Positions 1 to 37,599 of a stretch of 37,599 bases of DNA are shown here, one piece after another (the stretch's first letter is position 1; every line of letters begins with the position of its first letter). The DNA is taken from NCBI GenBank assembly GCA_041486935.1, contig JBGPMJ010000001.1:1-37599 (forward strand), read 5' to 3'. The position numbers and the translations under genes are program-made. Source of the DNA: Candidatus Limnocylindria bacterium (GTDB lineage Bacteria; Chloroflexota; Limnocylindria; Limnocylindrales; CSP1-4). The notes below the pieces were generated by a model, which made no database searches, had not been told where the DNA came from, and saw only the letters and a list, made by a program, of their open reading frames with translations.

Positions 1-364
1 CGTCCTCGGCAGCGACCGGCGCCTCGGCCAGCTCGGGCGAGCGGAGGGCGATCTCCAGCGCCGACGAGACCCGGTCGCGCAGGCCCTGCTCGCCGTCGAG
101 CGCGAGCGCGGTCTCGCCGAGCGTCGGGCGCACTCGCACCGCGTCCACGAGGAGGGCCACCGCACCCAGCAAGGGGATCGCGGCGGCGGCCACGCGGCCC
201 CACTCGAGGGGCACGATCCGGGCGGCCAGCGCGAGCGCAAGCTCGAGGCCCATGACCGCGGCCAGCGCGAAGGTCCCGTCGCGCACGACGCGGCGGAGCC
301 ACAGGCGGCGGCGGAACGGCCGCAGCCCGTCGCGGATCTGGTCGAGCGTCGGATCGAGCGTCAT
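1..364 (-). CDS. membrane protein, N-terminal part only (CDS runs off the left edge)
   Basis: ATG at 364-362 overlaps the TGA of the permease ORF (ATGA). I translated the frame by hand and it stays open to position 1: MTLDPTLDQIRDGLRPFRRRLWLRRVVRDGTFALAAVMGLELALALAARIVPLEW..., with one hydrophobic helix. It is absent from the ORF track because there is no stop in the window. Confidence 0.6.
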   Translation of the reverse strand, partial: MTLDPTLDQIRDGLRPFRRRLWLRRVVRDGTFALAAVMGLELALALAARIVPLEWGRVAAAAIPLLGAVALLVDAVRVRPTLGETALALDGEQGLRDRVSSALEIALRSPELAEAPVAAED

Positions 365-1554
365 GCCGTCGCTTCGGGGGAGCGCCGGCGGCGGCGCGGC
401 AGGCGAACGAGCCGGCGCGTCGGCGCCACGAGCTGTGCGGACAGGAAGGTCAGCAGGAGCGCGGTGGCGATGAAGGCAGCCGCGCTCTGTGGCCAGAAGG
501 CGTCGCGCGGCAGGCCCGTGACGGTCGGCTGCTGGATGGGCTCGGGGCCGACGGCATCGGCCAGGACGGCGGGCTGCGCGCAACGCCCATTCGGCGGGCA
601 CGGGGCCGCAACGATCGAGACTGCACCGCCGGCGGCATCGAAACCGCTCCCGCCACCGAATGTCGCCCCGAAGTAGGGCTTGCCGGTGACGGCGCTGATG
701 ATGGAGCAGGCCGCGTCGTAGCCGCTCGACGAGGTGCCGCAGATGAGGTCGAGGTCGGCGATGAAGGGGTTGAGCCAGAGGATCTGCTGTGCCGGCCGAC
801 CGGCCGACGTGTTGCCGTTGCCGGGCACGACGCCGCCGGCCTGGCTGATGCCCGACGTGGCGAAGAGGAAGACCCAGACGACGGCCGTGCCGATGCTGAG
901 GGCGAGCATGGTGAGGTACGTCAGCACGGTCGCCATCTGCGTCCGGCGCACGAGCGCGGAGACGAACAGCCCGATGGCGCCGAAGCCGATGGCCACCGCG
1001 AACAGGAGCACGTAGCCCCGCACGAGGTCCTCCGGCCCGACACCGCCGAAGAGGAAGACGATGGCCGCCAGGGGCACCGAGGAGAGGATGAGCAGGAAGA
1101 CGTAGGCCAGCGCGGAGATCAGCTTGCCCGCCACGAGGGCGAACGAGCTGAGCGGCGTGGCCACGAGCAGGTCCAGGGTCTGCTTCTCGCGCTCGAGCGA
1201 GATGGCGCCGCTGGTGAAGGCCGGCGCGAGGACCGCGACGAGCAGCGTCTCGATGACCAGCAGGCCGCTGAAGAGCGAATGCCCGATCTGCGCCGAGAGG
1301 GCCACGGACGGGAAGCCGATGCCGCCCCAGGGATTCGCGTACGTCGCCGCGGCGTTCCGCTGGAACTCGTAGATGCCCCAGGCGAAGACCGACAGGAGGA
1401 CGAGGTAGAAGGTCAGGACGGCGAAGGCGCGGCGGCCGCGCATCCGCCCGCGCAGCTCCTTGGTGCCGACCGCGATCATGCCCGTGGCCAGCCAGCCGAG
1501 CCCGGCCCCGACGCGGCGCAGCGGGTTGCGTACCCGGATCGCGACCGCGGTCAT
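361..1554 (-). CDS. ABC-2 type transporter permease
   Basis: 397 aa with several long hydrophobic segments. Its start overlaps the stop of the ABC ATPase by 4 nt (1551-1554). Confidence 0.75.
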   Translation of the reverse strand: MTAVAIRVRNPLRRVGAGLGWLATGMIAVGTKELRGRMRGRRAFAVLTFYLVLLSVFAWGIYEFQRNAAATYANPWGGIGFPSVALSAQIGHSLFSGLLVIETLLVAVLAPAFTSGAISLEREKQTLDLLVATPLSSFALVAGKLISALAYVFLLILSSVPLAAIVFLFGGVGPEDLVRGYVLLFAVAIGFGAIGLFVSALVRRTQMATVLTYLTMLALSIGTAVVWVFLFATSGISQAGGVVPGNGNTSAGRPAQQILWLNPFIADLDLICGTSSSGYDAACSIISAVTGKPYFGATFGGGSGFDAAGGAVSIVAAPCPPNGRCAQPAVLADAVGPEPIQQPTVTGLPRDAFWPQSAAAFIATALLLTFLSAQLVAPTRRLVRLPRRRRRSPEATA

Positions 1555-2537
1555 CGTGCGCCCTCCGTCGGCGTCTGCCCGGCGTCGTCGCCGGCGGCCT
1601 CGCGCGCCGTCACCTGCAGGAACAGCTCCTCGAGGTCGGAGGCGGCGCGGGCGTAGGTGGCGATGCTGTGTCCGCTGCCGACGGCCCGCGCCAGCAGCGC
1701 GGCGCTCTCGGCGTCATCGCCCCGGAAGGCCAGCTCCAGCCAGCCGTCGTCGTGGCGCTCCACCGCGACCACGGTCGGATCGGCCGTGAAGAAGGCCGCC
1801 GCTGCCTCGATGGCCGGCGCGTCGCCCAGGACGCGGGTGCGCAGCACCGCACCGGCACGCAGGCGCGTCTCGATGTCGGCCACGCGGCCGGAGGCGAGGA
1901 CGCGTCCCCGATCGATGATCGTGACGCTCGTGCACAGCTCCTCGAGCTCGGGCAGGATGTGGCTGCTGATGAGGATCGTCTTGCCCAGCGCGCGCAGCTC
2001 GCGGAGGAGCTCACGCAGCTCGACGCGGGCGCGCGGGTCGAGGCCGGAGGCCGGTTCGTCCAGGAGCAGCACGGAAGGGTCGTGGACGAGCGTGTGGGCG
2101 AGGCAGAGCCGCTGCTGCATGCCCCGGCTGAGTGCCTGGACGGGGGCCTCGCGCTTGTCGGCGAGGTCGACCAGCTCGAGCAGGTCGCCGACCATCTGGC
2201 GCCGTCGCGCCGGCGGCAGGCCATAGCAGCGGGCGAAGAAGTCGAGGTACTCCCAGACCTTCATGTCGTCGTAGACCCCGAAGCTGTCGGGCATGTACCC
2301 GATGACGCGGCGCACCGCGTCCGGTTCCCGGACCACGTCGGCGCCGGCCACCTCGGCCCGGCCGGCAGTCGGCATGAGCAGGGTTGCCAGCATCTTGAGC
2401 GTCGTCGTCTTGCCCGCCCCGTTGGGTCCCACGAGACCGTGGATCTCGCCGACGGCCACCTCGAGGTCCAGGCCGGCCACGGCCAACGTGCCGTCGTAGC
2501 GCTTGACGAGGCCCTCGGTGCGCACGGCCAGGCTCAC
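1551..2537 (-). CDS. ABC transporter ATP-binding protein
   Basis: Walker A GPNGAGKTT, ABC signature LSRGMQQRL and Walker B VLLLDEPASGLD are present. There are 4-nt overlaps with both neighbouring ORFs. Confidence 0.9.
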   Translation of the reverse strand: MSLAVRTEGLVKRYDGTLAVAGLDLEVAVGEIHGLVGPNGAGKTTTLKMLATLLMPTAGRAEVAGADVVREPDAVRRVIGYMPDSFGVYDDMKVWEYLDFFARCYGLPPARRRQMVGDLLELVDLADKREAPVQALSRGMQQRLCLAHTLVHDPSVLLLDEPASGLDPRARVELRELLRELRALGKTILISSHILPELEELCTSVTIIDRGRVLASGRVADIETRLRAGAVLRTRVLGDAPAIEAAAAFFTADPTVVAVERHDDGWLELAFRGDDAESAALLARAVGSGHSIATYARAASDLEELFLQVTAREAAGDDAGQTPTEGAR

Positions 2538-5029
2538 GGGATGGTGCCCTCCATGGCGACCGAGAGTGTGAAGTAGACGCTGCCCTGGCCCTCGATGGCG
2601 CGGTTGACGAAGCGCACGAGCAGGCGGCCGGTGGTGTCGAGGTAGCGCTCCGGGTTCGCGACCTTGACCGCGGCATTCGGACCCAGGTGCTCGAACTCCA
2701 TCCAGAGCCCGGTCGTGCGGTCGAAGAGCTGGTAAGCCGGGATGCCGTCGAAGGGAGCGCCGGTGGGCCGCATCTGGCCGGTGGGGTCGTCCTGGGACGG
2801 CTGGCGGTCGTCCGGCAGCGGCGGCACGGGGTCGCCCTTGGCCTGCGGGACGAAGCTCGGGTCACCCTGGGTCATGCCCAGCGTCAGGCTCGTCGCGCGG
2901 AGCTCGCCGGAGAAGGCGATGGGCGCGAATTCGACGGACATGGAGCCATGGCTCAGCGAGAAGGCCGAGCCCTGGTCGAAGGCCTCACCCGCGTCCGCAC
3001 CGATGACCGTGTGGTGGATCAGCTCGTCGGGGAAGACCGTGCGCCCGCCGATGCGCACGTCCATCGGCAGCAGGTAGAGCGCCTCGCCGACCTGCGCCGC
3101 CTTCTCATCGCCGACGTCCACGGCCAGCGTCGTGGCCGTGCGCCAGCCGACGAGCATTGCGCCGTCGCCGCCGATGGTGCCCACCAGGGTCGAGAACTTC
3201 CCGGTGTAGCCGGTCAGCTGGTCGATGACCGTGCGGCGGGTGAGGGTGCGGCTGCTGGCGGCGTCCCCGCCGCCCGACTGCGAGCCGAAGAGACGCTCGC
3301 TCAACGGCAGCCCGAAGACGTTGCTGACGCCCAGCGGGAGGTCGACGCTGACCGTCTGGCCGGGGGCCAGGTCGCCGAGGCGGACCAGGCTGCCGCCGAA
3401 GACGACCGCGGCCGCCTCGATCTTCTCGTCCGATGCGTTGGTCACCGTGCCGCGCACGCGGTCGGTCGCCAGCTCCAGCTTCGCCTCGATCTTCGGCGTC
3501 GGGAGCGCCGTCTCGGCCCGGAAGGCGCGCAGCACGCCGTAGGCGACCTCGTAGCCGCGCAGTCGGGCGGGGTCGCCGAGGAGGATGTCGAGCGGCTGGC
3601 CGTAGGCGCCCTGCTGCTGCATGCTGATGGGGTTCGAGAGGAGAGCGCCGCCGGCGACCTTGACGTCGAAGGCCCGCCGTGTCGGCGAGAAGACGCCGAC
3701 GTAGACCTGGCCCAGCCCGGTCTCGGCACCGGTGGCGCCGCGCACGATGGCGATCTCGTTGACGACCGTGTCGCTGCCCTTCAACAGCCGCCCCAGCCCG
3801 AACGCGCCGGCGGAGAAGACGACGATGAGCAGCGGCATCGTCAGCCAGGCCCATTCGCGGCGGTCGAGGCGGCGCAGGATGAGGTAGTTGACCGGTCCGA
3901 TGAGCACGATGTAGGCGACCAGCAGGACCAGCAGCTGCTCGACCGGCGGCAGGCTGACGGCGGACAGGTAGTTCAGGGCGGCGACGATGGCGCTGTCGTC
4001 GGGCAGCGCGAGCGGGTTGACCACCGCGCCCGGCGTCATGGGCACGGCCCGCCGCCAGAGCGATCGCGCCCCGGCCGAGCCGGCGATGCCCGCCTGCCCC
4101 GGGTCCACACCCACGATGAGCACGTCGCCCTGGCCGACCGATCTATCCGCGGCGATGATGTCGTCGCCGCTGCGAGCCAGGACCGATCCCTCGATAAGCG
4201 TCCCGCCCAGCACCGGCAGCCGCTCGCCGAGCGCCGGGTCCGCACCCAGCAGGGAGCCGAGGTCGGCGGGCGTGGCGTCGACCGTGCGCGTCGGGCGGAA
4301 GGGCAGGATCGCGTCGGGGAAGCCGCCCAGGGTCGTGGCGCCGGTCGAGCCGCCGAGGATGACGAGACGTCCGCCCAGGCCCAGCCAGGCCCGCAAGGCG
4401 TCGAGCTGCGCCTCGTCGAGCTTCGAGCTGTCCACGTCCTGCCAGACCAGGCGGTCGATGGCCGACCAGGCCTCGATGCGGCCGGGCAGATCGGCCGGGG
4501 AGAGCGACACGATGGCTGCGACGGGCATGTTGGGGTTGGAAAGCGCGGCCGTCAGGTCGGGGATGAGGCGGCCGGGCTGCTCGGCGACGACGACGACGAT
4601 TGGCTGGTAGGCGTCGTGCGCGGTGATCGGCACCTTCGTGTTGGCCAGACGCTGGCCGCCGGCGATGAGCTCGATCACGATGTCGTGCCCGAAGATCGAG
4701 GGCTGTGCGTAGAGGAGGTAGCGCTTCTTCGAGTTCGTCGGCAGGTCCACCAGCGCGCCGTACGTCGATGCGCCGGGCTGTCCGCCGCCGAGACGCAGCT
4801 CGCCCGAGATGGCCGGGCCGTCGTTGGCGAGGTCCACCTCGACCGCCGACCAGGCGCCGACCCGGACGTGGCCGCCGACGAGCGCGCGCGCGGTCATCGT
4901 CACGTCCTGCGCCGCGGCCGCGGGCGCGGCTGCGGCGGGCAGGAACAGGGCGGTCACGAGGCCCAGCGCGGCGACGAGCCGAAGGGATCGGCGGGCGGGG
5001 CGGATGCCGAGCGTGGCGTACGTGCGCAT
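2534..5029 (-). CDS. large exported/membrane-anchored protein of unknown function, first gene of the ABC-2 operon
   Basis: 831 aa. N-terminal signal-like segment (RSLRLVAALGLVTALFLPAAAAPAAAAQD) and central TM helices (LLVLLVAYIVLIGPVNYLIL, LTMPLLIVVFSAGAFGLG). Non-biased composition, unlike the antisense shadow ORF 2687..5044. Confidence 0.7.
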   Translation of the reverse strand: MRTYATLGIRPARRSLRLVAALGLVTALFLPAAAAPAAAAQDVTMTARALVGGHVRVGAWSAVEVDLANDGPAISGELRLGGGQPGASTYGALVDLPTNSKKRYLLYAQPSIFGHDIVIELIAGGQRLANTKVPITAHDAYQPIVVVVAEQPGRLIPDLTAALSNPNMPVAAIVSLSPADLPGRIEAWSAIDRLVWQDVDSSKLDEAQLDALRAWLGLGGRLVILGGSTGATTLGGFPDAILPFRPTRTVDATPADLGSLLGADPALGERLPVLGGTLIEGSVLARSGDDIIAADRSVGQGDVLIVGVDPGQAGIAGSAGARSLWRRAVPMTPGAVVNPLALPDDSAIVAALNYLSAVSLPPVEQLLVLLVAYIVLIGPVNYLILRRLDRREWAWLTMPLLIVVFSAGAFGLGRLLKGSDTVVNEIAIVRGATGAETGLGQVYVGVFSPTRRAFDVKVAGGALLSNPISMQQQGAYGQPLDILLGDPARLRGYEVAYGVLRAFRAETALPTPKIEAKLELATDRVRGTVTNASDEKIEAAAVVFGGSLVRLGDLAPGQTVSVDLPLGVSNVFGLPLSERLFGSQSGGGDAASSRTLTRRTVIDQLTGYTGKFSTLVGTIGGDGAMLVGWRTATTLAVDVGDEKAAQVGEALYLLPMDVRIGGRTVFPDELIHHTVIGADAGEAFDQGSAFSLSHGSMSVEFAPIAFSGELRATSLTLGMTQGDPSFVPQAKGDPVPPLPDDRQPSQDDPTGQMRPTGAPFDGIPAYQLFDRTTGLWMEFEHLGPNAAVKVANPERYLDTTGRLLVRFVNRAIEGQGSVYFTLSVAMEGTIP

Positions 5030-5175
5030 CGGGCCTCAGTCTGACCGGTGGATGGTTGCGCTGCGAGCTAGACGCCTGAGGCCGGCCGAAAGTTGCACGA
5101 GGGTCGCGGCTGGGGCGCCGATGGGCCGGAACGCCCGAGGCGTCGAGCAGGGACGTCGGCTACGATAGGCGTCCC

Positions 5176-6492
5176 GTGCCCACGCTGCGACCCTTCCGTG
5201 CCCTGCGCTACGACCCGGCGGCCATCGGCGATGTCGCTGCGGTCCTCAGCCCACCCTACGACGTGATCTCGCCGGCGCAGCAGGCCGCGCTCGCCGCCCG
5301 CCACCCGCGCAACTCGGTCCTGCTCGACCTGCCGCCCGACCAGCCGGGCGACGAGCCCGGTGCCCGCTACCGGCGTGCCGCCGCGGCCTTCGCCGCGTGG
5401 CGCAGCGACGGCACGCTGCGCAAGGACCCCACTCCCGCCATCTACGCCTACGAGCAGGTGTATGACGTGCCCGGCACGTCCGTCGAGCGGACGCAGCGCG
5501 GCTTCTTCGCCCGCCTCGCCCTGGAGAGCTTCGGGCCGGCCTCCGGCGTGCTGCCCCACGAGCGCACCCTGGGTGGGCCGAAGGAGGATCGCTACGCGCT
5601 CCTGAAGGCGACCGGCGCGAACTTCAGTCCGATCGTCGGGCTGTACGAGTCGCCATCTGGCGAGAGCGGGCAGCTGCTGGCGTCGGTCGCCGTCGAGCCG
5701 TCGGTGACCGCGGTCACCGACGATGACGGGGTGCGCCATCGCCTGTGGGTCGTGCCCGTCGGCCGGCGCGGGGACGGGAGCCCGGGATCCCGGCTCATCG
5801 AGCTCGCCGAGGCCGGGCCGATCACGATCGCCGACGGCCATCACCGCTACGAGACGGCGCTGCGCTACCGCGACGAGCGGGCCGTCAACCGCGCCTGCAC
5901 CATCGACCCGCCCTACGAGTTCATCCTGACGCTCGTATTCGACCTCGCCACCACCGAGATGACGATCCTGCCCACCCACCGCGTGGTGCGCGGCGGGCCA
6001 CCGGAGGCGGAGCTGCCGGCCGCCATGGAGCGGCTGTTTCGGGTCGAGCCCCTGCTGGGCGCGGAGGCGCTCGTCGCCGCGTTTCCCCCCACCGGTGGCG
6101 GGGGGCACGGCCCCCGCATCGGGTCCTGGGCCGGCGGCCGGGCGGCGCTGCTGAGGCCGCGTCCGGAAGCCATCGAGCCGCTCCTGCCCGCGGACGCCTC
6201 GCCGGTCCTGCGCGGGCTCGGCGTGACCGTCCTGGAGGCCGCGCTCGGTGCCATCCACGGCGTCGATCGCGCGGCCATCGCCGCCGGCGAGCGGATCGAC
6301 TACGTCAGGGACGCCGTTGCGGCCATCGCGGCGGTGGACCGCGGCGAGGGCGATGCGGCCTACCTGCTCGAGCCCACCGACGCGGCGGACGTCGCGCGTG
6401 TCGCGCGCGGGGGTGAGCTGATGCCCCAGAAGTCGACCTACTTCTATCCCAAGCCGGCCACCGGGCTGCTCTTCAGCCCGGGCGAGTGGTGA
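5176..6492 (+). CDS. DUF1015 family protein
   Basis: The N-terminus (LRPFRALRYD ... LSPPYDVIS) and internal IADGHHRYETAL match the DUF1015 hallmarks as I remember them. GTG start. Confidence 0.8.
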   Translation: MPTLRPFRALRYDPAAIGDVAAVLSPPYDVISPAQQAALAARHPRNSVLLDLPPDQPGDEPGARYRRAAAAFAAWRSDGTLRKDPTPAIYAYEQVYDVPGTSVERTQRGFFARLALESFGPASGVLPHERTLGGPKEDRYALLKATGANFSPIVGLYESPSGESGQLLASVAVEPSVTAVTDDDGVRHRLWVVPVGRRGDGSPGSRLIELAEAGPITIADGHHRYETALRYRDERAVNRACTIDPPYEFILTLVFDLATTEMTILPTHRVVRGGPPEAELPAAMERLFRVEPLLGAEALVAAFPPTGGGGHGPRIGSWAGGRAALLRPRPEAIEPLLPADASPVLRGLGVTVLEAALGAIHGVDRAAIAAGERIDYVRDAVAAIAAVDRGEGDAAYLLEPTDAADVARVARGGELMPQKSTYFYPKPATGLLFSPGEW

Positions 6493-7379
6493 GCCCTCCC
6501 ATGGACCGAGACCAGGACGCCCCCATCAGGCTGCCCCTTCGACCGAACGAGCGCCCGCCTGCGCTGCGGCCGATCCGCAAGGACGAGGTCGACATCCTCG
6601 AGCGCGGTGTCCACATCGAATCGTGGCTGCCCGAGCGCCGCTCGCGGCGCCGGCCGCTCCTGTTCGTGCACGGGGAGCTCGGCGGCTCGTGGCTCTGGCA
6701 CCGCTACCAGGAGTACTTCGCGCAGCGTGGCTGGGAGGGCCACGCCCTGAACCTGCGCGGCCACTACTGGTCGGACACGACCGACTACGAGACGCTCGAC
6801 TTCGGCACCTACATCGGCGACGTCGAGGCGGCCGTGGACCGGCTGGGCGGCAACGTCGTCATCGTCGGCCACGGCGTCGGCGGGCTCCTGGCCCTCAAGA
6901 CGGCGGAACTCCAGCCGATCGCGGGCCTCGTCCTCATCAGCCCGGCCCTGCCGGCCGCGCTGCGCACGCCCGCGCGTCTTCACCAGCTGCGGACCGTGCC
7001 CGAGGTCTTCCGCCGGGACCTCGTCGGCTGGGCCGGGATGCCCGAGCAGCTCCGGCGGCACAACCCGGACCTGACCATCGCGGACGTGCTGCGCGTGCAG
7101 CACATGATGGGCGCCGAGTCGGGCCAGGCCCGCCGCGACGTGCTGGCCGGCGTGCCCGTGGACCGCGCCGCGGTCGGCGAAGGGACGGCGATGCTCGTCG
7201 TCGGCGGGGGCCTCGACCGGCTCTACCCTGAGGGGGACTCCGAACGCCTCGCCGCCTGGCTCGGTGCCGAGTACCAGCCCTACGGGGCGCACTCGCACTA
7301 CGGGCTGGTGCTGGGCGAGGAGTCCCACGAGCAGGTGGCCGCCTCGATCCGGGCCTTCCTCGAGGCGCATCGGCTGTAG
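6486..7379 (+). CDS. alpha/beta-hydrolase fold protein with an atypical nucleophile elbow
   Basis: LLFVHGELGG (HG oxyanion motif), VIVGHGVGGLLAL elbow, late GGGLDRLY and GAHSHYG. An alternative ATG lies at 6501. GTG 6486 overlaps the DUF1015 stop. Confidence 0.7.
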   Translation: MVSPPMDRDQDAPIRLPLRPNERPPALRPIRKDEVDILERGVHIESWLPERRSRRRPLLFVHGELGGSWLWHRYQEYFAQRGWEGHALNLRGHYWSDTTDYETLDFGTYIGDVEAAVDRLGGNVVIVGHGVGGLLALKTAELQPIAGLVLISPALPAALRTPARLHQLRTVPEVFRRDLVGWAGMPEQLRRHNPDLTIADVLRVQHMMGAESGQARRDVLAGVPVDRAAVGEGTAMLVVGGGLDRLYPEGDSERLAAWLGAEYQPYGAHSHYGLVLGEESHEQVAASIRAFLEAHRL

Positions 7380-7456
7380 GCGACCCGAGGGCTCGGGCGT
7401 CGGGAGTCGTGCTACACTCTCGGCCGCTCCGGCGGCCCTACCCGCCGGGCCAGCGC

Positions 7457-7533
7457 GCCGCATTCGTCTAGAGGCCCAGGACACCGCCCTCTCAAGGCGG
7501 AGACCACCGGTTCGAATCCGGTATGCGGTACCA
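7457..7533 (+). tRNA. tRNA-Glu (anticodon CUC), CCA encoded
   Basis: Hand-folded. Acceptor GCCGCAT/ATGCGGT (G1:U72), D arm GTCT..GGAC, anticodon stem CCGCC/GGCGG with loop CTCTCAA (anticodon 7491-7493), T arm CACCGG-TTCGAAT-CCGGT, discriminator A plus CCA. Confidence 0.9.
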
Positions 7534-7546
7534 GACGCACATCCCC

Positions 7547-7576
7547 GACGCCCCCGGACCGCGCCCCGGGGGCGTC
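7547..7576 (+). terminator. GC-rich hairpin just downstream of tRNA-Glu
   Basis: GACGCCCCCGG (7547-7557) pairs perfectly with CCGGGGGCGTC (7566-7576). It is followed by TTCAT. Confidence 0.55.
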
Positions 7577-7596
7577 TTCATCGGCCCTAGACTTGC

Positions 7597-8661
7597 GTGG
7601 CCATGAACCTCCCCACGAGGCGCCAGCGCCTGGTCATCCTCGCCGAGGACCAGTTCGGCGAGATCGGCTCGAAGACGGCGCTCGGCGTCATCCGGTACGG
7701 CCGCGACACGATCGTCGCCGTCATCGACTCGACCCGCGCCGGCCGCAACGTGCGCGACTGGCTCGGCGATCCGTACGACATCCCGGTCGTGGCCACGCTC
7801 GCGGAGACGCTGCCCGCCCGCCCCACTGCGCTGCTGCTGGGCACCGCGCCGGCCGGCGGCAAGCTGCCCGACAGTTGGCGCACCGTCGTGCTCGATGCGA
7901 TCCACGCCGGGATGCACATCCGCTCGGGCCTGCACACGTTCATCGGCGACGATCCCGAGTTCGCGACAGCGGCGGCCGCGGCGGGCGTCGAGATCACGGA
8001 CTACCGGCGCTCGCCGGAGCGCATGGAGGTGTCGAGCGGCCGCGAGCACCTGCCGGGCAAGAAGGTCATCCTCACCGTCGGAACGGACTGCGCCCTGGGC
8101 AAGATGAGCGTGGCGCTCGAGCTGCGCCGGGCCGCCCTGAACGCCGGCCTCGCGGGCGTCTTCGTGCCCACCGGCCAGACGGGCATGATGATCGACGGCT
8201 GGGGCGTGGCCGTGGACCGCGTCATCAGCGACTTCCTCAACGGCACCTGCGAGTGGCTCGTGGAGCAGGCCGAGGCGATGGGCGACTGGATCTTCGTCGA
8301 GGGCCAGGGTTCGCTCGACCACCCGGCCTACAGCGCCGTCACGCTGGGGCTGATCCATGGCTGCACGCCGCAGGCCATGGTCATGGTCCACCAGGCCGGG
8401 CGCACGCACCACCACGGCTGGGAGGAGACGCCGCACATGCTGAAGCCGCTGCCCGGGTACATCCGCCTGCACGAGCAGGTGGCCGCGTTGGTGGCGCCCT
8501 CGATCGTGGCCTGCGTGGCGCTGAACACGAGCCTGTTCTCCGAGAGCGAGGCCCGCCGCGAGATCGCGCGCACGGCCGAAGAGACCGGCCTGCCCACGGA
8601 CGACCCCTACCGCTTCGGAGGTGAGCGCCTCCTCGACGCACTGCGCGAGCGCCTCGGGTGA
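7597..8661 (+). CDS. DUF1611 family protein (DgcN-like putative N-acetyltransferase)
   Basis: 354 aa with the DUF1611-type P-loop-like segment VGTDCALGKMSV. The stop overlaps the start of the epimerase gene (8658-8661). Confidence 0.7.
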   Translation: MAMNLPTRRQRLVILAEDQFGEIGSKTALGVIRYGRDTIVAVIDSTRAGRNVRDWLGDPYDIPVVATLAETLPARPTALLLGTAPAGGKLPDSWRTVVLDAIHAGMHIRSGLHTFIGDDPEFATAAAAAGVEITDYRRSPERMEVSSGREHLPGKKVILTVGTDCALGKMSVALELRRAALNAGLAGVFVPTGQTGMMIDGWGVAVDRVISDFLNGTCEWLVEQAEAMGDWIFVEGQGSLDHPAYSAVTLGLIHGCTPQAMVMVHQAGRTHHHGWEETPHMLKPLPGYIRLHEQVAALVAPSIVACVALNTSLFSESEARREIARTAEETGLPTDDPYRFGGERLLDALRERLG

Positions 8662-9707
8662 GGGTCACCACCGAGGTCCTCGAGCTCCCGTTCCGCGATC
8701 CCTTCCGCATCGCGCGCAAGCTGCCGCACCACACCGCCTCGACCGTCATCGCTACCCTCGAGGATGAGGACGGGGCGACCGGCATCGGGGAGGGCTTCCC
8801 GGATCCCTACTATGGCGAGACGCCCGAGACGGCCGTCGCCGTGATCCCCGTCCTCGTCGAGGAGCTCGCGGAGCTCGGTCCGGCGCCGCGCGATCTCGCC
8901 GGCGCCCGTGAGTGGCTGGTGGCCGCATCGCTCGCCATGGACGAGCGGATCGCGCACAACGGCGCCGCCAAGTGCGCCGTCGACATCGCCCTCCACGATC
9001 TCGTCGGCAAACGGCTCGGGCTGGCGCTCCCGGAGCTGCTCGGCACGCCCCGGGAGCTGCCGCCGACCGACTTCACCATCGGCATCGACGAGCCCGAGGT
9101 CGTCGCCCAGCGCGCCGCCCGGGCGGCCCATTTCCCGGCCTTGAAGATCAAGCTGGGCGGCCCGGCCGACCTGGCCACGCTCGAGGCCGTGCGGGGCGTC
9201 TTCGGTGGTCCCATCCGCGTCGACGCGAACACGGGCTGGACGCCCCAGGTCGCCGAGTCGCTGCTGCCCGAGTGCGTGCGCCTCGGCGTCGAGCTCATCG
9301 AGCAGCCCTTCAAGGCCCGGCGGCTCGACCAGCTGCGCTGGCTCCAGGAGCGCAGCCCGCTGCCCATCGTGGCCGATGAGAGCGCGGTCGTCGAGGCCGA
9401 CCTCGAGGGACTCGTGGGCGTCGTCGCCGGCGTCAACGTGAAGCTGGCCAAGGTGGGCGGGGTGGGCCCGGCGCTGCGCATGATCCGGCGCGCCCGCCAG
9501 CTCGGGTTCCGCATCTTCCTCGGTTGCATGGAGGAGACGAGCCTGGGCATCGCCGCCTCCGCGGCCGTGGCCGGTCTCGTGGACTGGGCCGACCTCGACG
9601 GCTGCCTGCTCCTCGCGGCCGATCCGTTCGACGGCCTTGTGCTCGGGCCCGACTGCCGCTGGCGGCTGCCGACGGCGCCCGGCGTGGGCGTGGTCCGCCG
9701 CGCATAG
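8658..9707 (+). CDS. enolase-superfamily dipeptide epimerase / N-acyl amino acid racemase (DgcA-like)
   Basis: KIKLGG, RVDANTGW, ELIEQPF and VADES fall in the order of the metal and catalytic residues of the muconate-lactonizing-enzyme subgroup. Confidence 0.8.
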   Translation: MRVTTEVLELPFRDPFRIARKLPHHTASTVIATLEDEDGATGIGEGFPDPYYGETPETAVAVIPVLVEELAELGPAPRDLAGAREWLVAASLAMDERIAHNGAAKCAVDIALHDLVGKRLGLALPELLGTPRELPPTDFTIGIDEPEVVAQRAARAAHFPALKIKLGGPADLATLEAVRGVFGGPIRVDANTGWTPQVAESLLPECVRLGVELIEQPFKARRLDQLRWLQERSPLPIVADESAVVEADLEGLVGVVAGVNVKLAKVGGVGPALRMIRRARQLGFRIFLGCMEETSLGIAASAAVAGLVDWADLDGCLLLAADPFDGLVLGPDCRWRLPTAPGVGVVRRA

Positions 9708-9734
9708 GGCGGCCCGACCCGTTCCCGCGGGTGC

Positions 9735-9767
9735 TGTGGACAACTTGGTGGACAAGATGGTGGACAG
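9735..9767 (+). promoter_or_regulatory. three tandem DnaA-box-like 9-mers with exact 12-bp phasing
   Basis: TGTGGACAA (9735-9743), GGTGGACAA (9747-9755) and GGTGGACAG (9759-9767). The reverse complement of the first is TTGTCCACA, the actinobacterial DnaA-box consensus. Confidence 0.45.
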
Positions 9768-9956
9768 ACCCTCTTCGCAACCGGGGGGCCCCGCGCGTAC
9801 CATATGGGGGCACTCATCCGGGGGCGGACGAACTCCCCGGAGCTGCGGCTCCCAAGCGTCCAGGGTGGCGACCGAACGCCGTCCACGGGCTCCCGCAGGA
9901 CCCATGTCCGTGCCTGCACGCGCCCGCGAAGCGAAGGAAGGAGGGTCCCGCCGTCG

Positions 9957-10313
9957 ATGGAAGTGCCCCGCGGGATCCGCGCTGACGAACCGCCGCCCGA
10001 TCAGCACGGCGCCGCCTCGACCGAGGCGGTCGCGTTCGTTCGGTTCTGCTACGCGCGCCGCCGCGTGGGCTGGCCGGAGCTCTACGACGAGATGTGCGCG
10101 GTCGCTTCCCGGGGCGCCTTCCGCGGCTGGGGCCACGCCGAGCTGGCAGAGCATGGCATCTGCTTCACGCTCTTCGACATGCCCGGCCTGGCCGCCATCG
10201 CCGCGGTCGTGAGCCGCGAGGAGCGCGAGCGGTCACGGGGCCGGTCGTCGGCGGGGGCCGATGGTGCGGACGGGCGTCTGGCCGCCGAGTCGGGCGCCGC
10301 GACTGATCTCTAG
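9957..10313 (+). CDS. conserved hypothetical protein
   Basis: An ATG is preceded by GAAGGAAGGAGGG. Third-position GC is very high. The core FVRFCYARRRVGWPELYDEMCAVASRGAFRGWGHAELAEHGI is non-biased. The upstream part of ORF 9804..10313 looks non-coding. Confidence 0.65.
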   Translation: MEVPRGIRADEPPPDQHGAASTEAVAFVRFCYARRRVGWPELYDEMCAVASRGAFRGWGHAELAEHGICFTLFDMPGLAAIAAVVSREERERSRGRSSAGADGADGRLAAESGAATDL

Positions 10314-10537
10314 ACGCGGATGCGCCGGCGGGCGAGCTCGCCCTCGATCTGGCGCTCGGCCTCCACGTATCGGTCGATCTCGTCGCGCAGCTGGTTCGCC
10401 TCGGGGACGTAGAGGTGCACCTGCTGCTGGAGGATGTACGAGAGGCGCCGGCTGGTCATCCGCGCGTGATCGAGATTCTTCATGAGCACGAGCGGGTCCA
10501 TCGCCGCGAGGTCGTCGGGGTGGTACATCTGGCGCAT
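10310..10537 (-). CDS. small hypothetical protein (75 aa, helical) downstream of the methyltransferase
   Basis: High third-position GC and non-biased composition. It lies 19 nt after the methyltransferase stop. Its stop shares the palindrome CTAG (10310-10313) with the convergent ORF. Confidence 0.6.
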   Translation of the reverse strand: MRQMYHPDDLAAMDPLVLMKNLDHARMTSRRLSYILQQQVHLYVPEANQLRDEIDRYVEAERQIEGELARRRIRV

Positions 10538-10556
10538 GTCGCGCCGAGTATAGGAC

Positions 10557-11939
10557 TCAGAGGAGGCGCAGGCGGCCGCCCGGCGGCCACTCCCAGTCGA
10601 TGGGCAGCGTGGCCGCGGCCAGCGCCCGGCGGCGGCCCTGCTCGGTCGGCGCCATGACCAGCAGGCGGTCAGTCTTCGTCGTGCGCCCGGCCTCGTCGCC
10701 CCAGATCTTCGTCATCTTGCGATGGGCGGCGATGTCGTCGAGCGCCACGCCCGCGAGGCGATAGCCCTCCGGTGCGGCGGACCGCTCCCAGACGGTCTCG
10801 GCCAGCCCGACCCCGCCCCGGATAGGGCGACCGCGGTCGAGCTCCACGTCCCCGATGACGAGTACCACCACGGCGTCGTCGGTGAGGGCCGGGCGGAGGT
10901 CGGCGAGGACCTGGCGCATGAAGGCGAGGTAGGCGTCGAGCCGGTGGGCGTCGTCGAGCAGGGCGTCCACGGCATCCGGGTCCACGCCCAGGAACCAGAG
11001 CCGGAGCCAGTTGTAGTAGCCGTACTTCACGGTGCGCAGATAGGGGGGGCTGGTCACCACGAGACGGGCGCGGTCGGGGAGCGACCGCTCCCGAAGGGCA
11101 CGCCGCGCCCGGGAGCCGACGTCGCGGGCGTCGCCGAGGAGGGCGATGCCGCGCACCGCCGGCAGGTCATGGCGCAGGAGGCGCTTGAGCTTGGCGTCGA
11201 GGCAGGCGAACAGGTCGCGCTCCGAGGCGCGGAAGCCCGTCCGCGCCACATAGTCCCGGACGTAGCGGGGGGCCATGCTGAACGAGTTCGGCATGAGGTC
11301 CGAGAGGTAGGTCTGGCTGCGGCCGTGGAGGATGCCGGTCAGCGCGCCGGCGATGAAGCGGTCAGCGCGGTCGTCGCGGTCCAGCGCCTCGCGCACGAAG
11401 AGGACCTGGGCCAGCGTCCGCGGGTGGAAGGCCAGTGCGACCTCGTGGGGGAGGGGAGCCGGGGCCGCGTGGCCGCGCGCCGCGGGGACGTCGAAGCCGC
11501 CAGGGCCGGGCCGAGCGATCGCCTCGGCGGCCAGTGCGCTCCAGCGCGGCGCTTCGGCCGACCAGCGCACGCGCAGCAGGCTCACGCGCGCGGCCAGCTC
11601 AGCCCGGTTGGGCGGGTCCACCTTGGCCGCCGTCAGCAGGTGGGCCATCGGGTTGAGGTCGTTGCCGACCCCCACGCGGCCCTCCGCACAGGCCTGGAGC
11701 GGCGTCGTGCCACGGCCGCTGAAGGGGTCGAGGACGACGTCCCCGGGCCGGCTGTAACGGGCGATGAAGGCGTGCGTCAGCGCCGCCGGGAACATCGCGA
11801 GATAGCTGCACATGGGGTGGAACGCATGGCCCCAGAGGCGCTGCTGGTCCTTCCACTCGGGCGCGATCGGGAGGCGCGGCAGCTCCGGGACGAGGCCGAC
11901 CTCGAGCTGGCCGGGGGCGATGCGCTGCGGGGCGGCCAC
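10557..11939 (-). CDS. site-specific DNA methyltransferase (N4-C/N6-A amino-methyltransferase family), solitary
   Basis: The AdoMet motif I VVLDPFSGRGTTP is near the N-terminus and catalytic motif IV VVTSPPYL is about 230 aa later. That is the reverse of the usual beta-class order. Confidence 0.75.
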   Translation of the reverse strand: MAAPQRIAPGQLEVGLVPELPRLPIAPEWKDQQRLWGHAFHPMCSYLAMFPAALTHAFIARYSRPGDVVLDPFSGRGTTPLQACAEGRVGVGNDLNPMAHLLTAAKVDPPNRAELAARVSLLRVRWSAEAPRWSALAAEAIARPGPGGFDVPAARGHAAPAPLPHEVALAFHPRTLAQVLFVREALDRDDRADRFIAGALTGILHGRSQTYLSDLMPNSFSMAPRYVRDYVARTGFRASERDLFACLDAKLKRLLRHDLPAVRGIALLGDARDVGSRARRALRERSLPDRARLVVTSPPYLRTVKYGYYNWLRLWFLGVDPDAVDALLDDAHRLDAYLAFMRQVLADLRPALTDDAVVVLVIGDVELDRGRPIRGGVGLAETVWERSAAPEGYRLAGVALDDIAAHRKMTKIWGDEAGRTTKTDRLLVMAPTEQGRRRALAAATLPIDWEWPPGGRLRLL

Positions 11940-12132
11940 GGTGAGTGAGTTGCCTCGGTAGCTGCGAGTCGATGGGCGCGCGGCGGAAGGGCCGGCAGGA
12001 TAGCACGCCCGTTCGAGCGGTCGTCAAGCCCCCGCCTGCGCCCGATTCGACGGCTTGCGGCGTCGGCCGGTAGCATCCGCGCGTCCTCCTCGCGCCGGCG
12101 TGATTCCCCAAGGAGCACTCGAGCAAGTCCCG

Positions 12133-13140
12133 ATGAGCGCGATCCCCATCACGTTCCGCGCCTATGTCGCCGACAAGGCCGACGACGGCTCCGTCGCGCG
12201 CGGCGTGCGCACCTTCGCCGAGGCCGACCTGCCCCCGGGCGAGGTCGAGATCCGGATCCTGTGGTCGAGCGTCAACTACAAGGACGGCCTGGCCACCATC
12301 GCCAACGGCAGGGTGGCGCGCATCTCGCCACTCATCCCGGGCATCGACCTGGCGGGCGAGGTGGTGTCCTCGGCCGACCCGGGCATCGCGGTCGGGTCGC
12401 AGGTGCTCGCCCACGGCTATGAGCTGGGCGTCTCGCGGCACGGCGGCTTCGCCGAGTACCAGCGGGTGCCGGCCGGCTGGGTCGTGCCGCTGCCGGGGGG
12501 TCTCACGCCGCACGAGGCGATGGCGGTCGGGACGGCGGGATTCACGGCGGCCATGAGCGTGCTCCGCCTCGAGGAGCGCGGCCTCGTCCCGGGCAGCGGC
12601 CCGGTGCTGGTGACCGGTGCCACCGGGGGCGTCGGGCGGACAGCGGTGGGTGTGCTCGTGGCGCGCGGCTACGAGGTCTGGGCGGCGACCGGCAAGCCCG
12701 AGGCGGCCGAGGAGCTGCTGGCGCTGGGGGCCTCCGGCGTGCTCGACCGGTCGGAGGTCACGGCGGAGAGCCCCAGGCCGCTCGAGTCGGAGCGGTGGGC
12801 GGGCGCCGTGGACTGCGTCGGTGGCTCGACGCTGCCCTACATCCTGCGCACGCTGCGCTACGGCGCGGCGGTGGCGGCCAGCGGCAACACCGGCGGGCCG
12901 GGCTTCTCGACTACGGTCTTCCCCTTCATCCTGCGCGCCGTGGCCCTGCTGGGCATCGACTCCGTGCCGCTGCCGATCGAGGAGCGGCGGCGGATCTGGG
13001 CCCGCATCGCGAGCGACTTCCGGCCGCGCGGCCTGGGCGAGTCGCTCACGGAGGTGACGCTCGACACGCTCGACGCGGCGCTCGACGACATCCTCGCGGG
13101 CCGCGCCCGCGGTCGGTGGGTCGTCCGTGTCGGCGCGTAG
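12133..13140 (+). CDS. YhdH/YhfP-family quinone oxidoreductase (AcuI-like acrylyl-CoA reductase family)
   Basis: ILWSSVNYKDGLA, GIDLAGEVV, AGFTAAMSV and VLVTGATGGVG (Rossmann) are present. ATG 12133 is preferred over the upstream Arg-rich extension from 12055. Confidence 0.8.
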   Translation: MSAIPITFRAYVADKADDGSVARGVRTFAEADLPPGEVEIRILWSSVNYKDGLATIANGRVARISPLIPGIDLAGEVVSSADPGIAVGSQVLAHGYELGVSRHGGFAEYQRVPAGWVVPLPGGLTPHEAMAVGTAGFTAAMSVLRLEERGLVPGSGPVLVTGATGGVGRTAVGVLVARGYEVWAATGKPEAAEELLALGASGVLDRSEVTAESPRPLESERWAGAVDCVGGSTLPYILRTLRYGAAVAASGNTGGPGFSTTVFPFILRAVALLGIDSVPLPIEERRRIWARIASDFRPRGLGESLTEVTLDTLDAALDDILAGRARGRWVVRVGA

Positions 13141-13200
13141 GCCCGGGGTACCATGGCGCCGTGTCCCCGTAGCTCAGTGGACAGAGCAACCGCCTTCTAA
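13090..13200. repeat. left copy of a 111-bp direct repeat (last 16 codons of yhdH, spacer, 5' half of tRNA-Arg)
   Basis: Aligned by hand to 16145-16255 at a constant offset of 3055. It matches at 109/111 positions, with mismatches at 13116 and 13128. Identity ends at the 3' edge of the anticodon loop (..CTTCTAA). Confidence 0.9.
13163..13200 (+). pseudogene. tRNA-Arg(UCU) 5' half only (truncated after the anticodon loop)
   Basis: Identical to 16218-16255. The downstream sequence CAGGGCCCGTCGGTTCGACGTGCTCC cannot form an anticodon stem, T arm or acceptor stem. Confidence 0.85.
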
Positions 13201-13376
13201 CAGGGCCCGTCGGTTCGACGTGCTCCTGAGCGTGGGTACAGGACCGGATAGGCCGCTGTTAGTTGCTCAGTACGAGCGTCGGTAGCCGTCTTCGCCCCGA
13301 TGAGCGCCAGCACGAGACGGCGTTGCTCAGGGGTGAGGTCCGACAGTCTGAGCACCCGCTTCTCGGCATCCGTCAT
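13197..13376 (-). CDS. possible small ORF (59 aa) coupled to the membrane protein gene
   Basis: The ATG shares one nt with the upstream TGA (TGATG). Sequence: MTDAEKRVLRLSDLTPEQRRLVLALIGAKTA... Its stop codon lies in the repeat junction (TTAGAA). Confidence 0.3.
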   Translation of the reverse strand: MTDAEKRVLRLSDLTPEQRRLVLALIGAKTATDARTEQLTAAYPVLYPRSGARRTDGPC

Positions 13377-13708
13377 CAGGATGATCGACCGCGCAGCAAT
13401 GCGATGAGCCACCCGCCCAGCTGGACCATCGCCCAACCTGCCGCGGTCCCTGTCGTGACGAGTAGAGCCACCGCGATGGCACCGCCAACGAACCACAGCG
13501 GCGTCCTCGGCTGATCGAGGATGAGGGGCCGCAACACCATGAACGCGCCGAAGCTGAGGACGGCGGTGATCGGCAAAGCCAACCAGCGCCAACCGGCGTG
13601 CAACCGGGACGCTAACTCGCTCGTCAGCCGGCCGAAGAGCCACTCGCCAAGCACGAAGACCAACGCGAAGGCGATGGCCACCCCTACCACGCTCGCGACC
13701 TGCTCCAT
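13376..13708 (-). CDS. small integral membrane protein (about 4 TM)
   Basis: 110 aa, dominated by hydrophobic helices (VVGVAIAFALVFVLG, WLALPITAVLSFGAFMVL, LWFVGGAIAVALLV). Confidence 0.55.
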   Translation of the reverse strand: MEQVASVVGVAIAFALVFVLGEWLFGRLTSELASRLHAGWRWLALPITAVLSFGAFMVLRPLILDQPRTPLWFVGGAIAVALLVTTGTAAGWAMVQLGGWLIALLRGRSS

Positions 13709-13820
13709 CTAGAGGACGGTACCACTCCTCATTTGCGGCCCGCCGTCGCCGCAGCCGCCGCCGGCCGGCCTTGGCCGGGATCGAGGGCGGCGACCGGAGC
13801 GGCGGGTCTCGTGGCGCAGC

Positions 13821-14408
13821 CTACAGGGCGGCGCTTGGCTGCGTCACGCGAAACGATGACGCGATGGCCAGGAATGTCGCTTCGTTCACTACGGCGGATG
13901 CCGCGCTGGAGAAAAACGTGAGCTCCCAAAGACGACCGCCAGACGCGAAGACGTAGAGCTCAAGACTGCTCGGCGCCGCCCCCTCATAGCTCCAGCTCCA
14001 GCGGAGCACCCGTCCGCCGTATGGGATGTCGACGCTCGTCGCGGTCGGTTCTCCGAGGAGATCTTCGCGAGAGGCGAGGTCCTCCATGTTGCCCGTGACA
14101 TATGCGTCAAGGGCATCCTCCACTGGCAACTCGCGGGGTACCTCCGCGACGCCCACGCTCATCCTGGCATCGGGGCCGCAAGCAGCGGCGGCCGCGTACA
14201 GCGCATCGACGCCCGCCGGGTACCGCAGCCGCTCCATCACCCGATCGTGACACTCGGGGTGGGCGCGGCCGTAGTCGAGCAGAGCCTCTCGGTAGGCGTG
14301 AGGCGGACGACCGCCAGCCCACCCGTCGGGAAGCTCAAGGGTGAACGGCAGAGGTGCCGTTTCTCGACGCGATCTGATGCCGATGAGGCGGCTGAACAGT
14401 CCCGGCAT
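13821..14408 (-). CDS. hypothetical protein
   Basis: 195 aa with balanced, non-Arg-biased composition (e.g. LELPDGWAGGRPPHAYREALLDYGRAHPECHDRVMERL). It is the longest ORF in its region. Confidence 0.55.
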   Translation of the reverse strand: MPGLFSRLIGIRSRRETAPLPFTLELPDGWAGGRPPHAYREALLDYGRAHPECHDRVMERLRYPAGVDALYAAAAACGPDARMSVGVAEVPRELPVEDALDAYVTGNMEDLASREDLLGEPTATSVDIPYGGRVLRWSWSYEGAAPSSLELYVFASGGRLWELTFFSSAASAVVNEATFLAIASSFRVTQPSAAL

Positions 14409-14532
14409 CGCTGCTCCCTCCGAAACTCTGCTGCACCGTCGCTCTGCATGCTACGGCCGCCGTCGGCTCCGTTCGGCTGGCCGGCGTGGGCCGGGATCGT
14501 CGTCGACGACCGGAGCGGGAGCCGGTGAGAGG

Positions 14533-15027
14533 CTAGGGTGCGTCGCTGACCGGCGGCTTGTCCCGAGCGTGCATCGTCTGAAACGACGCGATCCCGGCGA
14601 ACGCGTAGGCCACGACCATCGCGCCCTCGACGAGCAGCTGACCGTAGTCGAGCGACGTTCCGCCCACCCCATTCAAGACGCTGATCTCCTGGCTGAGCAT
14701 CCACGCCACGGCTCCGCCCAACAGGAGGCTGACCACGCCCCCGAAGGCGCCGCCCTTGGTGCCCCCGCGCAAGACCGCGATGGCTGCCAGCAGCGTCGGT
14801 ACCCCGAGGACTAAGACCACCACGAAGCCCCCGAACGCCGCCCAGTCTTCGGGTTCCCTTGGGGCGAGCATCGCGATCGAGCCCCGGCCCAGCGTCAAGA
14901 CCGCGAGCGCGAGCAGCGTGAGCCCGGCCACGAGCCGGAGGCGGGGGCGCAACATCACTGATAGAAGACGCGGGGCGGCTCCGGGTGTTACGCGGCGCCG
15001 AGTGAGCTGGCATGAGTCAGGTTCCAC
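14533..15027 (-). CDS. small integral membrane protein
   Basis: Four hydrophobic helices. The likely true start is the internal MLRPRLRLVAGL at 14955. Confidence 0.5.
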   Translation of the reverse strand: MEPDSCQLTRRRVTPGAAPRLLSVMLRPRLRLVAGLTLLALAVLTLGRGSIAMLAPREPEDWAAFGGFVVVLVLGVPTLLAAIAVLRGGTKGGAFGGVVSLLLGGAVAWMLSQEISVLNGVGGTSLDYGQLLVEGAMVVAYAFAGIASFQTMHARDKPPVSDAP

Positions 15028-15217
15028 GCTCCTGGCATGACCGAAGGGTGGGGCATCCCGACGGGAATGTACTGAGTCAGCTTGCCGTCGCGGGACAGGC
15101 CGTACATGAACGGCGCCGGCACGTCCGCGTAGGTACCCTACTCACCATGACGACGGACGATCTGGACGATGCTTGGGGCGCCGTCCACGCGGCGCAACTG
15201 GTTAGAGGCACCTCTGG

Positions 15218-15538
15218 ATGCGCAGGCTGACCGGCTATCTCGCGCTCGCCGCCATCGGTGCCTGGTTCTCCTACGGGCTGCTCGAGGGCCGCCCGAAGAA
15301 CGGGCTCGCAACCGATCCGATCATCATCGCGCTCGTGCTCCTCGGTGGCGCAATTCTCCTGCCGGTGGTCGTGTTCGCCGTCAGAGGTAATGATGTCGGG
15401 AGCACCTGGGCGGAGTTTTGGGGCCTCCGGCGGATTACGCGCCATCTCGTGACCCTCTCGGCTGGCCTCTCGGTCGTCGTGGTCTGGGACATCGTCCTGC
15501 TGCTCATCGCTGACCGCATGGCGGGACGGTGGACCTAG
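15218..15538 (+). CDS. small integral membrane protein
   Basis: 106 aa with three hydrophobic helices (YLALAAIGAWFSYGLL, IIIALVLLGGAILLPVVVFAV, LSVVVVWDIVLLLIA). Confidence 0.5.
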   Translation: MRRLTGYLALAAIGAWFSYGLLEGRPKNGLATDPIIIALVLLGGAILLPVVVFAVRGNDVGSTWAEFWGLRRITRHLVTLSAGLSVVVVWDIVLLLIADRMAGRWT

Positions 15539-15762
15539 AGGCCGCCTGGGAGGCCGTCCACGACGCCCTCCCGGCGGGCTGGACGGTGCAGCGCCCGACT
15601 CGCCACGACGAGGAACGGGAGCGGTCCTGGCACGTCTTCGCCACGGATCTACGGCAGCGGGCGAAGCGGCGGGAGTACGTCGAGGCGACGGGCTGGACGG
15701 AAGCCGAGGCGTTGCGCGACCTGCCGGGGCTGCTGCGGGCGTGGAGGGTGGAGGCGGTGTAA
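15529..15762 (+). CDS. small hypothetical protein (77 aa)
   Basis: GTG start overlapping the preceding ORF. The sequence MDLEAAWEAVHDALPAGWTVQRP.. has a truncated look-alike N-terminus (DDLDDAWGAVHAA) encoded at about 15147-15200. Confidence 0.45.
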   Translation: MDLEAAWEAVHDALPAGWTVQRPTRHDEERERSWHVFATDLRQRAKRREYVEATGWTEAEALRDLPGLLRAWRVEAV

Positions 15763-16144
15763 AGGTCGGCGGACTAGCGGGCCGGCCTGTCTCTCGTGAC
15801 CCCCCAAGCGGCCCGACGCCGGAGTGCCTCCTCGGCCTGTGCGGTAGCCATGACGAACGCGGCACGGTCGCCGACCATTACCGCCCGGCTAGCCCGTTCC
15901 TCCGCTCGGTCGCTCGCGCGCCGACGGTGCTGGATGGGGTCGGTCACTGCTCACCTCTCGACCAATCCATGCGCTCACGACCATCGCGGAGTGGTGCCAG
16001 AACGCACCGGAGTTGCCATCGTAGGTGTGGCGTCAAGGGGGGTGGCGCTTGCGCTGGCAGGGGCGCGCGTTTAGAGGTGCAGCGGGCCCCCGAGCGCCGT
16101 GTGGGCCACCGTCCTCGAGGCGCACCTCCCGGCGCGAGATGGCG

Positions 16145-16255
16145 ATCCTCGCGGGCCGCGCCCGCGGTCGATGGGTCGTCCGCGTCGGCGCGTAGGCCCG
16201 GGGTACCATGGCGCCGTGTCCCCGTAGCTCAGTGGACAGAGCAACCGCCTTCTAA
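16145..16255. repeat. right copy of the 111-bp direct repeat (yhdH-tail fragment, spacer, 5' half of the intact tRNA-Arg)
   Basis: See 13090-13200. Both differences fall on synonymous third positions of the yhdH reading frame (CGG/CGA and CGT/CGC). Confidence 0.9.
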
Positions 16256-16293
16256 GCGGAAGGTCGCAGGTTCGAATCCTGCCGGGGGCGCCA
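16218..16293 (+). tRNA. tRNA-Arg (anticodon UCU), CCA encoded
   Basis: Hand-folded. Acceptor GTCCCCG/CGGGGGC, D arm GCTC-AGTGGACA-GAGC, anticodon loop CTTCTAA (anticodon 16251-16253), variable AGGTC, T arm GCAGG-TTCGAAT-CCTGC, discriminator G plus CCA. Confidence 0.9.
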
Positions 16294-17728
16294 TAACAAC
16301 CTCGGGCAAGAGCACAGCCAGCCCATGGTCGTAGGCGGCCGGGGTCAGCCGCGCTCCCACGATCTGTCGCCCCACGACCTCGATCCGCTCGTAGATCGCG
16401 TGCAGCAACTCCGCCTTCGCCTGCGGGACGTCGGCGTGCTGCCAGGTCTCGCCGATGGCCCGCAGCCAGGTGACCGCTCGCTCGGCCGTGACCCCGCCAG
16501 CTGGCGCTTCCAGCAGGTCCGCGAGCCCGGCCCGGAGATGGCCGATCCGCGCGAGGTAGGCGTCGTCGCCGATCCGCCCCGCGACGTGCTCGAGGGCCAG
16601 CTCGCGCATCTGCTTCTCGAGGCGCCTCGTGTCGATCGAGATCGGCCGGCGGGTGGAGGCGAGGACGCCGACGACCTGGGCGATCGTCGCGTCGTCGAGC
16701 TGCATGGTGCTGACCTGGGCGAGGACCGGTCCCTCCCAGGTCACGTCCGGCAGGCGCGCTCGTGGGCCCCACGCCGTGCAAGGCTCGGGATGGAGCTTGC
16801 GATGCTGACCGTTGGCGAAGGTGCCGTCGGAGCGCAATCGTCGTCCGCAGACGCATTCGAGGAGACCGGCGAGCAGATCGACGCGCTCGTGCTGGCGGGG
16901 GCCACCGCCGCGCGCCTTGTTGCGACGGACCTCCTCGGCCCGCGCCCACAGCGCATCGGACACCGGCGGATCGGCGCGCCAGGGGGCGGCTCGGCGCAGC
17001 TCGTCGGGACCGCGGTGACGGCGCATCCAGCCGTTGTAGAGGGGGTTGCGCAGGATCTTCTCGATGCGGCGGACCTTGTAGCCAGTCTCGCGGGCCAGCT
17101 GCTCCGCCGACACGGTGCCTAGGGCGTAGCGGTCGAAGAGCGCCACGGCCCCGTCGATGGCGGCGGGGTCGACCTCGAGCGTGTGCGGCGGCTCGGGTGA
17201 TCGCCGGAAGCCGAGCGGGGGCAGGCCGCCCTGGTCGCCGTACTGGTCGAATTTCGCCGCGTAGCCGTCCGTGATCCGCTCGCCGAGCCGACGGCTGTAG
17301 CGCTCGGAGGCGGCCGACTCGGCGACGAGCTCATCCCAGTCCTGGGGATCGGAGGAGAGGATCCGCCGGTCGCACATGAAGAGGGCCACGCCCACCGGAT
17401 GGAGGCCATCCTCGAGGAGCTCCAGCGTGCGGCGCAGGTTGCGCTGCCACCGATCCGAATAGCCAGCGAGCAAGAGGTCGAAGCCACCAGCACGCGCCGA
17501 CTCGAGCATCGCTGTCATGGTGGGTGAGCGCCAGACCGTCGTGCCCGAGTGCGCCACCTGCCAGACGAGCCCCGTGTCGACGAGCCCATAGCGCTCGATG
17601 GCGCGGTCCTGCTGCTCGCGCTGGCTGCCGGGCCCGAAGCGGTCGTACTGGCCCGGCCTCGACTCGCGGATCCAGCGCGCGGCCCGGAGGCCGCGCACCT
17701 CGTCGATCGAGCGCGGGAGCCGTCTCAT
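16229..17728 (-). CDS. large serine recombinase (integrase)
   Basis: Resolvase-type N-terminus RAARWIRESRPGQ...GSQREQ, YSDRWQRNLR, and E-helix ERYSRRLGERITDG. Recombinase domain EKILRNPLYNGW, Zn-ribbon LECVCGRRL, and a coiled-coil tail. Start at MRRLPRS (17728, ATGA overlap with the upstream ORF). The 609-aa ORF extension is Arg-rich shadow. Confidence 0.85.
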   Translation of the reverse strand: MRRLPRSIDEVRGLRAARWIRESRPGQYDRFGPGSQREQQDRAIERYGLVDTGLVWQVAHSGTTVWRSPTMTAMLESARAGGFDLLLAGYSDRWQRNLRRTLELLEDGLHPVGVALFMCDRRILSSDPQDWDELVAESAASERYSRRLGERITDGYAAKFDQYGDQGGLPPLGFRRSPEPPHTLEVDPAAIDGAVALFDRYALGTVSAEQLARETGYKVRRIEKILRNPLYNGWMRRHRGPDELRRAAPWRADPPVSDALWARAEEVRRNKARGGGPRQHERVDLLAGLLECVCGRRLRSDGTFANGQHRKLHPEPCTAWGPRARLPDVTWEGPVLAQVSTMQLDDATIAQVVGVLASTRRPISIDTRRLEKQMRELALEHVAGRIGDDAYLARIGHLRAGLADLLEAPAGGVTAERAVTWLRAIGETWQHADVPQAKAELLHAIYERIEVVGRQIVGARLTPAAYDHGLAVLLPEVVMAPPAGFEPATFRLEGGCSVH

Positions 17729-17940
17729 GAGGCTCGGCCGCCGTGGAGCTCGGTGATCGGCATGGCCGGCATGTTTGCTCTGTCTCGAGGCAATGCGCAA
17801 GGCAACTCCGCGGGGCCGCCCGGATAGCGGGCGTCGAGCGCCTCGACGTAGCGGGCCAGCGCGACGATGAGCGGGTCGGGATGGCGCGAAAGCGTCCCTG
17901 GCTGGGAGGGCCCGTGATCCAACCCGACGCCCGGGGCCAT
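17725..17940 (-). CDS. small ORF translationally coupled to the serine recombinase
   Basis: Its stop overlaps the recombinase ATG (ATGA at 17725-17728). The plausible segment is DPLIVALARYVEALDARYPGGPAEL. The start at MAPGVG (17940) is a guess. Confidence 0.35.
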   Translation of the reverse strand: MAPGVGLDHGPSQPGTLSRHPDPLIVALARYVEALDARYPGGPAELPCALPRDRANMPAMPITELHGGRAS

Positions 17941-17972
17941 GTCGCCGCCGAGGTGTCCCGTCGCTGCGTTGG

Positions 17973-18221
17973 TCACGGGACCGCCTCCAGCACCGCCACT
18001 GCGGCGGCGACGCAGGGCCCGCAACGGTACCGTTCGTCGGGGGCCAGTGACTCGCCACACGAGCAGCACGTGCCTGGCGGCCGACGGGCGTCCGGCCGGG
18101 CGAGGAAGAGGGGGATAGATCCCTCTGCGTGCACCTGCGGGCGCATGGCGGCGATCCGCCAGGCGACCGCAGGGTCGAGCGCAGGACGATCCTCGATTAG
18201 GAAGCGACGGGCGAGGTCCAA
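17973..18221 (-). CDS. small Cys-rich (Zn-ribbon-like) protein
   Basis: C-terminal CCSCGESLAPDERYRCGPC. The start is uncertain (TTG 18221 or ATG 18146). It lies between the DUF3987 stop and the recombinase operon. Confidence 0.35.
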   Translation of the reverse strand: MDLARRFLIEDRPALDPAVAWRIAAMRPQVHAEGSIPLFLARPDARRPPGTCCSCGESLAPDERYRCGPCVAAAVAVLEAVP

Positions 18222-18248
18222 GTAGGGCTGGGTCGCGGCTCCGGGATG

Positions 18249-18275
18249 CGACCGAAGCGACGAAAGCGACCGAAG
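18249..18275. repeat. 3 x 9-bp tandem array CGACCGAAG / CGACGAAAG / CGACCGAAG
   Basis: Read directly from the sequence. It is the inverted partner of 19520-19546 and ends 1 nt before the DUF3987 stop codon. Confidence 0.85.
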
Positions 18276-18276
18276 G

Positions 18277-19644
18277 TCAGGCACGCTGCCATACCTCGAC
18301 CGGTCTGCCGCCGGTCGCGCGCGGTTCCACGCGAGCGAGGCCGGCCTCCAGCAGGACGCCGAGCGCGACGTCGACCTGCGGCTCGGAGGCGTGGCGGCCC
18401 AGCAGATCCCGGATCTCGGTGCGCGTGAGCTCGTCGGCCTGACCGAGCGCCCGCAGGATGCGGTCGGCGAGCGGATTGCCGGTCGCCTCACCGAAGAGGA
18501 AGCGCACGGAGCGCTCGGCGTAGCCCCAGACCTCGACGGCCGCCTGGAGGTGCACCGGCTCCACGACCACCGAGCGATCCAGTAGCGCGTAGAGGATCGC
18601 TAGTCTGAGGACGTGGGCCTCGGCCCGCGCCAGCATCGCGCCTACGAGCCCGGGGTGGGCGCGGGAGAGGTCTGCGTAGATGGCCCCCCAGAGTTCACGG
18701 GCGGGCTGGCTCCGCTCGATCCGGCCCTGGGCGCGGGCGAACGCGATCCTGTTGCGCAGCTCGTCCGCCACGAGTTGGACGGGGCGACCCTCGAAGGGTT
18801 CCGGCTCGGGCAGCAGCTTGCTGCGCCGCGCTACCATCACCAGCCAGCGGTTCATGAAGCCGTTAGCGGCCTCGGAGTCGGAGAGTTCGCGGCGCAGCTC
18901 GTCGGCGGTGATGTGGCCGACGGTCGAGACGTGGGCCCCGGTAGCCCGGAGGTGCGTCCCCTTCGTGATCACCGCCAGGTCGCCCCCGTCCCAGGCGTCC
19001 CGCATGATCATCGAGAGGATGCTGCCCTGCCGGCCGGCGACGCGCAGGATGCGAGCGAGCTCGGGCTCCACGACGAGGAGGCGCTTGTCGTTCTCGCCTT
19101 CGTCGGCGACGACCGTCTCGTACCGGGTGACGCGGCCACCCTCGCGCACCGGTTCGAGGCGGGTCGTCGGGTCCCGCACCGCCCATATCACCCCCTCGCC
19201 AGAGCCGAAGCCAGAGTGGATGCGCCGGGCGCAGTAGTCCGGGTCGGCCAACTCGAAGATGCGCCGCACCGGGCTGAAGCTGTCGCCCTTGCGCGCCTTG
19301 GCCGTGTCGCCCACGACCATGACGTTCGTGTTCGTCCCGTGTCGCGTGGCGCCGACCATCGCATGCGGCTCGGGGCCGATCACGGAGCCGAACAGCACGA
19401 GCGTCTGGCCCAGGACGGCGACGGGATCGCCCTCGGTATGGGGATCGATGGCCTCGACGATGCGCCCTGCGAGCCCGTGGTACGCCACCGTGGCCGGGCG
19501 TTCAGGCCATGCCGCCGCACTTCGGTCGCTTCGGTCGCTTTGGTCGCGCAGCCCGTCCGGCCGATCGTCGGCTGAGGGCCGTCTTGCGCCGTGGCGGGCG
19601 CTGCCCAGGCTTTCCCGCGGGTCAGTCGAAGCGGGCCCGTTCAT
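18277..19644 (-). CDS. DUF3987-family protein (YfjI-like, helicase/primase-associated protein of integrative elements)
   Basis: 455 aa. YHGLAGRIVEAIDPHTEGDPVAVLGQTLVLFGSVIG matches the N-terminal signature I associate with DUF3987. The context is an integrative element. Confidence 0.65.
   Translation of the reverse strand: MNGPASTDPRESLGSARHGARRPSADDRPDGLRDQSDRSDRSAAAWPERPATVAYHGLAGRIVEAIDPHTEGDPVAVLGQTLVLFGSVIGPEPHAMVGATRHGTNTNVMVVGDTAKARKGDSFSPVRRIFELADPDYCARRIHSGFGSGEGVIWAVRDPTTRLEPVREGGRVTRYETVVADEGENDKRLLVVEPELARILRVAGRQGSILSMIMRDAWDGGDLAVITKGTHLRATGAHVSTVGHITADELRRELSDSEAANGFMNRWLVMVARRSKLLPEPEPFEGRPVQLVADELRNRIAFARAQGRIERSQPARELWGAIYADLSRAHPGLVGAMLARAEAHVLRLAILYALLDRSVVVEPVHLQAAVEVWGYAERSVRFLFGEATGNPLADRILRALGQADELTRTEIRDLLGRHASEPQVDVALGVLLEAGLARVEPRATGGRPVEVWQRA
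19520..19546. repeat. 3 x 9-bp tandem array CTTCGGTCG / CTTCGGTCG / CTTTGGTCG
   Basis: Read directly from the sequence. It is the reverse complement of the unit at 18249-18275. It lies in the N-terminal coding region of the DUF3987 gene and encodes DRSDRS. Confidence 0.85.
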
Positions 19645-19891
19645 GCCGGCCTCAGCTGCTGGTACGGCGGGTGGCAGCTCGCGCAGAAGGTGGAGCCGTC
19701 CGCCCGGATCGCTGGCACGTGACCGCGCCGCCCTCCTTCAGCTCGAAGTCGGCGATGGTCGCGGCCTTGCGCTCGTGGCCTGCACGGCTCGGCAGGTAGC
19801 CGAGCGAGCGGGGCGTCTTCTTGCCGCTCTCGTCCTTCTGCCCGCCGTCGGCGATGAAGGCGAAGGAGGAATCGGGCGGGGTGTTCAACAT
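19641..19891 (-). pseudogene. small ORF whose coding signal switches frame (5' part in frame of 19652..19891, 3' part in frame of 19641..19913)
   Basis: Third-position GC is about 94% in the first frame up to ..ADFELKEGG. Beyond that it is higher in the other frame (HVPAIRADGSTFCASCHPPYQQLRPA*), whose stop overlaps the DUF3987 ATG (ATGA). Confidence 0.4.
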
Positions 19892-20103
19892 CGCGGTATC
19901 CCAGACTGGCCACGGCCGGACCCTACCGAGCCCCCCCTTGTTGGCCCCCTTGTGCGGGCCCTGTTCATTCCGCCGCGGCCGCTCACCCCCGCGCGGGCGA
20001 TACCCCTCTCAGCGGCAAGCTGAGTCTGGGTCACGCCCGCCCGCGTTCGCTGAAGACGCAGGTCGAGGCCCCGCACCGTTCGAATACATACCGTCGTAAG
20101 CAT
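19885..20103 (-). CDS. XRE-family helix-turn-helix regulator (C-terminal part doubtful)
   Basis: LRLQRTRAGVTQTQLAAERGIARAGVS is a typical HTH_3 core. The tail is low-complexity with low third-position GC. Confidence 0.45.
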   Translation of the reverse strand: MLTTVCIRTVRGLDLRLQRTRAGVTQTQLAAERGIARAGVSGRGGMNRARTRGPTRGGSVGSGRGQSGIPRC

Positions 20104-20123
20104 CGTCGGGCTAAGCTTCAGGC

Positions 20124-20750
20124 GTGCCCAGCTCCGACCGGGATGCCGCGCTCAAAATGCTACAAACAATCGACGGCGCCGGGATCATGCCGGCACCGGC
20201 GTCCGAAGAGCTGCTCGCATTGCTCCAGGATCTCCGGCCGTGGGCGAACGAGGGCGCCGTGGCGACCCACCTGCGCAACTGGGCAGACCGGCACTGGGGT
20301 GAAGGCGCCCTCACGCCGGGTAATGCGGACGGTGCTGCCGAAGTAGCGGCCTTTCTCTCCCGCTGCGGACGGGCCACGAACTCGCCGGACGATCGGACTG
20401 CTCTCTGGGTCACGGACACCATGCTCCGCAGGGTCGCGCACGGACGGCCACCAACGGGCAGTGATCCGGTCACCGACTACGTAGTGGGGTATCCGCCCTC
20501 CACGACGCGACGCTGGCGCAAGACCGCCCGCGACACCGCCGGCGACGGTTACGACGATGGTGGACTGTCCATCGCCCTCGAGAGGATCCAGCGCGAGCTT
20601 GACCTCGCCGGCCTCGTTCAGAAGCGGTATACCCTGCCGAACGCGCGGGCCTGGCTCCAGCGGAATCGAGGAAAGCATGCGCGGGATGCGCCACCGCCAC
20701 GTCTGCGCCGAATTGACGCCCGTCACCCAGCCAAGAACGAGGGTGGCTAG
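20124..20750 (+). CDS. hypothetical protein, divergent from the XRE gene
   Basis: 208 aa with balanced composition and third-position GC of about 75-80%. I recognise no motif. The start may be the internal MLQTIDG (20157). Confidence 0.5.
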   Translation: MPSSDRDAALKMLQTIDGAGIMPAPASEELLALLQDLRPWANEGAVATHLRNWADRHWGEGALTPGNADGAAEVAAFLSRCGRATNSPDDRTALWVTDTMLRRVAHGRPPTGSDPVTDYVVGYPPSTTRRWRKTARDTAGDGYDDGGLSIALERIQRELDLAGLVQKRYTLPNARAWLQRNRGKHARDAPPPRLRRIDARHPAKNEGG

Positions 20751-21001
20751 GAGATCAGCCTCGACGCCCCTCGGAGCGCCGCCTCGTTGCTCTCAATCGC
20801 CCTTGGGTTGAATCGTTACGTGCTTAGGCCAGTCAGTCGGCCGCGCCGCCAACCAGCGGTCGATCTCGTCGCCTTCAGGGTTGAGGGTGTGAATGTGGGT
20901 CGATGGGGACCGGCAAAGATGCCAGCCGAGATCCGTCTCCTGCACGGCCGGTAGGACCGGGCCGGGTGAGGCGGCGCGCTGGGGCGCAGCTGGCGCGGCC
21001 C

Positions 21002-21079
21002 TTAGAGGCCGAGCGCCACTGCGACATCCGGCCCCGTTCGGTCGGTCTCATCGTCGAACCGCCGCAAGTAGACCGCCTG
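21002..21079 (-). pseudogene. 3'-terminal remnant (last ~25 codons) of a second tyrosine integrase
   Basis: It translates to QAVYLRRFDDETDRTGPDVAVALGL*, compared with TTVYLRRLEGEADRTWPDVAVAIGV* at the end of the intact integrase. Nucleotide identity is 54/74, ungapped, against 22073-22146. Confidence 0.75.
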
Positions 21080-21080
21080 G

Positions 21081-21932
21081 CTACCTTGGCGGGAAGGCGG
21101 TCGCGAGGACGCGGATCAGTCGTTCGATGGCCGCCCCATCCAACACCTGCCCATGGGTGATGAGCTCCCGGATGGAGCGCTTCCCCTCGAGGCGCACACC
21201 GCGATAAGACTCCGGCGGCCTGAACAGCGGCCACTCACCCTCGACGAAGCAGAGCACCGGGGTGATCGGGGGCATGACCTCGAGAGCGGCCGACTGGAGG
21301 GCGCGCTCGACCGCTGCGACCTGCCAGCCCATGTTCTCCGCGAGCTCCGAGCAGTCCCGGCGACCGACGTACAGGCGCAGGTCGGTCCTGAAGAGGCCGC
21401 CCCGGTCCCGGATCCGGATGAGGCCTTCGTAGTGCTTCGCATCGACGACGAACACGCCGGCTGGGGCGACGACGAGGTGGTCGATGTTCCCGCTCGTGCC
21501 CGGCACGCTCCGATCGTGGAGCACCCTCACGCCGGGGACCCCGGCGCGCGACTCGGCGAGTTCCTCCTCGCCGAGTGCGCCCCGCGCCCAGGCGCGGGTC
21601 GACTGGGGCTCCCTGGTAATGGCGAGGACAATGCCGCCAAGGCGATCGCCGAGCTGGCCTTTGACCCGTGCCTCACGGCTGGCCCTCTGACGCTCGTACT
21701 CCCGTCGGGCGGATCCCCCGGCCACGCCGCCATCGGCGACCGGGTCCGGTTCGCCACCGGCACCGGTCGGGCACGCCACGCACCGGACGGTCCGGGTGGG
21801 CTGGTGGTAGAGGGCCTCCGTGTTCTTGGCCAATGGCGTTCCGCACAGGACGCAGGTGCCGGCATAGCGCAAGCGCAGGCGCCTGAGCTCCGGCGCGTGT
21901 GCAGCAGGCTCCTCCGGTGGCCTGGGATCCAT
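21081..21932 (-). CDS. NERD domain protein with N-terminal Zn-ribbon
   Basis: GNIDHLVVAPAGVFVVDAKHYEG is a NERD core. N-terminal CVLCGTPL...VRCVACP is Cys-rich. Start at MDPRPPEE (21932). Confidence 0.7.
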   Translation of the reverse strand: MDPRPPEEPAAHAPELRRLRLRYAGTCVLCGTPLAKNTEALYHQPTRTVRCVACPTGAGGEPDPVADGGVAGGSARREYERQRASREARVKGQLGDRLGGIVLAITREPQSTRAWARGALGEEELAESRAGVPGVRVLHDRSVPGTSGNIDHLVVAPAGVFVVDAKHYEGLIRIRDRGGLFRTDLRLYVGRRDCSELAENMGWQVAAVERALQSAALEVMPPITPVLCFVEGEWPLFRPPESYRGVRLEGKRSIRELITHGQVLDGAAIERLIRVLATAFPPR

Positions 21933-22072
21933 CTGGCCCACAAGTCTAGGCACCTGCCTGCCTGACTGCCCGGTGAGAAGTGCGCACGGCGTCCGCACAA
22001 GGCCCACCGCGGCGCGCCGCCGACCCTTGGCACGACGGCCGGTACGATCGAGGCAGTGCTGATCGACGGCCC

Positions 22073-23038
22073 CTACACCCCGATCGCCACCGCCACATCA
22101 GGCCACGTCCGGTCGGCCTCGCCCTCAAGTCGCCGGAGGTAGACGGTGGTCACCGCGAGCGAGCTGTGGTCGAGGAACGCGCTCACCGCCTCGACCGAGG
22201 CACCGGCGTCCCGTCGAAGCTTCGCCGCCGTGTGCCGGAGGACGTGGAGCCCGGTCGGCGCAAGGCGAGCCGCCGCGAGGTACCGGCGGAACCGCCCGTA
22301 GAACGTGCCGCTTGTGATCCCACAGGGGCGCGCCCCAGCCTGCCAGAGCGACCCGTCCGGTTCCATCGTCGCGAGGTCCTTGCCGGCGTCGGCGAGCGTG
22401 GCGCAGATCGCCTCGAAAGCCGGTCGCGGAAGTTCCCGCCGACCCCGCTTGCCGCCCTTGCCGCGGTAGGCGTAGAAGGCCGTCTCGCCCTCGAGGCTGA
22501 GATCGCCGGCCCGCAGGCTCATCACCTCGGCGCGGCGCCGCCCGGTCAGCACGAGGACCAGGAGCATCGCCCGGTCCCGCCGTCCTGCGACGGTGTCAGG
22601 GACGACCGCGAGCAGGCGACGGACCTCATCCGCTGAGTAGCCGCGAGCGACGGAAGGGACGGTCCGTGGGCGCTCAAGCGCGTCGCACGGGTTGGCGATC
22701 ATCAAACCCATTCGGATGCCGAAGCGATAGAAGGAGCTGAGACAGGCGATCCGTGCGCCGACCGTCGCGGCGGATGGCGTCCGACCCGACAGGCCGATGC
22801 CGTGAGCGTAGGCGAGGACGTCCGAGGCGCGGACCCGATCCGGGGTCGTCACCCGGAAGAACGGCCAGAGCATCCGGGCATAGCTCTCGACCGTGCGGGT
22901 CGAGCCTGAGCGGCTGCGTTTCTCTACCAGGAACGCGTACAGGGCCTGGTCCCACGTGGAGCCGCCGCCGGTGGTACGGGCGGGGAGGAGTTGCGGGTTC
23001 ACGGGCGATCTCCTGAGCGAGTGGATCGACCACATCAC
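22073..23038 (-). CDS. tyrosine recombinase / phage-type integrase
   Basis: The catalytic-domain signatures GRRRAEVMSLR, LHVLRHTAA and LDHSSLAVTTVYL (R..HxxR..Y) are present. Confidence 0.85.
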   Translation of the reverse strand: MMWSIHSLRRSPVNPQLLPARTTGGGSTWDQALYAFLVEKRSRSGSTRTVESYARMLWPFFRVTTPDRVRASDVLAYAHGIGLSGRTPSAATVGARIACLSSFYRFGIRMGLMIANPCDALERPRTVPSVARGYSADEVRRLLAVVPDTVAGRRDRAMLLVLVLTGRRRAEVMSLRAGDLSLEGETAFYAYRGKGGKRGRRELPRPAFEAICATLADAGKDLATMEPDGSLWQAGARPCGITSGTFYGRFRRYLAAARLAPTGLHVLRHTAAKLRRDAGASVEAVSAFLDHSSLAVTTVYLRRLEGEADRTWPDVAVAIGV

Positions 23039-23272
23039 TCACTCAGGAGGGCGTGACAGTCAACACGATGCCAGGATCGTGTGCAAATCGGCTGCGCCGA
23101 TTGGTTCAACCCGACGGCGTTCCGCCATCGCCCGGCGGGCACGGAAGGGCGTGTGACCGCCGAAGCCCCGACTCGGCGCACCCGACGCAGGCAGCGCAGT
23201 AACCAGTTGGCGCATCCCGTCGCTCCTCGTCCCGAGCCTACCCTGCTCTTCCGCTGAGACGGCCGGCGCGCG

Positions 23273-24544
23273 CTACTTTGTCCAGTAGCCGTCCATTACC
23301 TCGTCGGCGACATTCAGATTGAGGCGTTCGCGCTTGCCAGCCGTGTCCTTCTCCAAGTGGATACCGAGTTCCTTGATTACCTCTGGGAAAGGGCGAACAT
23401 GTGCGAGCCCGTCCTTCGGCGTGACCTCGTAAATGAACGCGCGCTCCTCCCCGTTCCAGGCCTCGCAGATCACGTAGGGGCTGTGCGAGGAGATGAGAAC
23501 TTGACTGGCGGGTGCGCCGTCGCTTGGGAAAGCTACGGATCTCATCGCCTCATAGACGTGCCTAGTCGAGCGCGGCGTTAGGCCGTTCTCGGGCTCCTCG
23601 ATGCAGATGATCGGCTGCCGCGAGGGGTTAGCCAACAAGACAGTCAGGCCGACGAGGGAAAGCGTTCCGTCCGACAGGTTTGCCGCAGCCACGACGCCGC
23701 GCGAGTCGTCGAATCTCGCGGAGAAGCCAACGCGGTCGGGGCCAACGGTGTTGAACTCGAAACCGTCGAACCCATCGACGCTGGACCGCAAGCTGTCGAC
23801 GACTTCGTCCAGGGTGGGGCTCGCTGTCTTGTCCAAGAAGTATAGGACGGTCGGAAGGCCCTCGCCCCGGTAATCGAGGCTCGGAGCCTGAGGGGCGGTC
23901 CCGATCGCGTCGGCACTGTCAGCGCCGCTCGGCCCAGCAACACTCACGTCGGGCAACCGGGACGGCTGTGAAAGGAACTGCGGATTCAACCGGAACTTGC
24001 CGATACGACTGACCCCTCGGGCGACGTGCGTGACAAGCGGGTCGGTCTCTTCGTACTGACCGCTGACCTGAGCGCGACGGATGGCGGCGAATATGCTCTG
24101 GTCGTCGGTTAGGTACCGAATCACACTGCCCAGGGGCGAGGCCTCGAGCTCGGACCTGCTGAAGTGGTCTGTCCCGTTCGAGCCCGACAGCTTCTCGTCG
24201 AAGATCTGGTACCGAGGTGGGTCGGCCGCGCCCGCCACTTGGGCGTAGGAGACGGAGTAGGTCAGGTGTTCCTCGTCAGCCGCTGCCCGAGAGAGGTCGA
24301 CCTCGAATGAGATCCGGGCGGCGGGTGCTGCGCCGTGGCTCTTCCTCGAGCGGAACGAGTACGGTCCCGGACCGAAGGCTTCACTGAGCCGTCCTCGAGA
24401 CACCATCGTGAAGTTGAGGAGCGCGTCGAAGAGGGCCGACTTACCTCCGTTATTCGGACCTACGAAGACTGAGATCGGGTGAAGCCCCACCGACGTTTGC
24501 CGGTGGATCATGAAGTTCTTCACTGAGAAGCGGCGGATGAACAC
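23273..24544 (-). CDS. ABC/SMC-like AAA ATPase (AAA_15/AAA_21 type) with no adjacent partner gene
   Basis: Walker A FVGPNNGGKSALFDAL, signature-like LSDGTLSL, Walker B PIICIEEPENGL and H-loop LISSHSPYV. GC is clearly lower (about 55-58%). Confidence 0.8.
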   Translation of the reverse strand: MFIRRFSVKNFMIHRQTSVGLHPISVFVGPNNGGKSALFDALLNFTMVSRGRLSEAFGPGPYSFRSRKSHGAAPAARISFEVDLSRAAADEEHLTYSVSYAQVAGAADPPRYQIFDEKLSGSNGTDHFSRSELEASPLGSVIRYLTDDQSIFAAIRRAQVSGQYEETDPLVTHVARGVSRIGKFRLNPQFLSQPSRLPDVSVAGPSGADSADAIGTAPQAPSLDYRGEGLPTVLYFLDKTASPTLDEVVDSLRSSVDGFDGFEFNTVGPDRVGFSARFDDSRGVVAAANLSDGTLSLVGLTVLLANPSRQPIICIEEPENGLTPRSTRHVYEAMRSVAFPSDGAPASQVLISSHSPYVICEAWNGEERAFIYEVTPKDGLAHVRPFPEVIKELGIHLEKDTAGKRERLNLNVADEVMDGYWTK

Positions 24545-24943
24545 GGGTCACACCTCCCGAAGCCCACCGGCTAAAGCGTCGTGTCTCTGAGACGGCATCC
24601 CGGCTGCACACGCTACGGCATGCGGCGCAACCCTACCTCATGACGCGTCGGCGAGCTTCTTGTCGCGCACAACGGCCGGGCCCGGGCGGCCAGCGTCGGT
24701 TGGAAACAGGTGCTCTGGGAGCGTCTCTGGAATGGGTTGCCGCGACCGGCTCGGCCGCCGGTCGGGTCCGTTCTTGTCCAAGACGGAGAGTGAAACCTGC
24801 TCCGCGTCGAGGACCCGGAATGGTGAACCCAGCACCGGCGCCCTTCACGATGTCCGCGTCGTGTCGGCCGTCGAGCACGTCTACGTTTGTTCTCTTCAGC
24901 GTTTGTCGTCCGCAGGGCATCCCGCGCACCTGATGCTCCTATG

Positions 24944-25993
24944 TCAAGCCGCGGCCGCGAGACCCACCGGTCCGGCGGCTCTGGCGGCTTCATCGTGACG
25001 CATCCGGCGGAAGACCTCGTCGCTGATCCGACGTCGCAGCGCGCGGATGGCCTCGGTCTTCGTGTTGCCCAGGGCCCGTCGGTGCTCCAGGTACGTCTTG
25101 CCGGGCCCCTCGCGCTGGAGCTGCGTGATGGCGATCCGGTGGAGCGCCACGTTGAGCTGGCGGTTGCCCGTCCGGCTCAGGCGATGGCGTTCGGTGTTGC
25201 CCGACCAGACCGGCAGCGGGGCACTGCCGTTGTGCCGGGCGAAGGCGGCGCTCGAGCGGAAGCGACCGATGCCGGCCGTCTCGCCGACGAGCTTGGCGGC
25301 GGTCAAGGGCCCGCAGCCGGTGAGGGCCAGCAGGGATGGCGCGAGGTCGGCGACGAGGCGGGCAATCTCCCGTTCCAGGGCGTTGATCGTCGCGGTCAGC
25401 TCGCGGATCCGGACGACCAGTTCGCGGGCGATGCGGGCGACCGTGCCCGGCTGGCCGGCCAGGCGCGCCTCGAGGGCGGTCAGGACGACCGCGCGGTCGA
25501 GAGCGCGGGCCGGCGGCTCCGTTCCCGGGTCGAGTTCGTGGAGGTGCCATCGCAGCCGGTTCTGGGCACGCGTCCGCTCGGCCACGAGATCCTCGCGGTG
25601 GTCGACGAGCAGGCGCACCTCGCGCTCGGGGCCGTCGAGCGTGGCTACCGGCAGGTCGGGCTCTCGGAGCGCAGCCCGGGCGACGGCGAGGGCGTCGATC
25701 GGATCGCTCTTGCCGGGCTCGCGGGAGGAGCACCGGGCCCCGGCCATGAGCTTGGGTGGCACACGCACGACCGCCTCGCCGGCGCAGAGCAGGTCGCTCG
25801 AGAGGCGGCGGCTGAGGTGCCGGCAGTCTTCCAGTGCCCAGCGCCGCTCGGCGAACCGGGCGGCCCAGCGGACGAGCTCGAGGTGGCCCGCGCTGATCGC
25901 CGCCACGGTCTTCTCCGCGAGTTTACGGCCGGTCGCATCGACCGCCACGACGGTGTGGGTGCGCTTGTGCGAATCGACGCCGAGGATGACCAT
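24944..25993 (-). CDS. IS110-family transposase (DEDD recombinase)
   Basis: N-terminus MVILGVDSHKRTHTVVAVDATG. The C-terminal Transposase_20-like region reads LLALTGCGPLTAAKLVGETAGIGRF.. and ..RTGNRQLNVALH. Tandem GGAGG sequences lie upstream of the ATG. Confidence 0.9.
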   Translation of the reverse strand: MVILGVDSHKRTHTVVAVDATGRKLAEKTVAAISAGHLELVRWAARFAERRWALEDCRHLSRRLSSDLLCAGEAVVRVPPKLMAGARCSSREPGKSDPIDALAVARAALREPDLPVATLDGPEREVRLLVDHREDLVAERTRAQNRLRWHLHELDPGTEPPARALDRAVVLTALEARLAGQPGTVARIARELVVRIRELTATINALEREIARLVADLAPSLLALTGCGPLTAAKLVGETAGIGRFRSSAAFARHNGSAPLPVWSGNTERHRLSRTGNRQLNVALHRIAITQLQREGPGKTYLEHRRALGNTKTEAIRALRRRISDEVFRRMRHDEAARAAGPVGLAAAA

Positions 25994-26235
25994 AGCCTCC
26001 GTTGCCTCCTGATCAGGGGTGACGCTCCGGACCGGCCGGTGGACACGCCTGAGTGGGGGCGCTTACCACGCTCCTATGAAGTCACACCGGTCGGTCCACT
26101 CCATGTCCGGCGACCGGCAGATCGGGTGGAGGCCACACGCGTCGGTGGGCAGCCATGCTACGAGCCAAGCCGCCGGACCTCGACAGGGTGACACTCAGAC
26201 CACGCTACACTGCGCCTCGATGGGGGTCGTGAGAG
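25994..26235 (-). ncRNA. candidate IS110 bridge-RNA-encoding leader (5' non-coding end of the IS)
   Basis: About 240 nt of non-coding sequence lie immediately 5' of the transposase. There are local stems, e.g. CCGGTCG (26087-26093) with CGACCGG (26111-26117). The assignment rests on what is known for IS110/IS621. Confidence 0.3.
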
Positions 26236-26238
26236 CTA

Positions 26239-27129
26239 GTGCCGCCGGCTGAACCAGTCCTCGCAACGGCCGGGCAGCTCCGGCTGCTCCCTGCTGAGCC
26301 GCGCCCGCCCCGGGCGCTAGCCCCGCTATTCCGATGGCCGGGCGGCAAGCGTTGGCTCTTACCGCTGCTCAGGGAGCTCGTGCCAGCAGACGTCGGGCGG
26401 TACTATGAGCCGTTCTTCGGCGGTGGCGCCTTGTTTCTGGCCCTGCGCCCGAATGCCGCGACGATCTCGGACCGGAACTCGGCGCTGATGGACTGCTACA
26501 AAGCCATCCGGGACGACCACGCCGAAGTAGCGCGGATCCTCCGCGGGTTCCCGCGGGATCGCGACAGCTACTTCAAGATCCGCTCGAACCTGCCCGAAGA
26601 ACCCTCAGCGCGAGCAGCTCGCCTGATCTACCTAACCACGCTTGCTTTCAACGGCATCTACCGAGTCAATCGTCGTGGTGCATTCAATGTCCCGTATGGA
26701 GGGCGAACCTACGACGACCTAGGCAACGAGGAAATCCTCCGCGCCCATGCCGAAGCATTCGCGGCCGTCGAGATCAAGTCTGGCGACTTTGAGAACGCCG
26801 TGACCGGAGCCAGCGCGGGCGACTTCGTATATCTGGACCCGCCCTACACGGTCACGCATTCAAACAACGGATTCGTCCGGTACAACGATCGAATCTTCTC
26901 CTGGAAGGACCAGCAGCGCATGGCCGACGTTGCTCAGTCGCTGGGTCGGTCAGGATGCACCGTCGTGGTCTCGAACGCGTCTCATCCCTCGATACTCGAT
27001 CTGTATCCGTCCTTCCGTGCGATCAGCGTGACGAGGACCTCCGTGATGGCGGCCACGGCTGGTCGACGCGGTCCCATCCAGGAGCTTGTCCTGACCAATG
27101 CTCCTACCGCGGAGCCAGGTACGACATGA
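26239..27129 (+). CDS. Dam-family (D12 class) N6-adenine DNA methyltransferase
   Basis: FRWPGGKRWLLP, YYEPFFGGGALFL (motif I) and FVYLDPPY (motif IV, DPPY at 26836-26847). GTG start. The stop overlaps the next ATG. Confidence 0.85.
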   Translation: MPPAEPVLATAGQLRLLPAEPRPPRALAPLFRWPGGKRWLLPLLRELVPADVGRYYEPFFGGGALFLALRPNAATISDRNSALMDCYKAIRDDHAEVARILRGFPRDRDSYFKIRSNLPEEPSARAARLIYLTTLAFNGIYRVNRRGAFNVPYGGRTYDDLGNEEILRAHAEAFAAVEIKSGDFENAVTGASAGDFVYLDPPYTVTHSNNGFVRYNDRIFSWKDQQRMADVAQSLGRSGCTVVVSNASHPSILDLYPSFRAISVTRTSVMAATAGRRGPIQELVLTNAPTAEPGTT

Positions 27130-29384
27130 CCGAAGCGGCGCCCACACTCAAGCTCATTTCCGGGTCTGAACTCGAAGCGGAGCTCCGCCTTCGCCGGTCC
27201 GCTTGGCTCTACAAGCGAGTCGCTCCGTCGGACGTTGCTGCGCACGAGGTTGACGGCTGGACAGAGGCGAGAGTCAACAAGAACTCCGTGCGCCTCCAGA
27301 AGGCGAAGCCGATCGACCAGGCGCTTGAGGATGACGTGTGGTCTCTTCTGGCGCGACTCGGCTTCATTCAGCTGAGCCAGGGTCACCGGTTCGTTATACC
27401 CGTCACCAAAGGCCCCGGACAGATCGTGTCGAAGCAGATCGACGTCCTGGCAGCCGATGACGAGACCGCCCTCGTGGTCGAGTGCAAGGCGTCAGCGCCA
27501 GCAAGACCCCGGTCGATGGCAAGGGATCTCGCGGAAGCCTACGCGCTTCGAGGAGCGGTGATATCGGCGCTGCGCCAGCACTACGGGATCAAGAAGAAGA
27601 TCGGCTGGCTCTTCGTGACCCGGGGGATCATTTGGGGTGACAACGATCGTGCTCGGGCGGACGAGTTCAAGATCCGCGTCCTCACTGACAACGATCTCGA
27701 CTACTTCCTCCGCCTGGCTGACCATCTTGGGACCGCCGCGCGCCATCAACTCCAAGCCGAGGTCTTCGGCGACCAGCAGATCGAAGGCCTGAATCGAACA
27801 GTGCCTGCGGTTCGCGGCCGCATCGGAGGCCGCCGTTTCTACCAATTCACAATCGATCCCGACCGTCTGCTCAAGATTGCGTTCATCAGCCACCGTGCGC
27901 GTCTCGATGCCGAGAGCGTCGGAGCCTATCAGCGGATGCTTCGCAAGGGGAGGTTACGCGACATTCGTCGGTACATCGACGAAGGCGGCGTCTTCCCGAC
28001 CAACGTCGTCGTCAACTTCCGAACCAGACGACGCTTCGAACTGAGTGCCGACAAGTCGGACGGTGACGTCGCCCTCGGCACGCTGTATCTCCCGAACACC
28101 TACAAGTCCGCCTGGATCATCGACGGCCAGCACCGTCTCTACGGATTCGTCGGCAGCAAGTGGTCCAAGTCAACGCAGCTTCCCGTGCTCGCCTTCGAAG
28201 CGCTGCCCCCAAGTGAGGAGGCGCGGCTCTTCGTCGACATCAACAACAAGCAGGTGAAGGTCCAGCGAAGTCTGCTCGTGGAACTGATGTCCGAGCTCTA
28301 CTGGGATTCCCCCATCCCGGACGAGGCGTACCACGCGGTGTTGTCGCGGATCGTCGCCGTATTAGGCAAGGACATCGCCTCCCCGTTCCGCGGCCGAATG
28401 GTCCAAGAGGGCGACACCCAGACCGCGGATACCCCGCTCACCGTGACGGCCGTCTACGAGTCATTGAAGAAGTCCAACCTCGTTGGGGCCATTCGTAAGG
28501 GAGTATTCGACCCCGGGCCTCTGTACGACGGCGATGCCCACAAGGCCGTTCGCCGCTCGGTGGACGTCCTCTCCAAATACTTCCGTCTCTTCGCTGATGC
28601 CCTCCCAGACCACTGGTCTCGGGGCAATGGAGAAGGCGGATACCTCTGTACGAACAACGGCGTAAGCGCACTCCTGCTGGTCCTGGGCGCCATCGTCGAC
28701 CACCTAGATCAATTCGGATCGCCGAAGCCATGGCAGGCCACTCCGCAGGAGCTCGAGGACGCCCTCCACCCCTTCGCGGCCCCAATCACCGAGATCTTCA
28801 AGAAAGCCGACCTACCGGAGATTCGCCAATATCGCCGTCAGGTGGGGAACGCCGGCCAGCGGCAAGCTGCGTTCGCCATGATGGAAGCAGTTCAGTCAGA
28901 GAAGCCCGGCTTCAATCCCGAGGGTCTCGCGGAGTTCATCCGGAGCCAGGATCAGACAGGCACGAACACAGCACGCCAGCTCATGCCCGAGCTTCAGCTC
29001 ACGATCCACGACGCCACGATGACATTGCTCCGCAGTCTTTTCGGACATGACGAGAGTGGTTGGTGGCGTAAGGGGGTCCCCGAGAAGGTCCGGACGGAGG
29101 TCGCGGCGCGTCGTGAGACCAACCCTGAGGGTGGCGCCTACGACCAGTTCTTCGAGCTGCTCGACTATCGCTCGATTGCTGCGGCGAACTGGGATTCCTT
29201 CGATCCTTATTTCGCTTTCGGCCCTGGCAAGGGCAAGGAGAACCAGCTCGCATGGTTCGGTAAGCTCGGCGCGATCCGGAATCGCATTGCCCATCCGGAA
29301 CGGGGGACCGTATCTGAGGAGGAGCTGGCCTTCATCGAGGCGCTGGCTGATCATTTCGAGAAGGTTGCCGCGCCGCTCCTCTAG
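27126..29384 (+). CDS. 752-aa multidomain protein: PD-(D/E)xK-like N-terminus, DGQHR (DndB/ParB-like) domain, C-terminal HEPN (Rx4H)
   Basis: IDVLAADDETALVVECK (27441-27488). AYQRMLRKGRL..FPTNVVVNF, IIDGQHRLYG (DGQHR 28122-28136) and FVDINNKQV. GAIRNRIAHPERG (RNRIAH 29277-29294). ATG 27126 overlaps the methylase TGA (ATGA). Confidence 0.8.
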   Translation: MTEAAPTLKLISGSELEAELRLRRSAWLYKRVAPSDVAAHEVDGWTEARVNKNSVRLQKAKPIDQALEDDVWSLLARLGFIQLSQGHRFVIPVTKGPGQIVSKQIDVLAADDETALVVECKASAPARPRSMARDLAEAYALRGAVISALRQHYGIKKKIGWLFVTRGIIWGDNDRARADEFKIRVLTDNDLDYFLRLADHLGTAARHQLQAEVFGDQQIEGLNRTVPAVRGRIGGRRFYQFTIDPDRLLKIAFISHRARLDAESVGAYQRMLRKGRLRDIRRYIDEGGVFPTNVVVNFRTRRRFELSADKSDGDVALGTLYLPNTYKSAWIIDGQHRLYGFVGSKWSKSTQLPVLAFEALPPSEEARLFVDINNKQVKVQRSLLVELMSELYWDSPIPDEAYHAVLSRIVAVLGKDIASPFRGRMVQEGDTQTADTPLTVTAVYESLKKSNLVGAIRKGVFDPGPLYDGDAHKAVRRSVDVLSKYFRLFADALPDHWSRGNGEGGYLCTNNGVSALLLVLGAIVDHLDQFGSPKPWQATPQELEDALHPFAAPITEIFKKADLPEIRQYRRQVGNAGQRQAAFAMMEAVQSEKPGFNPEGLAEFIRSQDQTGTNTARQLMPELQLTIHDATMTLLRSLFGHDESGWWRKGVPEKVRTEVAARRETNPEGGAYDQFFELLDYRSIAAANWDSFDPYFAFGPGKGKENQLAWFGKLGAIRNRIAHPERGTVSEEELAFIEALADHFEKVAAPLL

Positions 29385-29660
29385 CTGTGATGCGGCGCAG
29401 ACGACGGCGAGGCCCCCTCTTGGCTGTTGGGCACACGATGGAAGCATAGTGTTGGGACTGAGCGCGAGATCGCGGTCATTACCGGTCGACGCCGCTCTTG
29501 ATGTCGGCGGCGACTGCGCCGACGCGGCGCCGGGCGACACCCCTCGGCTGGCCGGCGAACGATCGCGTTCACCCGCGATCACCAAGCCTCACTGCGTAGT
29601 TGCGCCCTTGCCACCCGAGGTGACACGGGACCAACTACTCTGGTGTCACGGGGAGGGAGC

Positions 29661-29981
29661 GTGGTGACGGACCCACAGCTCGAGCGCCGCTTCGACGCGG
29701 CGATGCTCGACATCTATCACGAGGCGTCGCGCCTTGGCTACCGCCCGACGCGCTTCCTCGAGATGGTGCGCGAACACGGCGGGGTCGAGGCGGCACACCT
29801 GTTGCTCGCCAACCGCGAGGCCCAGTCAGGACTGACCGAGTTGTGGCTGCTCGGGAGACCAGACTTCTCGATGGAACACCTCGTCTTGTCGGACGAGTTC
29901 GCCTTGCTCTTCTCGGACGAGGAGCGTCGGACGGCACGGGAACGCTTGGAAGTGATCTTGACCCCTCGGGGGCGCGCATGA
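29661..29981 (+). CDS. small helical protein of unknown function
   Basis: GGGAGGGAG precedes in-frame GTG codons at 29661 and 29664. The composition is balanced (RFDAAMLDIYHEASRLGYRPTRFLEMVREHGGVEAAHLLL..). The stop overlaps the next ATG (ATGA 29978-29981). Confidence 0.6.
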   Translation: MVTDPQLERRFDAAMLDIYHEASRLGYRPTRFLEMVREHGGVEAAHLLLANREAQSGLTELWLLGRPDFSMEHLVLSDEFALLFSDEERRTARERLEVILTPRGRA

Positions 29982-31024
29982 CCGCCATCTGGGAGAAGGC
30001 CGAGGGTGGCTGGAGGACGCTCGTGCCGGCGGGCTTTCCCGACGAGGCCGCGCTGCACGGGTTGGTCGAAGATGCGCCGGAACTTCTGCCGCTGTCAGGC
30101 GCAGCGCGCCTGACAGTGATCGGGCGCGAGGTACCCATCGGGCCTTGGTACGCCGATCTCGTGGCGATCGAGCCGGACGGTCGCGTCGCGATTATCGAGG
30201 TCAAGCTCGCGAAGAACAACGAGGCCCGCCGCGCCGTCGTTGCCCAGGTGCTCTCCTATGCGGCGTTTCTTCGTGGCACTGGGCGCGAGAGCTTCGAGCA
30301 CGACCTGGTCGGACCGTACCTGCACGCCAAGGGCTGGCCCAGTCTGGCCGAGGCGGTCCGCGCGACGACGCAGGACGCCTCGTTCGATGCCGACGCACTT
30401 GCGTCCGGGATCGATCGCAGCCTCGAGCTTGGCGCGTTTCGTCTCGTGCTCGTCCTCGACGACGCTCCACCAGAGCTCGTGCGCCTGGTCGGTTACCTGG
30501 AGCTCATCGGCGAGCACCTCGTGATTGACCTCATCACGGTGACGTCCTACGACGTGGGCGACCGCCAGATCCTCGTCCCGCAGCGCGTCGAACCTGGGCG
30601 GCAGGCGGACATGCAACCGCTCGCCAAGACAGCAGCGGCGGCGGACGCCGTGGCAGATGGCGGTGCTGTCTTCGAGGAGATGATCAAGACCGCGCCGGCA
30701 GACCGTCGTCCTCTCCTGACCCAGTTGCTCCAATGGGCCCGTGACCTCGAGCACGAGAAGCTCGTGCGGCTATTCTCGTACCGCGGCAAGCAGCAGACGT
30801 CGTTGCTGCCACGCCTCCAGCCGGAACAGGTCGGACTCGTCTCGATCTGGCAGAACGGCGGGATGTCGCTCTGGCGTAGCGTCTTCGAGCGCCACGCACC
30901 TGCCTTCATCGAGCGGGTCGAGGCGATCACGGGCGTGCCGATGGGGTTTGGGACCAGCGCCGGCACGGTCACACCCGAGCTGCTCGCGATCCTCACAGAG
31001 GCGTACCGGGAAGCAGCGAAGTAG
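29978..31024 (+). CDS. NucS/DUF91-like PD-(D/E)xK nuclease family protein
   Basis: FPDEAALHGLVEDAPELL...YADLVAIEPDGRVAIIEVKLAKNNEARRAVVAQVLSYAAFL gives a D..ExK core followed by a Q..Y helix, as in NucS-type nuclease domains. Confidence 0.65.
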   Translation: MTAIWEKAEGGWRTLVPAGFPDEAALHGLVEDAPELLPLSGAARLTVIGREVPIGPWYADLVAIEPDGRVAIIEVKLAKNNEARRAVVAQVLSYAAFLRGTGRESFEHDLVGPYLHAKGWPSLAEAVRATTQDASFDADALASGIDRSLELGAFRLVLVLDDAPPELVRLVGYLELIGEHLVIDLITVTSYDVGDRQILVPQRVEPGRQADMQPLAKTAAAADAVADGGAVFEEMIKTAPADRRPLLTQLLQWARDLEHEKLVRLFSYRGKQQTSLLPRLQPEQVGLVSIWQNGGMSLWRSVFERHAPAFIERVEAITGVPMGFGTSAGTVTPELLAILTEAYREAAK

Positions 31025-31030
31025 GCGGGT

Positions 31031-31051
31031 GGGCTGCGACTCGCGCAGCCC
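31031..31051 (+). terminator. hairpin 7 nt after the stop of the nuclease gene
   Basis: GGGCTGCG (31031-31038) pairs with CGCAGCCC (31044-31051) around a 5-nt loop. There is no U-tract. Confidence 0.4.
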
Positions 31052-31191
31052 AGAAAGAGGCTGCGACTGCCGCCCAGGAGGGTGCACAGCATGACGAGGT
31101 CGCCGCGGTCCACGGCCTCGATCACCACGCGCTTCCTTCACGGCGAGTTCTTCACTCACGAGCCGGGCGCGAAGTTCTGGCTGGCCGTGAA

Positions 31192-31950
31192 TCACAAGCC
31201 GCGGCGGACGTGCTCCTCAGGCAGCTCGTACCAGGGGAACCGTCGGCCGACCCGTGCGCGGGCCCGCCAACGAAGCGATTTCGGGACGGACGCCATCGCC
31301 GTGCGGATCTCGGCGAGGCGCGACCGGATCGTCGCTGCGCGTTCGGCATCGAGCGTCGCCGCGCCGGCCTCCAGTCGGTCGAGCATGTCGGACGCCGTCG
31401 CGAACCAGCCCCAATCGGAGCCCGTCACCGCGGCGATCCGGTCGAGTCCGATCACGTCGCCTTCCGCTTCCCGCCCGGTGGCGTGCAGGTCGACGAGTGC
31501 CAGCCCATCCACGATGTCCTTCAAGTTGACCTCAACGATCTGGAGCTTGGTTAGGAGCAGGTCGGCCGGTCGCAGGGTGCCGGACGCGTCGGAAAGGCGC
31601 CCATCCAAGTCGAGCGCGTGACACATCGCGAATCGACCCACGAAGACGTCGAGTTGACGATCGTTCCCATGGTCCCAGTAGAGCTGCCGTTTATAGCCGT
31701 ACAGCGCATTGAATTTCCGATCCCCCTCGTATCCGGACTCCTCGAGCAACCGTCGAAGATCCCCTTCGTGTCTCGAGGCGACGGCGAGGTCGATGTCCGC
31801 GTAGGTTCGGGACAGCGCTGGCGGCAGCGGATGATGCGCATGCATCGCGACGGCGACGCCGCCGAGCACTCGGGCTGGAATCCCAGCCGAATCGATCGCC
31901 CCGATCACGCGCCGCGCCTCCGCGACGACGTCGGCCTCGGTTCCGCTCAT
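31192..31950 (-). CDS. nucleotidyltransferase-fold protein (uncharacterised NTase family)
   Basis: GIPARVLGGVAVAMHA...RTYADIDLAVASRHEGDLRRLLEESGY. Start at MSGTEAD (31950), overlapping the upstream TGA (ATGA). The longer 394-aa ORF is an Arg-rich extension. Confidence 0.6.
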   Translation of the reverse strand: MSGTEADVVAEARRVIGAIDSAGIPARVLGGVAVAMHAHHPLPPALSRTYADIDLAVASRHEGDLRRLLEESGYEGDRKFNALYGYKRQLYWDHGNDRQLDVFVGRFAMCHALDLDGRLSDASGTLRPADLLLTKLQIVEVNLKDIVDGLALVDLHATGREAEGDVIGLDRIAAVTGSDWGWFATASDMLDRLEAGAATLDAERAATIRSRLAEIRTAMASVPKSLRWRARARVGRRFPWYELPEEHVRRGL

Positions 31951-32897
31951 CCGGCGACGAGCTGGTGTCGCTTGAGGCCCTTCTCGGAGAGCGTGACGAT
32001 CGCGCCTCGGAGGATCCCGTCGCTGTATTCGCTGCCCGGGTTGATGCACAGCGTCCGGCCGATCTTCACCGCGCCCCGCGACTCGTGGATGTGCCCATGG
32101 AGTGCGAGCGGCGGTTGGTTGCGCTCGATGGCCGAGCGGACGGCGACCGAGCCCACACCGGCGATGACCGGAGCCCCGCCGCTCATGACGGGCGACAGGT
32201 CCGGGTTGAGCAGTGCCGCCTTGTCGAGCTGGCTGTCCTTGGGTGGCACGTGGAGATTGAAGATCGCCCGGTCCATGGTCGCGAGCCGTGCGATCTCGGC
32301 CTCGATCCGACCCAGGAGGACATCCTCGGGCAACTCCCTCGGCGAGTCCCACGGCGTCGGGTTCGACCAGCCGCACGAGATCATGGACCAGCCCCCGGGC
32401 AACTCCGTCACGTGTCCGTCTGGGTTCTGGACGCGTCCACCGCGTGCGAGAATCTCGTCGATGAATGGCGGGTCGTCATTGGCGGGGCCAAGGTAGACCT
32501 GGACGTCGGTTCCGGCGAGTCGCTCGTCGGCGATCTGCAGCCAGCGCTCCAGCGTCTCGGTCATCTTCACCTCGAACAGCCGCTCCACGGCTCCGCGATC
32601 CGATTCGAGTGCCGCGACTTCGTCCGGCGTCGTCTCATATGGGTAGTAGCCGCTGTCTGCGACGAGCTTGCGGAGGCGTCCGACCTCGTCGCCCCGGACC
32701 GTGCGCTCCTCGCCGGCGAGCCTCGCCCGATACCGATCGCCTCCGATCGCGACGATCGGGACGAGCATCTTGCCAGTCATGTCACCGCCCATCACGAGAA
32801 CCTGGCAGTCGAAGAACCGGGCGGCGTTGATGAACTTCTTCCAGCAGACGTCCGAACCATGGATGTCGGTGGCGAAGAAGAGTTTGAACTCGCTCAC
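31947..32897 (-). CDS. metallophosphoesterase
   Basis: FFATDIHGSD, VMGGDMTGK and LALHGHIHES are present. The GTG start overlaps the kinase stop (GTGA). Confidence 0.8.
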   Translation of the reverse strand: MSEFKLFFATDIHGSDVCWKKFINAARFFDCQVLVMGGDMTGKMLVPIVAIGGDRYRARLAGEERTVRGDEVGRLRKLVADSGYYPYETTPDEVAALESDRGAVERLFEVKMTETLERWLQIADERLAGTDVQVYLGPANDDPPFIDEILARGGRVQNPDGHVTELPGGWSMISCGWSNPTPWDSPRELPEDVLLGRIEAEIARLATMDRAIFNLHVPPKDSQLDKAALLNPDLSPVMSGGAPVIAGVGSVAVRSAIERNQPPLALHGHIHESRGAVKIGRTLCINPGSEYSDGILRGAIVTLSEKGLKRHQLVAG

Positions 32898-33871
32898 GAT
32901 GGGTTCCCTGTACCGAGGTGCTCACGCAGCGACGTGATGGCGGGCTCGAGCGAACCAGCCGATCGGTCATCGAGCAGGGCGGCGACCCGGGCGACACGCT
33001 CGGCCATCGCCGGTGCGATCCCATCCCGGAATGCCCCGAACCCGCCGATGGTCTCACCCGCCGCGACCGTCCCGCATGCGGCAGCCACGGCCGGCGAGCC
33101 CGTCATGAGCCATCCGGCGACGAAGCCGCCACAGTACGCGTCGCCGGCTCCGGTCGGGTCGACGACCGGGACGTCGAGTGCCGGGACGCGGAACGAGCGT
33201 CCACGCCACCGCACGACGGATCCGAGAGCACCGAGCTTGACCGCAACCAGGGCAGGCCGCCAGGCATCGAATCGCTCGGCGGCGGCAAAGCCAAAGGCGA
33301 TCCCCTCTGGCGCCTCCAGATCCGGGAATAGCAATCGCGCCTCGAGTTCGCTCGGCATGAACGCCACATCCTCGATGAGCGACGCGAGCCGGTCCTCGAA
33401 CCCAACGATGTACTCCTCGTGCGGATCGAGCGAGATCGGCACCCCGGCGGCTCGCCCAGCCGCAACACCGATCTCGTGGGCTTCGATCGGCATCGCTGCC
33501 AAGTGGAGCCAGGCCGCACCGGCCAGCGATCCGTAATCGGTCGGCGTCGGGGACGTCAGCAGGAGCCGGTCCGCGGTCGAGACCCACTCGAACGTCCGGC
33601 CGCCGTCCGCACGATAGGTGACCCGGTAATGGACGGTCGGCCCGTCGATCTGCCGGACCTGCGACACATCGACACCCGCTGCGGCGATCCGCTCCAGATG
33701 ATGAGCGGGATAGTCATCGCCGACGAGCGTGAGCAGGACAGGGGTCTGACCCCAGGTCCGGACTCCGAGGGAGGCATACAGGGCGTCTCCGCCCGGGGCG
33801 GCGGGGAATGCGCCGTCCGGCGTGATGGTGTCATCGAGGCTCAGGTTCCCGGCCACGACGACCGGCGGCAT
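32894..33871 (-). CDS. PfkB-family carbohydrate kinase
   Basis: VVDPTGAGDAYCGGFVAGW is a PfkB signature. Start at MPPVVVAGNLSLDD (33871), which shares one nt with the upstream TGA. Confidence 0.8.
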   Translation of the reverse strand: MPPVVVAGNLSLDDTITPDGAFPAAPGGDALYASLGVRTWGQTPVLLTLVGDDYPAHHLERIAAAGVDVSQVRQIDGPTVHYRVTYRADGGRTFEWVSTADRLLLTSPTPTDYGSLAGAAWLHLAAMPIEAHEIGVAAGRAAGVPISLDPHEEYIVGFEDRLASLIEDVAFMPSELEARLLFPDLEAPEGIAFGFAAAERFDAWRPALVAVKLGALGSVVRWRGRSFRVPALDVPVVDPTGAGDAYCGGFVAGWLMTGSPAVAAACGTVAAGETIGGFGAFRDGIAPAMAERVARVAALLDDRSAGSLEPAITSLREHLGTGNPS

Positions 33872-34887
33872 CACCCCACCGCCTCCGTCGGCGGCGGTCG
33901 AATCCCATATCTGCGATCGGCCTCTTCCCCGGCAGTCGAGGGGGCGATGATGCCGGCCTCGGTGATCAAGCCCCGGAGGGTGTCGCCCGGCACTACGTCG
34001 ACCAGGGGGTTCCGGTAGCCGTAGCCAGCGGCCTTCCACTCCAGCGTCTCCGGGACCCCGTCGGGATCCTCGACCTCGTTGAACGCACGCAGCTCGGGCG
34101 ACACGCCGGCCATGAGCTTCCACAGGTCCGTGACGGCATAGACCGGGACGCCGCGCCGCTGGCCGACCAGCGCGATCGCCAGCGCCCCGGGAGTCGTCAG
34201 GACCGTGCCATCCGGGAGCACCGCGTCAGCGCCGATGAGACACAACCGGAGATCCATGGTGTTCACCGCCCACCCGATCCCGGCGTCCGTGACGACGACC
34301 GCTTGGTGACCTACGGCAACGGCGTCCCGAGCGACTCGAAGCCCGTCGGTGCGACGCGATCGGCAGGCCGTGGCCACCACGGTCAGGTGCTTGCCCTCGG
34401 CGGCCGCCTGGCGCACGACGGCCTGGGTCGATCGGTCGGCGAAATCGTGCACGAGGATCCGGTCGCCGTCGGCGACGAGGGCGCTGCCAGCGCGCGCCAT
34501 GACCTCGGACGCGGCGGCCATCGTCGCCATCGCCGACTCGTAGCGCTCGCGCATCCGGGCTGCGACGGCCACTGGATCCCCCTCGAGGCCCTCTGCAAGG
34601 ACCGCTCGGATCATGTTCGTCACGCCTGGCTGGTGGAGCGTGGTCTGGCCGACGGTCTGGAGATGCCCGACGAGCCCACGAACCGCGTCGGCGAGGCCGG
34701 CGGTCTCAGGTGGCCAGCCAGCAGCGAGCTCGATGAGGGCTTGTGCCGCCAGCTGCGCTCGCGCTCGCGCGCCCGGTGGGTGCGGATCGGCGTAGGCCAT
34801 GACCGGGCTCCGGACGGCGATCGGCAACGCACGGATCCACGGCTCGTCGCGTGGACCCACGGGGTCGGACGAAGTCGGGCGCGTCAT
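33871..34887 (-). CDS. IF-2B family protein (MtnA / ribose-1,5-bisphosphate isomerase-like)
   Basis: RILVHDFADRSTQ...VVATACRSRRTDG...CLIGADAVLPDGTVLTTPGALAIALV...VPVYAV is typical of the eIF-2B alpha/beta/delta-like isomerase family. Confidence 0.7.
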   Translation of the reverse strand: MTRPTSSDPVGPRDEPWIRALPIAVRSPVMAYADPHPPGARARAQLAAQALIELAAGWPPETAGLADAVRGLVGHLQTVGQTTLHQPGVTNMIRAVLAEGLEGDPVAVAARMRERYESAMATMAAASEVMARAGSALVADGDRILVHDFADRSTQAVVRQAAAEGKHLTVVATACRSRRTDGLRVARDAVAVGHQAVVVTDAGIGWAVNTMDLRLCLIGADAVLPDGTVLTTPGALAIALVGQRRGVPVYAVTDLWKLMAGVSPELRAFNEVEDPDGVPETLEWKAAGYGYRNPLVDVVPGDTLRGLITEAGIIAPSTAGEEADRRYGIRPPPTEAVG

Positions 34888-34982
34888 CGGGGTCTCACTC
34901 GTGGTCGATGCCTGACATCAGCGCGCCGGGCCCAAAGGCAGAAGGGCCCGGCGCGGCGCGAGATCGCGGTGTCGACGATGGG

Positions 34983-36626
34983 TCAGTCAGGCGGGATCGC
35001 CCGATAGATGAGGTTCGTATCCACCCCGCGGTTGCGATTGTAGATCCCGGCTGCGACGTACCACACGACACCTGACCCGATGACCAGGGCGGCCACGGCG
35101 AGCGAGATGTCACGCGTGACGCCGAAGAACGAGTTGATGTCGTTGTTCGTGACGAACAGGAACAGCTGGCCACCGAGGACGATGACCGCGACGACGCCGG
35201 CCAACGCGATGGAGGGGATCCTGGCGAGCGTACGGCCCCCGCCCGCCCGCCAGACATCCTTCATCCGATAGGGAAAGATGATCCCAGCGATGGCCACGAT
35301 GATGAACGCGATGATCTGGGCCATGAGCGCCCCTAGCAGGCTCGCCTGCGGGATCGCGATCAAGGCGAGGATCGACAGTTCGCCCGCGATCGTGCAGAGG
35401 ATGATCGCGTTGCGGGGGCTGTGCGTGCGCTCATCGACGTCGCCGAGCGCGCTCGGGATCATGCGGTCGAGCGACGCGGCCAGCATGTAGCGCGTCGCCT
35501 GGAGCTCGGATGCCGGGGTGCCGTTGAGCGCCCAGGCGACGAACCCGAGGAAGATGATCAGCTGGATGACGATGTTCCCGCCGAGGATCGACCCGAGGAA
35601 GTTGATGCCGGCTTGGACGCCGAGATCAGCGCCGTGGTTCGTGGCGAGGAAGCCCAGCGACGAGATCCATTGCTCGCCGGCGCCGGAGACGACCAGCCAC
35701 AGGACCAGGGCGAGGGCCAGTCCGTTGAACAGGGTCGAGCCGAACAGCGCGTACCACATCGAACGACCGGCTCGCTTGATCTCGCCACCGATCTGTGCCG
35801 GTCCGACGCCGAACCCGACGACGAAGAAGACCCACGGGAGCATGAGGAACGTGCTGCCGAGGTCGAACCCGCCTGAAGGCGGGGTGTAGCCGAGTTCCTG
35901 CGCCTTGGGCACGATCTGGTCGTAGGTCAGCCCACTGCCCTGGCCGGCCACGAAGCCATCCCAGGCGGTCTTGAGGCCACTCTGGCCGTTCACCAGGACG
36001 AGGACGGCGGGAATCAGGACGGCGGCGAACGCGAACACGATCGTGATCCGCTGCCAACCCCAGAACCGACGCGTCAACACGAGGTAGGCGAAGAACACGT
36101 TGACGACGGAGCCGAGGACGAAGGTCCAGATCGGTTGGGCGATCGTCGTCCCGAGATCGGCCAGGCCGGCGATCCCGGTGGTCTGGGCAAGCACCTGCAG
36201 GGTGGGAGGAAGGATGAACTGGCAGAGCGCCCAGGCATTGAAGCCGATCCAGAAGAAGATCAGCCAGATCGCCTGGTTCCAGCCAAGGATCCAGCCGATG
36301 AACGGGTGGATGGCCCGCGACGTGAAGACGTAGTCGCCGCCAGACCGCGGCATGGCCGCCGAGAACTCGCTGTAGACCCACTGGATCGAGAACGCCATCA
36401 ACAACGTGCCGATGATCGCGGCGATGATCATGTTCCCGTTGGCGAAGAACGCGGGCGCCTGCTGCAGCATGAACAAGGCACCGAGCCCCACGTTCATGCC
36501 AACGGCGTTGAACAGGAAGGCATCGGTGGCCGAGATGTCCCGGACCAGACCGGTGGCCTTTCGCAGGAACAGGCCTGAGCCCGCCCCGCCAGCGGCGTTG
36601 ATCGTCTCCATCGAAGCCTCTGTCAT
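34983..36626 (-). CDS. APC-superfamily amino acid/polyamine permease
   Basis: 547 aa with about 12 or more hydrophobic helices. It has the N-terminal LRKATGLVRDISATDAFLFNAVGMNVG pattern. Confidence 0.75.
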   Translation of the reverse strand: MTEASMETINAAGGAGSGLFLRKATGLVRDISATDAFLFNAVGMNVGLGALFMLQQAPAFFANGNMIIAAIIGTLLMAFSIQWVYSEFSAAMPRSGGDYVFTSRAIHPFIGWILGWNQAIWLIFFWIGFNAWALCQFILPPTLQVLAQTTGIAGLADLGTTIAQPIWTFVLGSVVNVFFAYLVLTRRFWGWQRITIVFAFAAVLIPAVLVLVNGQSGLKTAWDGFVAGQGSGLTYDQIVPKAQELGYTPPSGGFDLGSTFLMLPWVFFVVGFGVGPAQIGGEIKRAGRSMWYALFGSTLFNGLALALVLWLVVSGAGEQWISSLGFLATNHGADLGVQAGINFLGSILGGNIVIQLIIFLGFVAWALNGTPASELQATRYMLAASLDRMIPSALGDVDERTHSPRNAIILCTIAGELSILALIAIPQASLLGALMAQIIAFIIVAIAGIIFPYRMKDVWRAGGGRTLARIPSIALAGVVAVIVLGGQLFLFVTNNDINSFFGVTRDISLAVAALVIGSGVVWYVAAGIYNRNRGVDTNLIYRAIPPD

Positions 36627-36688
36627 GTCCGACCTCCCACGCGGCTCCCTACGGTCGGCTGGCGCGCTCCCTCCACTCTGCGGCTGGG

Positions 36689-36718
36689 CCGATACGTTAT
36701 GAGATTATGATGATAGGC
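36689..36718 (-). promoter_or_regulatory. candidate promoter for the permease gene in a rare AT-rich patch
   Basis: The minus strand reads TTGACA (36718-36713) ccctgcctatcatcaTAATCTcat. The -35 is a perfect consensus, but the spacing to any -10-like hexamer is suboptimal (13-18 nt). Confidence 0.35.
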
Positions 36719-36724
36719 AGGGTG

Positions 36725-37177
36725 TCAACGGTGGTCGACGGCGGTCTGCGCGGCCAACTCGGCGAGCGCGATGTCGTCCTCCGTGGAGGCGCCTGACACC
36801 GCCACTGCTCCGGCCAACCGGTCGCCGATGAGGATCGGCACGCCGCCTCCGACGGTCATCAGGGGGCCGACGTGATGCATCCCGTGGAAGAACTCGGGCT
36901 CGGTCTCGAGGTCGCCCTTCAGTGACGCCGCGAAGGAAGCCGTGGAGCGCCAGGTGAGCCCCACCGTGCGGCACTTGCGCATCGCCGACTCGGCCGCGAG
37001 GGGAGGCACCCCATCCATGCGGGCGAGCGCAACGAGATCACCCGAAGGGGCGGCGACCGCGACGACGACACCGATCCCCCGCGCGCGGGCCTCTGCGACC
37101 GCAGCGTCGATCGCCGCCCGTGCGGCCTCGAGTGAGACGGTGCCCGGCGGGCCCGGGGGATGAAGGTCGTGTGCCAT
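36725..37177 (-). CDS. GlcG/HbpS-like heme-binding protein (DUF336)
   Basis: GGGVPILIGDRLAGAVAVSGASTEDDIALAELA matches the DUF336 core. Confidence 0.75.
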   Translation of the reverse strand: MAHDLHPPGPPGTVSLEAARAAIDAAVAEARARGIGVVVAVAAPSGDLVALARMDGVPPLAAESAMRKCRTVGLTWRSTASFAASLKGDLETEPEFFHGMHHVGPLMTVGGGVPILIGDRLAGAVAVSGASTEDDIALAELAAQTAVDHR

Positions 37178-37209
37178 CGCCTCTGCCTCTGCTATCGGTG
37201 GTGCCTGGG

Positions 37210-37599
37210 CTAGGCGGGCTCGCCCCGCGTGTCCCGATGGATGGTCTCGTAGTGCTCGCGCTCGTGGGCTTGGGACGCAAAGCCGTAGGACCGCGTCCCG
37301 AGGGCCTCAGACGCGAAGAACCCGACCTGCGCGAGCGGCAGGCAGCTGACGAGCGGCGAGACCGCCTCGTCGAGGCCACGCGCGATCGGCAGGCGGATCG
37401 CGGCGAGCCTGGCAGCCCGATCGTCGACCTCATCGCTCACGAAGACCGCGGGCGCGTTGATGAACGCCATCTCGGCAAGGAGCTCCGCCGCGCGGTCGCG
37501 CGAGGCGCCGGTCGGCGCGACCACGACGATGGGGGTCCTGGGCCCACTCACGAAGTACTGCTCATGGGCCCACTCCTCGAGGTCCTGCACGACGCCGTA
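37210..37599 (-). CDS. SIS-domain sugar-phosphate isomerase/aminotransferase-like protein, C-terminal part (CDS runs off the right edge)
   Basis: The frame is open to the window edge (..YGVVQDLEEW). The C-terminal region LPLAQVGFFASEALG is typical of the second SIS domain of GlmS/FrlB-like proteins. Confidence 0.5.
   Translation of the reverse strand, partial: YGVVQDLEEWAHEQYFVSGPRTPIVVVAPTGASRDRAAELLAEMAFINAPAVFVSDEVDDRAARLAAIRLPIARGLDEAVSPLVSCLPLAQVGFFASEALGTRSYGFASQAHEREHYETIHRDTRGEPA

Follow-up and report, generated by a model that had tools for sequence, protein, structure and literature searches.

A 2.9-kb insert at tRNA-Arg(TCT) of a Candidatus Limnocylindria bacterium as a probable stranded remnant of a 5′-half-replacing integrative element

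Integration into tRNA genes almost always swaps the 3′ part of the gene. At a locus of Candidatus Limnocylindria bacterium (GCA_041486935.1 JBGPMJ010000001.1:1-37599), however, a 2.9-kb insert lies between two copies of a 111-bp sequence that contains the 5′ half of a tRNA gene, which raises the question of what was inserted there and by what kind of recombination. The window examined is the whole contig of 37,599 nt, part of a metagenome-assembled genome (MAG) that is 73% complete.

The direct repeat and its assembly support

Positions 13090-13200 and 16145-16255 align without gaps and match at 109 of 111 positions, the differences being 13116 G/A and 13128 T/C; the repeat given in the preliminary description was thus reproduced with the same coordinates and the same two mismatches. 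Such a repeat is far beyond chance, as the longest other direct repeats in the 37.6-kb window measure 43 nt and have 65-84% identity. Each copy contains the last 16 codons and the stop of a yhdH gene, a 22-nt spacer and positions 1-38 of tRNA-Arg. The left copy (13090..13200, plus strand) is the one in which the gene actually ends. This gene (12133..13140, plus strand) is an intact member of the yhdH-type acrylyl-CoA reductase family with Pfam ADH_N and ADH_zinc_N domains, and its product scores 406 bits against NCBIfam TIGR02823 (cut-off 297). The right copy (16145..16255, plus strand) leads into the sole intact tRNA-Arg(TCT) in the window (16218..16293, plus strand; ARAGORN; Rfam RF00005, 68 bits). 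Both yhdH and the tRNA therefore remain intact. What the left copy retains of the tRNA is a displaced 5′ half, a pseudo-tRNA at 13163..13200 on the same strand that terminates at the last anticodon-loop base, and the earlier view that the 5′ half is duplicated with the intact gene at the right end was confirmed. Since the anticodon loop of the intact tRNA is 16249-16255, the identity ends on the last base of the loop (16255, tRNA position 38), as had been claimed. This supports an insertion at a point of the anticodon loop where integrases cross over, and the crossover would fall within the 7-nt loop.

Empty sites are present in relatives. Five metagenome contigs (L120-L124) carry an uninterrupted arrangement of yhdH (a partial tail in L120), 22 nt and intact tRNA-Arg(TCT), with neither the insert nor the arm that follows the left repeat in the window. 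Orthologues of the yhdH gene, at 90-94% amino acid identity, adjoin empty sites.

We considered the possibility that the structure is an artefact, in which short-read assembly of the MAG mis-joined two strain variants, or else a chromosome and a separate 3-kb circle. The window is itself a MAG contig, the two repeat copies share an identical 72-nt stretch that makes a two-in, two-out node in a de Bruijn graph, two other assemblies break at 13403 and 13526, and the length of a Logan contig is close to that of the unit. However, four contigs besides the window, from JGI, NCBI and Logan assemblies, share its junctions, which makes an artefact unlikely. Two contigs, one from JGI and the other from an NCBI MAG of a distinct, 99.6%-identical strain, link yhdH through the left repeat (alleles G at 13116 and T at 13128) to 13201..13403. 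A second JGI contig runs from 13526 through the cargo and the right repeat (alleles A,C) to the tRNA with its 3′ half and on to a recombinase gene, and one Logan contig covers 13171-16201 at 100% identity and ends without the overlap expected of a circle. The joint at 16144/16145 is seen in both JGI and Logan contigs, and left attachment sites (attL) of the same kind recur in long-read MAGs of other genera. With the left and the right link both recovered, a resolution into a circle plus an empty site is excluded unless all assemblers made an identical error. We regard an artefact as exceedingly improbable. The structure is known here from assembled contigs, and a minor alternative arrangement may occur within the population.

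The left junction and a family of tRNA-Arg(TCT) elements

The left copy of the repeat is followed by a conserved element arm of about 75 nt, P′ (13201..13276, plus strand), with homologous arms 75-91% identical in other loci. In 14 of 16 loci from other genera, an arm homologous to 13213-13276 comes immediately after the 5′ half of a tRNA-Arg(TCT), the identity ends at the same point, within 1-3 nt, at 14 other loci, and 36 of 401 family genomes have a match. Judged by its sequence, the left junction at 13200/13201 is a canonical attL, composed of the 5′ half and the P′ arm. The arm contains a 16-nt motif, CTGTTAGTTGCTCAGT, at 13256..13271 on the plus strand, which occurs once in the window and is a candidate arm-type binding site. 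In attL this motif lies at about +93 from the tRNA start; in L105, L106, L107 and G020:C64 it is also found beside the integrase start, at about -96 to -99 on the upstream side of the intact tRNA.

These loci allowed us to define, in this analysis, a family of Limnocylindria elements that replace the 5′ half of tRNA-Arg(TCT). Six longer loci have a 5′ half with a P′ arm and, 1.5-17 kb further right, an intact tRNA-Arg(TCT), and the complete layout is 5′ half, P′ arm, 1.5-17 kb of cargo, Xer-like tyrosine integrase, 16-nt motif, conserved arm and intact tRNA. The integrase is a 300-aa Xer-like protein with Pfam Phage_integrase and SAM-like domains. In L107 and G020:C64 it is an uninterrupted ORF close on the left of the intact tRNA, about 100 nt from it and transcribed away from it, and the motif lies in the gap; in L105 the integrase copy is fragmented. 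The right-hand upstream arm is conserved among loci (...CGTCAA..TCGTGCGTAGACTGAGCAAC..ACCGC). The duplication in six other complete insertions is usually the 38-40-nt 5′ half alone; in L106, and more briefly in L104, it extends into part of the conserved element-type right arm. None of the six duplicates host coding sequence, and the attachment site of the element is not the entire 111-bp duplication. Four elements (L103, L104, L106 and L111) lack the integrase yet keep the canonical arm, so integrase loss alone is not diagnostic.

We propose that the small Xer-like tyrosine integrase of the family would recombine in the anticodon loop of tRNA-Arg(TCT). A complete element would bring its own tRNA 5′ half together with about 100 nt of conserved upstream arm, which contains the 16-nt motif and a TAGACT box. 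Integration would then move the host 5′ half and its putative promoter leftward, creating attL (host 5′ half and P′ arm), and would rebuild the tRNA at the right, with attR consisting of integrase, motif, arm and element 5′ half joined to the host 3′ half. The arms may thus have promoter function.

A different recombinase lies close by. A gene for a large serine recombinase (16229..17728, minus strand; Pfam Resolvase and a weak Recombinase match), overlooked in the preliminary description, directly adjoins the right repeat, with its last 21 codons antisense to the tRNA. It could be supposed that this enzyme captured the insert and that the tRNA is a platform like integron attI, for cassettes that carry a tRNA 5′ half. 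Such a gene abuts the intact tRNA in the window, in G020:C64 and in L037, and L037 has three copies of a tRNA-Arg(CCG) 5′ half with upstream sequence beside it, separated by short vapC-bearing units that lack a recombinase. Yet L037 is the only one of 12 recombinase-tRNA loci checked that has a 5′-half direct repeat, the other 11 having none, and six loci show the same attL/attR architecture without any serine recombinase. Complete elements have their own tyrosine integrase beside attR. In addition, serine recombinases exchange strands at a 2-bp core and need no identity of 38-111 bp. The homologues of this gene abut tRNA-Arg or tRNA-Lys genes likewise in 13 scanned MAG loci and in G020, and the gene is part of a distinct family of elements, which uses the tRNA 3′ side. 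Capture by the serine recombinase is in our judgement very improbable.

The right joint and the origin of the insert

The cargo remnant extends from 13277 to 16144 and, at 66-70% GC against 72-74% in the core, appears foreign in composition. Its ORFs are at 13376-13708, 13821-14408, 14533-14955 and 15774-15947 on the minus strand and at 15218-15538 and 15529-15762 on the plus strand. The scanned ORFs between the repeats gave no matches in Pfam, PHROGs or NCBIfam, and a tblastn search of the window gave no trace of the family integrase, in agreement with the earlier statement that no recombinase lies between the repeats. An occupied relative, L125, has a counterpart of the 110-aa cargo ORF at 94% identity.

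At its right end (..GAGATGGCG) the cargo meets the second copy of the host yhdH tail in a non-canonical joint (16140..16149, between 16144 and 16145), where identity to the left copy begins abruptly. The window has at this end no integrase, no canonical arm and no second CTGTTAGTTGCTCAGT motif within 3 mismatches, and so combines a canonical attL with a right end that lacks the canonical attR of integrase start, motif, arm with TCGTGCGTAGACTGAGCAAC and intact tRNA. Instead, the right repeat aligns over its full length with the yhdH-tRNA junction of L120-L124 and is thus host-type, with a TACCAT box in the sequence upstream of the tRNA 5′ half. As no recognisable gene is visibly cut at 16144, we infer the nature of the joint from the missing integrase, motif and canonical arm and from the host-type repeat, and on these grounds it looks illegitimate rather than site-specific.

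It is probable, in our view, that the 2.9-kb insert is the left-hand remnant of a tRNA-Arg(TCT) integrative element, stranded by an illegitimate joint that no integrase made. The window would have kept only attL and part of the cargo. Its right end would have lost integrase, motif and canonical arm, and the cargo now abuts a second copy of the 73 nt that precede the host tRNA, with the intact tRNA after it. The joint was most likely produced by a single illegitimate, homology-assisted recombination, and three routes fit equally. An occupied and an empty-site chromosome of the same species may have recombined, in either direction, with one end anchored by homology and the other illegitimate; a tandem duplication of 13090-16144 may have been followed by precise excision of a complete right-hand copy; or repair of a double-strand break may have copied the left repeat. 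Homology-facilitated illegitimate recombination, in which a homologous anchor and an illegitimate joint can together bring in foreign DNA and leave a short piece of the recipient sequence in two copies, is alike in giving a host-derived direct repeat of arbitrary length; the likeness here is one of structure only. The remnant would not be excisable site-specifically and could be lost only by homologous recombination between the 111-bp repeats.

The differences between the repeat copies bear on where the second copy came from. Both are in third codon positions of the ORF ending at 13140 (CGG/CGA and CGT/CGC, all Arg), so that their synonymy, as described before, stands; the accompanying claim that one copy came from a functional yhdH of a related genome is weakly supported. 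Relatives mostly have G,C at the two sites, and compared with them each window copy has one derived change; the chance that the change in the right copy would hit a third position is one in three. L121, where a functional yhdH adjoins an empty site, has the same allele pair A,C as the right copy, and this makes a second-chromosome origin of a repeat copy plausible. The copies differ at 2 of 111 nt (1.8%), more than the 0.37% divergence from the sister strain, and this difference of two events weakly hints at a second chromosome rather than a recent copy made in situ. Both copies carry common bases that are absent from the empty-site relatives, so the second copy is of the same species-level lineage.

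These alleles might also reflect a 3,055-bp mobile element without a recombinase that captured a 111-bp host arm as its attachment site and entered an empty site as a circle, by means of an integrase in trans or by homologous recombination of the Campbell type across the 111 bp. A circle of yhdH tail, 5′ half, P′ arm and cargo, formed by aberrant excision, would on entering yhdH-tRNA yield exactly the structure seen, the A,C alleles of L121 and the synonymy of both differences are in keeping with it, and trans-mobilisation within the family is conceivable because integrase-less relatives bounded by both arms exist (L103, L104, L106 and L111). The unit was not found elsewhere, however. There is no second copy in the MAG, an exact-protein look-up of the 195-aa cargo ORF returned the same population only, and in a draw of 400 other family genomes pieces of the cargo recur singly and never as a unit. 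Moreover, the captured arm would be without the motif and conserved arm kept by every canonical right end, and the MAG has no cognate integrase, the best homologue being 39% identical. Both arm copies share lineage-specific bases and so give no sign of travel between hosts. We consider this mobile-element reading unlikely. Distinctly unlikely, too, is a spreading mini-element formed by a host-arm swap or, more broadly, a family that progressively replaces the host tRNA promoter and 5′ half. A 3-kb integrase-less derivative may have exchanged the canonical right arm for local host sequence and may spread between strains of this species at yhdH-tRNA-Arg by Campbell-type homologous recombination or a trans-acting integrase. 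By extension, several upstream regions of tRNA-Arg in Limnocylindria that look native may derive from former element arms, a possibility suggested by the left copies of L106 and L104.

Relation to known systems and significance

Replacement of the 5′ half is already known for the archaeal element pTN3, whose attachment site of 41 bp covers positions 2-44 of a tRNA-Leu, and is rare in bacteria, where a review describes the arrangement as seldom seen (PMC5495485; PMC8371274). The present family resembles the pTN3/TKV4-type elements of Thermococcales, with their archaeal tyrosine integrases, in that the attachment site is the tRNA 5′ half and the restored tRNA takes its 5′ half from the element and is parted from the original promoter (PMC5495485; PMC8371274). 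It differs in being bacterial and in using tRNA-Arg(TCT). In addition, pTN3 has its attachment site within the integrase gene and splits that gene when it integrates, whereas the Limnocylindria integrase stays whole; of the features of pTN3-like (SSV-type) elements, the family thus has the 5′-half attachment site and lacks an attP inside the integrase gene.

Classical tRNA islands and prophages (P4, L5 and pSAM2 type; Islander) share with the family a crossover in the anticodon loop, an integrase beside the intact tRNA, an intact tRNA with a displaced fragment in direct orientation and tandem occupancy (PMC4383910). They replace the 3′ part, so that the tRNA keeps its own promoter, whereas in the present family the 5′ part is exchanged and the element supplies the region upstream. 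The window departs further in having no attachment site at its right end: of the Islander-type features it shows a 5′ fragment upstream of the intact tRNA on the same strand, identity that ends in the anticodon loop and an empty site in relatives, but no integrase inside the island. The CIMEs of streptococcal ICE sites keep functional attL and attR sites recognised by the integrase of a neighbouring ICE. Like them, the window has a short recombinase-less segment bounded by attachment-site repeats, in tandem with another element at a tRNA-type site, but its attR is missing and the neighbour encodes an unrelated serine recombinase, so the two ends are not both recognisable by the adjacent element's integrase.

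The window is a worked example of island stranding, in which the 111-bp repeat is itself an evolutionary scar. Programs that rely on an integrase or a canonical attR to find islands would overlook its insert or place its ends wrongly. The family found through it is present in many genera of Limnocylindria, a little-studied class of soil and freshwater Chloroflexota, and occupies at least 14 other loci. It offers compact parts, a 300-aa integrase and an attP of about 200 bp, and the integrase is predicted to be active on the family sites. In these elements, replacement of the tRNA 5′ half is recurrent in bacteria, and the family is a bacterial counterpart to archaeal pTN3.

The 111-bp repeat and its assembly support

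The two copies of the repeat (13090-13200 and 16145-16255) were confirmed to align without gaps and to be identical at 109 of 111 positions, with differences at 13116 (G/A) and 13128 (T/C). The ORF ending at 13140 belongs to the YhdH/acrylyl-CoA reductase family, as it matches Pfam ADH_N and ADH_zinc_N and scores 406 bits against NCBIfam TIGR02823 (cut-off 297). In the yhdH frame the differences read CGG/CGA and CGT/CGC, each encoding arginine in both copies, such that both are synonymous third-position changes as described previously. The repeat is made up of 16 yhdH codons plus the stop codon, a 22-nt spacer and tRNA positions 1-38. Its identity stops at 16255, the final base at the edge of the anticodon loop of the sole intact tRNA-Arg(TCT) in the window (16218-16293). 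The next-best direct repeats in the window are 43 nt long with 65-84% identity.

The insert between the copies has a GC content of 66-70% versus 72-74% in the core on either side. The insert ORFs that were scanned had no family match in Pfam, PHROGs or NCBIfam, in keeping with the earlier claim that no recombinase lies between the repeats. A tblastx comparison of the insert with all loci returned noise except for a 77-aa ORF, and a homologue of this ORF on contig C177 of the same metagenome-assembled genome (MAG) was set aside, since it matches only in part and its surroundings are unrelated. Two insert genes each have a copy of a GC-rich intergenic repeat downstream (13760-13802 and 14476-14518, the latter also delimited as 14453-14569). 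The copies are 84% identical, the second has 72-91% matches in at least eight other family genomes, and the repeat could be REP-like or terminator-like.

The window is the entire contig C1 of a MAG that is 73% complete and in 348 contigs, and a mis-assembly accordingly had to be considered. Independent assemblies were therefore located by exact-protein look-up. JGI metagenome 3300052992 contig 0013064 and NCBI GCA_041497055.1 contig JBGQFV010000076 both run from yhdH through the left repeat (G,T) into 13201-13403; the latter strain is 99.63% identical to the window across 7.3 kb. The 48-kb JGI contig 0000501, with one mismatch in 10.9 kb, runs from 13526 through the right repeat (A,C) into the tRNA 3' half and a serine recombinase gene, and 13171-16201 is matched at 100% by a Logan contig from SRR35969122. 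The copies share a 72-nt stretch, and the links on either side of it were each seen independently. Short of a shared error by several assemblers, this excludes an empty site accompanied by a separate 3-kb circle, and it argues against the assembly duplication that the preliminary description had named as a possible refutation. The JGI and NCBI assemblies stop at 13403 and another JGI contig begins at 13526; these breaks perhaps reflect strain variation or a drop in coverage.

The left junction and the tRNA-Arg element family

The sequence immediately to the right of 13200 is conserved in other loci (CGACGTGCTCCTGAGCGTGG ... CTGTTAGTTGCTCAGT). When 13196-13300 was used to query 401 family genomes, matches were found in 36. 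Among the 16 best loci, which span many genera, 14 have a homologous arm of about 60-75 nt directly preceded by a tRNA-Arg(TCT) 5' half ending in ..CCTTCTAA(G). The host gene upstream of the arm is often the same DNA methylase found to the left of yhdH in the window, indicating that the same chromosomal tRNA locus is used family-wide. Judged from these alignments, the left junction of the window is a canonical attL, that is, a tRNA 5' half followed by the conserved P' arm of the element.

Six longer loci have the 5' half joined to the P' arm at 1.5, 3.3, 5.5, 5.8, 11.5 and 17.3 kb to the left of an intact tRNA-Arg(TCT). In L107, contig C64 of genome G020 and L105, a 300-aa tyrosine recombinase gene, fragmented in L105, lies directly to the left of the intact tRNA and is transcribed away from it. 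The protein has Pfam Phage_integrase and N-terminal SAM-like domains, and its NCBIfam matches are Xer-like but under the XerC/XerD cut-offs. The start codon is separated from the tRNA by a second copy of a 16-nt motif (about 10-20 nt from the start in G020 and L107) and then by a conserved right arm that extends to the tRNA start (..CGTCAA..N10..TCGTGCGTAGACTGAGCAAC..ACCGC). The first copy of the motif lies in the P' arm (13256-13271 in the window). L106 has the motif and the arm with the integrase absent, while L103, L104 and L111 retain the proximal arm alone.

The duplication at the junctions of these loci is mostly the 38-40-nt 5' half only. In L106, and over a shorter stretch in L104, the region upstream of the left copy is arm-like, which suggests earlier occupancy. 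The locus anatomy points to integration by tyrosine-recombinase exchange in the anticodon loop, by which the family would bring in a tRNA 5' half together with its own upstream region. The rebuilt tRNA would consequently not be driven by host upstream DNA. The arms may serve as promoters, with TACCAT and TAGACT as the putative boxes; the crossover position and the activity of the integrase are likewise predictions from sequence. A simple scan for sigma-70 promoters and terminators returned no sites in 12.9-16.4 kb.

The order is reversed in genome G022 (L072, 12973-13725), where an intact tRNA-Arg(TCT) is followed by a DUF4287/DUF5655 gene, a diverged 5' half joined to the P' arm, a homologue of the 77-aa ORF and core genes. 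Neither a second intact tRNA nor a recombinase was found at this locus, which may be a decayed element whose tRNA was resupplied.

The right junction and its possible origins

While the window retains attL, the parts expected at the other end are missing. There is no second 16-nt motif (up to three mismatches, both strands), no conserved right arm and no remnant of the family integrase in the window, and the best homologue of this integrase in the MAG is only 39% identical. A search for extra tRNA or arm copies found none, with a single tRNA 3' half (up to three mismatches) and a single motif. Instead, the 73 nt preceding the intact tRNA are host sequence, as they align over their full length with the yhdH-tRNA junction of five metagenome contigs, L120-L124. 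An initial metagenome scan with an exact 36-mer gave no match, and these contigs were retrieved with a degenerate pattern. They represent the empty site that had been proposed to exist in relatives, with the order (methylase), yhdH (90-94% amino acid identity), 22 nt and intact tRNA-Arg(TCT), and they have neither the P' arm nor the serine recombinase. An occupied relative, L125, has the same attL and a first cargo gene that is 94% identical, beyond which the cargo differs. Since host-type sequence stands where the motif, arm and integrase would be, 16144|16145 is not an attachment site. We infer that the cargo is broken off here and fused to position -73 of the host tRNA upstream region.

The preliminary description proposed that one copy of the repeat was carried in on the incoming DNA; on this reading the insert would be a mini-element with a captured host arm, which is less likely. 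The intact unit was found neither elsewhere in the MAG nor in a draw of 400 other family genomes, where only single pieces turned up, and an exact-protein look-up of its 195-aa ORF returned only the same population. The captured arm also lacks the arm motifs, and the MAG has no cognate integrase. We file the window copy as a degenerate, immobilised derivative of the tRNA-Arg element family.

Three routes to this derivative can be envisaged, each of which would yield exactly the structure of the window. Two chromosomes of the same species, one occupied and one empty, could have recombined with homology anchoring one end and an illegitimate joint closing the other; either chromosome could be the recipient. 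Alternatively, 13090-16144 could have been duplicated in tandem, after which the integrase would have precisely excised the complete right-hand copy. Lastly, a break could have been repaired with the left repeat as template and the ends then joined. The two window copies have bases in common that are absent from L120-L124 (GCGGGCCGCGCCCGC versus GCCGGCCGTGCGCGC, and ..CCGT versus ..CCGC before the tRNA), which places the source of the second copy in the same species-level lineage. Relatives mostly have (G,C) at the variable sites, against (G,T) in the left copy and (A,C) in the right copy, which implies one derived change per copy. The copies differ by 1.8%, as opposed to 0.37% between the window and the sister strain, although this comparison rests on two events. 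The synonymous mismatches had been taken to imply a functional yhdH in a related genome. The empty site L121 indeed has (A,C) in a functional yhdH, which slightly favors recombination between chromosomes, but one neutral substitution in the right copy has a one-in-three chance of falling on a third codon position, and the pattern is not decisive.

Other elements at the locus and known systems

A large serine recombinase gene (16229-17728, minus strand; Pfam Resolvase, weak Recombinase match), absent from the earlier account of the locus, lies directly to the right of the intact tRNA, with its final 21 codons antisense to it. Beyond it are a DUF3987 gene, a NERD gene, a distant tyrosine integrase, an AAA_21 ATPase, an IS110 element and a lower-GC methylase/DndB-like cluster. 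In a survey of 20 loci from Limnocylindria/Chloroflexota MAGs, homologues with 31-70% identity adjoin tRNA-Arg(CCG or TCT) or tRNA-Lys in the same antisense layout at 13 loci, and also in G020 (loci recorded: L035-L045, L050, L032 and L034), the last ~21 recombinase codons lying within the tRNA gene. This recurrence indicates that the recombinase marks an element family of its own, which sits at the tRNA's 3' side. Contig C40 of G020 (L034) retains a 62-codon recombinase tail beside the tRNA with the body gone, such that crossover may fall within the 3' end of the recombinase gene itself. In L051 (4780-4890, minus strand), a T-loop-truncated tRNA-Arg(CCG) directly precedes a slightly malformed second copy beside a serine recombinase; this is a long-read assembly in which indel errors are possible. 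Comparison of 17.7-37.6 kb with genus relatives at the DNA level gave almost no matches, and the right end of this element was not located. The tyrosine integrase of the window (22073-23038, minus strand) is 29% identical over 103 aa to that of the tRNA-Arg elements and has four DNA copies of about 70% identity in G020, indicating that it belongs to a different, multi-copy element.

L037 suggests that such a serine recombinase could itself drive cassette capture at a tRNA platform. This locus (6768-10437) has three direct copies of a tRNA-Arg(CCG) 5' half, each preceded by about 60-120 nt of its upstream region. The one adjoining the serine recombinase is the only full tRNA, and the other two precede a shared arm and adjoin PIN/VapC-like genes, in what looks like an array of tandem recombinase-less units. 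Against this explanation for the window, the six loci of the same architecture are without a serine recombinase, and no repeat was seen at 11 of the 12 recombinase loci examined for one.

Gene content also varies from the methylase to tRNA-Arg (compared in the window, 11940-12132; L121, 1420-3941; L124, 1536-4057; L027, 9642-9951). The window holds yhdH alone, closer relatives have an extra 2.5 kb ahead of yhdH with ADP-forming acyl-CoA synthetase-like and hotdog-fold genes, and the genus relatives G001 and G004 are without yhdH. The idea that yhdH is older element cargo was dropped, as the methylase-yhdH stretch has no tRNA or arm remnant. Past the tRNA CCA end, L120-L124 have three unrelated sequences, indicating that the 3' side of the tRNA is a hot spot as well. 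In L103 and L106 an extra tRNA 3' half is present 5.8 kb and 3.1 kb, respectively, rightward of the intact tRNA, resembling classical 3'-type islands that share the site in tandem with the 5' type.

The pTN3-like integrases of Thermococcales are documented to replace the 5' half of a tRNA gene. Such replacement is described as seldom encountered in bacteria in a passage of the review PMC8371274 citing Williams 2002, and the configuration filter of Islander allows 5' fragments upstream (PMC4383910). Unlike in pTN3, the integrase gene of the tRNA-Arg family is unsplit and its product Xer-like, and what sets the family apart from classical bacterial islands is which of the two tRNA halves it replaces. 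We thus file the tRNA-Arg(TCT) 5'-half family under a known but rare kind of integrative element.

Follow-up and report, generated by a model that had tools for sequence, protein, structure and literature searches.

A translationally coupled Dam-family methylase and nuclease-DGQHR-HEPN protein as a putative restriction-modification-like gene pair

Do four consecutive genes on the plus strand of this contig make up one defence module, as an earlier note had proposed, and what might their products do? ORF calls in the window, by which we mean the whole analysed stretch of 37,599 nucleotides, bear out the four reading frames. They encode a Dam-family methylase (26239-27129, 296 aa), a three-domain protein of 752 aa (27126-29384), a small, conserved protein without known family (29661-29981) and a NucS/EndoMS-like PD-(D/E)xK protein (29978-31024, 348 aa). 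The small protein, previously given as 107 aa long, comprises 106 aa.

Organisation of the locus

Both ATGA overlaps described before are present in the sequence: at 27126-27129 the start of the 752-aa protein gene overlaps the methylase stop, and the second overlap is located at 29978-29981. The gap of 276 nt between the two gene pairs (29385-29660) was likewise found. A search of this spacer for promoter-like or terminator-like sites yielded none, its fold is ordinary (z=-1.47) and no homology was found between it and the small genes occupying the same position in relatives. The GC content amounts to 0.635 in the methylase gene, 0.618 in the 752-aa protein gene and 0.657-0.671 in the genes of the small and the NucS-like protein, while 300-nt windows span 0.58 to 0.69. 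The contrast of 55-66% against flanks of 70% drawn in the earlier note is too sharp because the right flank shows a GC content of 0.66-0.68 as far as about 33.5 kb. The surrounding island contains, as claimed, two recombinases and an IS element, all of them upstream of the four genes: a serine recombinase (16229-18058), a tyrosine integrase (22073-23038) and an IS110 element (24944-25993), the latter 245 nt before the methylase gene. The island adjoins a tRNA-Arg. A scan of the larger ORFs throughout the window gave no Dnd, Ssp or Dpd genes, which upholds the reported absence of DndA/C/D/E, Ssp and Dpd genes.

The common strand, the adjacency, the two ATGA junctions and a GC dip shared with respect to the core genome would all suit a single system composed of methylase, DGQHR protein, small protein and NucS-like nuclease. 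Yet we regard such a system as highly improbable, as it is already contradicted by the comparative data. In a linkage survey of 80 loci from GTDB species-representative genomes, neither the small protein nor the NucS-like gene co-occurs with the DGQHR protein (0/80, tblastn), and both are missing beside its relatives of 93%, 86%, 69% and 62% identity. The NucS-like family (more than 1381 homologues) occurs alone in varied contexts, its members following a type I R-M, standing beside HicA or lying amid metabolic genes, and a relative with 91% identity has a different upstream partner, namely DUF6650. The small protein, for which 91 homologues of about 106 aa exist and whose GTG start is preceded by GGGAGGGAG, is also found in different contexts with other partners (loci L100-L105). 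Finally, GC and GC3 are 0.62-0.64 and 0.74-0.76 in genes 1 and 2 compared to 0.66-0.67 and 0.83-0.84 in genes 3 and 4. The data on loci and relatives show two independent units on either side of the spacer; genes 3 and 4 belong to the cargo of the same integrative defence island, but as a unit of their own.

Architecture of the methylase and its fused partner

The conserved two-gene unit begins with a gene for an alpha-class, DpnM-like N6-adenine DNA methyltransferase of the Dam family. The earlier assignment of this enzyme as a D12/Dam-type methylase is borne out by the FFGGGA and DPPY motifs in the translation and by matches to TIGR00571 (194.5 bits, cutoff 114.85), PF02086 (E=4.5e-46) and PADLOC MTase_II (E=3.3e-70), and the nearest solved structure is that of DpnM (2dpm, E=2.4e-57). 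GATC shows no depletion, as 306 matches in the window face an expectation of 252 +/- 11, a count that speaks neither for nor against this sequence as the target of the methylase.

The gene translationally coupled to that of the methylase encodes a fusion of a Card1/Hjc-like PD-(D/E)xK nuclease, a DGQHR domain of DndB/ParB fold and a Swt1-type HEPN domain, whose AlphaFold2 model reaches a mean pLDDT of 87.8. The motifs noted previously are all present, so that the protein bears three conserved sets of predicted active-site motifs: that of a PD-(D/E)xK DNase (D106, E119, K121), that of a ParB-fold nucleotide-binding domain (DGQHR, residues 333-337) and the Rx4H motif of a HEPN domain (R718, H723).

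The N-terminal nuclease domain (27303-27710, about aa 60-195) finds its best Foldseek matches in VC1899, Cdn1, Card1, Can2, AF1548, McrC and Hjc, although with weak E-values of 2e-3 or worse. PADLOC CARF_PDDEXK matches this region with E=1.5e-4, and within the family the Pfam models Hjc and Card1_endonuc match 13 and 5 of 22 members, respectively. While the D106/E119/K121 triad is retained in at least 40 of 42 methylase-linked members, Thr takes the place of the lysine in 30 of the 33 members of a radical-SAM-associated clade.

The DGQHR domain (27801-28535, about aa 226-470), of the DndB/DpdB type and with ParB/Srx fold, matches TIGR03187 with 161 bits (cutoff 58.85) and PF14072 with E=1.6e-13. 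Its YQR, DGQHR and FxxxN motifs correspond to the family definition of QR, DGQHR and FxxxN given in PMC4619093; Q269-R270, D333-R337, F369 and N373 are invariant across 106 sequences, and the DGQHR motif is retained in all 81 aligned proteins.

The C-terminal HEPN domain (28983-29381, about aa 620-752) is all-helical in the AlphaFold2 model, and R718 and H723 are retained in 78 of the 81 aligned proteins. PF18731 HEPN_Swt1 matches 13 of 22 family members (best E=1.9e-6), and PADLOC PDC-M34B matches aa 637-738 with E=3.4e-5. The 752-aa protein of the window itself gives no significant match to any HEPN or nuclease Pfam model, and HEPN structures are absent from the 50 Foldseek matches listed for it. 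The HEPN and nuclease assignments are nevertheless upheld at the family level since relatives, motifs and fold support them.

Partner genes and possible function of the pair

At least 703 full-length homologues of the 752-aa protein (508 clusters at 50% identity with E<=1e-30) are found in bacteria and archaea, among them a full-length member on plasmid pNL1 of Novosphingobium aromaticivorans. Across phyla, this family almost always stands beside a DNA-modification-type partner: in 73 of the 80 surveyed loci one of three partner sets occurs within the three called ORFs on each side of the gene, and three of the seven remaining loci are contigs of less than 5 kb. The partner is a Dam methylase in about 30 loci (29 by clustering, 30 by tblastn), an MT-A70 methylase in 9, and a radical-SAM-like protein and/or a GHKL ATPase in about 35. 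The co-occurrence across genomes that the earlier note had proposed as a check is therefore recurrent for the methylases and lacking for the NucS-like gene.

Most Dam genes overlap the DGQHR gene or lie immediately next to it (gaps of -47 to +41 nt). They do so directly upstream in the relatives with 86%, 69% and 62% identity, while in the 93% relative an overlapping upstream gene is truncated by the contig end; the downstream genes differ in each of these four. Clades of the DGQHR tree track the partner type, the clade of the window protein (Dam upstream) being sister to the MT-A70 clade, and pairwise identities of Dam and DGQHR proteins co-vary (r=0.65, Mantel 0/2000). Recurring in bacteria and archaea, the two-gene pair looks like an R-M-type immune system.

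We consider it probable, albeit with moderate confidence, that genes 1 and 2 are a horizontally mobile R-M-like pair, complete in itself, in which the methylase marks self, the fused protein restricts unmarked DNA and the HEPN RNase serves as backup. Host DNA would be marked, probably at GATC, and the DGQHR domain would act as an NTP-dependent DNA-binding switch sensing presence or absence of the mark. On encountering unmarked incoming DNA it would license cleavage by the N-terminal nuclease, while the HEPN domain might cleave RNA as a second line of the abortive-infection type, which would unite R-M and Abi within a single polypeptide. A DndB-like protein is known to bind ATP and GTP (bioRxiv 10.1101/2025.10.10.680097), and PMC3710099 predicted that HEPN domains act as R-M-linked suicide effectors when joined to REase or ParB nucleases. 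The earlier idea of a self-marking methylase combined with a DGQHR multi-nuclease effector is thus retained because the family is linked strongly, and clade by clade, to DNA-modification genes; its four-gene scope is not.

Against an R-M-like function it counts that about 45% of family members have non-methylase partner genes, and that the two DGQHR proteins characterised so far have their role in modification rather than restriction: DndB represses or limits phosphorothioation, and DpdB is an ATPase which helps DpdA by aiding preQ0 insertion. The 752-aa protein could hence be a regulator or helper of the modification enzyme instead of a restriction enzyme, its nuclease-like domains mediating DNA binding or nicking for access. 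Association with three unrelated modification-type modules is what would be expected of a generic helper, and the Lys-to-Thr replacement in the radical-SAM clade points in the same direction. Still, we deem this unlikely. To our knowledge, Dam-family methylases of this size act alone in all cases studied (Dam, DpnM), and keeping the D-ExK triad and the Rx4H dyad in methylase-linked clades would be costly if both were non-catalytic. Moreover, radical-SAM-type loci often hold a second, short DGQHR protein within the modification operon, which suits the helper role better and leaves the long protein as effector.

Ranked behind this, and rather improbable, is a mechanism differing from classical cleavage at unmethylated recognition sites, in which binding of the DGQHR domain to methylated self DNA would activate the protein's NTPase and its nucleases to attack replicating phage DNA, or in which the protein would respond to loss of the mark. 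It has a precedent in SspE, a DUF262 ParB-like domain joined to a nuclease, for which PMC8092258 describes stimulation by the phosphorothioate mark of the host itself. As related modules of the ParB/Srx fold, DUF262 and DGQHR have the QR, DGQ(H/Q)R and FxxxN motifs in common, and the HEPN RNase suggests an abortive output over simple restriction. Gene order and translational coupling, however, are those of ordinary R-M pairs, and from sequence alone the two mechanisms are indistinguishable. We see it as clearly improbable that the pair is a selfish module which stabilises the integrative element or makes the host addicted to it through post-segregational killing by methylase and toxin, or that it is an inactive remnant, in either case not providing phage defence. 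The recombinases and IS110 beside tRNA-Arg, the possible displacement of the methylase promoter by IS110 and plasmid-borne family members such as that on pNL1 would be in line with this, but both ORFs are intact, every motif is present and the same sequence occurs on three independently assembled contigs. Addiction would, besides, not be exclusive of defence since R-M systems are commonly addictive and defensive at once.

Comparison with known systems

In agreement with the earlier note, which recognised no named system, searches against PADLOC and NCBIfam gave no named match. For gene 4, the NucS-like call holds by fold: the three top Foldseek matches are EndoMS/NucS structures, including 5gke and 2vld (probability 1.0, E about 3e-3), although neither Pfam, its NucS model included, nor NCBIfam yields a match. 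It shares with NucS/EndoMS and PADLOC's PDC-S11 the D...ExK motif (D60, E74, K76) in a similar strand context, but differs from NucS by its length of 348 aa and an additional C-terminal domain. PDC-S11 is only a candidate, and its match (E=2.2e-13, aa 5-211) is limited to the N-terminal half. In some relatives an Atl1/MGMT DNA-binding fusion is present.

With DndB and DpdB the 752-aa protein has the DGQHR/ParB-fold domain, the QR, DGQHR and FxxxN motifs and a DNA-modification partner in common. Its scores, however, fall well short of the equivalog cutoffs (DpdB 96.8 vs 300, DndB 26.6 vs 328, TIGR04172 77.6 vs 450), and it possesses a nuclease at the N-terminus and a Swt1-type HEPN domain in addition. 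Its partner is an adenine methylase, and the scan of the larger ORFs gave no dndACDE or dpdA/C genes. GmrSD, SspE and BrxU resemble it in fusing a ParB/Srx-fold NTP-binding module with related motifs to a nuclease and in their modification-aware logic. Yet they combine a DUF262 ParB-like NTPase with an HNH-type DUF1524 nuclease in place of DGQHR, PD-(D/E)xK and HEPN, and as Type IV or mark-sensing systems they lack a cognate base methylase of their own. PD-lambda-5, described as a compact R-M and Abi system (PMC9519451), likewise includes a methyltransferase, and PD-Lambda-5_B gives a weak match (E=8e-11) to the methylase of the window; generic MTase_II models fit this enzyme far better, and the 752-aa protein has no PD-Lambda-5_A match.

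Our finding is less new than the earlier note implied because earlier computational catalogues (PMC3710099, PMC3632139) contain the ParB-HEPN fusion as well as ParB/HEPN operons linked to a methylase. Anantharaman et al. 2013 (PMC3710099) list a Swt1-family HEPN-ParB fusion (example Saro_3948) and a HEPN operon with ParB nuclease and DNA methylase (MAE_28990). These entries concern the same kind of fusion with a computationally predicted R-M association, Saro_3948 being likened here by its description only; it stems from the same species as the pNL1 family member, which does not imply identity of the two genes. These entries do not describe the three-domain architecture, the two-gene unit or the three alternative partner sets. 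Compared to DpnII (DpnM and R.DpnII), the partner encoded in the window is, at 752 aa, extended by DGQHR NTP-binding and HEPN domains, and it matches no restriction-enzyme model of PADLOC, Pfam or NCBIfam, DpnII/MboI included. As in DpnII-type R-M systems, though, the methylase, which is most similar to DpnM and classified by PADLOC as MTase_II, is adjacent and translationally coupled to a PD-(D/E)xK-containing partner.

Layout of the cluster and its island

The four plus-strand ORFs, which the earlier note had taken for a single restriction-modification (R-M)-like defence module, are all present in the ORF list: a methylase gene at 26239-27129 (296 aa), a gene at 27126-29384 encoding a protein of 752 aa, a small ORF at 29643/29661-29981 and a gene at 29978-31024 encoding a protein of 348 aa, the lengths of 752 aa and 348 aa being counted from an internal ATG of the respective ORF. 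The same proteins occur on three independently assembled metagenome contigs, where the gene calls amount to 296, 752, 105 or 106, and 348 aa; across these contigs the 752-aa and the 348-aa products are identical and the small protein is 99% identical. Both gene junctions indeed contain ATGA, and a spacer of 276 nt extends from 29385 to 29660. The small ORF, which carries GGGAGGGAG directly 5' of its GTG start, is a conserved reading frame, its length being 106 aa instead of the 107 aa assigned to it before. Within the spacer 29385-29660 neither a promoter-like nor a terminator-like site was found, its predicted fold is not unusual, and it harbours no remnant of DUF7662 or of the other small genes which occupy this position in relatives.

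The GC content of the individual genes is 0.635 (methylase), 0.618 (752-aa protein), 0.657 (small ORF) and 0.671 (348-aa protein), against 0.73 in the initial 12.5 kb of the window. The reported GC dip of the cluster is therefore real, but less sharp than claimed since to its right the GC content holds at 0.66-0.68 as far as about 33.5 kb. The cluster had also been placed within an island carrying two recombinases and an IS element, all of which we locate upstream of it: a serine recombinase (16229-18058), a tyrosine integrase (22073-23038) and an IS110 transposase (24944-25993), the latter situated between an AAA_21/OLD-type ATPase gene (23273-24544, minus strand) and the methylase gene. A DUF3987 protein (18277-19644, minus strand) and a NERD-domain nuclease (21081-22007, minus strand) constitute island cargo between the two recombinases. 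The AAA_21/OLD-type ATPase matches the PADLOC profile HEC-01A (E=3.4e-32) as well as AriA and has no obvious partner gene. Ordinary genes (ABC transporter, DUF1015, DUF1611, alcohol dehydrogenase) fill the first 13 kb, and from 31192 rightward follows a co-directional minus-strand run encoding NTP_transf_5, a 316-aa protein, PfkB, an IF-2B-like protein and a permease. No direct repeat marking the right end of the island was found; large serine recombinases do not need one. A direct repeat of 111 nt (98% identity) is present at 13090-13200 and 16145-16255, the second copy consisting of 73 nt of upstream sequence and the first 38 nt of a tRNA-Arg(TCT) gene (16218-16293), which likewise lies upstream of the cluster. 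The enclosed 3-kb segment (GC about 0.68), which contains two ORFs without Pfam match, may have arisen by duplication or may be another small element that has integrated here.

The methylase and the three-domain protein

The methylase passes the cutoffs of the Dam family (TIGR00571, 194.5 bits vs 114.85; PF02086, 158.1 bits vs 22, E=4.5e-46), and its translation contains both the SAM-binding FxGxG motif (FFGGGA) and the catalytic DPPY. The cutoff of the E. coli-type Dam equivalog NF008152 is missed by a wide margin (100.7 bits vs 441); among solved structures DpnM, from the DpnII system, is nearest (E=2.4e-57), E. coli Dam reaching only 3e-23. From its resemblance to DpnM the enzyme would be expected to methylate GATC. 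This motif is not avoided in the window but slightly enriched (306 occurrences vs 252 +/- 11 in shuffled sequences), which is uninformative as to the specificity of the enzyme.

The domain assignments made before (Dam methylase, DGQHR, nuclease, putative HEPN and NucS-like fold) agree well with profiles, motifs and fold, and all motifs quoted in their favour are found in the translations. The central domain of the 752-aa protein is of the DGQHR type (TIGR03187, 161 bits vs a cutoff of 58.85), and Q269-R270, D333-R337, F369 and N373 are invariant among 106 aligned homologues, a QR pair, the DGQHR pentapeptide and an FxxxN motif being the hallmarks of this domain (PMC4619093). An AlphaFold2 model computed from the 106-homologue alignment (mean pLDDT 87.8) comprises an N-terminal alpha/beta domain whose best Foldseek matches are VC1899, Cdn1, Card1, Can2, AF1548, McrC and Hjc, at modest E-values of 2e-3 or weaker. 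With D106, E119 and K121 this domain displays the D...(D/E)xK signature on the core fold which defines the PD-(D/E)xK superfamily. At the C-terminus, both residues of R718-x4-H723 are kept in 78 out of 81 aligned proteins within a region which is helical in the model; no HEPN structure appears among the 50 Foldseek matches listed. Among 22 diverse relatives, Pfam detected DndB in every one, HEPN_Swt1 (PF18731) and Hjc in 13 each, the best E-value for HEPN_Swt1 being 1.9e-6, and Card1_endonuc in five. Since the protein from the window is itself significant for DndB only, with no match to PF18731, its nuclease and HEPN assignments are derived from its family, from the motifs and from the fold. 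A PDB search with the family profile for a solved relative gave chance-level matches only (E 0.19 or worse).

Full-length homologues of 750-790 aa number in the hundreds and are spread over many bacterial phyla and archaea; an exhaustive search yielded 508 clusters at 50% identity (E<=1e-30), and the genomic loci of the family number roughly 550 or more. Among 50,697 phage records there is no full-length match, only short matches to the DGQHR domain. For the analysis of gene neighbourhoods we assembled 80 loci from species-representative genomes with flanks of 10 kb, in which ORFs were called and neighbours clustered. The neighbours that prevail are Dam methylases (about 280 aa), MT-A70 methylases (about 216 aa), radical-SAM-like proteins (about 542 aa), which occur together with GHKL (HATPase_c_3) proteins (about 515 aa), and, at a subset of the loci, an additional short DGQHR protein. 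One of these partner sets lies no more than three called ORFs away from the three-domain gene, to its left or right, in 73 of the 80 loci; three of the other seven are contigs shorter than 5 kb, and in a further one (L031) a Dam gene missed by ORF calling was found by tblastn. Where Dam is the partner, its gene mostly overlaps the three-domain gene or directly adjoins it, the distances ranging from -47 to +41 nt. The co-occurrence with a methylase, which the earlier note had proposed to check, is seen in the Dam or MT-A70 partners which recur among the 80 loci.

In a distance tree of the three-domain proteins the type of partner follows the clades. One large clade has Dam downstream and another comprises the radical-SAM/GHKL loci, while the actinobacterial clade of the window, with Dam upstream, is sister to a Chloroflexota MT-A70 clade; a further, largely archaeal group mostly has Dam upstream as well. 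Pairwise identities of Dam and three-domain proteins correlate over 32 Dam-linked loci (r=0.65, a value reached in none of 2000 permutations), to which shared ancestry of the hosts could contribute. Those relatives of the 752-aa protein which share 86%, 69% and 62% identity with it have kept an upstream Dam gene overlapping or abutting their own, and the 93% relative is preceded by an overlapping gene cut by the contig end. The conserved unit accordingly consists of two genes, the methylase and the 752-aa protein, and the window holds an ordinary member of the Dam-linked branch.

In about 35 of the 80 loci the methylase is replaced by a radical-SAM-like and/or a GHKL/HATPase_c_3 protein, most of these loci having both (L093, L012-L030 and others). 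On plasmid pNL1 of the culturable strain N. aromaticivorans DSM 12444 (L093, 5974-12472) the three-domain gene, annotated merely as "DGQHR domain-containing protein", is convergent with an operon of short-DGQHR, radical SAM and ATP-binding genes. Since these partners have no system-level match in PADLOC or NCBIfam, giving only weak matches to generic ATPase domains, they could form a DNA-modification module not yet described. Across the alignment of all 80 loci (L001-L080) an active-site difference tracks the partner type: the nuclease lysine K121 (E-C-K, codon 27486-27488 in the window) is kept in 40 of 42 methylase-linked members and is threonine (E-C-T) in 30 of 33 radical-SAM/GHKL-linked ones.

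The small gene and the NucS-like gene

The presumed four-gene module does not hold. Neither the small protein nor the 348-aa protein has a match in any of the 80 three-domain loci, so that the suggested co-occurrence of the DGQHR-HEPN protein with a NucS-like gene is found in none of them, the genes downstream of the 93%, 86%, 69% and 62% relatives are unrelated, and both genes have other contexts of their own. We regard these two genes as independent cargo; in the window they are translationally coupled to each other, but no conserved pairing of the two was found.

The small protein belongs to no known family, but 91 homologues of similar length (about 106 aa) identify it as a genuine conserved protein. 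Its relatives (L100-L105) are located behind an MPN635_N protein or, in another defence island, overlap an unrelated 367-aa gene which adjoins McrB, Eco57I-type and D12 methylase genes. The 348-aa protein has no match in Pfam or NCBIfam and no sequence match in the PDB. It matches the PADLOC PDC-S11 profile PDLC04916 (E=2.2e-13), residues 5-211 aligning to profile positions 8-190 of 358 only, and its D60...E74-x-K76 motif is invariant. In Foldseek the top three PDB matches of its model (mean pLDDT 87.3) are EndoMS/NucS structures (probability 1.0, E about 3e-3, TM 0.2-0.3). "NucS-like" is hence a fair description at the level of the fold: the protein is predicted to adopt a NucS fold and yet is not a member of the NucS family by sequence. 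Its own family counts more than 1381 homologues, whose genes follow a type I R-M operon, neighbour a HicA toxin gene or lie amid genes of metabolism, and its 91%-identical relative has a DUF6650 protein upstream instead of the small protein. Some members (P0168, P0173, P0199 and P0228) carry a C-terminal PF01035 (Atl1/MGMT-type DNA-lesion-binding) domain, which hints that the family may recognise damaged or modified bases. A DUF7662 protein of 77-86 aa is encoded directly behind a DGQHR pair in one locus (L082, 3551-3784), while in another (L091, 2463-2723) it directly precedes a pair of DUF6650 and NucS-like genes, the two copies being 56% identical; it may be a recurrent small gene of defence islands.

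Proposed mechanism and relation to known systems

Narrowed to two genes, the R-M-like reading is well supported by comparative genomics, namely by the two-gene unit, the modification-type partners and the conserved motifs. In methylase-linked members D106, E119 and K121 are each kept in at least 40 of 42 proteins; the DGQHR motif is present throughout, and R718 and H723 in every protein except one. Enzymes of the Dam class methylate N6 of adenine within short motifs, GATC in the case of DpnM; PD-(D/E)xK domains cut DNA, HEPN domains with an Rx4-6H motif are mostly RNases whose active sites usually arise at a dimer interface, and ParB/Srx-fold DGQHR and DUF262 modules bind NTPs. The two enzymes of a type II R-M system share one recognition sequence, which the nuclease no longer cuts once it is methylated; what the sequences show for the present pair is adjacency, translational coupling and co-variation. 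Judging from the sequences, we consider it reasonably probable that the methylase marks self DNA and that the fused protein restricts unmarked DNA by its N-terminal nuclease, the DGQHR module serving as an NTP-dependent DNA-loading or sensing switch and the HEPN domain as an RNase backup. A DndB-like protein has been shown to bind ATP and GTP (bioRxiv 10.1101/2025.10.10.680097).

By analogy to DndB and DpdB, the 752-aa protein might instead be a helper or regulator of modification, and by analogy to SspE it might sense the self mark; we judge both of these main alternatives to be unlikely, the sequence by itself fitting the latter as well as the restriction of unmarked DNA. A more far-reaching proposal, which we put forward only tentatively, regards the nuclease-DGQHR-HEPN protein as the effector shared by a group of modification-based immune systems that has so far gone unrecognised: its ParB-fold NTP switch would read the modification state of DNA and couple it to DNA cleavage and collateral RNA cleavage, and the scaffold would have been re-paired in evolution with Dam, MT-A70 or a radical-SAM plus GHKL ATPase module, the last one installing a DNA modification not yet described.

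Should the pair work as a restricting fused protein with a self-marking methylase, it would constitute a compact R-M system in which the restricting subunit is equipped with an NTP switch and an RNase as well, thereby merging host-controlled restriction and abortive infection in one protein. DGQHR/DndB-type domains would gain a restriction-side role, which has been debated for Dnd systems. The family is large, occurs in bacteria and archaea and has no system model in PADLOC or NCBIfam; current defence annotation therefore misses it. Outside the window the most interesting loose end is the radical-SAM/GHKL partner set with its lysine to threonine exchange in the nuclease, which points to a possibly unknown DNA modification.

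That the gene combination is not a named system agrees with our scans, as PADLOC gave no system-level match and NCBIfam only the generic DGQHR domain for the 752-aa protein. This protein remains far below the cutoffs for DndB of Dnd (TIGR03233, 26.6 bits vs 328), DpdB of Dpd (NF041060, 96.8 bits vs 300) and the equivalog TIGR04172. It matches the PADLOC profile of DpdB over the DGQHR domain only (E=3.9e-29), PDC-M34B weakly over HEPN and CARF_PDDEXK weakly over the nuclease. The neighbouring ORFs encode no Dnd proteins, the window contains neither TGT nor DUF328 genes (dpdA/dpdC), and the claimed absence of Dnd, Ssp and Dpd genes held in every scan of it. The methylase weakly matches component B of PD-lambda-5 (E=8.1e-11), with no protein matching A, and the sole match to MADS is that of the unrelated upstream AAA_21 ATPase to MAD3 (81.9 bits vs 420).

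A full-text literature search retrieved no experimental or named description of the methylase/752-aa pair. A computational survey already catalogues a fusion of a Swt1-family HEPN domain with ParB (Saro_3948), as well as operons in which members of a HEPN family accompany a ParB nuclease and a DNA methylase (PMC3710099), and DndB has been remarked to combine a ParB-like with a HEPN domain (PMC3632139). Plasmid pNL1, which carries a full-length family member, belongs to the species of Saro_3948. Since these computational notices of ParB-HEPN and methylase-linked arrangements came before, the pair is not categorically new; it is R-M-like with an unusual fused effector. The proposed mechanism agrees with a computational prediction of the same survey, according to which HEPN domains, when joined to restriction nucleases, serve as suicide effectors in an R-M setting (PMC3710099), as well as with PD-lambda-5, which has been described as R-M plus Abi in compacted form (PMC9519451).

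Follow-up and report, generated by a model that had tools for sequence, protein, structure and literature searches.

A Dam-family methylase gene and an overlapping gene for a putative PD-(D/E)xK, DGQHR and HEPN protein as a candidate restriction-modification-like module

What is the role of a single polypeptide in which nuclease-type motifs flank a ParB-like domain? An earlier note on the 37,599 nt window (the whole stretch of DNA analysed, from Candidatus Limnocylindria contig JBGPMJ010000001.1) had read PD-(D/E)xK, DGQHR and R-x4-H HEPN motifs in one ORF and suggested a sensor-effector for both DNA and RNA. The product of this ORF, called here the effector, most likely provides the attacking function in a widespread candidate defence module of the restriction-modification type, as judged from sequence, structural models and gene neighbourhoods. 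The methylase gene that overlaps it had gone unnoticed in that note, and its presence sharpens the 'sensor-effector' to the putative restriction half of a restriction-modification-like module.

The overlapping gene pair

The effector ORF (27126–29384, + strand) is a single open frame of 752 codons followed by a stop. Although an ATG that would give a longer frame is present at 26955, the start at 27126 is preferred because it overlaps the stop codon of the upstream methylase ORF, is the start called by JGI on the identical contig, and is the position on which the N-termini of 40 homologues align. The ATG and TGA share the sequence ATGA, which implies that the two genes form one operon and are translationally coupled. 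The features of the pair are as follows.

26239–27129, + strand: Dam-family (D12 class) N6-adenine DNA methyltransferase, 296 aa (PF02086, TIGR00571, MTase_II)
27126–27129, + strand: ATGA start/stop overlap of the methylase and effector genes (read from the sequence)
27126–29384, + strand: effector gene, 752 aa, with putative PD-(D/E)xK, DGQHR (ParB-like) and probable HEPN domains (profiles, conservation, AlphaFold2, Foldseek)
27126–27311, + strand: N-terminal alpha/beta subdomain, aa 1–62, with W45 and K61 invariant (model secondary structure, conservation)
27312–27770, + strand: PD-(D/E)xK nuclease domain, aa 63–215 (Foldseek, weak profiles, conservation)
27327–27329, 27441–27443 and 27480–27488, + strand: putative active site, E68, D106 and E119-C-K121
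27801–28694, + strand: DGQHR/ParB-Srx-like domain, aa 226–523 (TIGR03187, PF14072, weak Foldseek matches)
28122–28136, + strand: DGQHR motif, aa 333–337, in a domain that also has Y268-Q-R270 and FxxxN (F369–N373)
28695–28955, + strand: variable helical connector, aa 524–610 (model, conservation)
28956–29381, + strand: all-helical, probable Swt1-like HEPN domain, aa 611–752 (PF18731, PDC-M34B, conservation)
29277–29294, + strand: R718-x4-H723, in a domain that also has WW-x4-P-x3-R (aa 646–656)

The methylase is matched by PF02086 (E 4.5e-46), by TIGR00571 'dam' (194.5 bits against a cutoff of 114.85) and by the PADLOC model MTase_II (E 3.3e-70), and its catalytic motifs DPPY and FGGG are intact. 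The presumed two-gene module belongs to an integrated island with reduced G+C. Near the module the G+C content drops from about 72% to 62–67%, and a tRNA-Arg, two recombinases, a NERD nuclease, an AAA_21 ATPase and an IS110 element are found in the surroundings.

Domains of the effector and their conservation

All of the motif strings quoted in the earlier note are present in the 752 aa translation: IDVLAADDETALVVECK, which holds the D...E-x-K core and occupies aa 105–121 rather than 106–121; YQRMLRKGRL, FPTNVVVNF, IIDGQHRLYG and FVDINNKQV, from aa 268, 290, 331 and 369, respectively; GWWRKGVPEKVR, from aa 645; and AIRNRIAHP, aa 716–724. Short motifs by themselves are at chance level in a protein of this length. 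About 1.3 copies of R-x4-H are expected and 2 are found, the second, at 636, being unconserved; about 4.6 copies of [DE]xK are expected and 2 are found. The motifs are judged to be real because they are conserved among homologues, assessed in a set of 40 proteins (34–86% identity) and in about 80 genome loci. Residues invariant in the 40 homologues are E68, C120, Y268-Q269-R270, D333-G334-Q335-H336-R337, N373, Q376, W646, W647, P652, R656, R718 and H723. Most of these stay nearly invariant in the genome loci, with W646, W647, P652 and R656 differing within the D12-linked clades. D106, D111, E119, T165 and N167 are at least 90% conserved, and N719 is variable. With this conservation, and with profile or structure support for the domains, the three-domain assignment stands.

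The AlphaFold2 model of the effector (pLDDT 87.5) has an alpha-beta-beta-beta-alpha-beta core in the N-terminal nuclease domain (helix 63–77, strands 89–96, 99–110 and 114–128, helix 132–153, strand 158–169). The first helix carries E68, D106 is at the start of a strand and the strand after it holds E119-x-K121, an arrangement expected for a PD-(D/E)xK nuclease. When the whole chain is used as the Foldseek query, the best PDB matches are PD-(D/E)xK domains, led by Cdn1 (9u49, E 5.3e-4, probability 1.00), with further matches to VC1899 (1xmx), Card1 (6xl1), AF1548 (1y88), the R.BspD6I small subunit (2p14), Can2 and McrC. The comparison with known folds thus favours the nuclease assigned to this domain in the earlier note. 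Profile matches are weak, being to Hjc in 22 of the 40 homologues, to Card1_endonuc in 9 of them and, for the effector itself, to the PADLOC model CARF_PDDEXK. The effector is under the Pfam thresholds for both PD-(D/E)xK and HEPN families; for Card1_endonuc (PF09002) it scores 13.3 bits, below the gathering threshold of 26.4. Position 121 is Lys in almost all methylase-linked members, including the window protein. The catalytic lysine is not universal, since most members linked to radical-SAM and GHKL genes have Thr at this position and Arg in place of K103. Even there, E68, D106 and E119 stay at least 90% conserved. The preceding subdomain (aa 1–62) has no family match and may contact DNA.

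Conservation within the effector is highest in the DGQHR domain, and profiles confirm the assignment already made from its motifs. TIGR03187 matches aa 228–523 with 161 bits (cutoff 58.85, E 4.8e-47), and PF14072 (DndB in Pfam) with 50.9 bits against 29.1 (E 1.6e-13); the latter is matched by all 40 homologues. D333–R337, Q269-R270 and F369–N373 are invariant in the 40 homologues, and nearly so in the approximately 80 loci where the region is recovered. Weak Foldseek matches are to PadC, ParB-CDP and BrxU (7p9m, E 0.8). The domain is presumed to be an NTP-binding switch. The connector that follows it (aa 524–610) is the least conserved stretch of the protein.

The C-terminal domain is probably an RNA-cutting HEPN domain, although this is the weakest of the three assignments. 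R718 and H723 are invariant in the 40 homologues and in a 69-sequence C-terminal alignment, with a single possible exception among the 85 loci surveyed below. PF18731 (HEPN_Swt1) matches 22 of the 40 homologues at E≤0.1, two of which exceed the gathering threshold of 27.5 bits (P0094, 28.6; P0047, 27.6), and does not match the window protein at E≤1. Sporadic matches to HEPN_RiboL-PSP, DUF4145 and HEPN_Apea, of the HEPN clan, fall in the same C-terminal region, and the PADLOC model PDC-M34B matches aa 637–738 of the effector (E 3.4e-5). The model of the isolated domain is all-alpha (pLDDT 93). The HEPN reading of the earlier note is supported by profile matches among homologues and by conservation. 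In fold comparison, nothing significant is found by Foldseek with this model, the best HEPN entry (4nqf) ranking 18th with E 2.4, and no match is found in BFVD. Profile searches of PDB sequences give nothing significant, with only a motif-level match to the HEPN nuclease HepS (9oij, E 0.53). From the sequence evidence for the two flanking domains, we infer that the effector may act catalytically on both DNA and RNA.

Partner genes across the family

There are 703 database homologues of the effector. The species genomes of GTDB contain at least 537 relatives, which come from Chloroflexota, Pseudomonadota, Acidobacteriota, Desulfobacterota, Spirochaetia, Bacillota, Thermoplasmata, Methanobacteriota and Woesearchaeota. 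Genomic context was surveyed in about 80 species-level genomes of many bacterial and archaeal phyla, which together gave 85 loci. At 42 of these loci the effector gene adjoins a methylase gene, which belongs to one of two unrelated families and occurs in one of two gene orders. D12/Dam methylases adjoin the effector at 32 loci. They are upstream at 8, with gaps of -20 to +11 nt, and at 23 they follow on the same strand, 2–124 nt downstream. MT-A70 methylases are directly upstream at 10 loci. At 40 of the 85 loci, radical-SAM or GHKL ATPase genes, or the two together, lie nearby; the radical-SAM partner enzyme has an intact CxxxCxxC motif, and a separate short DGQHR protein is often present. 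At least one homologue (L079) is without any partner gene. No conserved neighbour other than the modification-type partner is found at the 85 loci. In a neighbour-joining tree the partner type switches several times, which fits a 'reader/effector' paired with different 'writers'.

Restriction-type function and its alternatives

On balance, the methylase and the effector probably make up a two-gene restriction-modification-like defence module. As in Type II-like systems, a methylase with intact motifs adjoins the effector, and the arrangement is conserved across taxa. The methylase would mark host DNA at adenine N6, possibly at GATC, and the effector would inspect DNA. On unmodified DNA, the DGQHR domain may bind ATP or GTP and act as a switch or clamp that joins two protomers, and this pairing would license the PD-(D/E)xK domain, through E68, D106, E119 and K121, to cut. 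The HEPN domain may dimerise into a composite R-x4-H site and serve as a fused second-line RNase, PrrC-like as for EcoprrI, which would degrade invader or host RNA when restriction is engaged or overwhelmed. Several observations count against such a module. The characterised DGQHR proteins, DndB and DpdB, serve the modification side. About half of the family is without a methylase and has the radical-SAM/GHKL pair instead, so the restriction-modification logic is an extrapolation. In addition, members of that clade mostly have Thr at position 121, at least one homologue is partnerless, and a palindromic 4-mer avoidance test finds GATC in the window about as often as expected (observed/expected 0.99). 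The flanking domains of the window protein stay below the Pfam thresholds, Foldseek with the isolated C-terminal model finds no HEPN structure, and profile searches of PDB sequences give no significant match.

The strict conservation of the C-terminal motif raises a different possibility, which we consider unlikely, that the HEPN RNase is the main effector of an abortive infection system. The PD-(D/E)xK and DGQHR domains would then sense DNA or nucleotides, the methylase would be an antidote or self-marker, and the infected cell would be killed or arrested without restriction of the invading DNA. Outside the DGQHR core no residues are conserved more strictly than R718 and H723, and the dispensability of the ExK lysine in a large clade suggests that DNase activity is not always essential. 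Likewise, HEPN proteins linked to restriction-modification have been proposed to be suicidal RNases (PMC3710099), and the N-terminal domain is closest in structure to Card1, Can2 and Cdn1, which act as collateral nucleases in abortive systems. Against this stand the retention of E68, D106 and E119 where K121 is Thr, the close association with methylases of an ordinary Type II-like kind, which is the hallmark of restriction, and the standing of the HEPN domain as the least secure of the three. It is improbable that the effector instead controls or assists the neighbouring modification enzyme, with flanking domains that bind or regulate. The sole characterised DGQHR proteins do work in this way, DndB being the ATP-modulated dnd repressor and DpdB an ATPase required for preQ0 insertion (PMC4507180, PMC10853773, PMC12839542), and the best named profile matches are to DpdB (NF041060, 96.8 bits) and DndB (TIGR03233, 26.6 bits). 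These scores are, however, far under the equivalog cutoffs of 300 and 328 bits, Dam-family and MT-A70 methylases require no such helper, and both flanking domains keep their catalytic residues. The short DGQHR protein at radical-SAM/GHKL loci could fill an accessory role there. Very unlikely is a modification-dependent, Type IV-like nuclease that attacks foreign modified DNA beside an independent or orphan methylase. The characterised fusions of a ParB-like NTPase and a nuclease, GmrSD, BrxU and SspE, sense modified DNA (PMC4619093), and the weak structural match to BrxU points the same way. The start/stop overlap and the recurrence of methylases of two families in two gene orders at half of the loci would be unexpected for an unrelated neighbour, and neither a DUF262 nor a DUF1524/HNH domain is present.

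The effector, in the preferred reading as the restriction half of the module, resembles several known systems in part. Like SspE and GmrSD/BrxU (PMC4619093, PMC10853773), it combines in one chain a DNA nuclease, here putative, with an NTP-binding domain of the ParB/Srx fold (DGQQR or DGQHR, a QR pair, FxxxN), and it is likewise proposed to read DNA modification state. It differs in having a nuclease of the PD-(D/E)xK rather than HNH type, a ParB branch of the DGQHR/DndB rather than DUF262 type, and an added probable HEPN domain, and its adenine methylase partner suggests that the target is unmodified DNA and not modified DNA. A Pfam search of the effector finds neither DUF262 nor DUF1524, and it is not placed in the GmrSD/SspE family. 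DndB and DpdB belong to the same DGQHR family, have a link to genes for DNA modification and are ATP/GTP-binding proteins; binding of both nucleotides is described for a DndB-like ParB-fold protein (bioRxiv 10.1101/2025.10.10.680097). The effector has two further nuclease-type domains, whereas these proteins act on the modification side. It is neither DndB proper nor DpdB, as its neighbours are the Dam methylase, IS110 and the ATPase, with no dndACDE, dpdA/TGT-like or DUF328 genes nearby. The Type II systems DpnII and MboI also have a Dam-family methylase gene that adjoins a PD-(D/E)xK-type nuclease gene on the same strand. The effector is not similar to these endonucleases, its nuclease being within a three-domain, probably NTP-regulated protein with an RNase-type domain. 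Card1, Can2, Cdn1 and VC1899, the best structural matches for aa ~63–215, have the same E...D...ExK layout, but the effector lacks a CARF sensor and is not linked to cyclic oligoadenylate signalling.

HEPN domains occur in fusions with restriction nucleases and never with methylases, and have been proposed to be PrrC-like back-up RNases (PMC3710099). In PrrC-EcoprrI and RloC a HEPN RNase is similarly tied to restriction as a second line of defence. There it is a separate ABC-ATPase-HEPN protein on a Type I enzyme, whereas the probable HEPN domain of the effector is fused to the putative restriction nuclease itself, with a ParB fold in place of the ABC ATPase. Fusions of ParB with Swt1-like HEPN, such as Saro_3948, were catalogued computationally by Anantharaman et al. 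in 2013 among HEPN proteins linked to restriction-modification (PMC3710099, Table 1). The effector likewise joins a ParB fold to a probable Swt1/Abi2-type HEPN domain with R-x4-H; the catalogue entry does not mention an N-terminal PD-(D/E)xK domain, methylase partners or a mechanism. A full-length homologue with 39% identity is found on the Novosphingobium aromaticivorans plasmid pNL1, and may or may not be Saro_3948.

If the restriction-modification-like reading is true, this is a very widespread defence module of bacteria and archaea. Tentatively, the family as a whole may be a modular 'reader-effector' of DNA modification, coupled repeatedly to Dam-type, MT-A70 or radical-SAM plus GHKL writers. 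The effector would then be the first restriction-type enzyme with NTP-gated DNA cleavage and a HEPN RNase in one chain, and the sister systems would indicate that an as yet undescribed DNA modification, made with a radical-SAM enzyme, serves self/non-self marking, and could reveal new modification chemistry. The pair would be a compact two-gene system for studying how a ParB-fold NTP switch controls nucleases. It would also suit the questions of how one effector adapts to different modification partners and of whether HEPN domains fused to restriction enzymes are back-up RNases, a 2013 prediction for which no test was found in the literature. No experimental work on this protein family was found there either, and PADLOC has no model for the three-domain effector. 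Public databases have no other annotation for the family than 'DGQHR domain-containing protein' or the incorrect 'DndB', and genome annotations that place the effector gene in a phosphorothioation system need correction.

Domain architecture of the effector

The effector gene, at 27126-29384 (+), is a single uninterrupted frame of 752 aa in the translation of the window. An alternative in-frame ATG is present upstream at 26955. This longer start was dropped for 27126 because the ATG there and the TGA that ends the ORF before it overlap as ATGA, because the public gene call in an identical metagenome contig (JGI 3300052992) begins there, and because the N-termini of 40 homologues line up at this position. 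A promoter and terminator scan of 25900-29900 gave nothing useful. The earlier note had read PD-(D/E)xK, DGQHR and HEPN motifs in this one polypeptide, and every peptide quoted is found in its place or no more than one residue away. Judged by themselves, two of these three motifs are weak: about 1.3 chance occurrences of R-x4-H are expected in the effector, which has two, and the chance expectation for [DE]xK is about 4.6.

The assignment of the DGQHR domain is unambiguous. TIGR03187 scores 161 bits over aa 228-523 (cutoff 58.85), and Pfam DndB (PF14072) matches at E 1.6e-13. The effector belongs to the DGQHR domain family, and the DGQHR core is its best-conserved segment; the helical connector at aa 524-610 is the most variable. 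Membership of DndB or DpdB, the DGQHR-domain proteins of the Dnd and Dpd DNA-modification systems, was rejected, since scores fall far short of the equivalog cutoffs and no partner genes of these systems are present. The database label 'DNA sulfur modification protein DndB' on proteins identical or near-identical to the effector is misleading for the same reasons.

An AlphaFold2 model built from 40 sequences (pLDDT 87.5, pTM 0.73) has an N-terminal domain with the canonical alpha-beta-beta-beta-alpha-beta core, in which the first helix carries E68, D106 is at the start of a strand and E119-C-K121 is in the next strand. The best Foldseek matches of the whole chain in the PDB are all PD-(D/E)xK nuclease domains (Cdn1, VC1899, Card1, AF1548, the R.BspD6I small subunit, Can2 and McrC). 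Although the effector's own profile matches are weak (Card1_endonuc, E 0.064; PADLOC CARF_PDDEXK, E 1.5e-4), modelled topology, structural matches and residue conservation agree on the PD-(D/E)xK fold that had been proposed. Among the 40 homologues there are weak matches to Hjc in 22 and to Card1_endonuc in 9. The idea, taken from PMC4738411, that the first 62 residues contain a RAMA (m6A-reader) domain was rejected; there is no Pfam match to RAMA in the effector or the 40 homologues.

The C-terminal 140 residues give a confident all-helical model (pLDDT 93). HEPN_Swt1 (PF18731) matches 22 of the 40 homologues, two of which (P0094 and P0047) pass the gathering score, and three further HEPN-clan models match the same region sporadically. 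The PADLOC model PDC-M34B matches aa 637-738 at E 3.4e-5. Foldseek searches of the isolated domain against the PDB and BFVD returned generic helical bundles only and no HEPN structure. Nothing significant was found in PDB sequence profile searches with full-length and C-terminal alignments, where matches to KdpB and Med8 were discarded as chance and that to HepS, a HEPN nuclease, is non-significant and at motif level only, across the R-N-x-x-A-H segment. The HEPN claim is supported by the homologue profiles and by the invariance of R718 and H723, but not by recovery of the fold in structure searches. It is the least secure of the three domain assignments, yet the best available.

Besides R718 and H723, the residues invariant in the 40 homologues (34-86% identity) are E68, C120, the YQR triplet, DGQHR, N373, Q376, W646, W647, P652 and R656. 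When conservation was assessed over about 80 loci, the W646/W647/P652/R656 motif was found to vary in the clades linked to D12 methylases, and the other invariant residues were near-invariant. Conservation is at least 90% at D106, D111, E119, T165 and N167. K121 departs from this pattern. In nearly all methylase-linked members, the window protein among them, it is Lys, and most members of one large clade have Thr at this position and Arg in place of K103. The three domains of the effector are conserved and their signature residues are intact. The observation of the earlier note is confirmed, and its interpretation finds support as far as domain architecture is concerned.

Methylase and other partners

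Directly upstream of the effector, the ORF at 26239-27129 (+) codes for an N6-adenine methyltransferase of the Dam family (D12 class), in which DPPY and FGGG motifs are present. The stop codon of this ORF overlaps the effector start, and the pair is operonic. This partner was overlooked in the earlier note and sharpens the interpretation.

In GTDB species genomes, 537 relatives of the effector were detected. Neighbourhoods were compared at 80 loci from such genomes and several from metagenomes and plasmids; all flanking ORFs were clustered, and the clusters were identified with Pfam, NCBIfam and PADLOC.

Partner genes at the 85 effector loci
D12/Dam methylase: 32 of 85 loci; upstream in 8 (gaps -20 to +11 nt), downstream on the same strand in 23 (gaps 2-124 nt)
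MT-A70 methylase: 10 of 85 loci; directly upstream of the effector
Radical-SAM protein of about 540 aa and/or GHKL ATPase of about 520 aa: 40 of 85 loci; adjacent, both in most; accompanied often by a short DGQHR protein and sometimes by a PIN_8 protein
No partner detected: 3 of 85 loci; two on very short contigs, the third being L079

No other conserved gene was found in these neighbourhoods. In a neighbour-joining tree built from the effectors, partner type switches several times, and the MT-A70-linked clade (Chloroflexota, Dehalococcoidia) is sister to the clade of the window protein. The partners are exchangeable and of modification type. The effector family occurs in numerous bacterial phyla and in several lineages of archaea. 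Plasmids also carry homologues, for example pNL1 of N. aromaticivorans and a plasmid of Agrobacterium. In phage genomes no full-length homologue was found, only isolated DGQHR domains.

The radical-SAM protein has a CxxxCxxC motif that is at least 90% conserved, with weak RimO-like and B12-rSAM-like matches. The GHKL ATPase matches HATPase_c_3 and has a conserved N-box and DxGxG. No PADLOC model matches either protein at these loci. These genes may form an undescribed radical-SAM-based DNA-modification module, and the sister systems that carry them may conceal a new DNA modification.

Examples of methylase-free loci with radical-SAM and/or GHKL genes
L026: 10406-12034 (+)
L057: 15084-16643 (-)
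L049: 13549-14592 (-)
L062: 14564-16537 (+)
Also L009 (pNL1) and L010

Residues 103 (nt 27432-27434) and 121 (nt 27486-27488) are predicted by partner type across loci L004-L090. Methylase-linked effectors have K103 and K121 (KQxD...ECK), and most radical-SAM/GHKL-linked effectors have R103 and T121 (RQxD...ECT). The K/K pair is kept in a few radical-SAM-linked exceptions (L041, L047, L051 and L074). The apparently solitary homologue L079:7890-10226 has gyrA on one side and an NAD(P)HX repair gene on the other, with neither methylase nor radical-SAM/GHKL genes; it has M103 and I111 rather than the usual K/R103 and D111, and may therefore be decaying. At five loci a second methylase, N6_N4 (PF01555), is present within a few kb of a D12-linked module, as at L004:11906-12817 (-) and L011:10947-11948 (-). 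This may be part of a different R-M system that shares the island.

Proposed function

The effector would be an unusual dual DNase/RNase, probably NTP-gated. On balance, methylase and effector are best read as R-M-type defence in which an NTP-gated DNase has a fused back-up RNase. The methylase would mark self DNA and the effector would recognise unmodified DNA. The DGQHR/ParB-fold domain could then bind ATP or GTP and act as a switch or clamp uniting protomers, with DNA cut by the PD-(D/E)xK domain and the fused HEPN RNase serving as a second line of defence. Characterised HEPN members are dimers with a composite R-x4-H site. A DndB-like protein has recently been shown to bind ATP and GTP (bioRxiv 10.1101/2025.10.10.680097). 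The back-up step follows the proposal of Anantharaman et al. (PMC3710099), by analogy with PrrC-EcoprrI, that HEPN domains fused to restriction nucleases provide a second-line RNase.

The same genes could instead mediate abortive infection with the RNase as main effector, which is rather unlikely; such a role would fall to the C-terminal domain. A modification accessory or regulator with a role like that of DndB or DpdB, with which the effector shares the DGQHR domain, is more doubtful still. A Type IV modification-dependent nuclease beside which the methylase lies by coincidence is very improbable, the conserved methylase adjacency being strongly opposed to it.

The effector resembles SspE, GmrSD and BrxU in that an NTP-binding domain of the ParB fold is coupled with a nuclease; their DUF262 and HNH domains are missing from it. 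Membership of GmrSD/SspE was rejected on the absence of DUF262 and DUF1524 in a Pfam search. The general idea of such fusions has already been recorded computationally, since a 'ParB (Saro_3948)' and Swt1-like HEPN fusion is listed in Table 1 of PMC3710099 and a DndB ParB-like domain fused to HEPN by Makarova et al. (PMC3632139). Makarova et al. also noted that fusions to HNH, PD-(D/E)xK and HEPN nucleases are frequent in the related COG1479/DUF262 ParB family. The principle was thus anticipated in 2013, and the dual DNase/RNase activities here are predicted ones. In full-text literature searches, neither a description of this three-domain architecture and its methylase partners nor an experimental study of the protein was found, and PADLOC has no model spanning the whole effector. 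The effector family is large and uncharacterised, and lends itself to experimental work.

The surrounding island

The module lies in a lower-G+C stretch; values drop to 62-67% between about 23 and 33 kb, against about 72%.

Features of the lower-G+C stretch, with two ORFs downstream of the effector
16218-16293, tRNA-Arg(tct), at its start
16229-18058 (-), serine recombinase
18277-19644 (-), DUF3987 protein
21081-22007 (-), NERD nuclease
22073-23038 (-), tyrosine integrase
23273-24544 (-), AAA_21/AAA_15 ATPase resembling PADLOC HEC-01A/AriA
24944-25993 (-), IS110 transposase
29661-29981, 106-aa ORF preceding the next
29978-31024 (+), 348-aa ORF, PADLOC candidate PDC-S11 (E 2.2e-13), no Pfam match

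The tRNA-Arg start, the recombinase, integrase, transposase and nuclease content and the low G+C give the look of an integrated defence island. A search for direct repeats marking its ends found short chance matches only and no flanking repeat. The ORFs at 29661-31024 were considered as module members and rejected, because they are conserved with the effector only in near-identical contigs. GATC is not depleted in the window (observed/expected 0.99). Some 4-bp palindromes are (CTAG 0.43, TGCA 0.65), with no evident link to the module. The same module may be present on a similar island in Mycobacterium abscessus subsp. massiliense (PMC9248903).
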